Position numbers and translations under genes: made by a program. From assembly GCA_000004985.1 (NCBI GenBank), contig GG738849.1: a stretch of DNA of 64,000 nt. One strand, written 5' to 3'. Of this stretch, positions 1 through 64,000 are shown piece by piece. The notes beneath the pieces were generated by a model. The model searched no databases. It was not told the DNA's origin and was given only the letters and a program-made list of their open reading frames with translations. Source of the DNA: Naegleria gruberi. Its lineage: Eukaryota. Position 1 is the first letter of the stretch. Each line of letters opens with the position of its first letter.

Positions 1-2799
1 TAATTTGACTTTAAATTAAGATAGGTCAAGGTTTGATTAGTTCTCAATGCCTCAGCAAGAGAAAAGCCTCCCAACTCTCCAACCTTGTTCTTTTGCAAGT
101 CCAAATAAGTTAGTGTTTGATTCTTCTTTAGAACTTGTGCCAGACAGATGGCTCCTTTCTCAGTAATTAAATTTCTACCAATTGTAAGAATGAGAATAGA
201 GCTTGAATTCATTAAACCTCTAGACAAGTATTCTACACCCAAATCTCCTAAATTATTATAGTCGAGAGCTAGTTTGGTAATTTCAAAAGGTCTGTTCTTG
301 ATTGGTATCTCTGAGACTTGATATAAAAAGTTAGACAAGTGAATGGTACCTTCAGGGTACATTTCTACACTGCTCAAATCAAGAGAAAACGGAACAGGAA
401 ACTCTGCTCTTTTAGCATTTTGAACACTCTCTATCATGTCACTAAAAACAAATCCTAAATCATCGGATTTTGAGGTCTGTCTACAATCAATACTGAATCC
501 ATATCTTTCACCTGCTGAGCATTCAAGAGATTTTCTTATAACATAATTTGCGCCCACACTTTGGATAGGATTCAAACGGAAGGAGATTGAAGTCAAGGAC
601 TTGTTATGTTCCAAAGTGTCAATAATGATTTTGGCACCTTTAGCACCAATAGAATTCCAACGTAAATCCAAAGTTTGGAGAATGCACTTTTCACTCAGCA
701 AATACTTGGCAATGGCTGGAGCAGATTTATCAGTCAGGAAACAAGCCCCAACGTCAATCAGAGTCAAGTTAGAACATGACTCCAATATTTGGAACAATTC
801 TATGGCTCCCTTATCTTCAATTCTACAACCTCTGATATCAATTTCTTGCAAGTATGTAATATTTACATGAGGAAGGGCTAAACTCTTTACAATTCCTTCC
901 CAACCCTGATATGAGAATCTTCTTCCCTTGATTCTAATATTTTCCAAATAGACTTGTCTATCTTTAACATTTGAATAGTAATCATAAATGTAATCTCCCA
1001 TGATTTTTTCGTGAATTTCTCTACCAAAAACAACACCAGTGGTTGATGAGTAGACTCTAATCTTTTCCTCCTCACTCACAATTGAATCGCTCAATTGTTG
1101 AATATCTATATTGTTCAACCTTTGTTTATAATCTACTGTTCTCGGTTCAATGGATTTTGTCAATTCGTCAAAATTCAATTGTTCAAACTTGGTAAGGGTT
1201 GGTTTGGCAAGATCAGTCAGCCTATTCCACTGTTCTGATGGTGTGAATAAATAATTATCAAGTGTGTACATGAGAGATTCTTGAGAAGTTACCAAATGTG
1301 AAGCTCTTCCACGAGTGATTAAACTTTTTTGAATGTGTCTCAAACCGTCATCTTTGGAAACAATGAAAATCCTAGTGTGTAAATCTGTGATACGATGTAA
1401 TGCACCAGCAATGGCTCCTAGTAAATAATCAGCAGCATCCTTGAACTTTTTAAAGTATCCCTTATCATAAAAATCAAATAAATACTTTTCAAATGAATTC
1501 ATTCCACTCAAATTCTGTTCCGACAATCTGATCTTTACAAAGTGTAGACTGGAACCACGTTCACGAAGTACCTCCTCACTCACCTTGATAGAAGTTGAAT
1601 ATTTTGGACCTGCTACACCTATTAAAAGACAATCCTTTCCATAATCAAAGTTCCTCTCCTTGAGTAAAAAGATTGACTGGCCCACATTATCCAAATCAAG
1701 AAGAATAATATTCTTAAATCTTCCATATGGATTTTCATGTTTCTTCTCATTGAAATGCAAGTCCAGAATGTCCTTTGTGTACCAATTTGGTTCAAATGCA
1801 TTATAGTAACCCCAGACAAAGTATCTCACATTGTCAAGACATGCCTTGTTCATGAAAAATCCACCCCTCTTTACAAAAACCTCCTCAGATATTGTGGAAA
1901 GTGCTGAATCATCAGTTGGAGGTTTCTTTTGTTTCTTTGCTTCTTTCAATAGTTTGTTTCTGATTCGTTTCAATTCCTTCTTGCTCTTCTTTTCTCCCAC
2001 TGTCGAATCCGTTGTTGATGAAGAATCAATAGAAATGTTATCCGATTCTAAAGGTTGTTGTTGTTGATCAGTTGAATTCAATCCCTCTTCTTGTTGAACA
2101 AGATTCAATGGAACAGGTTGAGGATTTTCCTGTTGTTGATTTTGTTGTTGTTGATTTTCTAAGTCCTGTTGTAATAATTGTTGTGTAGCAAGTTTTTGTT
2201 TGACATACTTTTCAACTCCTGGAAATTCCTTCTTCTTTGTTGGAATTGAACTAAATGTTTCAAAATCAACAAATTCATACAATCTCCACCATAATTCCTC
2301 ACAATATAATTTCCACAAACAATCAATATTGGAAACTTTACAAATTTCAAATAATTTATCCATTCTATCACCATCATTTAATATTTCTAAAATTCTTGTT
2401 CGGAAATCAGAGTTATCATCACACTGATCAATTTGACAATAATCAGTGAATAATTTCCTTGCTTCTATCCAAATGGTAGGAATATCCTTTTTGTGAAAAC
2501 ATTTCTTTTCCTTGAAAACTCTAGTGATTGTATAGGTCAAAATTTGTCCAATCTTTTTAATGTATTCTTCATCGAGAATTATTTCTTGATCATCATCGGA
2601 TATGAATTGTGAAAGTAAAAAGGCTTGATTTAATTCCTGTCTTGCAAGGTACATTGACGGAAATCTGCAACATGTTAAATTTAATAACTCAACTAGCAGT
2701 TTTATTCCATTTGATGATGTGTCTTCATCTTGACTGTTCAGAGTTGTAGTAGTAGATAAATTACCACTATATTGATCACCTTGTTGAGAGAGTTCTGAC
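1..2799 (-). CDS. Partial gene (ATG at 2797-2799, runs off window at position 1) for a protein with a central NYN/LabA-like nuclease-type domain followed by ribonuclease-inhibitor-type leucine-rich repeats
   Basis: Translating the minus strand by hand from ATG 2799 gives MSELSQQGDQYSGNLSTTTTLNSQDEDTSSNGIKLL... with no stop down to position 1 (about 930 aa). It is absent from the ORF track because there is no stop in the window. Motifs IILLDLDNVGQSIF and RIFIVSKDDGLRHIQKSLITRG match the NYN/LabA signature (D-x-D-N ... S-x-D-D-G). Downstream are RNI-type LRRs (LDLRWNSIGAKGAKII, LALDYNNLGDLGVEYL, LDLQKNKVGELGG). Confidence 0.55.
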
Positions 2800-2866
2800 A
2801 TTTTTTTTAAATTGTTTACATTTCAAAAGTGCACCTTCTCTCTTCCAAAACTTTTGTAAACATGGT

Positions 2867-4435
2867 CTATTTCAAAATACAAGGGCACAATCTTCTTGTT
2901 AATGCATGTGAATTGTGGCAATTAAAATCACTTGCTCTGAATCCCAAATAGCAATTTCCATGTTTCATGGCTGGTAGACTGCTTGAAGAAGATCCTTTCT
3001 CATAGGAGCATTTGCAATTCTTTGTGAACTTATCAAATTCATCGCATCTGTTAATGTATTCGAAAAAGCTCACATCACACTTTGCTCCTAATTTACTACA
3101 ACACTGATTACAGTTCTCCCCACTATCACAAAATACGCTCTCCACGTTTTTCAAATCTGAAAGTGAAAACCTATGAGTTGGAGCAAAGGAAGGAAGCATG
3201 GCAGTATTGTGAACGAATTCCGCGTTTGCATTACCAACCTCAGTATCTATTTTCTTTTTTATCAATTCTTGGCAAGGTGAGAAAAGAGAATGAGAACAGC
3301 TTTCCAAATCAAAATCAGATTGAGTTTCATAGCATTGAGATTTTTGGCTCTTTCCCAATGAGAGAAGTTGAAATCTGAATCGGAATGAAATTCTATCCTT
3401 AAAATCAGGGTTATCCAAAAAGAAATTGTCCAATAAATATTTGAGAGAATGTCTTGAATCTTTTTTCTTTTCAAAATAATCAATTGTTGTGGTGATATCC
3501 TTTCTGTTAATAATAGTTCCACTCATTCCATGAGAGAGACGATAACTAGACCAATCCTTTCCCTTCTCACCTAAGTGTTGCATATGCTCAAACACCAGAG
3601 AAAGATGAGAGATTGCCCGAGAGCAGATAATAGCACTCTCATCCATGAACAGTAATGGAGCATCGGAAGAACCTATCACTCTTGTAACAGACTCCTCTAC
3701 CGAATTAAAATCATCAAGTATGTATGTTTTCTTAAATAATCTCACCATTTCATAGAATATCTTTGCCCTGGAAGTAGAATCTTGCCCCACCTTACCAGGA
3801 TAATTAATTACATCCACAACAGCTTCGTGTTTCTTCGAGAAATCATCAACAACTTTTTTCAATCTGTCCTTATAATCAATATCTTGATTAAAGAGGACAA
3901 TACATGGATGGAACAATCTTTGCTTGAACCTTGATAAATTATCCAAGTTTCTCTCAATGTGGTCGTATTCGTGTCCAATATGATTAACCTTAGGATTGCA
4001 AGCAATTAGTACAGTCAAATGACATCTTTCCACAGGTAAACTGTACCACTGAGATTCACCATCAATCGGAATGTAGGGTTGATATTTGTATTGTGTCTTG
4101 GGTTGCTCCACAAAGAAAACCATACTAATATGACATAAAGATATAATAAATAATATTTGGAATGTTGTGAATAGGAACCAACTACTAGCAAAAATTGAAT
4201 AAATAAACCTAACAAAACCAAATATTAATCTAAATATCATTATCGGCACTGAAATTATTAAGAAGAATAAATTTAAAATGAAATTCATAAGTCCCTGTCC
4301 TTTTGTAGAGCACAATGTTCTCAGCTTGAAGTTTAAATTCGCCCAGAACTCCCTCCAAAATATCTTTGCAGAGGAGGATGGAAATCTTGTCGAGGAAGTG
4401 ATTACACCACCAGTATTAAAACTCGTTCGAATCAT
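2867..4435 (-). CDS. Type II membrane glycosyltransferase resembling GT13 (N-acetylglucosaminyltransferase I-like), with a Cys-rich C-terminal region
   Basis: Single 522-aa ORF starting at a real ATG at 4435. The architecture is a 49-aa cytosolic tail, one TM helix (MNFILNLFFLIISVPIMIF), a stem and a catalytic region with LTVLIACNP (cf. GnT-I PILVIACDR) and LLFMDESAI (cf. EDDLE). The tail has many Cys. Confidence 0.5.
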   Translation of the reverse strand: MIRTSFNTGGVITSSTRFPSSSAKIFWREFWANLNFKLRTLCSTKGQGLMNFILNLFFLIISVPIMIFRLIFGFVRFIYSIFASSWFLFTTFQILFIISLCHISMVFFVEQPKTQYKYQPYIPIDGESQWYSLPVERCHLTVLIACNPKVNHIGHEYDHIERNLDNLSRFKQRLFHPCIVLFNQDIDYKDRLKKVVDDFSKKHEAVVDVINYPGKVGQDSTSRAKIFYEMVRLFKKTYILDDFNSVEESVTRVIGSSDAPLLFMDESAIICSRAISHLSLVFEHMQHLGEKGKDWSSYRLSHGMSGTIINRKDITTTIDYFEKKKDSRHSLKYLLDNFFLDNPDFKDRISFRFRFQLLSLGKSQKSQCYETQSDFDLESCSHSLFSPCQELIKKKIDTEVGNANAEFVHNTAMLPSFAPTHRFSLSDLKNVESVFCDSGENCNQCCSKLGAKCDVSFFEYINRCDEFDKFTKNCKCSYEKGSSSSSLPAMKHGNCYLGFRASDFNCHNSHALTRRLCPCILK

Positions 4436-5237
4436 TGCGAGCCTCTCTATTCAATGCCTGAGAAGAAAATATTAAGGTTTTTTTTTGATAAGGCTGTTAC
4501 ACTTTGATATGAGTTCAACGGAAAAACACCACGTTATTTGAATTCCATGGAGCTAGATATCGTGTCATCGTCATCATGAGTGTAGACAAGCGAATAACAA
4601 AGTACTTGTAGGAGTTTCATTTTTCGAAATACTTCCACTTGACAGTCATTATGATGACTTTTATATTAATTATTGTAATATTATCTGGTGTTGCTGAAAA
4701 AAGCAGAAAAAAAAGTATTGATTGTAGATGAATTGAGTTAAAATTCATAGCATACAGCTGATTTACACGCAGAAGTTGAAAAGAAACAATTAAGCGAATT
4801 TACAACTGTTAACGATGTTCTTAGTATGATTGGTTCCAAATGGGATTCTATCAAGAAGTTTGTAAATGAATTGCAAAAAAAACGAACTTTGAAAACAGTT
4901 TAGCCCTTGCTTCTCTAAATTCTTATTTGCCAAAGAAGTAGTTGAAAGAAACACAACAAAAGAAAATTGAACAGATTGAAAGAAAAGCATGAGTAATAGC
5001 CCTCAAACATTATCAAACAAATAAATCTTAAATATTATTCAAGTAAACTGTTTTGTAGTGCTTAGCGGATGAAAAATTCATGTCGTACTTGAAATCAGCT
5101 TTCAATCTGCTTGTGTGTGTTTGATGAGAGAAGAGCTGATAATTACAATAGAAAAAAATAGATCCTCTTCTTCTCCATTGCTTCCAATAACAAGTTATTG
5201 TCCCTAAATTTTATTACTATTGGAAAGTTAAGAAAAT

Positions 5238-7246
5238 ATGATGAGAAATTGTAAAAATTGGTTTCATGTTGTTAACAAGACGAGAAATGGTCTTGCATCA
5301 ATGAATAAGAAGAATACATTAACATCTTCCGCACTTGTTAACAGCAGTAATATGCTAATGAATAGAAGTTTTCAAAAGTCAATCATCTCATCATCATTTA
5401 ACAAACAACAATATTCAATGGAAGATTACTTTCATTTGGGACATATTCTTTGTGATCAACATGTTAAAAAGGATGAAAAATCAATTGCGTTGAACTATTT
5501 GACAAGTGATGGAAAATTTCAATATACTTTTAAACAATTGAGTGATTATAGTGAACAGTTTGGTCAATTTTTGAAAAGTCTTGGTTTGAAACGTCAAGAT
5601 AGAGTTTCAATCCTATTACCAAAGTGTCCAGAATTAATGATAAGTGGTCTAAGTATTTGGAGAAATGCAATGACCTATGTTCCTCTATTTACTGCCTTTG
5701 GACCAGATGCTATTGCACATAGAGTTTTTGACTCTGAATCCAAGGTTATCATTACTGATGAGGCTAATCGCCCAAAATTAGATCCCATTCTCAGTCAATT
5801 AGAAGAGAGAGGTGTTAAAATTGTCATTGTTGAGAAGAGTATTGCAGAGAGTATGGCCTATAGAGTAGTGGATGGAAATGCACCACTATTAACCTCATTT
5901 AGCTCTTTCAAACCAAATGAATACAGATTTTGGAATAGTTCAATTTTATCTAGTCAACAAAGACCAATCATTAGAGATTCTACTGGAATGGATAAGAATG
6001 ATATCATGATTCTCTTGTACACTAGTGGTACTACTGGTAAGAGCAAGGTTAGTATTTCTTCTTGTCAATACACTTATTTTTCTAACAATTATTATCAATT
6101 AACATCCATATTAATTATTATTTTGAATTATTTTGCTTGAATATCCAATTTTTAATCTTTATTTAATAATAGGGTGTACCAGTTTCAGTAAAAGCTTTGG
6201 GATCATTTGAAGTGTATATGAAATATGGACTCCATGTTGAACATGATGATGTATTTTTAAATATTGCAGACCCTGGTTGGGCCTATGGCTTGTATTATAA
6301 TGTTTTAGGAACTCTTCTATTGGGAATTCCAACTTATTTTGTCAATAGATCATTCAATCCTCAAGTAATTTATGAAATATTACAAAATGAACGTGTGACT
6401 AACTTTGCTGCAGCTCCAACAGCATATCGAGCAATGAAAGCACAAGGTCCAGAACTAGCTCAACAATACAAGTTTTATCTCAAAAAGGCCAGCTCAGCAG
6501 GAGAAGCATTAAATAACGAGGTAGTTACCTTCTTTGAGAATATTTGGGGTACAAGAATTAAGAGTCACTATGGTCAAACTGAACATGGTATGCTTATTAA
6601 TTATCATCACCATCCAGAATTAGCTCTTTCATCTGTATCGGAGGTAACAACTATTGGACAACCAATTCAAGGATTTACAGTCACTCTGTTGGATGACGAC
6701 TTTAGAGAAATTTCAGAACCCTATGTGAAAGGTCATTTGGTTATTGATATTGCTAACTCACCTGCTAGGTTCTTTACTGGATACTGGAATCAACCTGAAA
6801 AAACTGAGGAAAAAATGGTTCAATCCCCTTCTTATACAGATGGTCGTTTATTTGAATTGACCGGTGATAGTGCCTATAGAGACGAAAATGGCCTTTATTT
6901 CTTTAGTGGAAGAAGTGACGATATTATCACATCTTGTGGTTATCGTATCTCACCAAAAGAAGTTGAAGATTGTCTGATAGAACATGAAGCTGTTTTTGAG
7001 TCTGGAGTTGTAGGTCAAAAGGACGAGTTGAGAACTGAAATGGTTGTTGCATTTGTTGTGCTCAGATCAGGTTATCAGCCAAGCAAACAACTTGAGCAAG
7101 AGTTGTGTGAACATGTCAAGAAAAAACTCTCAGCTCACCAATATCCAAAGAGAATTTTCTTTGAGGACAAGCTTCCATGCACCGAAGCTGGAAAAGTTAA
7201 GAGAAATATTTTAAGGGATAAGGCAAATGCAATGCTATCTCAATAA
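5238..7246 (+). CDS. AMP-forming acyl-CoA synthetase / acyl-activating enzyme (medium-chain ACS family), 2 exons
   Basis: Exons are 5238..6047 and 6173..7246 (627 aa); the intron runs 6048..6172 (GTTAGT ... AATAG). Splicing recreates the AMP-binding motif YTSGTTGKSKGV. The protein also has YGQTE and a C-terminal K of the adenylate-forming superfamily. The ORF-track M at 6197 is a TTG, not a real start. Confidence 0.85.
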
Positions 7247-7482
7247 ATTGAGAATAACTTTTTTACAGAGAGCTTTAGATTTGTATCTTAACAACTCGAG
7301 ATAGTCCACTTCCACATTCCATATTACCAAAAATAGATTTTGAACTGTTCAAACAATTTTTAACATGCATTTTTTAAAGATGATCCAGCCATTCTGATAT
7401 TAGCAAAGATAACACTTTTGAGAAGAAAGTTCAATTCCAATACATTTACCAAAATTTTTTACTCTTAGATTATAATAGAAAT

Positions 7483-8994
7483 TTAAGGCCAGATACCGAG
7501 TTCATTGTAAGAGAGGGTAATCTTATCAATAGCACTGACGTAAGCAGCAGTTCTGAGGTTGACATTCTTTTCACGAGAAATCTTGATAATATTTTCCCAA
7601 GCTTCATGAACAGTACCTTCCAAACCAGAGTAGACAAAGTCTCTTTCTGATGAACCGTGAGTCAAAGTTTGATATTCAGATTCCTTCAATTCACGACCAG
7701 TCAATAATTGCAAGTGACGAACCATTTCTCTCTTGCCTTTTTCTTCAGCCTTCTTTGTCAAACGACCGAATTGAACGTGACCCAAATTCTTCAACCATTC
7801 GAAGTAAGAAACAGTGACACCACCAGCATTACAGAACAAGTCTGGAATGATGATAACACCTTGCTTTTCCAAAATTTCAGAGGCACCTGGAGTAGTTGGA
7901 CCGTTAGCACCTTCAGCAATAATCTTAGCTTGAATCTTGCTGGCATTCTTCAAAGTAATTTGACCTTCCAAAGCAGCTGGGACCAAAATGTCACAATCAG
8001 CTTCCAAGATTTGTTGAGCATTTTCCAAAACCTTCTTACATCTTGGATAACCCAAAATAGTCTTCTTAGCTTGAACATAAGTCTTGACATCAGTAACATC
8101 CAAACCATTTGGATCATAAACAGCACCATCTCTTTCACCAATACCAACAATGATAGCACCATTTTCTTCAAAGAACTTAGCAGCGTGATAACCAACGTTA
8201 CCCAAACCTTGAACAACAACTCTCTTTCCTTCAATACCAGTCTTCAAACCAACAGACTTCATCAATTCAGCATCAGCACAAGCTTCTCTGACAGAGTAGA
8301 AAACACCCAAACCAGTAGCTTCAGCTCTACCACGAATACCGTTTTGAGAAACTGGCTTACCAGTGACAACACCGAAAGCATTGATATCATTTGGATGGAA
8401 AGTTTGATAAGTGTGAGCAATCCAAGACATTTCTCTTGGACCAGTACCATAATCAGGAGCTGGAACATCGATAGCTGGACCAATAACACCACGTTGGATC
8501 AATTCAGCAGCGAATCTACGAGTAACTCTTTCAATTTCTTCAACAGTGTGAGCAGCAGGATCAATACAAATACCACCCTTGGCACCACCGAATGGAACAT
8601 CAACACAAGCACACTTGAAAGTCATCAATGAAGCCAAAGCCATAACTTCATTTCTATTGACCATGGTATCGTAACGAATACCACCCTTGGTTGGGAGTCT
8701 GTGGTGAGAGTGTTGAGCTCTGTAGGCACGGATAGTTTGAACGACCTTCTTACCGTTCTTATCAATTCTTTCGTGTGGGATGATGAATTCATAAACACTA
8801 TCAACTTCCTTGATGAATTGCAAAAGACCAGGTTCGTGGAGAGTAGAGTTGGCAGCCTTGTCAAAGTACATTTCAACTTGTTCCAAGAACTTTGGTTCGT
8901 CGTCTTCAACAGCACTTCTGTTGGCAACAGTTGTGGAGAACAATCTCTTTTGATTGCTCAAGCCCTTGATGAGTTTGGTTGTATTTCTGAGCAT
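7483..8994 (-). CDS. GLUD: Glutamate dehydrogenase (ELFV family, mitochondrial-type, GLUD-like)
   Basis: 503-aa single exon with a real ATG at 8994. It has the GGAKGG catalytic motif, the NAD(P) Rossmann motif GLGNVGYH and an N-terminal basic presequence (MLRNTTKLIKGLSNQKRLF). Confidence 0.95.
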   Translation of the reverse strand: MLRNTTKLIKGLSNQKRLFSTTVANRSAVEDDEPKFLEQVEMYFDKAANSTLHEPGLLQFIKEVDSVYEFIIPHERIDKNGKKVVQTIRAYRAQHSHHRLPTKGGIRYDTMVNRNEVMALASLMTFKCACVDVPFGGAKGGICIDPAAHTVEEIERVTRRFAAELIQRGVIGPAIDVPAPDYGTGPREMSWIAHTYQTFHPNDINAFGVVTGKPVSQNGIRGRAEATGLGVFYSVREACADAELMKSVGLKTGIEGKRVVVQGLGNVGYHAAKFFEENGAIIVGIGERDGAVYDPNGLDVTDVKTYVQAKKTILGYPRCKKVLENAQQILEADCDILVPAALEGQITLKNASKIQAKIIAEGANGPTTPGASEILEKQGVIIIPDLFCNAGGVTVSYFEWLKNLGHVQFGRLTKKAEEKGKREMVRHLQLLTGRELKESEYQTLTHGSSERDFVYSGLEGTVHEAWENIIKISREKNVNLRTAAYVSAIDKITLSYNELGIWP

Positions 8995-9497
8995 TTTGAT
9001 GTGTTGTATTTTTTATCAAAATTTAATTTTTAAAAAAATCGAGATGCGTTGCGCAAAAGAAAAACGGAATGTGATGTGGCGGCCTCATTGAGAAGATGAG
9101 GAGCTTTCGTTGAAAACAAAATGGAGGCTGTGTTTGGTTGCAAGTACTCATGACTCTTTTCAGAGGTTGGTACTCAATATGGCCAAATATGCGCATTGTA
9201 AACTATAGTTCCAGCACAAACATAAGATTTTTGAAGTTTCTTCCGAACCAATCAATTTTGCAAAGAGTATTGAGGCATTGAGGGATTTAACAACAGGATC
9301 CAACAAACTGGACCTATTTATGGGAATAAAAAAAATACGCCTCGTTGAGTGAGATTTGTTCAATTGAACTTTTACTTGGAGCTTATAATTGTGTTGAGAG
9401 TAAATTTGTAATTCTCACTTTCCAAAATTAATTATCTCTGTATTTAGAGTTCTTGGGCATTTTTGATTGAAAAAAATTGTTTTAATGTTTAATTTAT

Positions 9498-11165
9498 TTA
9501 TCGGTGGGGAGAGGCACCAGGAGAGCTAGTGATATTAGAATCAACAGTAAAATTGTTATTAGAAACAACAATGTTAGGTACACTCATGTGGTGTCGAAGC
9601 ATTTCTTGTCTCTTTCTGAGAGATCTTTTGAATTGTGTTTGAATGTGAAAGTATTGAAGAGTTTCAGTAGCCAAATCAAGTGCCACTTTTCCTTCTTCAT
9701 CTTTTATCGTTACGTCAGCTCCATATTCTATTAAAATTCTGACACAATCTGGAAATCCTCTTAATGAGGCCTTTTTTAAATAATTGAAATTAAATAAATT
9801 AAATAAATTGAATAAAACATAAAGTTAAATTAATAAATTCAATAAATATATATTATTAATAAAGAGGTGAATAAATAATAACATACATAATGAAGTGCAG
9901 TTCTTCCAAAAGTATCTACACTATTAATTTTTGCTCCAAATTGTAAGAGCACTTGAAGGACAGATCCATGTCCCTTCGATGATGCAAAATGCAAACTTGT
10001 CCAATTATGTGATAGTTCACATGTTTCATTCACGTAATGTTCTTGTTCTTGTGGTGTCAAGTTAGTTTGATTAATAAGGTAGTATGCAGTCTCATCGTGA
10101 CCTTGTTCTGAACAAACCATTAGACAAGAGAGTCCGCTTGTCAAATCACGTTCATAAATTGACACGTTGTATTGAAGGATGAGTGAGACAATATCTGTAA
10201 AACCAAATGAACAAGCCATTAACATGGGTGAATAACAAGTTGATGATGAGGAGGGTGATGTTGATGAAGATTCACTTCCTGTTGAGCCTCCACTCAAACT
10301 TCTCTGATGGTGAGAAAGTCTCGGAATGTGAAGAATGGTAGAAATTGAAGTTTTTGGGTAGGGTGAAAGATCTCCTGCTGAAGAAGATGAAGAGGTAGGA
10401 TTGTTAGGATGAAGAGGAGCACCATATCTTAGTAACAATTCACAAATGTGAACATGATTTTTCTGAATTGCAAAGTGAAGAGGTGTCATGTATTGAAGTG
10501 AGGGAACTGTTGCAGTGATACTGGCATTATTATTGAGTAGTAAGGCACACATCTCAAAATCACCATTCTCTGCGGCTGCATGAAGACATGTTTTCCCAGT
10601 CTTGGTGGGTTCATTAGGTGAAGCTCTCAATTCGAGTAGCAATTTGGCAACTTGCAGATGATTATTTTCAACTGCTCTATAGAGTGCAGTACAACCGTAT
10701 TCATCTTTTTCATTGATGGAAATGGTTGTACACTCTACTACTAAATTTTGAACTGTTTCAATATCTCTAAAATGTTTAAATATCCACATTTCCATAAAGT
10801 TTGTATTTTCATATTTAATTTAATCATCACCATGTTGTAATATATTAACAATAATAATATTTCATTTCAACAACAGTATTATTTACGGAAAAAGTAACCA
10901 TTCATAGATTCATTATTCGTACAATGATGAGTATTTTCCAATTCAAAATTAAAACTTACCCATTAGAGGCAGCTTTTGCCAATCTACTTGCTTCAAATGA
11001 AAAGGTCTTTGGGTCTGAATAATCAAGTAATCTCTCCTAAATTTATAAAATAATTAATTTTATCACAGAATTCCCCAAGTTTGTAAATACTGCTACTATA
11101 ACAATTAAAGTACTAACATTTGAAGGTAAAAGATGTATTCTCATACATTGAATGCACTGCCCCAT
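9498..11165 (-). CDS. Ankyrin-repeat protein, 4 exons (425 aa), N-terminal MGQCIQC possible acylation site
   Basis: Exons (minus strand) are 11165..11118, 11036..10960, 10766..9887 and 9770..9498; total 1278 nt = 426 codons. Donors are GTTAGT, GTAAGT and GTATGT. Splicing yields ...LAKAASNG|DIETVQNLV... and TALHY|ASLRGFPDCVRILIEYGADV, consistent ankyrin consensus (G-TALH-A...GADV). Confidence 0.6.
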
Positions 11166-11532
11166 GTTGTTGCTGTTGTTGTTATATATTCTTGTTATTT
11201 TTGTATTTACAAATCCTAGTGTTCGTGTGCCCTCGCTCTGTTAGAGTATTATCCACGTGATCAAAAGGTATTAATTTGTGGAGATCAATTCTAATCTCTC
11301 CAATAAGATGATGAGATAGAAACAGATGATTGAGTGCTTCCAATTTTTTATTCAAATCGATTTGCTAACATGAACGTTGGCCATGAAGGGCGGAATTGAA
11401 AGGAACCAAAAATAAAATCACACACAATTTTTTGATTGAGGGTGGCCATAATAAACTCTTTCCACAATAGATTAATAATAGAAACCAACAGCCTCTGAAC
11501 TCAATAGAAAATGCATGGAAGGAATCAAAAAA

Positions 11533-14500
11533 TTAAAAATTATCAGTGACACCCAACTTTTCCTTCCAATCAAATCCAAGACATACACTCAAATTCCTTA
11601 TCTCATCCTTTTCTTCATTGGTGAGTGGTATTGAGCTGGGGTAATCTTTCAAAGTACCCCATGAATCTCCAATTTGAACCTTTACAGGCAGTGGTACTAG
11701 AAGTTTCTTATCTGTATTCTGCATAATATTTTTTGTACAATAGATAAATGTACTGAGAGAGTCTTCTCTCACTTCAAAGAGTAGCTCATCATGAATTTGT
11801 AGTAACATGTATGCTCTTTCTTCTTTCTTATTAAAATGTCTCATAAATGAATAAATACCTAACATGACTATTTTCATAATATCAGAGGCAGAGCCTTGAG
11901 AAACAGTATTGAGAGCAGCTCTTCTAGCTGCAGCTCTCTTTGATGAATCATCAGAACAAATATCATGGATAAATCTCTTTCTTGAATATGAGGTTTCAAC
12001 ATAGTGCTTTTCCACAAGGTGATTCTCTACAAAGTCCTTATATTGCTTCAATCCTTGATATTTTTCAAAAAAATTTTGCTTGTATCTTTCAGCAGCTTCA
12101 ATTCTATCCTCACCAGGCCTCAACATAAAATCCTCATTCTCACTATTGAACATTTTACCAGAGAGAGTTTCTGAGCCCATACAATAGGAAATTCCATAAA
12201 TGATCTGCTTGACCAGACTTCTATGAGATAATGGAACTGGTTCTTCAGGTCTAAAATTCCAAAAGTTTCTAGCAATTTCCTCAAAAATATCTCTTTCTGT
12301 ATTACTGAGAATGTCTGAAAGGGTTCTATCTTGTGAGAGGTGGGCTAAAATTCTCAATTCAATATTCTTATAATCAATTGAAACCATTACATAACCATTT
12401 CTTGGGATGAAGGCGCTTCTAATACTCAGTGTGATTATGGATTTCTGAGAGAAAGGGTCCTTAATGTCGATATCATTTGGAATATTTTGAAGGTTTGGAT
12501 TCTTGACACTTAAGCGTCCAGTTGCTGAAGTGGTTTGCATTTGAGAGGCAAATATTCTATATTCTTGAGTGTCTGGGCAGTATTTGATATCATTGGGCAT
12601 GTTTTGAATGTGATGAGTCTTAATATTCAGCAAGTATCTGTATTCACTGATTTGCTTCATAATATAAGACTTATCGGGGTAGAGTTTTTTCAACTTTTCC
12701 AATATTTCCTTGTTTGTTTTCCTCTCTGTACCCTTAAGTTTTAATTTATCAAAGAGGAGTAATGCAACATGGTCATTATTGGACACATCAATCTTTTTAC
12801 CATCCAAAATTTGTAAACTGTTCAAATCTCTTGTAATTTCATCGAGTTTAGCATCTATGAGTTTCGTATTATGTTTGATCCAATGATAATTGAAACGTAT
12901 TCCATTATGTTCCATTGTGCTTAAAACTTTGGAGAAGCTCATTTCAAATTCAAACATTTGTCTCAATTCCAAATTAATAATGGATACCATAACAGCAGTC
13001 ATTATTGGCCAACATTGGCTAGCTGTCTTTACAATGACAAACTTGTCATTCTTGGGAGTAAATAGAAATGAATCAGATGGGAAATATTTCAAGTATATTT
13101 CCTCAAGAGTTTTCTCATTATCCGAATCATCTGGATGTTGTACCCAGTCTCCAATCATTGGATCAAGTACGGGATCTTTAACAATTAAGTCCCAAGCCTG
13201 TAAGAGTCTTGTTTGTTGTTTTTTAAATCCGAATGTAAGTTTGGGTTTTCTCTTGTCTTGCAGCATTCGTTTTACTATCTTGGATCTATAATCATCTAGA
13301 TGGATAAAATAGCATTTGCAAGGAATATTTGGATCGATTTTGGTTTCACATCTCTTCTCAAAAGTTAAATAATCCTCAAATACTTCATTAAAACAAATTG
13401 AGAGTCCCTTCACCGTATAAACATCCCTATTCTTAATAAAGGTGGTTGGATTGTCTTGCTTTTTCTTAATTCCAAATTCGAAACAGAATGAAAATACTTT
13501 TGAATTATTCCAACGCTCCAAAAACTCATCAAATAATTGATTATCACCAAGTTTTAGTTCTATCACAGAATCTTCCTTTTTCTTTTTGTGCTCTGCCTGA
13601 TTATCATCAAAGGCGTTACATCTCTTTTTTCCTCTCTTTTTTGGAGAGCTATTTTGGAATAGGAATGTATCTTCGTCTTGTGGCCCAAATATCCACTCTA
13701 AAGGAAGTAATTTCTCCTCTACAATTGCCTTTGCTCCTTCTACAATCAAATTAGCTTTAGTTCTACTTTCTGTTGTGTTTTGAGAGCCTTTAACAAGTAT
13801 ATTTTCGATACTTTCTGGTGTTTCATCAGCAACCTGTGCAATTGTTCTGAGACCAGCACTGAATAACAATCTTGCTCTTGATGAACCAACAAATGGAATT
13901 TGAACAAGAGGTACAAGTTCCTGTCTCACTCCAGAAACAAGTCGTTCTTTGATTTCTTTGAATGCTTCCGAGAAAAAGCTTGGTAAGGCAGCATATTTAC
14001 AAAAACTTGAGAGTACAGATGCTTTTGAGGCAGCATCTTTTTGAACATTTTGTACAGATCCTCTTGCATCTGAGTCTCCAAAATATGTCTCTGCAATATT
14101 TTTGATTGGATATTCCAGTATAATGTCATAGAGTATAAATGTTTTTCTCAATGTGTAGATAGTTTCGCTCAATTCTCGTTGATGACTACTTCTATTTCCC
14201 ACCGACAAGATGTAACCTCTCAATTCATTAATGTCTCTAATCTTGTTATTTACAAATTCTGAAAACTCTCTTCTCTTGATGGCAATATTTACAATTTTTT
14301 CAGCAACTTTTGAGAATGTATCGTTATAATCAGTATGAAATAGACTATTTTCAGAGAAGGAGGCAAGAATGTAAATCATTCCTAGATCATCTTCCAAGTA
14401 GAAATTTTTCAATTCATTCTTAATGGTTTGGTAAAACTTGAGAGAAAGATAGGGACAAATATTGGCGATTTGTGTTGCAAATCCCAATGGTTTACAATCG

Positions 14501-16551
14501 AAGGAGTCTTTACCGTTTATCCATCTAATAAATCCATTCTTTTCCAGAAAAACTTTTGAGTTGATTCCTATACTTCTGAGTTCTTTCTCTGGAATACATT
14601 TCGATAGAAATGTACATTTTAAATAGGACACAATATCATGAGCAGTCCTAATAATACCAGTTGAAATATTTTCCAATAAAGCTCTTGATATGTGTTTTTC
14701 ATTTAGACAAGATTTCATGGGTGTGAATTTGGAAGATAATAATTTTGAACCAGACTCCAACGAAGGAACTATAAGATACGATTCACCCTTTACATCTATA
14801 CCTGCTCTACCTGCTCTACCAGCTGCTTGCTTGTAGTTAACTATTGATAAATCATCCCTACCCATGGTGAGTGAGGAAATAATGACTCTTCTTGCAGGAA
14901 GATTCACACCCTAATAATCATTAAATAGTTTCAATAAATATATTCCTATCTCAATACATGAAAGATATGACTATTAACTTACAGTTGCAAGGGTTGTTGT
15001 ACATAGTAGAATTTTGATCATTCCATTTCTAAATGCCAATTCAACTAACTTTTTCTCTTCCATTGTTAGTGACGAGTGATGAAAACCTACTCCTCTCCCC
15101 ATTGAAAAATTCAAATCAGGATCCAATCCTGTTGTGGATAGTTTGAGGTTAGTTAGTAATTCTTGTCGTTGTTGTACCAAGTGCTCTGGAATATGTTGTG
15201 GTTGATTTTCTTCAGCAATAAACTTGGCAAATAATTTACATTTTAGCTTAGAGCTGCAGAATATAATTGTAGCAAACTCTGTGTCAATTAGTGATAGTAT
15301 GGAAATATTAAATCCATCAGGTAGTTTTTTAGAAACAGTGTAAGGTGTTAGATTTCTTACTAGATTACAATTTGTATCGAATACTTTGGAATCATGTACC
15401 ATGTATTCAGAGAGTGGAACTGGTCTATAATCAGTCACAAACAAGTAGGCATTAAGAAAACTGGCAAGTTTGTCAACATTTGGTAGGGTAGCAGACATCG
15501 CAATGATTTGAATTTTTGGTTTAAGATAAATAATTTTCGTTAGAATGAGTTCTAGAATATAACCTCTATCAGGCTCTGTTATACTATGAAGTTCATCAAT
15601 AATGATGGTTCCAATTTCATCAATTTTGCCAGTCCTAATCAATCCATTCAGAATACTATTTCCTCTCTCAAAGGTACATACCATCACTCTCTCATCATCA
15701 TCATTGAAGGATGCTGTATCAATGAGTTTTACTGCTTCAGAGTGATAGGGATTGGCTTTCCATCCAACATTCTTGAATTTTTCATTCAAATCAGCTACCT
15801 TTTCCTCAATGATAGCTTTAAAAGGAAGCATGAAAACAACTTTTGATTTGTTTCTTGTCAATCTTCGAACCATTATAATTTCACTGACTAGGGTTTTACC
15901 TCCACTTGTTGGAGATGAGTAGATAATATTCTTTCCTCCATCCAGAATTTGATTGTTTTCTAATAATGCTACTTGCCAAGGATATAAAGACTTGTGTTTG
16001 TAATTGTCAGCAATTTGGTAGGGAATGTAATGATAGAGGGATGTGGGATCATTCATATCATCCTCTGTATGAGTGGCTTTTAGTGATGTATTGAGAAGGT
16101 TACTAGTATTGGAAAAAGTTTTATCGGAAGAAGGAATTGTATTGTTCGAATCAGCTTCATCTAATAAATTCACAATTCCACTAATATCCAACTCATCATC
16201 TAGAGTATTTTCCGATTCTTCTCCAATATTCAACTCGTCATCATCTAAATTTTCCAATTGTTCAACTTCGATATCACTAATATCACTTAATTCTAAATCT
16301 TCATCAATATTGAAATAATATTCATCTTCGGGTGTTGATGGACTACCAACAGACATACTGGATCTTGATGATTGACTAAATGGTGGCCAAAAATCCACAC
16401 TAGCCTCACCTGTTGATTTCGGAGTGGTGGTACTCACACTACTAGCAGAAGAAGGATTGGATACATTTTTCAATGTTTTCGGAAGAGGTGTTGCTGCAAC
16501 CACATTTGTTGGTTGTGATTTGTTCTTGTTGTGGTTGTTATTGGAAATCAT
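11533..16551 (-). CDS. POLQ: DNA polymerase theta-like protein: N-terminal superfamily-2 helicase fused to C-terminal family-A DNA polymerase, 2 exons
   Basis: Exons are 16551..14983 and 14910..11533 (1648 aa); the intron runs 14911..14982 (GTAAGT ... TATTAG). The junction rebuilds helicase motif VI TTLAT|GVNLPARRVII. The helicase has GKTLVSE, DELH and SATLPN. The polymerase has the O-helix-like RRAAKAINFG analogue (ARRAALNTVSQGSASDIMK) and motif C LQIHDELLFEV. Confidence 0.85.
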
Positions 16552-17475
16552 CACAGTAACTTTGCCTAATGGTGAGCATATTTTTTTGATGTTTTTTCTC
16601 TAGTTTTTGCTGGAAATTTTTGCCAACCTGCTTTTTTAGGATTACGGTTTTGCCCGCTAAAACATTGTTAAACTTTAAACAAAAATTAAGAAGTTTACAA
16701 ATATTTGTGGCCAGATTTGTTGCTAAAATTAATTCTTTCTTGTGTTATAACATAAGGCATCATGTTCACTACATATGTGGGGAAGAAACAACTGAACACA
16801 TTTTCCTACCAAAATTCAATAACTAAACAATTTTACCAACAATAGGAATCAAGAGGAGGAAAATACTGAAACATACACAGAAACCAACTCTACAACACTG
16901 GACAAAAACTAGACCTCATTGGCAATTGTCACAAAATCAAAGAAACCACAAAAGCTAATACTAGCATCTGGAAAGAAAGGAACGACTGGCTTCCCGAAAA
17001 CAATGAATGGAGCAAAGACCTTAACAAATATGTAAGCATTCTGTAGATAACAATCTACAGCATGCAATTTATTCAACCACGAGTCTGAATGACAATTAAA
17101 TAAATATAAATTAAATAAAAAAAAATTCACTACAAAATGACCACCTCAACTGTCCTCCTTATTTGCAACAATTCCCAAATGCAAAACCAATAACAGCCAA
17201 GGTTCAATAAAAGTGTTCGATTTAATCACCAAATCTACTCAAATCACCATCTATCAGATGAAAAACTATCTGTTACTGATATCCAATAGTCCACCAAATG
17301 AACTAAATGCATCATCCAACCACTTTTCCCTCTTTTTAAAGTAAAAAAAACGCCAACAATCCATCTGATGCAAAGAATCATGCTTCTCTGCAGTGTGTGT
17401 TGCCATAAAAATTACCCAAATTGAAAAAATTTCAAACTCTTTGCGCAATACAACAACAAATTAAAGAACGCAAAT

Positions 17476-18545
17476 ATGCCTAACAGTAAATCAAACAGTT
17501 GGAAGTATGGATTGGCTGGAGGATTTTCTGCATTTTCTACTCATGCAGTATTGGTTCCTCTTGATGTAAGTATTACCGCACTGAATTATTTTGTTGGTTG
17601 ACTCTCTTGATCTCCATGATGAAACAATTGCGTTGAACCCACAAACGGCATGCATCTAAATAATTCATGTTGTGATTATGGTTGTTTTGCTTGTAACAAT
17701 AACAGGTTATTAAAACTAGAATTCAAATCTATCCACAACAATATCAGAATGGTACCTTATCAACTCTAAAAACCATTGCAAGGAATGAAGGTCTTGCTGC
17801 ATTAACTCTTGGTTTCTCTTCAACTGCTATTGGTTACTTTTTACAAGGTTCAATGAAGTTTGGTTTATTTGAGGTGATTAAATCAAGCATTATGAATTCA
17901 TCATTAATTGGTGGAAAGGAAAGAGTAATGGGAAGAGGTGGTGATTTATCCTATCTTCAATTTCCAATTTATATCACTTCTAGTGCCATGGCTGAAGCTT
18001 GTGCTACTGTTGTTTTGTGTCCTTGGGAAGCCATTAGAATCAAGACAGTCAATCAACCACTCAAATATGGAAATGTTAATGTTTTTAAGGGGCTGAAAAT
18101 GATTGCAGTTGAAGAGGGATTATTGAATGGATATTTTAGAGGTTTAATCCCAATTTTAGCCAAGCAAGTACCTTATACATGTGTTCAATTGACTTGTTTC
18201 TCATACACAACTGAATTCTTTTACGGAAATTTCCTTCCTAATCGTCTTGGAATGAAGAAACAAGATTTGACCACTACTCAACAATTGAATTTGAGTGTTG
18301 GCGCTGGTATTCTAGCAGGTATGGTCTCATCCCTTGCTTCACACCCAGCAGATACTCTTCTCAGCTTGGTTAATAAACCAGGCGAACAGAGAAATATTTT
18401 CCAAATCATGAAAGATATTGGGTTTAAGGGTGTTTGGAGAGGAGTGGTTCCACGTTGCTTGATGGTGTCATTCTTGAGTGCTGGCATGTTTTTGGTTTAT
18501 GACAGTTCTAAATTGGCTCTTGGTTTGCAAACTACTGGTGGTTAA
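17476..18545 (+). CDS. Mitochondrial phosphate carrier (SLC25A3 / PiC family), 2 exons
   Basis: Exons are 17476..17565 and 17706..18545 (309 aa); donor GTAAGT, acceptor AACAG. Similarity to PiC runs throughout, e.g. SHPADTLLSLVNK...GFKGVWRGVVPR versus SHPADSVVSVLNK...GFKGVWKGLFAR. Confidence 0.85.
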
Positions 18546-18635
18546 ATTGTTAACCACAAACACTTATGAAAACAAATTTGAACAAGTGAGCTGTTAATTC
18601 TGACGTGTAAATTATCATACAATTGTAATATACAT

Positions 18636-19640
18636 TTAATAAAGAATAAATCTACAAATATCCAAACAATTATCATTTTCAAACCCATCCACTTCAATCT
18701 TTTTCAATTTTTTGCAATGATCCATTAATGTTTGACATTCCACTTCTTTGAATAGCTTGGTAATGGCCACATGTTCCAGGTTTGGACAAGATTTGTACAA
18801 GTTAATCCACATGCATGTTGCTGCATCATCATTGATAATATCATGCCCAAATAATTTCAATATTCTCAGTTTTGGAAATTCCACATTTGAAATCTTGGTT
18901 AAAACATCTCCAATTGTCAAGCCACCGCATTGTAGACATAATTCCTGAAGTGAAAAGTGACTACTCTCAATGCACTTATCAACACCAAGAAACATTTTAC
19001 CATTCAGATACAAATGTTCAATTCTATTCTGTGGAATGTGAGACAAATCAAAATATGGAGGTCTCTTTTCACTTCTCTCATTAAAATTATCCTGAAATCT
19101 CATATCCAAATTACTATGCAAAGAGAGGCAAGTCAATTTAGGGCACTGTTTAAAGATACTTTGTAAATCTGTTGAATTAATATATACATTATTTAAAATT
19201 AGTTTCCTCATTGTATTTTTCATAAATCGACTTATAAAAACAGGTAGCTGAGTTTCCAACATGTCACTATGTCTGAAAATATCATAACAAAACGAAACAG
19301 TTTCATATTTTGGAAATGTTCTAATTAAATTGTACATTTGTGGAATGGAATCAATCAATAGACCATCAATGTGTTTTAAATCTCTCGTTGTTAATTTTAG
19401 AGCATGTTCTAATTGTAAATCAACATTTCCGCAAATATATTCCAATCGAGAGAATAATTTAAGAAAATCAATAACGTAAATTCTTGAATTAATTCTTTTT
19501 GACATGTTTAGTACAGTAACAGAATTATAGTAACTGGCATTCCATTCCGAATTTATAAATCTTGATAATTGTTTTTCATTATTAGTAAGAAATGTTTGTA
19601 TGAGAGTTAATAATTCTGATGGCAAGGCAAGTTTAGTCAT
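18636..19640 (-). CDS. F-box-like / LRR protein
   Basis: 334-aa ORF with a real ATG at 19640. The N-terminus has an F-box-like LPSELLTLIQTFL. The C-terminal half has LRR/RNI-like CPKLTCLSLHS and CPNLEHVAITKL. Confidence 0.45.
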   Translation of the reverse strand: MTKLALPSELLTLIQTFLTNNEKQLSRFINSEWNASYYNSVTVLNMSKRINSRIYVIDFLKLFSRLEYICGNVDLQLEHALKLTTRDLKHIDGLLIDSIPQMYNLIRTFPKYETVSFCYDIFRHSDMLETQLPVFISRFMKNTMRKLILNNVYINSTDLQSIFKQCPKLTCLSLHSNLDMRFQDNFNERSEKRPPYFDLSHIPQNRIEHLYLNGKMFLGVDKCIESSHFSLQELCLQCGGLTIGDVLTKISNVEFPKLRILKLFGHDIINDDAATCMWINLYKSCPNLEHVAITKLFKEVECQTLMDHCKKLKKIEVDGFENDNCLDICRFILY

Positions 19641-19749
19641 TTTTTTTTAATGGAAAGCTGGTGATAGGTTATGTTACAATAACCATATTTGATCGACTTG
19701 ATTCTCATACCAATGAAACATTACTCTCAAAAGTATTTAGAGAAATAAT

Positions 19750-21555
19750 TTATTTTTGAATCTTAATAGTTCCCTTCAACTTTTCAATCTTCTTCTTGAG
19801 TTCTTCAATAGGTAATGGAGTGTAAATCTTCTTGCCTGTCTTTTGATAGTACAATAATGAAGGACTATAATATCCATTAACACCCATAGTAACATAACCA
19901 TTTTGCAAGATCAAGTTTGGATTGACCAAATTGAATCCTGGTAAAACACTTGAAAAGTCAACCAATTGAACACCAGCAGCCAAATCTTGATTCAAAATTG
20001 GCAAGTAAGCATCAATCAAAGCAACTTGAATAATTTGTTGCAAACTGGTTACACTAATTGGTCCAATCCATGATTGAGAAACTGAGAGTTGGAATTGAGG
20101 ATTAGCAATTTGAGCAGTAAAGTACAACTTGGATCCAGAAGAAACAACCAACTTTGGACTATCAAGAGTAGCATTAGCAACGAGTGAAATAATAAAAGCA
20201 TTGGTGGAAGATCCATCTTGATTCAAAACTTGGAATTCAACATTACCATAGAAGAAGGCAGTAATACTTCCACCATTGTTTTGAGTAATCTTAATATTTG
20301 GATATTGACCAGGATTACCAGCAGTATTACTATAGACAAATAAGTTAACAAGCTTATTTGGATAGGCATTGTATAATTGAGGAAGCAACAATTTCAAACT
20401 TGTAGTATTCAATTGAATTGGAGAGTTGGATGGAATCATTGTTGGTGTAACATAGGTTTGCATTTGATTGCTAGAATACAAGGCATAGAGAAGTGAGTTA
20501 ATAACAAAATCAGTTCCATAAGCATCAATCAAATCATCAATTTGAGTTGGGGCAACCTTTGGAAGTTGAACATGACCAAATGGGAGAGGAGCAGATGGTC
20601 CCTTGTTTGGATCGTAGAAAGTAGCTCTAGTAGCAATAACCAAGAAATTATTACTTTGAACATCACATTCAGTCAAACGATAGTCTACAATAACTTTGAA
20701 ATTGTTTGAACCAACAGTCATATTCAAAGTTGGAATAAGGTTAGCAGTTTGAATGTCAGCATTGGCTTTAGCAACAGAGGAACTGACAGCATTTTGAATG
20801 GCTGATTGAACAGATGATTTGATTTGGGAAGAGAAGAGGGATTGCAATAAATCCAAAATCCATCCAGATCCTCCTGAAATGTTAATATTCAAATTACCCA
20901 AATCAACAGTATTAGTAGTGACTTGGAATTGTGGTTTACCACTGTTAATATCTAAAGTAATGAGAACAGTTTCTTGAATTTGGATGGTATTGGTAGAAAC
21001 AACAACAGTTCCTGATCCAGAAGAGTGTGGCCAACTTTGTTGACGATAAGCCCAGTTAGCATTGATTGTTAATTGAGCATTTTGATCAGAGAGAGTGACT
21101 TGATTTGGTTGTTGCATCAATACTTGCAAATTACCCAATGAAACTCCAGCAATTTTAATATTTGTAACACTAATGTCAACATCACCAATAATACTGACAT
21201 GTTCTGTTTCAACCATATTTCAATCAGTAATTATATAATGATTTTACATTTCAACCAATGATTATAAATTATTCAGTTAACAAAAATGTGTTAATAATAT
21301 TATTTCAATATATATATATAAATTATAAAAATAATTAAATATTAAACACGTACGAGTAAACTTCATATCAGCAATAGTTTGTTCTTCAATAGTTTTAGCA
21401 AATAATGGACTTTCCTTTGTCAATAATTCATTCAAATCCGAGTCAGACAAGAAGGCACGAACAGTTGATAATTGTCCCATTGCTTCCTGAATATTCATCA
21501 TCATTGCGATCAACCCCAAAAGAAGGAGAAGCACAAGACTAGCAGATGATCTCAT
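19750..21555 (-). CDS. Secreted BPI/LBP/PLUNC-fold lipid-binding protein, 2 exons
   Basis: Exons are 21555..21354 (signal peptide MRSSASLVLLLLLGLIAMM...) and 21203..19750; total 552 codons. The donor is GTACGT in phase 1. The mature part is Gln/Ser/Asn-rich beta-rich sequence with the VTNIKIAGVSLGNLQVL...GSGWILDLLQSLF pattern typical of the BPI N-domain. Confidence 0.55.
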
Positions 21556-22126
21556 CTATATATATTTTTATCATCATTGACAAGTTATCATCATCATAGA
21601 ATTTCATCATTGTGTATTGGTGTGATATCGTGTGTTGTGATCACACATACGAAGTGGTTAGTTTTTTGGGTTAAAAAAGCACTACCTACATTGTTTTTGT
21701 TTTTTTTCAAAGTGAAACTTTCAAGTGTTATTACTTGATGGGATGAAGACATGAAGACAATGGAGTAAGACAAGTCTTGTGGGGAAAAAACTCTCCGAAC
21801 CAATGATGAATTATCGAATCTTATGAATCATTATAATATGTAATAGAGATTTTACAATGTGGTTTATATGATGAGTTGACACACACATTTAAAATATAAT
21901 TTTCAAATCACTAAGGGTTCAGGGAAGAAGTTAAAAAGTTAAAGTGACGAGTCCAAAAAATACCTTCACTACAACTTTACATATTAAATTGATGAAAAAT
22001 TGCAAGATGTAATATTATTTAATTATTTTCAAATTGAAAATCTGAAATCAGTATTAAAATTTACAGCTTGATAATATTGCTTTGCAGATGATTATTCTAT
22101 TGTCGTTTTCACTTTAGAATAAAAAA

Positions 22127-23632
22127 ATGTCATCACCCCAATTAGAAAATTACAAGTTTCAAGTATTTAAAGGACACACTGGTTTGCCAACATGTGAATA
22201 TTTTGCCAGAGAACAATCCACCAATGAACAAGTTATTAATTTCCTCTCCACAAAATTAAATGATAGAAAATTAGCAGAAGAATTGGATCAATCCGATACT
22301 CTTGCTCACATGAGAAATGAATTCAACTATCCAGATATGATTCCAAAGGAATTAATTTGTCAAGTTGATGAAAACTCCTCTGATGAATGTGTGGAAAAGA
22401 AAATTATTTATTTCTGTGGTAATTCACTTGGACTTCAACCAAAGTGCCTTTCAAAGAATATTGAAAAGGAATTACAAAAGTGGGCACATATTGGTGTTGA
22501 AGGACATTTCAGTGCATCGTTTGGAACTAACAAATGGTTTGAAGTTGAAGAATCTGTGAAGAATGCAATGGCTAAGGTTGTTGGAGCTAAACCAATTGAA
22601 GTTACTGTTATGAATAGTTTAACTGCTAATTTACAAGTTTTACTCACTTCTTTCTATAGACCAACTGCACAAAAATACAAGATTTTAGTTGAACAATATC
22701 CATTCCCAAGTGATATGCATGCTGTGACCTCTCATGTCAGATGCAGAATTGAAGAATTGAGAAGTATGTTGGGAAGTCATTTGTCAAGTGATGAAATTGT
22801 TGAAAAGTGTATCACTCTTGTTGGTCCAAGAGAAGGAGAAGAAATTATTAGATCTGAAGATATTGTGGAATGTTTAAAGAGTGATTCCTCTATTGCACTT
22901 TCACTTGTTGGAGGAGTTCAATTCATGACTGGTCAATGTTTTGATATGAAAACTATTGCACAAACTTGTCAAGAGTTGGATATTGTTTGTGGATTTGATT
23001 TGGCACATGCTGCTGGTAATATTGATTTGAGACTTCATGATTGGGGAGTTGATTTTGCATGTTGGTGTTCTTACAAGTATTTGAATAGTGGACCAGGTGG
23101 AATTAGTGGAATTTTTGTACATGAAAAACATTCAAATGAAACTATGGAACAAAGACCAAGATTTATGGGTTGGTGGGCAAGAGAAAAGGCAACTCGTTTT
23201 TCACTTTCGACCAAGTTTGAACCTCAACCAGGTGCAGCTGGATTCCAAATGTCGAATCCTTGCATTTTAAGTATGACTGCTATTCTTTCGAGTTTGAGAG
23301 TTTTTGAAATGGCTGAAAAAGATGGCCAAATAATGAGCGTTTTGAGAAGCAAATCTAATTTGTTAACTACTTATTTAGAATTGCTCATTAGACAAGAGTT
23401 GAGTGACAAGATCTTTATCCTCACACCATCAAATCCAAATGCTAGAGGTTGTCAATTATCTATTAGAGTTTTGCACAAGAATTTGGACTATGTTGATTCT
23501 GAACTCAAGAAGAGAGGAGTCATTATTGACATTAGAGAGCCAGATATTATCAGAGTATCTCCAACACCTCTCTATAATCAATTTGTTGAAGTTTATGATT
23601 TTGTTCAACTTTTGAAAGAAATTTTGAATTAA
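22127..23632 (+). CDS. KYNU: Kynureninase (PLP-dependent, tryptophan catabolism)
   Basis: 501-aa single exon with a real ATG at 22127. It has the YFCGNSLGLQP N-terminal motif, the class-V aminotransferase fold and a conserved WWAREKATRF. Confidence 0.9.
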   Translation: MSSPQLENYKFQVFKGHTGLPTCEYFAREQSTNEQVINFLSTKLNDRKLAEELDQSDTLAHMRNEFNYPDMIPKELICQVDENSSDECVEKKIIYFCGNSLGLQPKCLSKNIEKELQKWAHIGVEGHFSASFGTNKWFEVEESVKNAMAKVVGAKPIEVTVMNSLTANLQVLLTSFYRPTAQKYKILVEQYPFPSDMHAVTSHVRCRIEELRSMLGSHLSSDEIVEKCITLVGPREGEEIIRSEDIVECLKSDSSIALSLVGGVQFMTGQCFDMKTIAQTCQELDIVCGFDLAHAAGNIDLRLHDWGVDFACWCSYKYLNSGPGGISGIFVHEKHSNETMEQRPRFMGWWAREKATRFSLSTKFEPQPGAAGFQMSNPCILSMTAILSSLRVFEMAEKDGQIMSVLRSKSNLLTTYLELLIRQELSDKIFILTPSNPNARGCQLSIRVLHKNLDYVDSELKKRGVIIDIREPDIIRVSPTPLYNQFVEVYDFVQLLKEILN

Positions 23633-23640
23633 ATAATTTA

Positions 23641-26604
23641 TCATTTTAATTGTTTGTGACTGGCATTACTTGTGTTCAGTTTGGAATTAATTTTGTGTAA
23701 AGATCTTGGAGAGACAGTTCCCTGTTTGATAATATTCAATTCCTCACTCTTTTTAAGAATTTTCCTCTCAACATCTGGATCAATATCTTTAATTTCCTTT
23801 CTCTTCTTATCTATTAAAACTTTCTTAATAAATGACTCAGATAATAGCTTTGGTTTTACAGAAAAACTGAAACTTTTTTCTGAAGCTGACAAACCAGATC
23901 TTGGTGACTCGTCGTGGAATTCATTTTCCCATTTCTCTAACAGAGTCATTTCCTTCTTTTCATTTTTCATTTTGAAATGAGTTTTCTTATTGTAAATTAC
24001 TGTATTTGAGAAGAGTCCATCTCCGCCTACAGGTTTAACAAATGATTCACTTTCTTTTTTGTATAGTATATGATTGGTTATTCCTTCATCCTGTTTGGCA
24101 GTGAGAAATTCTCTTAATCTGTGTTGAGTATCGACACTACTTGGCTGATGAGGAATACCTCCAATCAAGCCGTCCAAATACCCGCTATAGAAATGTTTGT
24201 GACGTAGGGGGACATAGTTTCGTGTTGGACGGTTGCCTGACTTGATTTTGAAGCTAAGATTGTGATCAGAAACTTGGGTGATTAAGCAATCCACCAGATC
24301 GTGATTTTCCTTCTTTTCTCGCACAAATGAAAGGAGGAATAGTAGAAATCTTTGAATTTTTGAAAAGAGTAGATATTTCCTCATTTTCTTCTTCCTTTCC
24401 TTCTCGAAAAATTGAAGGAAAATTCTGATAAATTGGGAAAAGGATTGAATATTCGAAAAGCAAATATTATTTCCAAAATCCAAATGTTTGTGACCACTAA
24501 CAATGGATCGTTCATGTCTAATCAACAATTCCTCCATTACATCTGGAGAATATTTACAAAATTCTAGTAATCCTTTGGCAGAAACTGATTTCAAATGGCT
24601 CAACAAGTTACTATTACAAAAAATTAAAATATAATGTTCTGCTACCATTTCCAAATCTAAATTACTCCAAATGTGGTCTTTGGAGAGAATATTTGTCAAC
24701 ATTTGGAAACAACTTATACGCTGATACAGATAGCTGTTGTAATCTTCATTACATCTGATAACATTGAGTGCCTTACTGTACAAAATGTTCCAAAAATCAA
24801 ATATTGGTGAGTTGGCTATTACATTAAAATACTTAATTATCTAAACACTATATGAGTCAACTTACAATGTTGTGCATAAGCAGCAATAAGTGCAACTACC
24901 TTTCCAGAAAGACTGAAATTAGTAGAGGTGATACTTTCAATAATTCGTTGTAGCTTTTTTTCTGACAAAATTTTCAAATTAGCATTACCAGAGCTTCCCT
25001 TATTGGCTGCAATTGTATTGTTATCATAAATATTTTCCAAATAACAACAACTTACCACTATTTACATAGGATATAACAATATTTAGGCAGAGAATTATCT
25101 TTTTCTGATCATGATTTTGACTTTCTAGAATATCCAACATTTTGTTAATGGCTCCAGAATGCATGAAATATAATCTAAACTCTTGTGTATCAGAAATGTC
25201 TGATAGAATATGTAAAACCCCCATAAACACATCGTATTCATCAATGTCAGTATGTGATGTTGTTATGAAACAATTCACTGCTGCCTTTACAATCCCATAC
25301 TGTTTCACAAAAATTGTGGCATATTCCTTATTTCTTAACATTCTGGCAAGGGTTTTCACTCCCCAATATTTTGAAGTTCTATCTTTGAAAGCTAATTGTG
25401 GGGAAAGTATATCGCCACCACCTGCATCAATAATTTCCTTCTGGAATCTTTCTATGGCTGACATGTGGTACACTACTTCGTCGCAAACTCGTCTCACATC
25501 CCTTGAGATTGTTTCCTTGATAGTTGTCAATAGAGATGGTACAAAAGTTGTGGAGAAGAGGTGAGACTTTTCATAGATCCAATCCTTCTTTACAAATGAT
25601 CTGAGAACAACAACTTGAATGAGCTCGCATGAATTTGATCTCAAAATCCATTCTACAAATTCCAAGTTTTGATATCTATCAATAAGAGCTATAATCTTGT
25701 GTTGTTTGGATTCTCTCACTATACAATCAAATGTCTTGGCAATACAGTGTTTGGTTAAATAGTCACGTTCTTGATATCTGTTCATCAAAAATACTATCAT
25801 TTGATGGTTGTCCAGAAATGGATCAATCGTGTACTGATTATTAATTAAATTGAAACAAGTATTGGCAGCTGATCTTTTCGTCTCCACATGAGTAATGGAG
25901 GTGTTCATGAGTGATCTCAACATATTGACCAATTCTAATTTTTCTGCATGCATCATACTCACAGCAATTTTCTCAAATTTTGTAAAATTACCAAATACTT
26001 TAGCTATCAAATCAACCATTGTAATATCTACTTCTCTGTATCCTTCTATATGTTTCCTCAATACATCCCCCAATAGTTCCAATCCCCAAACTTCAATCAC
26101 TCTCGAAGCACAATCTCCTCTCAAATCAGACATGGCAAGAGTTTTAAAAACTTCTTGCAATAGTTCAATATTTTGTTCCTTTTTAAGGAGACACATTATT
26201 GGAAGGAGAGCTCCATCAGAAACAAATCTTCCACTGCTACAAGGATGTTGAGCTAATAATCCAGCACATCTAACTGCCACTATCTGACATGGAACATTCA
26301 TTGATGAAATAATTGGTGCCAACACTTTGAAACATTGTTTTTCCTTAACCAATTTCTGAGTATATTCCTTCTCCTTCGCCAAATTACATAATGCCATCAA
26401 ACAATACTGAATAATTTGTAAATTCTCTACATTTCCAATTAGATGTAAGATGGCATCCAAGGCATCAATGACCAATAAGAGCTTTGTTTTCTGCTCCGAT
26501 AAATAAAAAAACAATTTACTACTCTCCAATTTAGAATCCTCTCCTCCTTTAAACGAAATTAAAATGTAATGATCGATGGTTCCTCCCGAAGTATTGGCTC
26601 TCAT
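23641..26604 (-). CDS. Large armadillo/HEAT-repeat protein, 3 exons (about 955 aa), function unknown
   Basis: Exon A is 26604..about 25036 (ARM-like helical repeats). Exon B is about 24988..24852 (ANKGSSGNANLKILSEKK...AAYAQH). Exon C is about 24801..23641. The introns are about 47-50 nt (GTAAGT..TTGCAG, GTAAGT..GTAATAG) and phases are consistent with the ORF-track frames. Intron edges are approximate. Confidence 0.5.
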
Positions 26605-26831
26605 TATTATGATTTAAAATTATTATTATTATATTAATATTGTATTTAAACTACTATCAATCATAATCAGTTTCTTTCTTTTATTCTAAAATACTTGAAA
26701 TCTGTAATAAAACGGTTGAAAATTCAGTTAGAGATAACATCCTTTGATGGAGGTTTCTTGTTTAATCTTTAAATTTTCAAATTTATAGCCGTTTATGAAG
26801 AGTTTCATTTTTTATTAATTAAATAAGAAAA

Positions 26832-27169
26832 ATGTCTAAATGGCAAGAGAAGTGGAAACGTTCGGAGAGGGAAGAAGTAGACAATATGAAAAAGAAGGAT
26901 ATTACCTCTCCAGATAATATTGTTTGTATTTTTCAATAATATATATTTTAATATTTAATTTCAAAATTAATGCAAATATTATACAAATTAAATATGTATT
27001 ATATTAAAAATAGTTTACACTTGTATTGGGTGTTGGTATCATTGGATTGGGTGCTTTATTATTTAATACTTTTTTTGCTAACGTAGACAGTGATGGAAAT
27101 GAAATCAAGGTAAAAGCAATCACTGCCGATTATGATAACACTGTTTATCATCCCGAAGAGGAACTCTAG
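26832..27169 (+). CDS. Small single-pass membrane protein (81 aa), 2 exons, not in the ORF track
   Basis: Exons are 26832..26921 and 27014..27169; donor GTTTGT, acceptor AAATAG. The product is MSKWQEKWKRSEREEVDNMKKKDITSPDNI|FTLVLGVGIIGLGALLFNTFFANVDSDGNEIKVKAITADYDNTVYHPEEEL: a basic N-terminus, one TM helix and an acidic tail. Confidence 0.3.
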
Positions 27170-27259
27170 AAGAAGAGAATTTGAATTACAATTTTTCATC
27201 ATGTGAGAACACTGTGAGATAATGGATCATTGATGAATTGATGAAGAATTTGATGGGCA

Positions 27260-29737
27260 ATGAACTTGGATCTATGCATACTGGCATGTTCGTCAACAGA
27301 CAAAACACAACAATTAAAAATGTCAGCACTTCAACCATCTGTGGAACCCATTCGATTTATTGGTCAGAAATCAGAGAGTGGCAATACACCAACAATAAAT
27401 GTTCCATTTAAATCTATTGTTAGTCATGCAATGGCATCAACTATTGTGGATCCGTTCAGTAATAAGAATGAAGATATTCCCTTCTCTCTCTTTCTATTTG
27501 GTGGTCAGATAAATAACAAAAGAAGTGACGGAATGTTTGAGTGTCGTATTGAAAAGATGGTTGCCTATGATGAGAAGGAAGTTCAAGATTTATTATTGGA
27601 AACAAAAGTTGCCAATAATTCAATGTTGACCATTACAGAATTTATCACTTGTGAGAAGAGGGATGGTTGTTGGCCATCTGCTCGATCTCATCATCAAATG
27701 GTTTATAGACCACCTAATGATGAACATATTGATGGAAGTTTGGTTTTATTTGGTGGACAAGATAGTCAATTTAAAGCACTTGGAGATTTATATGAATTTG
27801 ATATTCATACTAGAGAGTGGAAACAAATAGTTGAACAATCTGGTCAATTGTGGCCTACTCGTAGACATGGACATTCAATGATATATAGACCTAGTAAGGA
27901 CAGTCTTGTAATTTTGGGAGGTGTTGATACACTAAACAGAACTATTTTTGAACCATTCGAATATCTATTCCCTGAAAAAAAATGGAAAAAGATTGAATTA
28001 ATAGCCAAGACTGGTAGTGCACTCTCCCTGACAAGCACTTCCTCTATTGATCCACTCTGTTTAAGGCCTCGTGCTAATCATTCTGCTGTTTTGTACAATG
28101 CTCAAAATTCAAGATTTGTTCAATTTCACACTTTGAACAATGCAGAAACTGTTGAGGATGGAACTCAAGATGTTATGATTATATTTGGAGGTAATAATGA
28201 ACAGGATTATTACAATGACATGTTTTCTATCAATCTTGGTACTTTGAACGTCGATATTATTATGAGTTCGCATCGTATTAATGTCTATCCTCGAATGAAA
28301 CATACGTGCATTATTACACGAGGTGAAAAGGCCTTGGTTATTGGTGGAAACAGAAAAGCCAGATATGATGAAATGAAAGTCGTCTCTGGAAAGACTTCAA
28401 AATCATTCTTCATGAGTGTTTTGGGAAGTATAGCACCAAAATCCAGCATTGATGCACCAATTCTCAATGGAATGGTAGCCAGAAATTTAATTACCGATTT
28501 TACTGTTAAAAATCAAGAAGCAGAACTTGATTTTAATGACATTTCACATCATACCACATGCAGTGTTTCTCCTTCATGCTTTATCTTTGTTGGTGGTCAA
28601 TTCAATAATGTTGGCGAAAAGATGACCACCAATACAAAGAATGACAAGATTTGGGTTTGCAATTTGGGTCAGTACTCTGAAACTATTGAAAAATTACAGA
28701 ATGCTGAACAAAAGAAAGAATTTGGAAAGGAGTTTTACAGAAGAATGCTAGACAATTTGGGAGAGTATGGACCTATCGGATATGATTTGAGAGTTAACGT
28801 ACTCAATGAAAAGACGTTCCTTGTTCACAAATTTATGCTCTCCAGATTTGAATATTTTAGAAAGCTCATCAAAGAACACTCCTCTCATCAAGTTGGAGGC
28901 ATTGTTGAGATACCAATTTCTGATGCTTCAGTTGATACAATCAGTAATGTCATTGACTACATTTATGGTATTGAACCACCAGTTTTTAGCAATCCAGAAG
29001 AAGTCCAAATCCTGACCAAATATTGTGAGAAACACTCTATGGGATCAATTGTCAAATATACTCATGGAAAGGTTTATCTCCAAAGATCGGATTATGAATC
29101 CTACTTGCCAGAAATTCAATTACTTTTATTCTTCAAGAGAGTGTACATGGGAGAATTCCCTGAATTGCATCAATATTTCAATTCTACTGTTCGTCTAATT
29201 ACTCAAGGTGAAAATGCAGAAAACACCAATATTGATATTCAACTTCCTTTGCAAATTCTTGTAAATAATGATTTTTTCCATGGATGTTTAAGAGACTTGT
29301 ATATCAAACACAAACTGCACGGTCAAGATTCTCAAAATTACATTATTGAAATTGATAATTCAATTTTCCCATTCCTCGACACTAGCTATTTTCCAATTAT
29401 TGAAAGATATATTGCCACTCTCTATCAGGCACCAGTTCATATTTTTAGCTCTGAAGGAGAAGCTGTAGTTTCACAACTCATTCAATTATATTTGGTCAGT
29501 AATTTATTGAGTGATACATATATGGAAGTATTGATTATGGACTCAATCAAGAGAAGAATTTCATTTGAAAATGCATTCCAATTGTTATGTTTTGCTTATC
29601 AACATCAATCACCTAATGAAGTTGTATTCATTTACAATGAATGTATTCGAAAGTTGAAGGAAGTTATTCCGTTGGAAGATGTGAACAAAATAATCAATTT
29701 CCTCAATCAAGAATACGCCAAACAATTTGATATTTAA
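27260..29737 (+). CDS. Kelch-repeat protein with C-terminal BTB/POZ domain(s) (LZTR1-like order: Kelch then BTB)
   Basis: 825-aa ORF with ATG at 27260. The N-terminal half has six Kelch-type blades (LFGGQ, LVLFGG, LVILGG, IIFGG, ALVIGG, IFVGG). The C-terminal half has a BTB (YDLRVNVLNEKTFLVHKFMLSRFEYFRKLIK) and a second BTB/BACK-like region. Confidence 0.7.
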   Translation: MNLDLCILACSSTDKTQQLKMSALQPSVEPIRFIGQKSESGNTPTINVPFKSIVSHAMASTIVDPFSNKNEDIPFSLFLFGGQINNKRSDGMFECRIEKMVAYDEKEVQDLLLETKVANNSMLTITEFITCEKRDGCWPSARSHHQMVYRPPNDEHIDGSLVLFGGQDSQFKALGDLYEFDIHTREWKQIVEQSGQLWPTRRHGHSMIYRPSKDSLVILGGVDTLNRTIFEPFEYLFPEKKWKKIELIAKTGSALSLTSTSSIDPLCLRPRANHSAVLYNAQNSRFVQFHTLNNAETVEDGTQDVMIIFGGNNEQDYYNDMFSINLGTLNVDIIMSSHRINVYPRMKHTCIITRGEKALVIGGNRKARYDEMKVVSGKTSKSFFMSVLGSIAPKSSIDAPILNGMVARNLITDFTVKNQEAELDFNDISHHTTCSVSPSCFIFVGGQFNNVGEKMTTNTKNDKIWVCNLGQYSETIEKLQNAEQKKEFGKEFYRRMLDNLGEYGPIGYDLRVNVLNEKTFLVHKFMLSRFEYFRKLIKEHSSHQVGGIVEIPISDASVDTISNVIDYIYGIEPPVFSNPEEVQILTKYCEKHSMGSIVKYTHGKVYLQRSDYESYLPEIQLLLFFKRVYMGEFPELHQYFNSTVRLITQGENAENTNIDIQLPLQILVNNDFFHGCLRDLYIKHKLHGQDSQNYIIEIDNSIFPFLDTSYFPIIERYIATLYQAPVHIFSSEGEAVVSQLIQLYLVSNLLSDTYMEVLIMDSIKRRISFENAFQLLCFAYQHQSPNEVVFIYNECIRKLKEVIPLEDVNKIINFLNQEYAKQFDI

Positions 29738-29860
29738 TAATAAACATGTAGCATTTCCATAATAATAACAAACCAAAAGAGGTACTGTTATCTTGGATTC
29801 TATCCATGTAGATTATCACAACGAGAAAATTTCCAAACAAAAAAGCCAAAACAAAAAACA

Positions 29861-30661
29861 ATGGTAGAATCTTCATTAAGTATCACAGACGGTATTGAAT
29901 GGTTGAAGCAAGAACATCAACTTATCAGACAATTATTCGATTCATGGCATAACTCTCACATACAGCACGAACGAAATGCTATCGTTGAAAAGTTTATCAG
30001 TGAAATCTGTATCCATGCAAGTATTGAGGAAAGATATGTCTATCCATTAATTGAGGAGAAAGTTCGTGGTAGATATGGTAAACTATTATCAGATAGAAAC
30101 TATCTCGATGACCAATTGAATAAGGAAATGCTTCAATTCCTAATGGACAATGTCAATGAATTGAAGAATGATAATGAAAGAAACATGTTCAATAAGGTAG
30201 TTGAGAAATTCATCACCATTGAAACTGATCACTTGAAACAAGAGGAGGATGATGTCTTTCCACTCTTGAAATTAGCACTCACATCTCAAGAGCTGAAAGA
30301 AATGTGTGACAATCTCAAGAATGGACGAACATCAGCTCCAACTCATCCTCATCCAATGAGCCCAATGAAGTTTGGTAGTAAAATCTTGCATCCAATTGCT
30401 GGAGCATTCGATAAGATTATGGATAATATGGGAATGGGTCTGAATCAACATTTAGATTTACCTCCACTTACTGAAACAATTGAAGAATCTGTCAGCACTC
30501 AAGCAAAACCATTATTGGAATTTGATACTCCAACTACAATTGGAAATGTTGAGAGTAAGCAAATGACTGATGTACCATTGACTACCTTGCAAGAACCAAA
30601 ACAAAAACAACCAATCTATGTGGAGAATGAATCAATTTTCGATACTCCTTCTAATTTGTAA
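29861..30661 (+). CDS. Hemerythrin-like (HHE cation-binding) domain protein
   Basis: 266-aa ORF. It has two H-x(3)-E-containing helical pairs (WLKQEHQLIRQLFDSWH..., IHASIEERYVYPLIEE, HLKQEEDDVFPLL). Confidence 0.55.
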   Translation: MVESSLSITDGIEWLKQEHQLIRQLFDSWHNSHIQHERNAIVEKFISEICIHASIEERYVYPLIEEKVRGRYGKLLSDRNYLDDQLNKEMLQFLMDNVNELKNDNERNMFNKVVEKFITIETDHLKQEEDDVFPLLKLALTSQELKEMCDNLKNGRTSAPTHPHPMSPMKFGSKILHPIAGAFDKIMDNMGMGLNQHLDLPPLTETIEESVSTQAKPLLEFDTPTTIGNVESKQMTDVPLTTLQEPKQKQPIYVENESIFDTPSNL

Positions 30662-30765
30662 ATATCTTGAATAAAAAACTGCATTGCAAATCTATTGTTT
30701 CAATCTTTGTTCATTCCTTGACATTTCAATTCATTTGGTTGTTATTTCATTACAGAACTGTTGGT

Positions 30766-32538
30766 TTATTTCTTTTTGGGATTGAAAGAATGAAAAGTCA
30801 AACCTGTTGATTGATCCTTAATAGGTTGTTCTGTCTGGTCAAATGAGTGGAAAGTCCAAGAAGAGGAAGAAATACTAGCCGAATGCATGTTTGATTTCTT
30901 AGGAGATTGTTCAGCAGAATTAACGGATGGATAGTTTGCAACAATTTGAATGGGTTGTGAATTATTGTTCGTCCAAACAGGAGGAGCAGTACCACTAACA
31001 ATCTGTATTGTTGTTGCAGGTTTTCTTTCCTGTTGTGTTGAATTTGCAACATTGTTAGCAGTGGTACCTGTTGCTGCTGAGACATTCTTATTGGAAAGTG
31101 ATGATTGCTGACTATTCGATTGTTGTTGTTGAATTGATAGAGTATTACTTGGAACACAACCTTCAAAATCAGAATTTGTAAAGGTTGGGAAATTGCTAGT
31201 TACAATAGATTTAGATGATTTGCTAACCTTGGCAGCTGAACCTTCTACATTATTTCCTGTGCTGTTTCTCTTTTTTGGATTTGGTGAATCGCTATTCTTC
31301 ATCATTATTTGATTGGATGGCATGTAATCAATGTGTGATAATGGTTGTGCATAATTATTGGAATAGTCAGTAATTTTGAATTGACCTAAAGGAGGTTGAG
31401 AAACGTGGAATTGATGAGTAATATTCTTAGTAGCATTAGTTTGATTATTATTATTTACAATTTGAGTGGACGGTTGTGCCTTAATTGGTTCATAATTTGA
31501 AAATTGAATTGTTTGTGACTGATTAGTGGAAGGTTGATAGTTTGTAAATTTAGTATTGTTTGTTTTTTTCAGTGATGTTACATTTGGTTGTTGCACTGTT
31601 TGCTGTTCTGATAAATTAATTGTTGACATCATTGGTGGAGAAGATTGAATTGGTTGTTGTGGTTGTGGATTTGCAAAATTATGAAATGTAAAATTGTTTG
31701 GAATGTTTGATTCTTTTGGTTTGTTGTTCTTCTTCTTGGATTGACCTGGTTGCATGGGAGACGATTGATTGACTTGTTCAACAAAAACCAGTGGTTGATT
31801 ATTTATCATTACCTGTTCCGAAATGGTAGTAGTTGTAATAGTGTTATTACCAATTGATTGTTGTTGAATTCGTTGTTGATGTTGTGGTTCAAAGACTTGT
31901 TGAGAATCATTTCCTCCTTGTTTGTTGAAATTATGGAACACTAGAGTTGTATTCATTCCATTGTTATTATTATTGGATGACATCAATGTTGTCTTTGATT
32001 GTTGTTGTTGAATGGATATCATATTATTAGAAGATGGAAGGAGGGAATAATTATTATTCAATGATGGTGATGATGTACTAGTGGTGGTGGTTATGATTGT
32101 TTGTTGTAAATTATTGTTATCCTCTCCATTCTGATTGATGGAGGATGTATTATTTCTATTCAGCATTGAAAGTATCACCGATTGATTGTTATTATTACTT
32201 GCACTCATCAGCATGATATTATTATTAGTCTTATTAATATTCATTTGTATCGATGGTGGTATATTCTCAAGAGTGTTGTTATCTTTTGATTGAATTGTTG
32301 ATGTGATTGTTGTTGTTGGTGGTGGTGGTTGATAGTTTACATTTGAACAAGTATCATTGGTAAGGGTTTCTTCCCCTCCGCTTATTGGTAGAGTTGTTAA
32401 GTTATCATTGGTGGAAGCTTCTACATTCTGACCATCAGATGGTTCCATGACATTCCTCAGCAATGATGATGCCGATTCTGATTCTGATGCTGGCGATGGT
32501 GCAATATTATTGAATTGCTGACTTGTTGCTTGGCTCAT
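30766..32538 (-). CDS. Q/N/S/T-rich low-complexity (prion-like composition) protein
   Basis: 590-aa ORF with a real ATG at 32538. Long poly-Q/N/T runs are encoded by (CAA/AAC/ACA)n and no globular domain is recognisable. The codon use is coding-like, which is typical of dictyostelid low-complexity proteins. Confidence 0.45.
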   Translation of the reverse strand: MSQATSQQFNNIAPSPASESESASSLLRNVMEPSDGQNVEASTNDNLTTLPISGGEETLTNDTCSNVNYQPPPPTTTITSTIQSKDNNTLENIPPSIQMNINKTNNNIMLMSASNNNNQSVILSMLNRNNTSSINQNGEDNNNLQQTIITTTTSTSSPSLNNNYSLLPSSNNMISIQQQQSKTTLMSSNNNNNGMNTTLVFHNFNKQGGNDSQQVFEPQHQQRIQQQSIGNNTITTTTISEQVMINNQPLVFVEQVNQSSPMQPGQSKKKNNKPKESNIPNNFTFHNFANPQPQQPIQSSPPMMSTINLSEQQTVQQPNVTSLKKTNNTKFTNYQPSTNQSQTIQFSNYEPIKAQPSTQIVNNNNQTNATKNITHQFHVSQPPLGQFKITDYSNNYAQPLSHIDYMPSNQIMMKNSDSPNPKKRNSTGNNVEGSAAKVSKSSKSIVTSNFPTFTNSDFEGCVPSNTLSIQQQQSNSQQSSLSNKNVSAATGTTANNVANSTQQERKPATTIQIVSGTAPPVWTNNNSQPIQIVANYPSVNSAEQSPKKSNMHSASISSSSWTFHSFDQTEQPIKDQSTGLTFHSFNPKKK

Positions 32539-32719
32539 TTTTTTATGCTATTTGCCATTTGGGTAGGGAAGTACAAATTTGTAGCATGTTCTAAAAAGCT
32601 CAAAAATTCGCAATAAGGAATAAGGGTTTGAATCTTTACAAATAATATTATAATGAGAATAAATTACATGGACAATTAACAATATAATAGGTCATTGTTG
32701 TAATTCGTTAACAATTTTA

Positions 32720-33613
32720 CTAGAGAACGTCCTCATCATCATCAAACATGTTATTTGAACTCATTCCCTCACCAGACATGTCTTCTTCACTGGTGGGTGA
32801 ATTAATAATGTCAATATATATCTCTGATTGTTGCTCTCTTTTAACTAAAAAATCAATTTCAACCTGAGACATTAAGCCATTACCATCAAATGATAAAGTA
32901 TGATTGGTGGCAAATGCTGGTTTGTTTAAATAACTTTGGAAAGTAATCTTTACCTTGACTGTGAAATATCCCCAACCAAATCTTGTCAACTCAAATGGTG
33001 CTTTATCCACAACAACTACATTGGGTTTAAATGTTGGATGAAGTCTATATTCTACACTATGAATGAAATCCGAAACATTCTCTCGACTGTCCATTCTGAC
33101 AAACATGGTCCACTTGTGAATGTTTTGATCCGACCTAGATATTACCGTATGCTCGTTTCCAATAAAGAATGACTTACGAATTGTTTGTGTCTGTACATAT
33201 TCTCTTCTCTCCTTCTCCACTTCCAATCTTCTCATCTCGTATTGTTCTTTAAAAAGCATGGGTAGTACATTCCGAAGTGTTAAAAGAGGACGAATATTCT
33301 TTAACGTAATCAGTGAATTATTACCATCACTGAATGGGGCTCTACAACAGGGACATGCATTCATAGAACCATTACTAGCTAATAATCTTTCAATGCAAAA
33401 TTTACAAAAGGTGTGACCACAGTGGAATCCTACAGGTTCGTATAATAAATTTAAACAGAGTGGACATTCAAAATCTGATATTACCGGATTACTGTTGTTG
33501 TTGTTATTACTACTATTTATCGGAGTGGTGTTATTTCCTGTGCTTGTTTGTTGACGTGATGTGGTTGTTGTTGTTAATGGATTCAGACTGTTGTTATTAT
33601 TATTGATAAACAT
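32720..33613 (-). CDS. RING-finger (C3HC4) + YEATS-domain protein
   Basis: The N-terminus is CPLCLNLLYEPVGFHCGHTFCKFCIERL...CPCCRAP (RING). The C-terminus is HKWTMFVRMDSRENVSDFIHSVEYRLHPTFKPNVVVVDKAPFELTRFGWGYFTVKVKITFQ, matching the YEATS consensus (H-x-W-x-VFVR ... F-x-LH-x-SF ... GWGEF). Confidence 0.75.
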   Translation of the reverse strand: MFINNNNNSLNPLTTTTTSRQQTSTGNNTTPINSSNNNNNSNPVISDFECPLCLNLLYEPVGFHCGHTFCKFCIERLLASNGSMNACPCCRAPFSDGNNSLITLKNIRPLLTLRNVLPMLFKEQYEMRRLEVEKERREYVQTQTIRKSFFIGNEHTVISRSDQNIHKWTMFVRMDSRENVSDFIHSVEYRLHPTFKPNVVVVDKAPFELTRFGWGYFTVKVKITFQSYLNKPAFATNHTLSFDGNGLMSQVEIDFLVKREQQSEIYIDIINSPTSEEDMSGEGMSSNNMFDDDEDVL

Positions 33614-34213
33614 AATTTAAATTAATATTATATTAATGTACAAGGAAAGTTGATGAAAAAATCGAAAAATTGCAAAGCAACAGTTAGGAAATTGCTGCGT
33701 TTACTTTTTTTCTTTTTTTTATTTAAATTCGTTAAACAACATATCAAATTTCTGGTTATAAGCTTGAAACATGTTTTTTGATTAAAGATGACTTGCAAGG
33801 TTCACCACTGAGTTTGTTTGCTTTTTGGTATTATCAAGGAATTTCCTCTCTTATTTACAAATATGATTGGCGCAACAAAGTCATACAATTAAGGGTTTTA
33901 CTTAAGTTCTGTAATTGTAATCAAAATGTTCAGTAGTTAATGTTCTTACTTCGTCGCCAAGTACCCACTATTAATAATAGTCTTGATGGAATCTTACCAA
34001 AGAAATAATAGAAGGTAACTAGAAGGATCGATACCAACAACCATTGGGCACCAACCTTTAATGAACACACCTGCTGTTACCCAGGTAATGAAAAACTTGT
34101 CGATTGGATGAACTAAAAAACACTTTGAAAAAAATATCATCATCGCCAAATTAGCTTGCACAAACAAGTTCGTTGCTGAATCTTTGATTATCCCATAGCA
34201 CTCTAGACATTTA

Positions 34214-36614
34214 ATGCTTCCACAACAAGGAATGACTTCAGGTACATCTGCTTCATCCTCTATCAGTGGTACTGAGCACGTTAATTTTCAGGAAATTGTT
34301 TCATCACTCCATAATGAAAATGCTATAGAATCAGCCCTTTACAAGGATGCTTCCAATGTTATCACTGATAGATTGGAGTTTGGCATTACTGTTGATGCTA
34401 TTCTTGTTAAACCTAATGTTGAAGGAAGTAATGATACCGTTGTTGAAAAGATTTGCAATGCTGTCAATGAAAATGGTGTTTCTATGCTCAGATCAGCTCT
34501 CGGAACAACAGTCATTGATCAAGGTACTATTAGAGTTGTTATGCACAATGGTCGTGTTGAAGTTTGTGGACCAGGTAAGTTTTATTGTGGTTGTGATGAA
34601 ATTTTTAACACATACTTTTGGATATTCTTCCAATATCATGTTGTGATGATCATTTCTACCATTATAATTTACATTGAAATAATAACAGGAAGATACATGA
34701 GAATTAATCCAAGAGCTCACTGGAGTGACACCTACAATTTGGAAAATGATGTTATTGTTCACGAAACTTTGAAAATTATTCGTATAAGAAAGGGTTATTA
34801 TGGCTTGGCTAATTTGAACGGACAACCTTTAATTCTCGGAGAGGGTTTGCACGTTAGAAATACCAGATTATTCTCTTTTAAGGAAGCTAAGGAAATTAAC
34901 CAAGAAAGAATTGAACATGGTACCATTAATATTTTGAGAATTCCTCAAGGGTACTATGGTAAGGTTATTGAGAATAACATTCCTAAATTGTTGAAGGCAG
35001 GTAATTATGTCGTTGATAGTGCTCTCTTCAGTTATCATGGTTTAGTTTCAATTAACGAAACTCATATCAAGCACTCTACCATTCAAATTATCAGAATTCC
35101 AAAGAGTTCTATTGGTTTAGTCACTGTTGGAACCAAGCCTTCATTATTGCAAGAAGGATTGTATATTTTCAATGATCAAAATGTTACTTATAATGGAATG
35201 AAGGATATTACAGACTCAGTAATTAGACATCCTCCAATTACTAGATTTAGAGTTACTTTGGGTGAGTTGGCTCTCTGTTGGTACAAGAGTGTCCCTGTCT
35301 TTATTTCTGGTGAGTAGTTTTTCTTGATTGTTATGATGATTTTAACACTTTTCAATCCAGAACCTCAAGTTTATGAAGTTAACAGTACTGACTTTTTATT
35401 CGAAAAGTGTGTACCTGTGAAAACCAAGACTATTATTTTGGGTTCATCAATGAGAATTATTGTTAATGAAGGTGAAGTTTGTGTTACTTACAAACGAGGT
35501 AAACTGGATATTCTTAATCCAGGTACCTTTGTTTTCACTAATGAATTGGATCGTACATTCGAATCATACATGTCAACTAGATTAATGTCCATTCCTTTGA
35601 TTGAAGATGTTTCCAAGGAAACCTTCTTGAGATGTGACACTCGTGACTTTGTTGAAGTTGGTATTAGAGCTGCTGTTTCATTTAGAATTTCTGATCCAAA
35701 ATTGACTTTAACTATTGGTAAGTAGTAGTATTTTTGAAAACAGTTCTTATATCTTCTCAGTTGGTAATGAAGCTCAAACCATCAAATTAATTAAGGATCA
35801 AAGTATTGCTGCTTTGCAAGCCATTGTTAGATCTACTGCATTGAATCAATTGGCTCAAAACAAGACCATTCCAGCCTCTGAACTTAAAGAACAAAATACT
35901 CAAACAAGTGATCACAGTGATCCTAATGTTTCTTCAAATCCATCAGCTCCACAATTCTTTGAAAACCTTCACGATGAATTCATTTCAAAACTCCATGACA
36001 CCTTCAAGAAGAGTTATGGTATTGAAATTGATAATATCCGTATTGAAGATTTCCAAATTATAAATCAAGAATTGGCAACAAACATTTCCAAACAAGCCAT
36101 CATTACTGCTGAAACCAGTACCAAATTGGCCAACTTGGAAGCTCAAAGAGAAATTGAATTGGCTGGTCAAGAAAGATTGAATTCTATCAACTCTATCAAG
36201 GCTACTGCTGAAGCTTTCAAATTAAAGACTGAAACTGAAGCCAAGAATAATGCTACCATTATTGAAGCTGAAACTAAGGCCATTGAAATCAAGACACTTG
36301 CCAAGGCCAGAGCTGAAGCTCTCACTATTGAAGCAGAAGCTGAAGCCAAAGCTATTGAAATTAAGGCTCTTGCTGAAAAGAAGAGAGCTGAATATTTGAG
36401 TTCAACTGAATTTGGTAAACAAGAAGCTCTCTTGACAAAACACCACGACATGGTTGTTCAAGCCATGAAGAGTGTTTCTCAAGTTGTTTACCTTCCTAGT
36501 GATGCAAATATGGGTTGCTTGCCTTTGCAAATGTTTGGCATGCAAGGTGGAATTCCTAATTTCGATAGTATTACTAAGGATGCTGGCAGAAGTAATGGTA
36601 GAAAAAAAGACTAA
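34214..36614 (+). CDS. SPFH/band-7 family protein (flotillin/vacuolin-like), 4 exons, with N-terminal tandem degenerate beta-hairpin repeats
   Basis: Exons are about 34214..34574, 34688..35309, 35361..35717 and 35761..36614. Donors are GTAAGT, GTGAGT and GTAAGT, all phase 1. The C-terminus is a flotillin-like coiled coil (EAEAKAIEIKALAEKKRAEY), the core is an SPFH domain, and the N-terminus has repeats (see findings). Confidence 0.7.
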
Positions 36615-36796
36615 GACTCTAAGTAATTTGTAAATAAAATAGAAAAGATTGTAATAATTACATTTTTAATAAATATCAATCACTGCTTCCTCCATAAATC
36701 GGATAACAAAAAATCAACTGTTTCATGATTGATGTGTGACTTTTTGACTCTTCATCAAGCAAAAAACAAGACTGAAAACCAATAAGAATCAAAAAA

Positions 36797-38973
36797 ATGA
36801 TCACATCCACACTCCTCTTCTCTCTCCACATTGGAATCAGTTATTACAAACATTATTCCTTTGTGAGTGGATATAATCAAGTAATGGAAAAACACAAACA
36901 AACTTTTGTGACCGATGAAACTCTACTCACCATTCTATCACCCTATTTTCTATTGTTAATATTGGAAAATATTCTATCGAGTATATTATTGGATTTACCT
37001 ATTGTATTATTATTGGCTATTAGTTTATTAATTGGTATGTGTATTAATCTATCATTATTAAAACAGTTTAAATATATATTAACATTTTATAACAATATAT
37101 ATAATCATCAAAATATTAACATTTTACAATCTATTATCAATATATATTTGTTTTTAATATATGAAAAGTTGGAGGATTATATTATAAGAAACCATCTCCT
37201 ATTGTTAGTGTAGCGTCATCCTCATCAACATCATCCTCATTAACTATATATTCAATTGTGTCCAATCTTGTTATTGACAGTTTATTCATTTCACTTTTAT
37301 TAATTGAATCAAGTGGAAATTTCTACAAAATCCTATTAGCAATCATGTATATTATTACTGCCTTTGGACTTGTCAAGACACTTTCCTATACCATCTACTA
37401 TTCACATACTCAATTACTTGTCAAATTAGCTCAATTTTTCATTCCAATTAGAATTAATTCTGAAATTAGACAAATTGCTCATGATTTGTACAAATTTGAT
37501 TTTAATTCTTTGATTGCCTATGTAATGACTTTATTTTCTATTGTAATTATATTGTTACCTTTGGCATCTGGTGGTCAGGAATTGAAAGGAAAGTTGATTA
37601 TTTTATTTGGAACTAGTTTATTACAATTAGTTCATTTACCACAAATTCAACATTATTTACAAAAAGCAATTTCATTGGATGAATTTGTTAAATCTAAATT
37701 GACTAGTATTGTTCCTGTTGGTGGTAGTACTGAACATTCTCAACCAAAGACAAGCCAAGTAGTTTCGAATATTTCCTCCTCATCTTCTGTTAAAGAAAAG
37801 GCTAAATTATTCGAAAATAATAAGGAACAACCACAACAACAACCTATTGTTGAAAAGAAGCCAGTTATTGTCAAGAAACCAATTGAACAACCTTCAGCAA
37901 CTAGTCAACCTGCTCAACCAAAACAAGTTTCCAAATTGGCCTCAACTAGTACAACATCTTCTACTATTGAAAAGGAACAACCAACCATTGTAAAACCTTC
38001 TACTGTAGTTGCCACTGAATCTATTTCTAAGAAACCAGTTGAAAAGCCTTCAAATAATATTCCAACTAGTCAACCAGAAATTTCTAAACCAATTATTCCA
38101 AAAGAAACAATTCCACCAAAAGAAGATACCAAATTAACTATCACACCATCAGAATCTTCTACTAATGCTGCCAATGTGAGTGGTGGTGTTAAAATTTCCA
38201 AACTCAATCTCTCACAACTTTCCAATATTCCACCTTCCACTGATAATGCAACTTCTGCTGAAACTCTTTCATCTGCCAGAGATTCTTCACGTGACAGTGG
38301 TTCTCTCTCAGCTAGACGTTCAGGTTCCTTTGTAAATATCATGAAAAATGTTCAATCTCCAAGGGATTCAATGAATTCACCTCGAAATACTTCAGCACTT
38401 GATGGAGTGACAAGTCCACGTGGTACTGCTTTGTTATCACCAAGAAATAGTAGTAATTTCAGTCAGATTGCTGAGAGAATGAAACAAAAATTGAATTTGA
38501 AACCTAAAGTTGAATCAAATGGGCCAGTGGTTGAAAGTTCATCTACTCAATTGGGACAAACTCAAAAATTGCATGAATCTCCTAATACTATGGACAAATT
38601 CAAGAAGGCTAAACTGGCTCAACCTCGTAAAGAACGTACACGTGCCAATGTCAAACAATTACTCAATAACGTCCAAGAATCCAATGAAAATTTAATAGAG
38701 CTACCTAAACAAGACGATTTTGAAAAATTAGAACAAGCATCTAAAAATGAAAAGAAATTTGGACTCACCAATCCAATCTTTAGATTACCTCCTCCTCAAT
38801 CATCTATTTTACCATCTGCATCCTCAACTGTTGAAGAAAAAGAAGAAAAAAAGGTTAATCTCGATAAGGTTATTGGAAAATCAAAACAACAACAAGGAAT
38901 GGGTGGAATTGACTTACAATCTGTATTGAATGCAAGAAACAAATTAAAGAAAACAGGAGAAGAATTGAAATAA
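36797..38973 (+). CDS. Membrane protein with multi-TM N-terminus and long S/T/P-rich disordered tail ending in a WH2-like motif; probably 2 exons
   Basis: ORFs 36797..37213 and 37258..38973 are probably joined by an AT-rich intron (about 37037..37277). The exact donor is uncertain. The C-terminus GGIDLQSVLNARNKLKKT resembles a WH2 actin-binding motif. Confidence 0.4.
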
Positions 38974-39045
38974 ATATCCAATAAAACATTTCCATCAAAA
39001 ATCATTAAAATGTCATTTTGAAATCGTCAACTTTCTAGAAAAAAA

Positions 39046-42005
39046 ATGCTAACGAAACTAAAGAACTCTTTCAGAAAGAAGGGAGCATCCAATTCTACTG
39101 AAGAATCGTCTTCCTCCTCTGAAAACATTGGTAATCAGTCCATTACTAGATCATTTCACAATTTAATTCAAGACAAAACAGAAAAAACTCAAGAAGTGAA
39201 AGAAACTAAACAACGAAGAGAAAGTGAAGGATATCTATTGTTACATTTGATAGGAGCAAGTAATTTACCATCGGCTGATGCTAACGGATTGTCAGGTATG
39301 TTGTGATGAAAAAAATTGATGAATTTTAATTGATGATGAAAATTTGATGGATGACATTTAGATCCATTCTGTAGTATCAAGATTAAAAACACAGGTCTCA
39401 GTGAATCAGAGGAACAATATCAAAAAACTGAAGTAATTAAGAAAGAATTGAATCCACATTGGAATTCATTCTTTTTCTTTGATGTGATTGAATTTAATGG
39501 AACTTTTGTAGAGTTTGAGGTTTATGATTATGATAGACTTTCAAAGAATGAGTAGGTTTTTATTTACTTTGGTTGAATTTTCTAATTTTGGAAATTTTAC
39601 AAAACAATTTAAATAATTTAAAATATTTAAAAATATAAATTTAAAACAACAAGTTTATTGGGAGGATGTGCATTTAATATTAAACTATTAACACCATGTG
39701 TTCAAACAGAATTATCTATTGGATTAGATACTAAAGGAACAGTTGACTGTAACATGATGTACATTCCACAAACAACTTTTGGTTTCTTGATGAAGAAATG
39801 TATTGAAACAAAGAACATGTACATTGATAGGGATTTCCCTGCCACCACTACATCCATTTGTCATAATGAAACCTTTTTATCAAGTAAGGGAATTGACCCT
39901 TCTTCCATTAGTAAGTTTTTCACACATACACACACTTTAAAATTCTTAAAATTCTTCATAATTTCAAACGCACAGATTGGATGAGACCTAAAGAATTCTG
40001 TAAAGGATCTCTGAGACCAGAACTTTTCCTAGCAGGTGTTGAACCAGCAGATATCAGACAAGGTAAAATTGGTGATTGTTACTTTTTGGGAGCTATTGCA
40101 GTTGCAGCATTGCATCCAAAATTAATCAAATCCTTGTTTATTCCATCTGCCTATAATGAATATGGTATCTATCAGATTAAAATGTTTTATAATGGTATTT
40201 GGCAAGAGGTCATTATTGATGATTATGTTCCAGTGGTTGTCTCTTCAAAGATTGAACAAAAATCAAGAAGTAATTATGCACCACTTTTTGTAAGATCAAC
40301 TGATTTGGAAGAATTATGGGTAATTTTATTGGAAAAGGCATATGCTAAATTACATGGATCATATGAAGATATTGAAGGTGCTCATTCAATTCGTGAAGCA
40401 TTTGAACATTTAACTGGTGGTTGGTCAGATGCTATCGAATTAGCTCCATACATGAACGGTAAAAAATCAAATACTGACCTATTTAATAACATGTTGGAAT
40501 GGAAAAAGAATAGACATTTGATGGCAACTTCAACTGCTAGTGATAATGATTTTGATTTTGAGAATTATCTTGTTCCTAATGATAATGGTATAGTTCCAAA
40601 ACATGCCTATTCAATTCTAGATGTTCGTTATGTTTCAAAAGAGGAAAGTCCTGAAAATATTCCATATCAACTTGTCAAATTGAGAAATACATGGGGTAAA
40701 ACTGAGTGGAAAGGTAAATTCGCTGATGATTGGGAAGGATGGACTGATGCATTGGCTAAAAAACTCAATCAGGTTAATAGTGATGATGGTTCTTTCTGGA
40801 TGAGCATTGATGATTACGTTGAACAATTTAATTACTTGTACATTTGTCGTGTTCCAATCACTGATGGATTTATTAGAGAAATTTCAGCAATTCCAGTTGA
40901 TTTGGATATTAAAAAGATGATTAAGGAAAGAGCTAGTAATGCACACATTATTTTCGATAAGAGAGGAGGAGCATGTGAGTGGAATCAAGAACTTTATCAA
41001 AATGCAGGTGGACAAATTTATTTCAAGGAGAGTTTCTTCCAAAACCCACAATTTAGATTGACCATTGATTTACCACCATCTTTAGCGAATCAAGATGATA
41101 CAGCAAGTATTTCAGATTTTAAATCAAACATGATTCGTATCATTGTTTCTATTCGTATAGTTGACGATGAAAAGACAAAGGATGCCAAACGAAAGAAACA
41201 AACCAAACCAAATCCTCTAGGTCTATACGTTTTCAGAAATAGAAAGGCACAAAAATCTGGCAAGTATGCCTTAATGGACTTTCCAGATAATGCAGCTGAT
41301 AGAGTTGGAGAAACCAACATGAAGAAATTGAGTCGTGATGCTGTGGAAATTTATCTCCCAAGACCAAATCCAAAGAAATACGAACAGGAGAAACAAGAAG
41401 GATTGCACGATTATACCATTGTGGCAAGTCGTTGGTATCCTAATACAGAAGGTTCATTTGCTATTCAAGTTTGTTCAGATTACAAACATTTACAGTTTGA
41501 GGCAATTGATGGATCTCAATCAGCAGCTGCATTTTGTAAAAAGGTTATTAAGAGTGAGTGGAATGGAGTGGACTCATGTGGAGCTCATTGGCAAACATCA
41601 ACCTTTTCTACCAATCCAAAATTCCTTATTCAATGTAAGGAAATTCCTAACCACCCACAAGGTAGTGAAGATTCTCAATTTATTAGAAATGCTGTGAATA
41701 TTTATGTGGAATCTGAGAATGGAAAGATACCATTCTTTCCCTATGTAGTTTCATTGGTCAAGTTTAAAAAGTGGATGCAACAATCTGTACTGCAACCAAT
41801 CACTGAAGATCAATGTGTTCTATTTCCACCTAATGGAAATGAGTTCTTTACCATTCGTCATTCTTTTGATTGTGAGTTGGCCTGCAGAAGAGATAAACCA
41901 GTTTCATACTTGCTCATCTTGGGAACACCTTACAAGATGGCTGGAAAATTTACAATTGTTGTTAAGGCTGAACAAGAAATTACTATTGAACAAGTTTCAC
42001 TCTAA
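39046..42005 (+). CDS. Calpain-family cysteine protease with N-terminal C2 domain, 4 exons (908 aa)
   Basis: Exons are 39046..39295, 39362..39551, 39654..39910 and 39976..42005 (2727 nt, in frame). Donors are GTATGT, GTAGGT and GTAAGT. Exons 1-2 encode a C2 fold (LSG|DPFCSIKIKNTG...FEVYDYDRLSKND). The catalytic triad contexts are QGKIGDCYFLGAIA (Cys), VPKHAYSILDV (His) and VKLRNTWGKTEWKG (Asn). Confidence 0.8.
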
Positions 42006-42197
42006 TACAATAATTTATTAATTTACAATTAAAAAAAAATGTTAATGATTAGTACAATAGTTTGGATTTTCAGTTGGAATTTGATTTTTTATTCCTTACT
42101 GGATACTTTCTTTGTGTAGGATTGTTGCCCTCGATAATATAAGTGGAATAGTAAAAAAAGATTAGATAAGCTAATTGGAAAATATTATAAAATCCAT

Positions 42198-45100
42198 TTA
42201 TAAGAAATCAAGAGTTTCTTCTGTTGTGTGATGAGTGTGAGAATGAGAGGAATGATGGTTACGAGAGTGATCCATGAGGGAACCAACAATTTCATCATCC
42301 TTACTCATGTATGAACTGAAACGGAGATGACTCAAGAGGGCATCCTTCAATTGATTAATGTTTTGTTCTTCAAGATTGGCGCTCTTTTCCTCCTTTTCTT
42401 CCTTTTCACCACTTTCTGCCTTCTCTAAAGTGTATGATCTCAGAGTTGGGAAGAAGGTAATATATTGCTTTTGAGCCAACTCGGCAACATATTGCTCAAT
42501 ACCTGTATATTCATCTTTTGGTTTCTTTTCGAGATAGATTAAAAAGTAAACATAATTCCACATGTTGTGTTCCTTCTTAATGTGTCCTTCAAAGGTAATA
42601 CCTTCATTGGCACGAACGTCGAATCTGGACTTTTCATTAGAACATATAAAGCAGAAACCTGACTTTTCCTCATCCAATTCTTGTTTCTCTTCTCTTCTTT
42701 CACTGAAACTTTCAAGCACAATACCGAAAACAACATTGACCAAAATAATGATAATCAAGAGTGAAAAGTACAAATCAATAAAGATACGGGTGACATCAAG
42801 TGGGTATGGATCAGTAATATCTTCCCAGAAACCACCTCCACGAAGACCATAATTGACAATGGACATGAAGCATGTTAATGTTTCCTTACAAACAATAACC
42901 TTGTTGAAAACAAACTGATCATACTTGAAGGAAAACATGAGGAAGGTGTGAACAATCATGGCAAATGCAGTCAAGACACCAGTGTAGAATAACTTTTCAT
43001 AATTTTGACCAATGGCAACAATAATATCCAATAAACCATCAGGAGATAAGAAGATTATTTCAAATGTCAATATAATATATGCCAAAGGTGTTACAAATAT
43101 ACCAATCAAAATCATGCAGAAATAGATTAAAATCCACCACAAGTAAGGATCTTGAGCAGTGTACAGGGCAAACTTTCTGAAAAATTCACGATCCTTATGC
43201 AATGTATCCCACGATTGATCCTTCTCCAGTTTGAATTTCTTCTTAATGTTCAACATTAGGAAGAAGTACAAGTGTATTCCCAATAATCCAAAGGTTAACA
43301 ATAATAGTATGAGACCCAATATTTCAACCACAATACCAATAGGCATATAATTAAAACTATTTCTATACTGTATGCCATCTGGTAGGGCAATACCTGGAAC
43401 AACTACTGGACCAGAAATTGAATCAAACTGTTTAGTATATGTAGCAGTGACCAGAATATTAATGAGTACTGCAATCAAAAACACTCCAACCTTAATCTTG
43501 TACCAATTCTTTTCTATAAATTTCCATCCTCTTGCTTTCAAACTATTTGGATTGTCCATAAGACTCTTCAAGTGCATCATTTCAATTCTTGCAATTTGAT
43601 AAGTCCAATCAAAGAGGGATTTCACCTTGGTTTGTGGAGATTCTCTGTTACAGCTTTCAACAAACTCATCCTTGGTAGATTCTTGTAAATGTCTACATTG
43701 TTTGATGATTTTAAAGTGAACGATTTCTAATTGGTTATCTCTAATGACTTCTATGGTACCAACTCTTGATTCATAGTAATTGAGCCATGCCTTTTCTCCT
43801 TCATCCATTTGACTAATAGTCTTGTCTTCCGAGTCAAGATAGTCTGGAGTAATTTCATTGAAATCAAAGTCCAAATATTTAAGGAGAATGAAAATAGAAA
43901 TACCAATGTTTTGGGATTTCTTGATGCAAGTACGAACATCAGCAGGATTAGGCGTTTCTGTCTTGTTTTCAAAAGCAAGTATTTTCTTGATTTTTTCCTT
44001 ATATTCTGAATGACCGTCTGTGAATAAAATCATGAGTTTGCATAATGACTTGAAATCTAGGGACTTTTTGATATGATTCTTTGAAATTTTGTTACCACCT
44101 TCTAACATACTGGTAAGAAGAATGATAATCTTTTCAATCAGCTCTAGTTCATCCTCAACCTTCAAGTGATCAACAAATTCACCTTCCAAATCGTCATCTG
44201 GGAAGTCCATATCCTTATCTTCTGGATCAAGAGATTTTCTACCCAAAATTTCATTAATGACAGTCATTAATCTGGTTGAGGAGGCAAGTTCAATAGATGT
44301 TTCAATACAAGGACCTTGAATCATTTCATTGAGAGTATCGAATGCTTGAATAAAGTTTTCAGCACTGTCTTCGCTCAAATACTTGAACAAACCCAAAACA
44401 TAGTCAATACATTCGGAAACTAGATTTACGGAAATCTTATTGAAAGGTTGATTGTAGAGCATTTGTTGATTTGGCAAGTAGTGACCTTCACACAACAACT
44501 TTAAAAAGAGCAAGACATCCTTTGCATTGGTTGTATCATGTTGAGCATCTTGGGAATTATTTCTCTTTCTTATAGAGAAGTATTCCTTAACTTCGTAGGT
44601 TGATTGTCTGAGACGGTTCTTCATGGCCATAAAGAATGACTCATAATTGCCACTTCTGACAATAGTACCAACAACCTTTCTGGTTTCAACTGAGGTCAAC
44701 ATTTCATGAGAGAGTTTGAGAGCTGGAACAACAATTTCATAATCCGCTGTCAAAAGTTGCAAGACCAATTCTGGTATTCCATTTTCAACAGAAAATTCTG
44801 GCTTTTGATCTTTGATAGCATACTTGATGGTTTCAATAGCTCCAATAAAGGTCTCAACTAAATCTTTGGTAATACCAATGGACATGATTCTTTGTAAAAC
44901 CCCAATTAGTGTCTTGAATTGACCTTCATAGGCGTTAACAAACAATTTGGCCAGATCTGAGAAGATTGATTCTGCACTTTGAGCTTGAATTGATTCAATG
45001 AAAAGCTTGAAACGTTTGGCTACTTCGTTACCAACATCAACTGTGAGTGCCTTGTTTTGAATGGCTTGTGGTGGAACAATCTTGACAAGGGCATTTCTCT

Positions 45101-48100
45101 TTACTTGCAAGAACTTGACCTCCAATTCGTGGGAAATTCTTGTACGTTGGTGAATTTCATAAAAGCACTTATCAATATCCTTTCTATAGTTTTCATTAGC
45201 AGTATATTTGTACAATTCTATGAGGTTGGTCAAAATTTCTTCAATAATTTGCAATGTATCACTCTCGTTGGACTCTTTTGCATTGGAGAGAGTTTCTTTG
45301 GAATAATAATTAATAAAGTAATTAGTCAGGAGTGGAATAATAATTGAATAAATGTACTTTTCACTGACATAGTACTCGGCACTAATATCATCATTGTCAT
45401 CCTGAGGAAGATCATTTCTGAGTGGAGGTAATTGATACGTGACATCTCTTTCTAATTTACAAATATTTCTACCCTTGCAGTCAATATAATATTTAATTTC
45501 TTCCTTGATTCTCTTGAAGAGACGCCAAATAGTAGTATTGGCAATAACGTCATTGGATTTCTTCTCTGTATTAATGTATAATTCGTTGAGCAAGCTCATG
45601 AGAGGATCTCTTACTAGAGGAATCAACTTTTCAGATAATAAAGAAATACAATCATCAAATGACAAGATGGATTGAATTTTGACTTCTGCCTCCTTTACGG
45701 TACCCAAGGTACAATCACTGAGTAAGTATAACATGTTAATGTGATAGTTCAAAAGAGAACCTGAAACTTTGTATTCCTTGTTGAGAATTCTTTGTCTTCT
45801 CTCCTCTATACCAACATCATCGTTGAAGAGAACAATGATATCTTTTCTTTCTGTTGAAAGGTAGATGGCAATAATATCTTGGTTTCTTTGTAAATTGGAA
45901 GTACCAATTCTCGTTAAAACTCTTAAAAAGTTTAAATGCCAAGACTTTTTACCCAACTCTCCAATCTTGTCAATATATTTGTGGATAAGTTTTTCGTCCA
46001 AGTTGATGAGGAGTTGCTTATTATCTCTCACAATTTCACATAACAATTCACTGGTATCTAATTTATCGGAGAAGATACCAATCAAAAAGGCAATGTGAGA
46101 GAAGAGCTCTGATTGATTTTCAGTATTACTTCTAACAAATTCTGTCAGCACTAAAACCGCTTTTTGATAAATATTACTCTTGATGTTTTCTGGGTAAATT
46201 TTAGTGAGGCAGAGAATCATGAGTTCGTGAATTTGCAAATTTCTCAGAATGCTTTGAGCACTATGGCCATACTTTTTCACGTCGGCAAGAATTCCCTTGA
46301 TGGTATTCTTGAATTCCTTATATTCTTTAGAATCTCTACCACCAGAGAAAGTGGCATTATTGACCAGATTGTTCAACTTGTTATAATAATTGAAAATAGT
46401 TTCATAGGATTGGACTAACTTTGGTGTGGTCAATAAAACTAATCTTTCCAAGTTATTCTTCAATTCAATATCTTGCATGGATGAACGAAGTAAAATCTTG
46501 AGAGCCTTGATTGGAAGTTCATTATTTTGATACTTGAGTAAGAAGAGCATTGTTGGAATGAATTTTAAAGGAGGAAGACTTGAATTGCTATGAGTATAAT
46601 CTGTCTTATCAAATTGGAAGAATGAAATATTCTTAATCTTCATCGCTAAAGTATCCATCATTCTGGTGTTATTGTCGTCAGACTTGGCTTTGAAAAAGTC
46701 AAGAATCAAACTAATACGATAGTCAATACGCATATCAATAACATAGAGTAGAATGTCACAAATTCTATTCTTAATCTTGATAATTAGACGATTGTTTTCC
46801 GAATCTACAAAGTTCAACTCTTCGTTGGCATCAGTTGTGGCCTTTAGGGTTGCCAATAATAAGTGAATAATGTTGGAAATTTCTTCCTGATCAGTGGTAT
46901 AACTTTCGTCCAACTTTTTGTGTTCCAAATCATCACCATATGGATTGTAAGCTCTGTACAAGAAGAGTTTGTGGCAAATCTTAACTAATTGATAGCTAAA
47001 CCATTGATCTTGGTTGGTAGTGAGTTTTCTATTGGCAGAAACGAAAAAGTGTTTGTAAATAAAGTCCTTCAGTCTCTTATGTTGATATCTGTAATCTTCA
47101 AAGGTAGTAGTGGTTCTAAGTGTACTGTTACTGTTTGTCCACTTTCTAGTAAGTTTAATTGCAGGTACTTGTTCAATACCAACAGCATCAACATACAAAT
47201 ATTCCATCAAATTGGAAAAAGCAGAACGAATACTCAGAGGAGCAGTTGCATCTTCAATACATTTCAATACCAAATCGTATGGGAAAATTCTTTGAACAAA
47301 GGGAATAGCCATTGTATTCTTACCAGAACACAATGAGGCGAAAAATCTGATTGAGCTTATCATAAATTCGAAATATTCAGTCTCACAAAAGTGTTTAAGT
47401 GATTTGGTTTCACCTGTTGAAGGGATATCCACAATAGGTTTCCCCTCCTCAATTCTTGGTACAATGAAAAGTCTTGGATGTTTTTGGATGGCATCAGATA
47501 AAAGTTCTACCAATCTGTTTTGATTCTTTTGGATTGGTCTTTCCTCACATTTACATAAAATTGTCAAAAGTTTGAGGTAGAGATCCTTCTTTCTGGTATT
47601 TTCAACTAAAAGATTGAAAAATCCCTCAATTTGACTCGATGAAATACTGTCCAATAGCTCCATATTATCCTTAATCATACCAATCAAAAGTTCTGTATTG
47701 GTCTGACCAATAGAGTTGGCAAAATCTTTGGAAGAGTTTAGGACAACTTCTGAAGATTCTCCCAAGATGTGATTTTGTAATTCGTGGAAATACTTTTCAA
47801 AGACGTATAAACTGTTTGGTACGTGAAGAAGTGTAATTTGTCTGATAGATCTGAAACTATATTGATAAAGTTGATCCCATTTGTCATCCTTGCCAAATAT
47901 TTCACCAGAATCCTTGATAACTTGCATAATAGTGTCAATGAGACCAATATCTCTGAATGCAGATTGCCTCTCAGGATATGGAATACCTTCTCTTTTCATT
48001 ACATCTTGTTGAGTACTTTCAGTACAAAATCTGATAATGTGACGTAACATTTCTAAAACAGATTCAATGTCAACACGTTGTGGTTGTTGAATGGATGTTT

Positions 48101-49972
48101 CCTTTTTCATCTTTCTAAAGTTACTCACAATTCTAAAAATTTGATAAACAATAGTAAAGTCCTTCAATTCCTTCTCTGAAGCTAAAAAGATAGAAAAAAC
48201 ATCTGTTTCCTTTTTTCTATAATCAAAAGTCAAATCTATAAACATGGTATTATCATTTACATTGAACATTTGTGGAGCAAGAGAGCTACGTCTATTTGAT
48301 ACAGAGTCTTTTCTGAAAAGACTTCCACGACCACTTCCAGTATTATTCGAATCATTCTTTGAAGATCTTTCTGCTGCGTGAAGCCATGTGTCAGTTCTCA
48401 AGTGACGAATTCTGACAAGATTTTTTCTTTCAACAGGTTGACCATATCCAACGGCCTCTGATGCACCAACTTCAGGTGAGTGCAATGTGAAGAGAGTATC
48501 GTCGTTGGCCTCTTTGATTAGACCAGGTCTAAGAACTTGTTTTAAGGTTTTCTTAATTTTCAACCAACCACGTGCTGTTTGAGAACCATCATTAGCATCT
48601 GAAACTTCAGTCTTTTGAATACATAGATATTGTCCTGAAGGCAAGTGTTTTAACCTGAAAGGCACACTATATCTGACGAAACCGCCTTTGAATTTATCCA
48701 CATTTTCAATCTCGAATAAAGCGTTCACAGATGAGAGAGCATATTTCTCAGTAAATAATTTTACAAACTCCTTTTGTTGGAATAAATACCCTTCAGCATC
48801 CTTGTGAAACAATCTGATAACATCTCCAGTTTTTAAATAAGCCTTTGCTGAATAGACTGAATAGGGTGTATACAGATTAATTCTCCAAACATTTGATGAA
48901 TTAGATGCTGTAGCATTCACTTCATTTCTATTATCTCTATTCACTAAAGGTTTGTTATAAACCACTTGTGAAAAGTGGAGAGTATGTTTTGATTTTTCAT
49001 TGAATAGAACAATCTTATCGGACAATCTTACAGGTTCATTCTCTTGTCTAAATTTGAAATGTGGCATAATTTGAAAGAATGTTCTACTTCCACTAGTTGC
49101 CAATGAAATTGCAATACAAGCCTTTTCTAATTCTGCATTGGTACGAAGAACTGTTAAATATTCTTGTGATTGTACGTGTAATAATTGAATTCTAGCACCG
49201 TATGATACTACTTTTCCGAGAGCCTATAATGTATTCCGACAAATCATAGAATGTTATATCAAATATGAAATCCAAAAAAAAATTATTTATCCAATTAATC
49301 AAATAATTAATAGAATGAACATTTTTTTTCAATTGTTTTTTTAAAAATTATTAATTTGTGTAACATTCTACTAATACATACCTTTTGGGCTTCTATTATA
49401 TTTTGTTGTTCTTCTCTTTCCATTTTGATTTTCAACTTTTTAGATTCTACACTCTTCTCTGGATGTTTATTCGAGTTGATCATTGAGAGAATATTCTTTC
49501 CGTACTTCATGGATGTTCTTCTGGAGGCAAATAGAGCCTCTCCCAAGGCACTTGTTGAAGACATCTTGTTATCCACAAATTCATTATATCTTTTGAGAGC
49601 CGAATAGGAACCTCCCTTCATGACTACGAATAAACTTTCCTTTGAACTTGCTGATTGACTATCAATTTCTGATGATGAAGTGAATGGAGTTGCTCCACAT
49701 CGAATTGGATTTAATCCTCTAATTGAAAGATAGGATTTTTCATCTTCGTATACTAGAGAAATAACATCTCCATATCGAAGGAATAAATTTTGATTAGAAT
49801 TTGATGAGGATGATGTAATAGATGACGAAACGATGGCAATTGATGAATTACTAGAATTTGTTGTTGTTGTATTGGAATTGTTGGAGAGGAGAAGAGACTG
49901 CTGATTGCTAGAGTTGGCTGCCTGCAATGCCACAGACATCAACATTGAATTGTTCGCTGAAAGTGCAGACAT
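42198..49972 (-). CDS. ITPR: Inositol 1,4,5-trisphosphate receptor / ryanodine receptor-like Ca2+ release channel, 2 exons (2538 aa)
   Basis: Exons are 49972..49382 and 49223..42198; the intron runs 49224..49381 (GTATGT..TTATAG). The N-terminus has IP3R suppressor/MIR-like sequence (LFLRYGDVISLVYEDEKSYLSIRG, VVSYGARIQLLHVQSQEYLTV). Central RIH/helical regions follow. The C-terminus has 6 TM helices and a pore loop (LRGGGFWEDITDP) followed by ...FCFICS. Confidence 0.9.
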
Positions 49973-50130
49973 TTTTTGTTTTGATGGGTGACTTTCAGTT
50001 CATCACTGAAATTAGCACAATCCACAATCAACATACAACGAATCTAATATTCCGATTCTCTTCAAAACGAGCTCATTGAGATAGTGGATAAATATTTGTG
50101 AATAACAATGTACCCTGATGTTTATATATA

Positions 50131-52778
50131 CTATTGATCCAGATCCACATTCATATTCAATTGGGAGAAGGACTTTTTAAGTGAAATAGTAGATCCAAAA
50201 TAACGTAAAATACCAGTATCACACTCTTGTATGTGCATTGGCAAGTTTTCTCCAACATGTCTCTTATTGGCCTGAATGAAAAACTTGGCCCTTCTTGACC
50301 AGTCGTGAATTAATGATTTCAAAATATTCTGTTCAATATCGTAGAGAGTATTGTAATCCATATTGGAGGTTGTGGAATATTGTTGGACGTGTGTAAAAAT
50401 TGTTTGGAAAAAGAGTTTTTCAATTTCCTTGCCTAGAGTTGTTTCCTTATATTCTTGCTCGGTATGAATTGATATCTCCTCGATATCATTCGACGAATAT
50501 CCCTCAATATCAAGTAGAATGACAAATCTAAAATCAACACTATCCTCAGTGATTTGAACATGTTTAGGTACTGTGAGAAAATTGGCATCATATGGGAACA
50601 CATAGGATTCACTGTCTTGAACCATTTTGGCACATTCCTTTGGAACGATGGTTGTGAAGAGCCGGCAAATCTCATTCCTCATTTGAACATTGTCACTCCT
50701 AACTATTAATTGGTTCCCTATGAGAACATTATAGATGAGTGATTTGATCATTTCCTCACTTTGAGTGTAAGACTCTTCATTTGCATCATCAGTATCAGCA
50801 AGCTCGATACCAATAAATAAATTTCTCTCCAGTAAAACCTTATTGAAAAGGCTCTTTTTAACCATTTTTGAAAAATCTGACAACAAGTTAAAACAGCCAT
50901 TTGCTGGTGTGGATGGTGAATCACTTTCATTCGAGGTAATGCTAGAATTACTAATAAATGACCTAATCCTTGGCATTTCACAAGATGGAATCGAATAATT
51001 ATTGTACATGTCTAATTTTTGATAATTTGAATTATCCAATTCAATTTCAGATAATTTGCTGTAAAATGATTGTAATAATCCAGAAAAGCAATTGTGTAAA
51101 TCCGAATAAAAATCTGGATAATTCAATAAAAGAGGTAAATCTCTCATAGGACCTTTGGAACGTTTTTGTCTGAATACATCTGCTGAGAGTGGACCTCCAG
51201 AATGGAAAAATCTATAACCATGATCCTCAGCATTAGTACCATCCTCATTGAGAGCATTAGAGGAACCTGATCGCTTTTGTTTTTCCTTCTCCTCTAAAAA
51301 TATTTGTTGAGAACGAGCTCGAATAAGCTTGACAATTCTACCCATACCACTATTGAGGAAGGGCCAACTAATTGTAAGCATTGAAAGAGAAGTATCCATT
51401 AATACTATGGCAAACCATCTGGCAAACCCTCTTGCCATACTATCCTTAACTTTGAAAATATAGGCAAAATTGTATCCATTAATTTCATCACCAAATAGAA
51501 CTGGGCCCTCTCTTCCTTGACCCACTGAAATTTCTGCTGATGTGCTACGAATGGCTAAAGTTTTAAAGTGAGCTGAAAATTTTGAACTTTCTTGATGTGA
51601 ACTCACAAAAATTTGCTCATTATCTCGATCTATTGTTAATTGCTCAATTGAGGATAACATTAATAATTGATTAAAATGGTCATTTTCCTCCTGTTGATTT
51701 GAGTTGTGTTCTTTTCCGAACAAGTTAGGATAGTATTTTTTGAGATGCAACATTAAATCTTTAGAGGCAAGGGACGAAATTGTTTGAGGATGATCTAGAT
51801 TTTCCAAATTAGTGATATCCAAATTATTGGTAGAAGATGAGTTGCTATTTGATTCTTGTAATGGTGTTGTTGAAGTGATTTCACTACCGTTTGGTGTTGG
51901 ACTAGTTGTGGAAGAAGGAGGAGAACTTGTTGAGGTGGATGATGTTTTGTGTTGTTCTGTAACTTGGTGACGATGGTGATGTTGATGATGACTCACTATT
52001 TGAGTTGTCTTGTGTTGTTCAAGGACGAATTTCTCTAAATGTGAAATATCATGAATATTATTAATCATTTGAGTGCAATAGACAAATGAAGGTCCTTTTT
52101 GTTCACAAAACTGGGCTAACACAATAGCATGCTTGTTGTATATATTCACTGTATTGGAATTGGCACCACTATTTGCATTATTCATGATGGAAGATAATTT
52201 ACTGGAAGGATTAACTCTCATACTTTTCGAAATGTTTCTCTGCTTTGGTGAAATATCCATTATTTCCGAAGTATGTCTCGTCATTACTCTCTGAAACATT
52301 CCATTATTATTTTGTTATTGTGATGAGAATTATTTGATGTTGTGAGTGGGCTTCCGGATTGATCACTTCCCATAAAACAAGAGCTATTTACACTATTCAT
52401 CATGAGTGTTGTTGATGCTGTACTGACATTTCCTGTACTACTGCTACCATTACTTTGCATTGAGAAGGGTATTCCGGAAATATTATTTTCTTGTTGTTGC
52501 TGGTTAGGAGTTGTTTCAAATTGTTGTTGTCTATCTGATGAGTTTGTTTGTTGATTGGTTGGGGTGAGAGTGCTTCTTCGTTGTGCTCCTACTTTAATCA
52601 TTCTCTTCCTTGCTGTTGATGATGTTGTAGTTGAAGCATTGTTTGGAGTAATACTCCCACCAGAAGAATTGTTTGATTTTGAATCGTTGTTATTATTATT
52701 GTTGATGGATCCACTAACAGCAACACTGTTACCACTCCCAGAAGGGTTTAAAGGGGAGGATGTTTTGTTATTGATCAT
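50131..52778 (-). CDS. FLCN: Folliculin (FLCN) homolog, uDENN/DENN family, 2 exons (848 aa) with low-complexity N-terminal extension
   Basis: Exons are 52778..52392 and 52290..50131; the intron runs 52291..52391 (GTAAAT..TTTCAG, phase 0). AIVLAQFCEQKGPSFVYCTQ matches human [61 protein letters not shown] matches [39 protein letters not shown]. Confidence 0.85.
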
Positions 52779-53055
52779 CTTGGAAATTTAAATTATCAAA
52801 CAAACTCCTGGTGATGGAGTTGTTGTTGAGATTGTTTTTTGTTGTGTGATTTAAAAGAAACAAGAAACAATAACGCGAATTTTCCCAATCCTCTATCAAA
52901 TTGGTCAAAGATAAAAGTACCTATTGTAAAAAGTGCTGGAAAGACTCCTTTAAGTTGTTATTTAAATATTTTGTTTGAGGAGAATAGAATTTATAGATTC
53001 GGAAAGTATTACAGATTTTTATGGATGATTAATTGATAAATAATATCAAATGATT

Positions 53056-53470
53056 TTTAAGCATGAAGGAATGAATAGGTAAAAACCCAACTCAAGATGA
53101 ATAAACTCAGAGCAGGAAATAAACCTTCGGTAATGACAGTCGATGCTGAATCAATAACATCGTCAGAAACTCGCATAATAGTAAAAGCAACACTGTAGGC
53201 AATTAAAGAAACGGATACTCCAAAGCTTGTAAAGCCAATAAATCCGATAATTGGAATTATACCAAAAACAATTCCACAAATGATGGCATAAATTTGTTTA
53301 ATCCAAAAAATTGCTATTAATCATAATTTGATGTGATGATAAATTGATGATAAGCGAAAAATAATATTATAATATGATCAAGATGATGATAAGATTAAAT
53401 TGACAATAACAAGACATACTATTTAAAACTTCTTCCTTGTCCTTCCATTCCGATTTGCTCAACAATTTTC
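53056..53470 (-). CDS. Small two-TM membrane protein (about 105 aa), 2 exons, not in the ORF track
   Basis: Exon 1 is 53470..53413 (MSLGKLLSKSEWKDKEEVLN, donor GTATGT). Exon 2 is about 53313..53056 (acceptor TTAATAG) and encodes TIFWIKQIYAIICGIVFGIIPIIGFIGF...ALSLFILSWVFTYSFLHA*. Confidence 0.35.
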
Positions 53471-53681
53471 CTAGAGACATTTTTTTAATTTTTTAATTAT
53501 CAAAATTTTGATATTCAATTAATTAATTTCTGCTTTACAATAGTAATTAACACACCATGTAAAACTAAGGTGACCAAGTTGGATAATAGAATTGTAGGAA
53601 CTGCATTAGCAAATAGAACAGTCCGAAAGAAATAATAAATAATTTGAATATCTTAATTTTAGAATTTAAGAATACAAAAAA

Positions 53682-54310
53682 ATGTCCACTACAACAAACA
53701 ACAGATTTCTCAATAGAAATCCTGAAAAATCGGAATACAACCAATACTGGTACTCTAAAGACACAATTGGAACATTTGTGAAAGTAATAGAGGATCATCT
53801 TAGAGAAGATCCATCAAATAGAGCGGTTTTTATGTCAACTCCATCAGTTTACTTTTCATTGAGTGCAGATCTTCAAAAACAGGCTAAATTATTTGAGGTA
53901 TGAGAGTCTCTATTTCAATGCTTAATTATCTTTTAATTGCTGTTTACTCTTTCTAGTTTGATAAAAAATGGGAAAAGGATCAAGGATTTGTTTTTTGGGA
54001 TTTTAATCAACCTGAGGTATTTAGTGAAGAATTGAATGAAAGTTGTACAATTGCCCTAATTGATCCTCCATTTATTACAAGAGAAGTTTGGGAAAAGTAT
54101 GCAACATGTGCATTGAAAGTTTTGAAACCAAATGGAAAATTAATTTGTTCTACAATTTCAGAAAATGAGGTCATGATGGATGAATTATTAAAAGTTAAGC
54201 CTGTAATTTATCAACCATCCATTCCACACCTTGTTTATCAATATAATTTATATACTAACTTTAACCATGATGCATTGAGTTGTGTAAATGATGAACTTGT
54301 AAATTATTAA
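53682..54310 (+). CDS. EEF1AKMT1: EEF1A lysine methyltransferase 1 (N6AMT2 / Efm5 family, DPPF-motif methyltransferase), 2 exons (189 aa)
   Basis: Exons are 53682..53897 and 53957..54310 (donor GTATGA, acceptor TTTCTAG, phase 0). The protein has QYWYS, FVFWDFNQPE and IALIDPPF, as in human N6AMT2 (QFWYS ... FIFYDYNNP ... IVIADPPY). Confidence 0.85.
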
Positions 54311-54417
54311 ATAATTATTAAATTAAAAAATTTAAAAAGATAATTAAAATAAAAAATAAGTTTTAAAAATTTATAAATATATTTATAGTCAAAATATTTG
54401 TTAAATAAGTCTCACAA

Positions 54418-56731
54418 TTATTCATACCTCCAAACTCTTGCTCGGAAATCACCACTACCAGTTGCAAAAAGTGGACGTTTTGGATTCAAAGAAACACTAA
54501 TAACAGAATTCTTGTGACCTTGAAGCATCAAATGTAAAACATTACTACGAGGATCCCAGAATTGAACACTTCTATCCTTTGAACCACTGACCAACCATTT
54601 ACCATCAGGTGAATAAGCAACACTGAGAACAAAATCTCTGTGACCAGAGAGAGAGGCGATACAAGAAGCGGATTTGATATCCCAAATCTTTAAGGTTCTA
54701 TCTAAAGAACCAGAGGCAAGTGTTTTACCATCAGGAGAGAAGGCAACACTATAAACAGAATCATCATGGCCACCATTTCCACTAAAAGCTTCAATTAAAT
54801 CACCAGTAGCCATATCCCACAATCGTACAACACAATCCAATGATCCTGTAGCAACAGTTTTACCATCAGGAGAAATAGCAACACTAGTAACACCTTCACG
54901 TGGACCAATTTCTTCATTACCACATGTATGTCTACATTCACCAGATTCCATATCCCAAATTTTAGCTTTACCATCACCACTGCCACTAACTAAAAATCTA
55001 CTATCAGGAGAGAAATCAAGTGAATAAATATCTAATTCGTGTCCTTCTAATGAACGGTAAATTTGCTTTGATTCAACATCCCAAATTTTAACAGTCTTAT
55101 CATCAGCACCTGCAACAAGGTATTTACTGTCAGGAGAGAAACAAACACTTCTAATGTATGAATCTTCTTTCATACCTCCTTCAACAATATCATCATCATT
55201 TGATATCTTCTTTGGAGGTTCTTCACGTTCATCATCTTCATGTTGTACACTACTTCCGACAGGTCCAATTGTTGAAAAGGTTCCAAATTTCTTTCCTGTA
55301 TCAACATCAAAAACAATAGCTTGTTTGTTACTTCCAGTTGCCAAATATCTACCACATGAACTGAATTTAACACAACAAACAACACTTTCTTGATCTAAAT
55401 TATGATACAAGCTCATATTTAAATTTGTTGTTGCTGTAACTTGTGGATTATAAACAACAACCCAATCATTTCCTTCTTTCTTTACAACATTATCATTACT
55501 TCTCTGATCGAATAAATTAACCTGATTTGTTGTTGGGGTTGGTTGAGGAGGAGGAACATTCCCATTTGGTTGTGCGCTTTGTAAGTTAGGATTTCCATTA
55601 GTTTGTTGTGGAGGATTATGAATCTGAGAATTATTTACTGATTTTGGTCTCTCAATGAATGCTTGTGATGGTTGACTTACATTATTATTGACTGATGGCA
55701 CCGAAGGTGTGTTATTTCCATTTTTTGGTGGTTGAATAGAAGGTAATGAAGATCCATTTGGAGGTACGTTATGCATTGGCATCAACATATCATTTGGAGG
55801 TAAAGCTTGTCCATTTACAGGTGGAAATGGGCTTGCTCGTTGTTGTTGTTGTGGTGGTTGTTTGTTGCCTTGTTGATATGAATCATGATATGGAGGTAAA
55901 TGATTCATTCCACCATTTGGAGGTGGTGGATTACCACCAATAGGTGGAAGTGGAGGTGAAGAACCATTAAGTGGAGGTTGATTTAGATTGGAAGGAGGTT
56001 GACTCGACATCATGGATGGTAATGATTGTGAAGATGGTGGTAAATTTGGTGGTGGTAATGTAGATAATCCAGGAGCATTTGTAAAGTTTTCTCTTCCCAT
56101 ACCGTGCATTGGAGGTGGTTGTGAGTAATTAGGTGGTGGAACTTGTCCATTTGATACAGGTGGATATCCATGTACATTATCTTGTTGTTGTTGTTGACCC
56201 AGTTGTTGTTTAAGTTCATGAATAGTAGCATTAAGTTGTTGAATACGTTCTTCATAACTGTTGCACAAGAAAATTGTATTAATATCAACAAAACAATGTT
56301 GGAGAGTGAAAATATTTTAAAAATAAGAATTGGTGTTAATAATGACATGACATGATTACTTACTGTTGTTTAGAGGCAGTAAAAGCATTTTCTAGATCGA
56401 AAATAGCGTTGTGCATAACTTGGAAATCTCCAAGTTGACTCTCTAATTTTCTTTCCAATTCTTCCTTAAGATGTTTAATATTTAAATATTCTTGTTCTAA
56501 TGTCAAGTAATCTTTCTTGATTTGTTCCATCCAATCAACAACTCTCTCACCTCCAACAAAAGGAACGTGGGAAGTTGGACCTCCACTTGGGTGAACTGGG
56601 TGTGATACAACAGAAGAATGTGGAGGTTGATTTACAATTTGTTGTGGACCATGTGGATTAGCCATTGGTGGTTGGTGATGGAGGTGGCCTGGAGGTGGAC
56701 CTCTTGAAGGTGGGGCATTGTGACCAAACAT
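54418..56731 (-). CDS. TUP1: Tup1/Groucho-like WD40 transcriptional corepressor, 2 exons (735 aa)
   Basis: Exons are 56731..56364 and 56257..54418; the intron runs 56258..56363 (GTAAGT..CAACAG, phase 2). The N-terminus is a Tup_N coiled coil (DWMEQIKKDYLTLEQEYLNIKHLKEELERKLE). The middle is Q/P-rich. The C-terminus has 7 WD40 repeats (GH...WD units). Confidence 0.9.
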
Positions 56732-57148
56732 TTTACTATTAAAACAACAATCAACAATGAAAGGAAACGATTAAACGTGTTGATGACGTTGTATTTTTTT
56801 TAAATAAAAATATATTGGAAAATATTTTAAATTAGCGATAATCGCACAATTTGAAGTTTTTGAAACAATTTTCTTCTCAATAGAAGCAATTAGATATTGA
56901 TTTTAGATACAATTCAATTAAATCAAAGCATTTAGTTTATTTGGAAATTATGAAATATCATAAAGACTTGATGTTGTTGGAAAGGAAATCAATGACTAGA
57001 TTTTCTTCTTATCATACAATATCTTGTTAATAACATTCTGAGAATCACACAACTTGCTCAAAGTAGAAATCTTACTTCAAGTAGCACATCATAATGTCTT
57101 TTCATGTGAGGTGATCAATAGTACTCTTAAATTTGTCAAACTAATAGG

Positions 57149-59757
57149 TTACACATTTTCTTGAAGTCTAAATTGTAAATGTTCATACAAATCATTGGAA
57201 ACTACATGAATGTCAGTTGCACTAGGACTGCCTTGTTGTTGGCTGGTAAGGAAGAATAATACTTTATCACCATTGTTTGGAAGGATAGATGCCTTATTGA
57301 AATTCTTGATATGGAAAAATACGAGTGGAATTCTGTCAACTTCAGGCATATTTGAAGGATGTGCCATAACGTTAATCTTACCAAATGTTTCCTTTTTGCC
57401 AATAATTTCTCCAAGACAATAGTTAAATTGAGAAATTAGTTCATCTGGTAAATCACCAAGTTCGAATAATTTTCGTGCTATTGGCTTTTCTTGTGGAGGT
57501 GAATCTGTGTCGGCCTCATAAGGACTTGGTTGTAGTAATATATTCTTTGATTCTCCTTTGATGGTACTTTGTATGGATCCAGATGCAGATGTTGATGATC
57601 CTTTAGATTTAGTTGGCTGGGTGGTAGTTGTTTTCTTCTTCTTTGATTGTCTAACTTTGAAAGTAATGTTAGTACCATGAGATTCTTTTAACTTTTTCAA
57701 ATCTTCCTTTAGCTGACCGAATAATTCTGGGAAGTTTTGTGGAACGTTTTGTAATCTTTCTATAAGCTCAATATTCTGAGCGTATTCATTTCCTGAAATT
57801 GTTTGGAATTGAATCAAATCCCCCAATTGTAAGTTTTCAATTCTACATCTCAAAGAGGAAGTAGATGTGAGAATCTTTCCAAATGGCTTTTCCAATTCAA
57901 TCACAATACCTATGTCATATCCAGTTTTGATAGTAAAGTCAACACGTTTGTAAAGTTGAGCTTTCTTTAATTTTTCAGTTTCTTCCAAGGCTTTATCATT
58001 AAACTTCTTTCTTTCCACAGCTTTGGCAAATTTACCTACATTAAATGTTAGAGAATTTTAAATTTTAAAATATTAAACATACCTACGCTGAGGACAACCT
58101 TAATTTCCTCTGGTTCTTGTTGTGTTGTATTTGATATTGCTTCGTTTTGTTTTGTCTCAGCTGATGTTGTAGAAGATGAACTAGTATCTGGTAAAGTACT
58201 CTGTTTTGTGGTTCTAGTCTTCTTTTGAGGAACAATGTTCTCATTGGAAGTTTGATCCTTTGTGTTATTAATTTCCTTATTGGCAGATTTCTTCTTTGAT
58301 TTGGTTGTAGGTGCATTATTGACCACAGGCGCACTCAAGGTTGTAGTTTTTGGTGTCTCTGAAAGTTTTTCATAATAGGCCAGCTGTTCACCATAACCTC
58401 CACATGCTTCTGTTGGACAAGTAATACTTCTATCATTATTTCTGTTAGCTCTGTAATACTTTAGCCAACATTCCTTGTGGAAATTGAGCTTGCACTTATT
58501 AGAACAAGTACAAATATAAAAATCATCTTTGTTTGTAATTGTTCTACCACCAGATTGGTTACAGAATAAACAAGTACCCAATTCAATAATTTCAATTTGA
58601 GGCTCATTAGAGGTGTTGGATGGTACTTCAACTTTTGGTGTTGATGTAGGTTGTTGCTCTTGCAAAAGTTGTTGTCTTTTCTGTTCCTCTCTCTGTTTCT
58701 TATTTTCTTTTCTCTTTTTAGATTCTTCTAATTTGGCCTTATATTCTTCCCATTCTTTCTTATTCTTTTCAGTATTTCTTGGAGCTCTTCGTTTAACTGT
58801 TTCAGGAATGGTGCTGCTAGTTGGGTCCTTCTGGTTCTGCATTCTTCTCATTTGAGTAGCTTGGAAAAAGTCTTCATCGTCACTATCTTCTCCACTGTGA
58901 AAAGAATCAGAATCGTCATCACTATTTGAATCATCCTCAATTAAATCAGGTAGATCACTATCATCATCTTCCTCATCTTCATCATCCACTAAACCAGGCA
59001 TGCCTTCATCACTTGTTTCTACTAGAGGAGGTAATTCATCCTCACTATCGTCCTCTTCATTATCAGTATCCATTAGTGGTGGAGGTAGAGAGTCGTCGTC
59101 ACTATTTTCGTCATTTTCATCTACATCCTCCCAATCATCTTCATTCTCTTCATCATCAGTTGTATCTACTAGAGGTGGTAATTCATCCTCTTCCGATTGT
59201 GTTTTTAGACTTGGATTGGTAATTACTTCTGGCTGGTTTTTGAGTTTTTGATCATCTTGTTTCTCCTCTTCATCATCGATATCAACTAAAGGTGGTAATT
59301 CATCCTCTGCACTATCCTTGTCTAATTTCTCTTCTTCATCCTCAGTATCCACCAATGGAGGCAAAACATCTTCTTCAGCCTTCTCCTCTTCATCATCAGT
59401 TTCCATTAGTGGAGGTAATTCATCCTCTTCCTCGTCATCAGTATCCATTAGAGGTGGCAAATCTTCACCATCGGAATGATCACCAGAATCTGTTGCTTTT
59501 GATTCACTATTTCTGGTAGTAATATTATCAGAGCTTGAAGCCTTGTTGTTACTAACTTCCTCTTTATCATCAGTATCCATAAGTGGAGGTAATTCATCCT
59601 CTTCCTCATTATCGGTATCCATCAGAGGTGGCAATTCATCTTCATTATCAGTGCCAACCAAAGGAGGTTGGTCTGATTCTTCTTCCTCGTCCGTATCCAT
59701 TAGAGGTGGTAAGTCTTCTTCCTCCTCTTCATTATCGGTATCTATCAGAGGTGGCAA
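57149..59757 (-). CDS. Acidic tandem-repeat protein (about 15 LPPLMDTDDEEE-type units) with C-terminal Cys-rich zinc-binding-like module and basic linker; 5' end incomplete (upstream exon expected)
   Basis: ORFs 59757..58048 and 58018..57149 are joined by a roughly 45-nt intron (GTATGT..AATGTAG) that gives ...VVLSVG|KFAKAVERKKFNDK.... The ORF-track M residues at 59757 and 58018 are TTG and GTG, not real starts. The in-frame upstream sequence has an AG acceptor at about 59770 and a TAG, which implies an upstream 5' exon. The Cys-rich module is CLFCNQSGG...CTCSNKCKLNFHKECWLKYY...CPTEACGGY. Confidence 0.55.
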
Positions 59758-59760
59758 TTC
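58900..59760. repeat. Coding tandem repeat: degenerate 36-60 bp units (ggtggtaattcatcctcttc... / gaggtggcaattcatc...) encoding D/E-rich LPPLMDTDxEEE units
   Basis: Direct repetition of ggaggtaattcatcctcttcctc / agaggtggcaa(a/t)tc motifs more than 12 times. Several alternative-frame ORFs in the track (59000..59251, 59543..59788, 58926..59222, 59583..59897) are frame artefacts of this repeat. Confidence 0.8.
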
Positions 59761-60226
59761 ATCCTCATCAACACTTCTCGAAGCCTAGTTTTGATTTCCG
59801 ATATTTAATCACAATTAAAAAACCTACTGTATTATGTTTGTTCATTTTTTTATTTTATTTAGGCTTGCTTTTCACAAAGAAGAAGCTAGGCTTGTAATAA
59901 TGAGTATTGTGAATAAGCCTTACACTTGAAATACAATACATGTTGTCAAGATTTATGTCTTTCAAACACTTCCCTCAATGTGTGAGTTTGAATGAACCTT
60001 GTTAATGAACTTTGTACTCGGTTTCTTCCTTTCTCTTTATCACAAGTGATGAACTTGTTATTATATTTCATTAAAAAAAATAATTAGAATTGCTCTCCAC
60101 GAGTAGATCAAGTCGTCGTGTATAAATCATCATCAGTATCAACATTCAAATTTTCATCATACAACCAACAGGTTTTTTTTAAAAAGAATAGTCACATTTG
60201 TATAGTATAATAATAAAATCAGAAAA

Positions 60227-61676
60227 ATGTTACCATCATCAAGAACAGAACCTTTAACAGAATTACAAAGAAAGGCAATTATTCCTGTTCGTTCCGATAT
60301 TGCAACAAGTGCATCGGAAGATTATGAAAAGGGATGGAGAAATTTGGAACAATATGTTGATGAAGTTATTTCATTTAGTTCTAGTTATAGGTTTGTTTTG
60401 TAATTATGAATCATTTGAATTTAATTTTTCAAAATCAGTGGGCAATCAGGTGGTAGTTATGGACCTGATAATTTGAAAGGAAAACCAAAAACATATCCAA
60501 GACATCAAAGTTCTGGAGCATCATGGTGTCCTCAAACTGTAAATTCTAATCAAGTAAGTAATGAGAACTAACAATAATAATTGAACTTTTTAATTGCAGC
60601 ATGTTATTGTAAAATTCCATCATCCAGTTTATGTAAATGAAGTACACATTTATGAGACATCTTTTCCTGGATCTGTAGTCAAAATTTCATGTAAAGTAAA
60701 ACAACAAAATGAGGAAGCAGTTGTTCCTGAAAAGAAATCATTCTTAAGAAAGGCAATAGAAAAAGTTATAGGGAAGGACGGAGAGGTATGTCACTAAATT
60801 ATTTGCCATTCTCTTATTCAATTTTTTCATAATTCAATGTTGAACTCTTACAAGTGGGTTGTGTTATTTGAAAGACCTGATGCTGTATTTGTTACTGGTG
60901 CACAAGATTTTTCACCAGAACTTTCTAATAAGGGAACTTACTCTGATACTATTAGAATTGACATGAAATTGGGTGCAAATTGGAGTGAAATTGATGCCAT
61001 CAAACTTGTTGGTAAAACAAAAGTGGATTTGCCAAAAATTACTAAACTGGGAGCAATCTATAAGAAGATGTTTGATGATGCTCTCTTTACAGATTTGAAC
61101 ATTGTTCACAAACAATCAGGAAATACCCTCAGAGTTCACAAGTCAATTATGACTTCCCGATCAGAATATTTCAAAGTTATATGTGAAAGTGAAATGATTG
61201 AATCTAAAACCTCAATTATTGAATTTGAAGAAGATGTACCATTCAATACCTTTAAGGATGTCGTTGAATTTATTTACAGTAATCACATTAATATTAATCA
61301 GGAAAATATTTATCAAGTATATCTTTTAGCAGATCAATTTTTAATTGGTTCTTTATCAACTTATTGTGGAAGACTCTTCTCCACTTGGATGGATGGAGAG
61401 AATGCCTTTGAAATGGCAAGAATGGCTAAAAAGCACTGTTGCCACAAGCTCAATGAAGTGGCTTTAGAATACATTGTTGATAATTATACATTACTCTTCT
61501 TAAATCCTCAATTTGAAGATTTAGAACATGAAGATGTGATTACAATCTGTAGGAGACTTGCTGAAAGACACAACTCTAAAGATCAAGAAGCAAACCCTAA
61601 ACCAAATACCAACACCAGTGAGACTGTTAGCGAGTGTACAGAAGACCCATGCTCAGAAGAGATTTGTGATGAGTAA
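60227..61676 (+). CDS. BTB/POZ-domain protein with N-terminal DOC/APC10-like (galactose-binding fold) domain, 4 exons; exon 2 shows an apparent frame break
   Basis: Exons are 60227..60390, about 60438..60553, about 60592..60786 and about 60864..61676. Donors are GTTTGT, GTAAGT and GTATGT. WCPQTVNSNQHVIVKFHHPVYVNEVHIYETSFPGSVVKISCK resembles APC10 [44 protein letters not shown]. The BTB is LNIVHKQSGNTLRVHKSIMTSRSEYFKVICESEM...VEFIYS. Confidence 0.6.
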
Positions 61677-61689
61677 AGTTTGTAAATAT

Positions 61690-63464
61690 TTAACTATTAA
61701 TTATCTTTTCTGAAATTGTAGAAGGACAATACAGTTTAACCATTTCAGATGAAGGACACAACAAGTAAATCAATCCACTTGTGACCAATAACATGGACAA
61801 ATCAAGAGTGTTGAAATTAACAGATCTATAAAACAAGCCAATCAACACTTGACTTGCTGCATATTCAATAATAATCAAAATCATTTGTAAAAACACAAAC
61901 AGAGCAGCCACAAATATTATCATGATAGCTCTTGTAAATTTGATTTGGAATATTGACAAATTATTAGCCTTTTTCAATTGAATGAATAATTTACCACCAA
62001 ATACTGAAAAACCAACAACCAAAAAGATGGTCAAAACAACTGTCAGAATGAAAAATGTCAAATTGAATATTTTTGCTATTGAGGGTAGTCCAATATAAAT
62101 CAAAGGTAATACCAATAAGAGACCGAACGTGAGTAAGAATGTTGCTAGTATGATTTTCAAATACTTGTGAATGGTTATTGAATTTGCTCCAACAGAATTT
62201 TTGCTATTTGTTTGTAATAACAAGTTGACCCACATTACAAAAATACAAAATAGAGCTGAGAATAAGCACAGTAAACTGATAGCTCTAAAGAAACCAGATC
62301 CTATTCATTAGCAATGATGGTATTCAATTTTAAACTTTCCAATAGAAATTGAATAAACTTACCGATTGACGATTTTGCCTGAAACATTCCAACAGTTGCT
62401 AAACTTAGTAAATTTTCCAAAGCAGAGAAAATCAAATGCAACATTAGAAACACAATAATTAACCATGAAATTGAAATCACCTCTTCCAACACCGCTTTTT
62501 GAATTGGCATTAAATTATTCTTCATATTCACTTTTGCATTCTTAACATTTCTGTAAATGGTTGGAATCACCAATGTGAAAACACAAACGACCATCAATAA
62601 CAAAGTCAACACAAAGCAAATAATTGGATAAGCTCTGAAAGTGAATGGAATAAACAATGTGGAAAAGTAGTCACACTTGAAAGCATATTGCAATTGACCA
62701 CATGAACATTGCCATGGAAGAAATACGTCCTGATTCAGTAGGGAAATGCCATGAAGAAGTGGAATTTCAAGTTCTGATTCTTGATTGTAATCTAATTGAT
62801 GAACTGTAGAGGCTGTGAGTGAATCTATCGTTAGAGTTTGAAAATTATTGGGTGGTTGATTGTAATTACAAAAATTTGCACTCACAAATGTAAAGCATTG
62901 TGTAGAATTGAGTGTCGTGTGAAAAGATATAAAGTCATCTCTATTGCAGTATTGACAATAGTTGACCAAGTAGGCCAGTTCTGCAATGACTTGTCTTGTT
63001 TTTTGACTGGACGAAACATTGTAATGTTGGAGAAGATTATTCTTTACAGTGGAACTAATGTTATTGCTCTGTTCAAAACTCTTTCCAATAAGTTGGGGTA
63101 TACTATTACAAAAAAGTGAGGAACACGAATCAATGTTATATTTTGTAAAGAGTTGATTAGTCACAACAGCACTACACAGTTCTGAATATTTCGAATCAAA
63201 GAAGGGATAAAATAGAGAGAATTGAACCGTATCCTCATATCTATAATTTACAGTTGTTTCGTTTGGAATAACGATAGAAGTACATGTGAGAAGAGAGTAT
63301 TGTTGTTGTGATGATGAGGAGGAGGATGGAATGTAGATCATTGAGCAATTACTCACTCTGTTAGCTCTGGTAAGTGAAGAGTGGACGAAAGAAAGCGAAA
63401 TATTAAACAAGCAGACGATCAACAAGAGAAAGCAACAAAACACAGGTGAGCAGTGTTTTTTCAT
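61690..63464 (-). CDS. Seven-transmembrane receptor-like protein with signal peptide and Cys-containing N-terminal ectodomain, 2 exons (570 aa)
   Basis: Exons are 63464..62363 and 62300..61690; the intron runs 62301..62362 (GTAAGT..GAATAG, phase 1; 1713 nt in frame). There is a signal peptide (MKKHCSPVFCCFLLLIVCLF), an ectodomain of about 270 aa with about 18 Cys, then 7 predicted TM helices. Confidence 0.6.
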
Positions 63465-63697
63465 TCTACTGGTATCAAATGGTTCTGTTTTTTAAAAAAC
63501 TTGTTTTCTTTGTTCTTTGAAGAAGAGACAATAGATCTTGGGTTTCGCTTTGTTTATAATGCTCAAATTTCCACTTCTTTATTTGTAAATCTAGTGTCGG
63601 ATAGTTCTAAGCGGCTAGCCATATTAGTGACTGAAAGGCAGACCTTAGAAAGAATGGTTTTTATTTTAAAGTTCAAAATGGTCATGCATGGAAACAC

Positions 63698-64000
63698 TTA
63701 ATGTTGATAACCTTGTGAGAGCGGTTGGGTTAATGTTGTTTCTCCTGATGTTAATTTGTAGCTTGTTCCTAATTGATATGGATTCGATTCGGATTGACTT
63801 GAATCTTCCTCTGGTTCTACTTGCTTGTTTCTTCCACTCTTTTTGGTAATATAGTCCTGATATTTCTGTAGAGTAGCATCCTTGATACATGGACAGAATA
63901 TTTGTCTAAATTCTGCATTTGGTGTCATTTGATAAATGATACCACTAGCCAATAAACACATACTTAAATCCAATGTATTGAAATTCACACTTCTATAAAA
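63698..64000 (-). CDS. 3' exon of a paralogous 7TM receptor-like gene (continues beyond window end)
   Basis: Its C-terminus MNFNTLDLSMCLLASGIIYQMTPNAEFRQIFCPC aligns with VNFNTLDLSMLLVTSGLIYLLCPSSEMVKLYCPS of the preceding gene. The minus-strand frame stays open upstream to the window edge. Confidence 0.5.
   Translation of the reverse strand, partial: FYRSVNFNTLDLSMCLLASGIIYQMTPNAEFRQIFCPCIKDATLQKYQDYITKKSGRNKQVEPEEDSSQSESNPYQLGTSYKLTSGETTLTQPLSQGYQH

What the first reader, a model, noticed from the sequence alone, without database searches (positions are those of the whole stretch)
61690..64000. Tandemly duplicated 7TM receptor-like genes at the window edge
Gene 63464..61690 has 2 exons, a signal peptide, a Cys-rich ectodomain and 7 TM helices. 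It is followed on the same strand by the 3' end of a paralog: MNFNTLDLSMCLLASGIIYQMTPNAEFRQIFCPC aligns with VNFNTLDLSMLLVTSGLIYLLCPSSEMVKLYCPS. A head-to-tail array of receptor-like genes suggests a lineage-specific expanding family, possibly frizzled/GABA-B-like or novel, which might function in environmental or kin sensing.
Basis: partly seen in the sequence, partly recalled or inferred. Interest (0 to 1): 0.5.

Follow-up and report, generated by a model that had tools for sequence, protein, structure and literature searches.

The report
Tandem orphan 7TM receptor-like genes, Naegleria
Two neighbouring Naegleria gruberi genes encode old duplicates of an uncharacterised amoeba-specific membrane protein with a cysteine-rich outer domain and a GPCR-like seven-helix bundle, distantly related to the plant TOM1/TOM3 proteins; it is a real but fairly ordinary orphan receptor-like family.

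Summary
The window is Naegleria gruberi DNA. Gene A (63464..61690, minus strand) has two exons and a 62-nt intron. It encodes 570 aa: a signal-peptide-like N-terminus, a 12-Cys ectodomain with five NxS/T sites, and seven helices in N-out/C-in orientation. The public model (387 aa) reads into the intron and is truncated.

Gene B's last 100 codons lie 233 bp upstream on the same strand and match gene A (tblastn E 2e-10).

- No Frizzled, GABA-B or any other Pfam family matches.
- A profile comparison links TM3-TM5 to the THH1/TOM1/TOM3 (DUF1084) family (hhalign 92.8%; controls at most 1.7%). This is below Pfam's threshold.
- All named relatives come from Heterolobosea (Naegleria, Willaertia, Acrasis), with at least 3-5 paralogues per genome.
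- The A/B pair is not a recent expansion. Both types have orthologues in N. fowleri and N. lovaniensis, where they are not adjacent.

Function is inferred, not shown: probably a receptor-like 7TM protein at the surface or in endomembranes. Interest is modest.

The parts
62363..63464 (-). Gene A exon 1 (aa 1-367 plus 1 nt). Contains the signal-peptide-like N-terminus (aa 1-~29), the Cys-rich glycosylatable ectodomain (aa ~30-269), TM1, TM2 and the start of outer loop 1.
   Evidence: ORF and splice model. 100% identical to the N. gruberi predicted protein P0001. Family HMM E 5.5e-66.
62301..62362 (-). Gene A intron: 62 nt, GTAAGT...TAG, phase 1. It carries an in-frame stop if retained, which explains the truncated 387-aa public model.
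   Evidence: The intron sits at the same residue in the N. fowleri and N. lovaniensis orthologues. The Willaertia homologue is intronless.
61690..62300 (-). Gene A exon 2 (aa 368-570 plus stop). Contains TM3-TM7, a helix-8-like segment and a short 22-aa cytoplasmic tail.
   Evidence: Family HMM E 3.9e-55. AlphaFold helices.
62670..62708 (-). C-x-C-x8-C-D knot (aa 253-265, CSCGQLQYAFKCD) just before TM1. Its three Cys and the Asp are 93-98% conserved across the whole family, and the model shows a beta-hairpin here.
   Evidence: Strands at 251-254 in the model. Pfam EGF models do not match.
61969..62271 (-). TM3-TM5 core (aa 378-478), which aligns with the THH1/TOM1/TOM3 domain. Includes the invariant W391 and the TM5-end motif GFSVFGGKLFIQLKK.
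   Evidence: hhalign 92.8%, E 4e-7, with controls. Sub-threshold PF06454 hits in relatives P0019 and P0008 map to the same region.
61933..61968 (-). Cytoplasmic TM5-TM6 loop motif ANNLSIFQIKFT (aa 479-490). Eleven of its 12 residues are invariant (all but N481), the longest such stretch in the Naegleria/Willaertia subfamily. K-F-T is conserved family-wide. Candidate effector-binding site.
   Evidence: Invariant columns. Family-wide conservation.
63465..63697 (.). 233-bp spacer between gene B's stop codon and gene A's ATG. It must hold B's 3' end and A's promoter.
   Evidence: Coordinates.
63698..64000 (-). Gene B, last 100 codons plus stop: end of outer loop 3, TM7, and a long B-type cytoplasmic tail containing KYQDYITKKSG. 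The ORF is open at the window edge.
   Evidence: tblastn E 2.4e-10 against gene A. 57% identity over 91 aa to N. fowleri P0004, tail included. 29/37 identity to B-type orthologues. Family HMM E 1.1e-10.

Best explanation
SHOWN. Genes A and B are two old paralogues, now lying head to tail. They belong to an uncharacterised multigene family whose named members all come from Heterolobosea. The proteins have:
- an N-terminal hydrophobic leader;
- a ~240-aa ectodomain with 12 conserved Cys and several glycosylation sequons;
- a conserved C-x-C...C-D knot directly before TM1;
- a seven-helix bundle, predicted with high confidence, that superposes on GPCRs.
At profile level the bundle is a distant relative of the THH1/TOM1/TOM3 (DUF1084) 7TM family.

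INFERRED.
- The protein sits in the plasma membrane or in a secretory/endolysosomal membrane, with the Cys-rich domain facing outside or the lumen.
- That domain binds a ligand or partner.
- The signal passes through the bundle to the invariant cytoplasmic TM5-loop-TM6 surface (GF..FGGK...ANNLSIFQIKFT), which engages a cytoplasmic transducer. The most likely transducer is one of Naegleria's many heterotrimeric G-alpha proteins; another GTPase is the alternative.
- After duplication in the Naegleria stem lineage, A and B diverged mainly in the C-terminal tail. B keeps a long tail with KYQDY-x-KKSG and A has a 22-aa tail, which suggests different regulation or trafficking.
For: - Gene model and topology.
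- Family and taxonomic range: the exhaustive profile search found 72 representatives at E<=1e-3. All named true members (the one other named hit, a plant NLR, is a false positive) are from N. gruberi, N. fowleri, N. lovaniensis, Willaertia magna or Acrasis kona.
- No curated family: Pfam, NCBIfam and PDB sequence searches were negative.
- TOM1 link:
  - PF06454 hits at 20.2 bits (P0019) and 14.5 bits (P0008) fall on the same profile region.
  - hhalign of the family against a validated PF06454 sequence gives 92.8%, score 54.2. Controls scored 16-22: reversed sequence, 30 shuffles, bovine rhodopsin and beta-2 adrenergic receptor.
  - The link survives removal of the two bridging members, and HMMER gives 32.4 bits.
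- Duplication age.
- Signalling context: heteroloboseans have most GPCR-pathway components, and N. gruberi has a lineage-specific G-alpha expansion (PMC3971589).
Against: - Nothing tests function, localisation or G-protein coupling.
- Gene A alone, and the close subfamily alone, show only a weak TOM1 signal (hhalign 4.3%). No family member reaches Pfam's 25-bit cutoff.
- The confident TOM1 alignment covers TM3-TM5 only. The colinear TM1-TM7 extension has low confidence.
- Arabidopsis TOM1 itself did not bind G-alpha in split-ubiquitin assays (PMC2530877), and it works in endomembrane complexes with the small GTPase ARL8 (PMC3234234).
- Class A motifs (DRY, NPxxY) are absent.
- Foldseek E-values are weak (best 7.5e-3).
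- The signal peptide was not checked with a predictor.
- Gene B is seen only as a 100-codon end.
Confidence: 0.6

Rival explanations
1. TOM1-like endomembrane scaffold. The protein sits in lysosomal, vacuolar or phagosomal membranes with the Cys-rich domain in the lumen. It organises membrane complexes with small Arf-like GTPases such as ARL8, rather than acting as a surface GPCR.
For: - The only detectable sequence relatives outside the family are THH1/TOM1/TOM3 proteins.
- TOM1 co-purifies with ARL8 (PMC3234234).
- TOM1 did not bind G-alpha GPA1 (PMC2530877).
- B-type tails carry conserved Tyr-containing motifs that could act as sorting signals.
Against: - TOM1/TOM3 lack a large Cys-rich ectodomain, so this architecture looks more like a ligand-binding receptor.
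- The homology is remote and says little about partners.
- The related plant protein At3g59090 (Cand3/5) did bind GPA1.
Confidence: 0.27
2. One reading: a Frizzled-like (class F) or GABA-B-like (class C) receptor.
For: - The layout is superficially similar: signal peptide, Cys-rich N-terminal domain, 7TM.
Against: - No Fz, Frizzled, 7tm_3 or ANF_receptor hit in gene A or in 58 relatives at E<=5.
- The profile search of PDB sequences found no GPCR.
- Class A receptors outrank class C, and no Frizzled is in the top 60.
- The C-terminal tail has no KTxxxW motif.
Confidence: 0.03
3. A recent, lineage-specific tandem expansion still in progress in N. gruberi.
For: - Two adjacent same-strand copies.
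- The window ends inside gene B, so more copies could lie further to the right.
Against: - A and B each have closer orthologues in N. fowleri and N. lovaniensis than they are to each other.
- A- and B-type proteins are only about 45-50% identical.
- No third copy lies in the other 61.7 kb of the window.
Confidence: 0.05
4. Gene B is a decaying relic or pseudogene, and only gene A is functional.
For: Only the last 100 codons can be seen. No N. gruberi protein for gene B was recovered in the searches.
Against: - The visible ORF is intact up to its stop codon.
- It keeps 78% identity to B-type orthologues across TM7.
- It also keeps the B-specific tail motif KYQDYI-x-KKSG.
Confidence: 0.08

Closest known systems
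THH1/TOM1/TOM3 domain family (Pfam PF06454, formerly DUF1084): plant 7TM tobamovirus-multiplication proteins and candidate plant GPCRs
   Same: - Seven helices, N-out.
- Profile-level similarity over TM3-TM5: hhalign 92.8% and HMMER 32.4 bits.
- A shared Trp in TM3.
- A shared TM5-end motif: GF-x-x-[YF]-G-G-[KR]-L-F-x-x-L-[KR]-[KR].
- A colinear, low-confidence alignment over all seven helices.
   Different: - Gene A does not hit PF06454. The best family member scores 20.2 bits against a 25-bit cutoff.
- This family adds a ~240-aa Cys-rich ectodomain and a C-x-C...C-D knot, which the 293-aa TOM1-like comparison sequence has no room for: its 7TM domain starts at residue 23.
- It has its own invariant TM5-TM6 loop motif, ANNLSIFQIKFT.
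- Its named members are from Heterolobosea, not plants.
Class A (rhodopsin-like) GPCRs
   Different: - Only 6-12% identity.
- No 7tm_1 hit, and no DRY, CWxP or NPxxY motifs.
- Profile against bovine rhodopsin or beta-2 adrenergic receptor scores at background level.
- G-protein coupling is untested.
Frizzled / class F and GABA-B / class C receptors
   Different: No Fz CRD, Frizzled 7TM, Venus-flytrap or 7tm_3 signature. These classes are no closer structurally than class A.

Membership tests
THH1/TOM1/TOM3 (PF06454) | Score at or above Pfam's gathering cutoff (25 bits) for the domain model | tested here: not met
   Gene A has no hit. Of 58 relatives, only P0019 (20.2 bits, E 4.2e-4) and P0008 (14.5 bits) hit, both below the cutoff.
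THH1/TOM1/TOM3 (PF06454) | Remote homology by profile comparison, above matched controls | tested here: met
   hhalign of A3 against a sequence validated as PF06454 (474 bits) gives 92.8%, E 4e-7, score 54.2. The reversed sequence, 30 shuffles, bovine rhodopsin and beta-2 adrenergic receptor score 10-22. HMMER gives 32.4 bits. The confident alignment covers TM3-TM5 only.
THH1/TOM1/TOM3 (PF06454) | Seven-pass topology with the N-terminus outside | tested here: met
THH1/TOM1/TOM3 (PF06454) | Association with ARL8 or viral replicase; endomembrane localisation | not testable with these tools
   Known for plant TOM1 only (PMC3234234).
G-protein-coupled receptors (functional definition) | GPCR-type 7TM fold | tested here: met
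G-protein-coupled receptors (functional definition) | Binds and activates a heterotrimeric G protein | not testable with these tools
   The only support is context: heteroloboseans have the pathway components and N. gruberi has an expanded G-alpha set (PMC3971589).
Class A rhodopsin-like GPCR | 7tm_1 profile match and the DRY/NPxxY motifs | tested here: not met
   No Pfam hit. The motifs are absent from the sequence. hhalign against rhodopsin gives 1.2%.
Frizzled / class F | Fz cysteine-rich domain (PF01392), Frizzled 7TM (PF01534) and a C-terminal KTxxxW motif | tested here: not met
GABA-B / class C | Venus-flytrap ligand-binding domain (ANF_receptor) and 7tm_3 | tested here: not met
   No Pfam hits. 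The modelled ectodomain is a small beta sheet, a helical bundle and a hairpin.
EGF-like domain | Match to the EGF profile or pattern | tested here: inconclusive
   The C-x-C...C-D Cys are 95-98% conserved. The strict spacing C-x-C-x5-G-x2-C (PROSITE EGF_1, quoted from memory) fits only 6 of 58 members, and gene A has Ala in place of Gly. No Pfam EGF hit.
Tandem gene array | Two or more adjacent same-strand paralogues | tested here: met
   Two copies lie 233 bp apart. Whether there are more than two cannot be told, because the window ends inside gene B.

The most novel reading that the evidence does not exclude
The heterolobosean family is an ancient, ectodomain-bearing branch of the TOM1/TOM3 7TM superfamily, and it works as a genuine ligand-gated surface receptor coupled to Naegleria's expanded G-alpha set. 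If so, the TOM1 family would not be plant-specific. It would go back to the common ancestor of plants and heteroloboseans (near the root of eukaryotes), and this branch would offer the first experimental handle on the unknown native function of TOM1-type proteins.
Probability: 0.2. Interest if true: 0.55.

Novelty: new variant of a known kind. Interest (0 to 1): 0.33.

Why it matters
- It corrects a truncated public gene model: 387 aa should be 570 aa.
- It defines a 7TM family with no Pfam model that earlier, Pfam-based surveys of protist GPCRs would have missed.
- It gives a tentative evolutionary bridge between a heterolobosean receptor-like family and the plant TOM1/TOM3 virus-susceptibility proteins, whose normal cellular role is unknown.
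- For Naegleria biology, which includes the pathogen N. fowleri with both A and B orthologues, these are candidate surface or endolysosomal sensors.

Lineage-restricted orphan 7TM families are common in protists and nothing here implies an unusual mechanism, so the importance is modest.

Tried and rejected
- Word-indexed protein searches, with a single sequence and with two alignments, returned only the same five proteins. The third search was wasted.
- Extending the N. gruberi sequence past base 64000 failed. P0001 and P0004 are not in the contig index.
- The first AlphaFold run used 5 sequences and was poor (pLDDT 51.6). It was superseded by the 58-sequence model.
- The AFDB fold libraries were unavailable. 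The isolated ectodomain could not be searched, so its fold class is unknown.
- Synteny: tblastx of the N. fowleri and N. lovaniensis loci against the window matched only the gene itself.
- Considered and rejected: a TMEM8/CREST-type hydrolase (EGF-like motif plus 7TM). The family lacks conserved His/Asp metal-binding motifs (H412 is the only invariant His within the seven-helix region), and all fold hits are GPCRs.
- P0070, a plant NLR, is a repeat-driven false positive in the profile search.
- A literature search on the locus tags found nothing. The Acrasis genome paper discusses a different GPCR.
Full report
**Source and gene model**

The window is AT-rich eukaryotic DNA, about 33% GC. The unspliced ORF 62301..63464(-) is 100% identical to a 387-aa 'predicted protein [Naegleria gruberi]' (P0001), so the window is N. 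gruberi nuclear DNA.

- Exon 1 is 63464..62363, the intron is 62362..62301 (62 nt, GTAAGT...TAG) and exon 2 is 62300..61690. Together they give a 1713-nt frame of 570 aa.
- The public protein simply reads into the intron until it meets a stop.
- The junction ...KSSIG|SGFFRA... lies in a block conserved in homologues from N. lovaniensis (P0002), N. fowleri (P0003, P0004) and Willaertia magna (P0005).
- tblastn shows an intron at the same residue in the N. fowleri and N. lovaniensis genes.
- The Willaertia gene is intronless and colinear across the junction.

**Protein anatomy**

- The N-terminus (MKKH + hydrophobic stretch + ...FVHS|S) looks like a cleavable signal peptide. This is a judgement by eye; no predictor was available.
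- Residues ~30-269 form an ectodomain with 12 Cys, 11 of them invariant in the close subfamily, and five N-x-S/T sequons.
- The ectodomain ends in a C-x-C-x8-C-D knot directly before TM1. Those three Cys and the Asp are 93-98% conserved across 58 relatives.
- The knot resembles the last three cysteines of an EGF-like domain. The strict EGF spacing fits only 6 of 58 members and no Pfam EGF model matches, so this is a resemblance and not a domain assignment.
- Seven hydrophobic helices follow. Kyte-Doolittle scores are 2.5-3.2 for TM1-TM6 and 1.57 for TM7.
- K+R residues number 12 on the predicted cytoplasmic side against 3 on the outer loops, which fits an N-out/C-in orientation.

**The paralogue**

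The ORF 64000..63698(-) is open at the window edge.
- It matches the C-terminus of gene A at 62% over 37 aa (tblastn E 2.4e-10) and the family HMM at E 1.1e-10.
- It lies 233 bp upstream of gene A on the same strand, so the two genes are head to tail.
- A six-frame HMM scan found no other family member in the rest of the window.
- The sequence beyond base 64000 could not be obtained.

**Age of the duplication**

- Gene B's fragment is 57% identical over 91 aa to N. fowleri P0004. The match includes the cytoplasmic tail motif KYQDYI-x-KKSG, which gene A and its orthologues lack.
- Over the TM7 core, B matches the B-type proteins (P0004, P0006) at 29/37 residues but gene A at only 22/37.
- In a neighbour-joining analysis of 445 columns with 200 bootstraps, gene A groups with N. 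fowleri P0003 and N. lovaniensis P0002 (98%), and P0004 + P0006 form the B clade (100%).
- Naegleria A+B group to the exclusion of Willaertia P0005 (80%), and all six form one subfamily (100%).
- The duplication therefore happened in the Naegleria stem, before N. gruberi split from N. fowleri + N. lovaniensis. It is not a recent expansion.
- In N. lovaniensis, A and B lie on different contigs.
- In N. fowleri and N. lovaniensis no second copy lies within 10 kb of A, and none lies within 10 kb of P0005 in Willaertia.
- The simplest history is an ancestral tandem duplication kept adjacent in N. gruberi and separated in the other lineage. This history is inferred.

**The family**

- No Pfam family matches gene A or its close relatives.
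- A profile search of PDB sequences found no GPCR and nothing significant.
- NCBIfam gave only noise.
- The exhaustive HMMER search of 1.84 billion representatives found 72 proteins at E<=1e-3, 39 of them at E<=1e-10.
- Thirty of these were looked up. Apart from one false-positive plant NLR (P0070), every named one is heterolobosean:
  - N. gruberi: also P0032, NAEGRDRAFT_74133.
  - N. fowleri: P0003, P0004 and P0028 (P0003/P0004 named).
  - N. lovaniensis: P0002, P0006, P0025 and P0041 (P0002 named).
  - Willaertia magna: P0005, P0013, P0024, P0042 and P0048 (P0005 named).
  - Acrasis kona: P0021, P0051 and P0107.
- The remaining hits are unnamed metagenome proteins.
- The family is therefore a lineage-restricted multigene family with at least 3-5 paralogues per genome.

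**Fold**

- With only 5 sequences AlphaFold was poor (pLDDT 51.6).
- With the 58-sequence alignment it gave pLDDT 86.1 and pTM 0.85. The model shows a small beta sheet, a helical bundle and a hairpin in the ectodomain, then seven long helices and a helix-8-like segment.
- Those hits are mostly class A receptors. A GABA-B subunit appears at rank 47 and no Frizzled appears.
- Foldseek agreed on the kind of hit but only weakly: best E 7.5e-3, TM-score about 0.5 on the target.
- The GPCR-type fold is therefore supported, on a predicted structure, without special affinity to class F or class C.

**Closest sequence relatives**

- Scanning all 58 members against Pfam at a permissive threshold showed one recurring family, THH1/TOM1/TOM3 (PF06454, formerly DUF1084).
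- P0019 hits at E 4.2e-4 and 20.2 bits, and P0008 at E 0.024. Both are below the 25-bit cutoff.
- Both hits fall on the same part of the Pfam profile (positions 54-186 of 273). They map to gene A residues ~337-479.
Whatever its exact fidelity to Arabidopsis TOM1, it is a valid member of PF06454: 474 bits, E 1.5e-142, covering profile positions 3-273.
- hhalign of the family alignment against it gave 92.8% probability, E 4e-7 and score 54.2, aligning gene A 378-478 with TOM1 115-205.
- Control scores:
  - reversed sequence: 16.1;
  - 30 shuffles: at most 22.0;
  - bovine rhodopsin: 21.3;
  - beta-2 adrenergic receptor: 15.4.
- The signal survives removal of P0008 and P0019 (92.2%). HMMER gives 32.4 bits.
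- The signal is weak when only the close subfamily is used (4.3%). A greedy extension of the alignment is colinear over all seven helices, at low confidence.
- Shared motifs are a Trp in TM3 and, at the end of TM5, GFLLYGGRLFFMLRR (TOM1) against GFSVFGGKLFIQLKK (gene A).
- I conclude that the family is a distant relative of the TOM1/TOM3 family, but not a member by the curated criterion.
- From memory, Pfam places PF06454 in the GPCR_A clan, which would fit the fold result. I could not check this.

**Mechanism**

What is shown is the architecture, the predicted fold, the conservation pattern, the remote homology and the duplication history. The rest is inferred.
- The Cys-rich, glycosylatable domain faces the outside or an organelle lumen and is the likely binding module.
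- The longest near-invariant stretch in the subfamily is the cytoplasmic TM5-TM6 loop, ANNLSIFQIKFT; 11 of its 12 residues are invariant, and K-F-T is conserved family-wide. In GPCRs this is the surface that contacts the transducer.
- Heteroloboseans have most GPCR-pathway components, and N. gruberi has a lineage-specific G-alpha expansion (PMC3971589). Coupling to a heterotrimeric G protein is therefore the most natural guess.
- The main rival comes from the TOM1 relationship. Plant TOM1 is a seven-pass endomembrane protein that co-purifies with the small GTPase ARL8 (PMC3234234). It did not bind G-alpha GPA1, although the weakly related At3g59090 did (PMC2530877).
- A lysosomal or phagosomal scaffold role is therefore a serious alternative for a phagotrophic amoeba.
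- The A and B copies differ most in the C-terminal tail, which points to divergence in regulation or trafficking.

**Verdict**

This is a previously undescribed variant of a known kind, a GPCR-fold 7TM protein remotely related to TOM1 with a new Cys-rich ectodomain. It is of modest interest.

Noticed in passing
window 62301-63464 (-): The public N. gruberi protein for gene A (P0001, 387 aa) is a truncated model. It reads through the 62-nt intron to an in-frame stop and so loses five of the seven helices.
   Followed up: yes
window 60837-61676 (+) and 61677-61689: A convergent BTB + BACK domain ORF (Pfam E 5e-17 and 6e-6) ends only 13 bp from gene A's stop codon, so the 3' ends of the two transcripts probably overlap. 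Upstream ORFs at 60594-60797 look like further exons of the same gene.
   Followed up: partly
P0007 (metagenome, 314 aa) and P0020/P0101 (metagenome fragments): An environmental homologue ends in ...KSSIGKYFHFE, which is read-through at the same intron position as gene A. The intron therefore seems conserved in uncultured Naegleria-like organisms. P0020/P0101 carry the B-type tail motif.
   Followed up: partly
L001 10001-12034 (N. fowleri) and P0016: The annotated N. fowleri A-type protein (P0003) starts at MVLAFPIWKNCS, without a signal peptide, so its start codon is probably mis-called. P0016 is a separate 120-aa record identical to its C-terminus.
   Followed up: no
Acrasis kona homologues P0021, P0051, P0107: These family members carry misleading automatic names ('Serpentine receptor class gamma', 'abcG14', 'Sfmbt'). 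The family alignment and the Pfam scans do not support those names.
   Followed up: partly
C-terminal tails of B-type proteins (gene B, window 63698-63880; P0004, P0006, P0005, P0020): Besides KYQDYI-x-KKSG, the long tails share a conserved Tyr in an acidic/Ser-rich stretch (GTSYKLT / AAYSFV / TAYSYI / TAYTLD) and most have another Tyr near the C-terminus. These may be sorting or phosphorylation motifs. Gene A has lost the tail.
   Followed up: no
L003 10001-11692 (Willaertia magna): The Willaertia homologue P0005 is intronless, whereas the Naegleria A-type genes share one intron. The intron was either gained in the Naegleria lineage or lost in Willaertia.
   Followed up: partly
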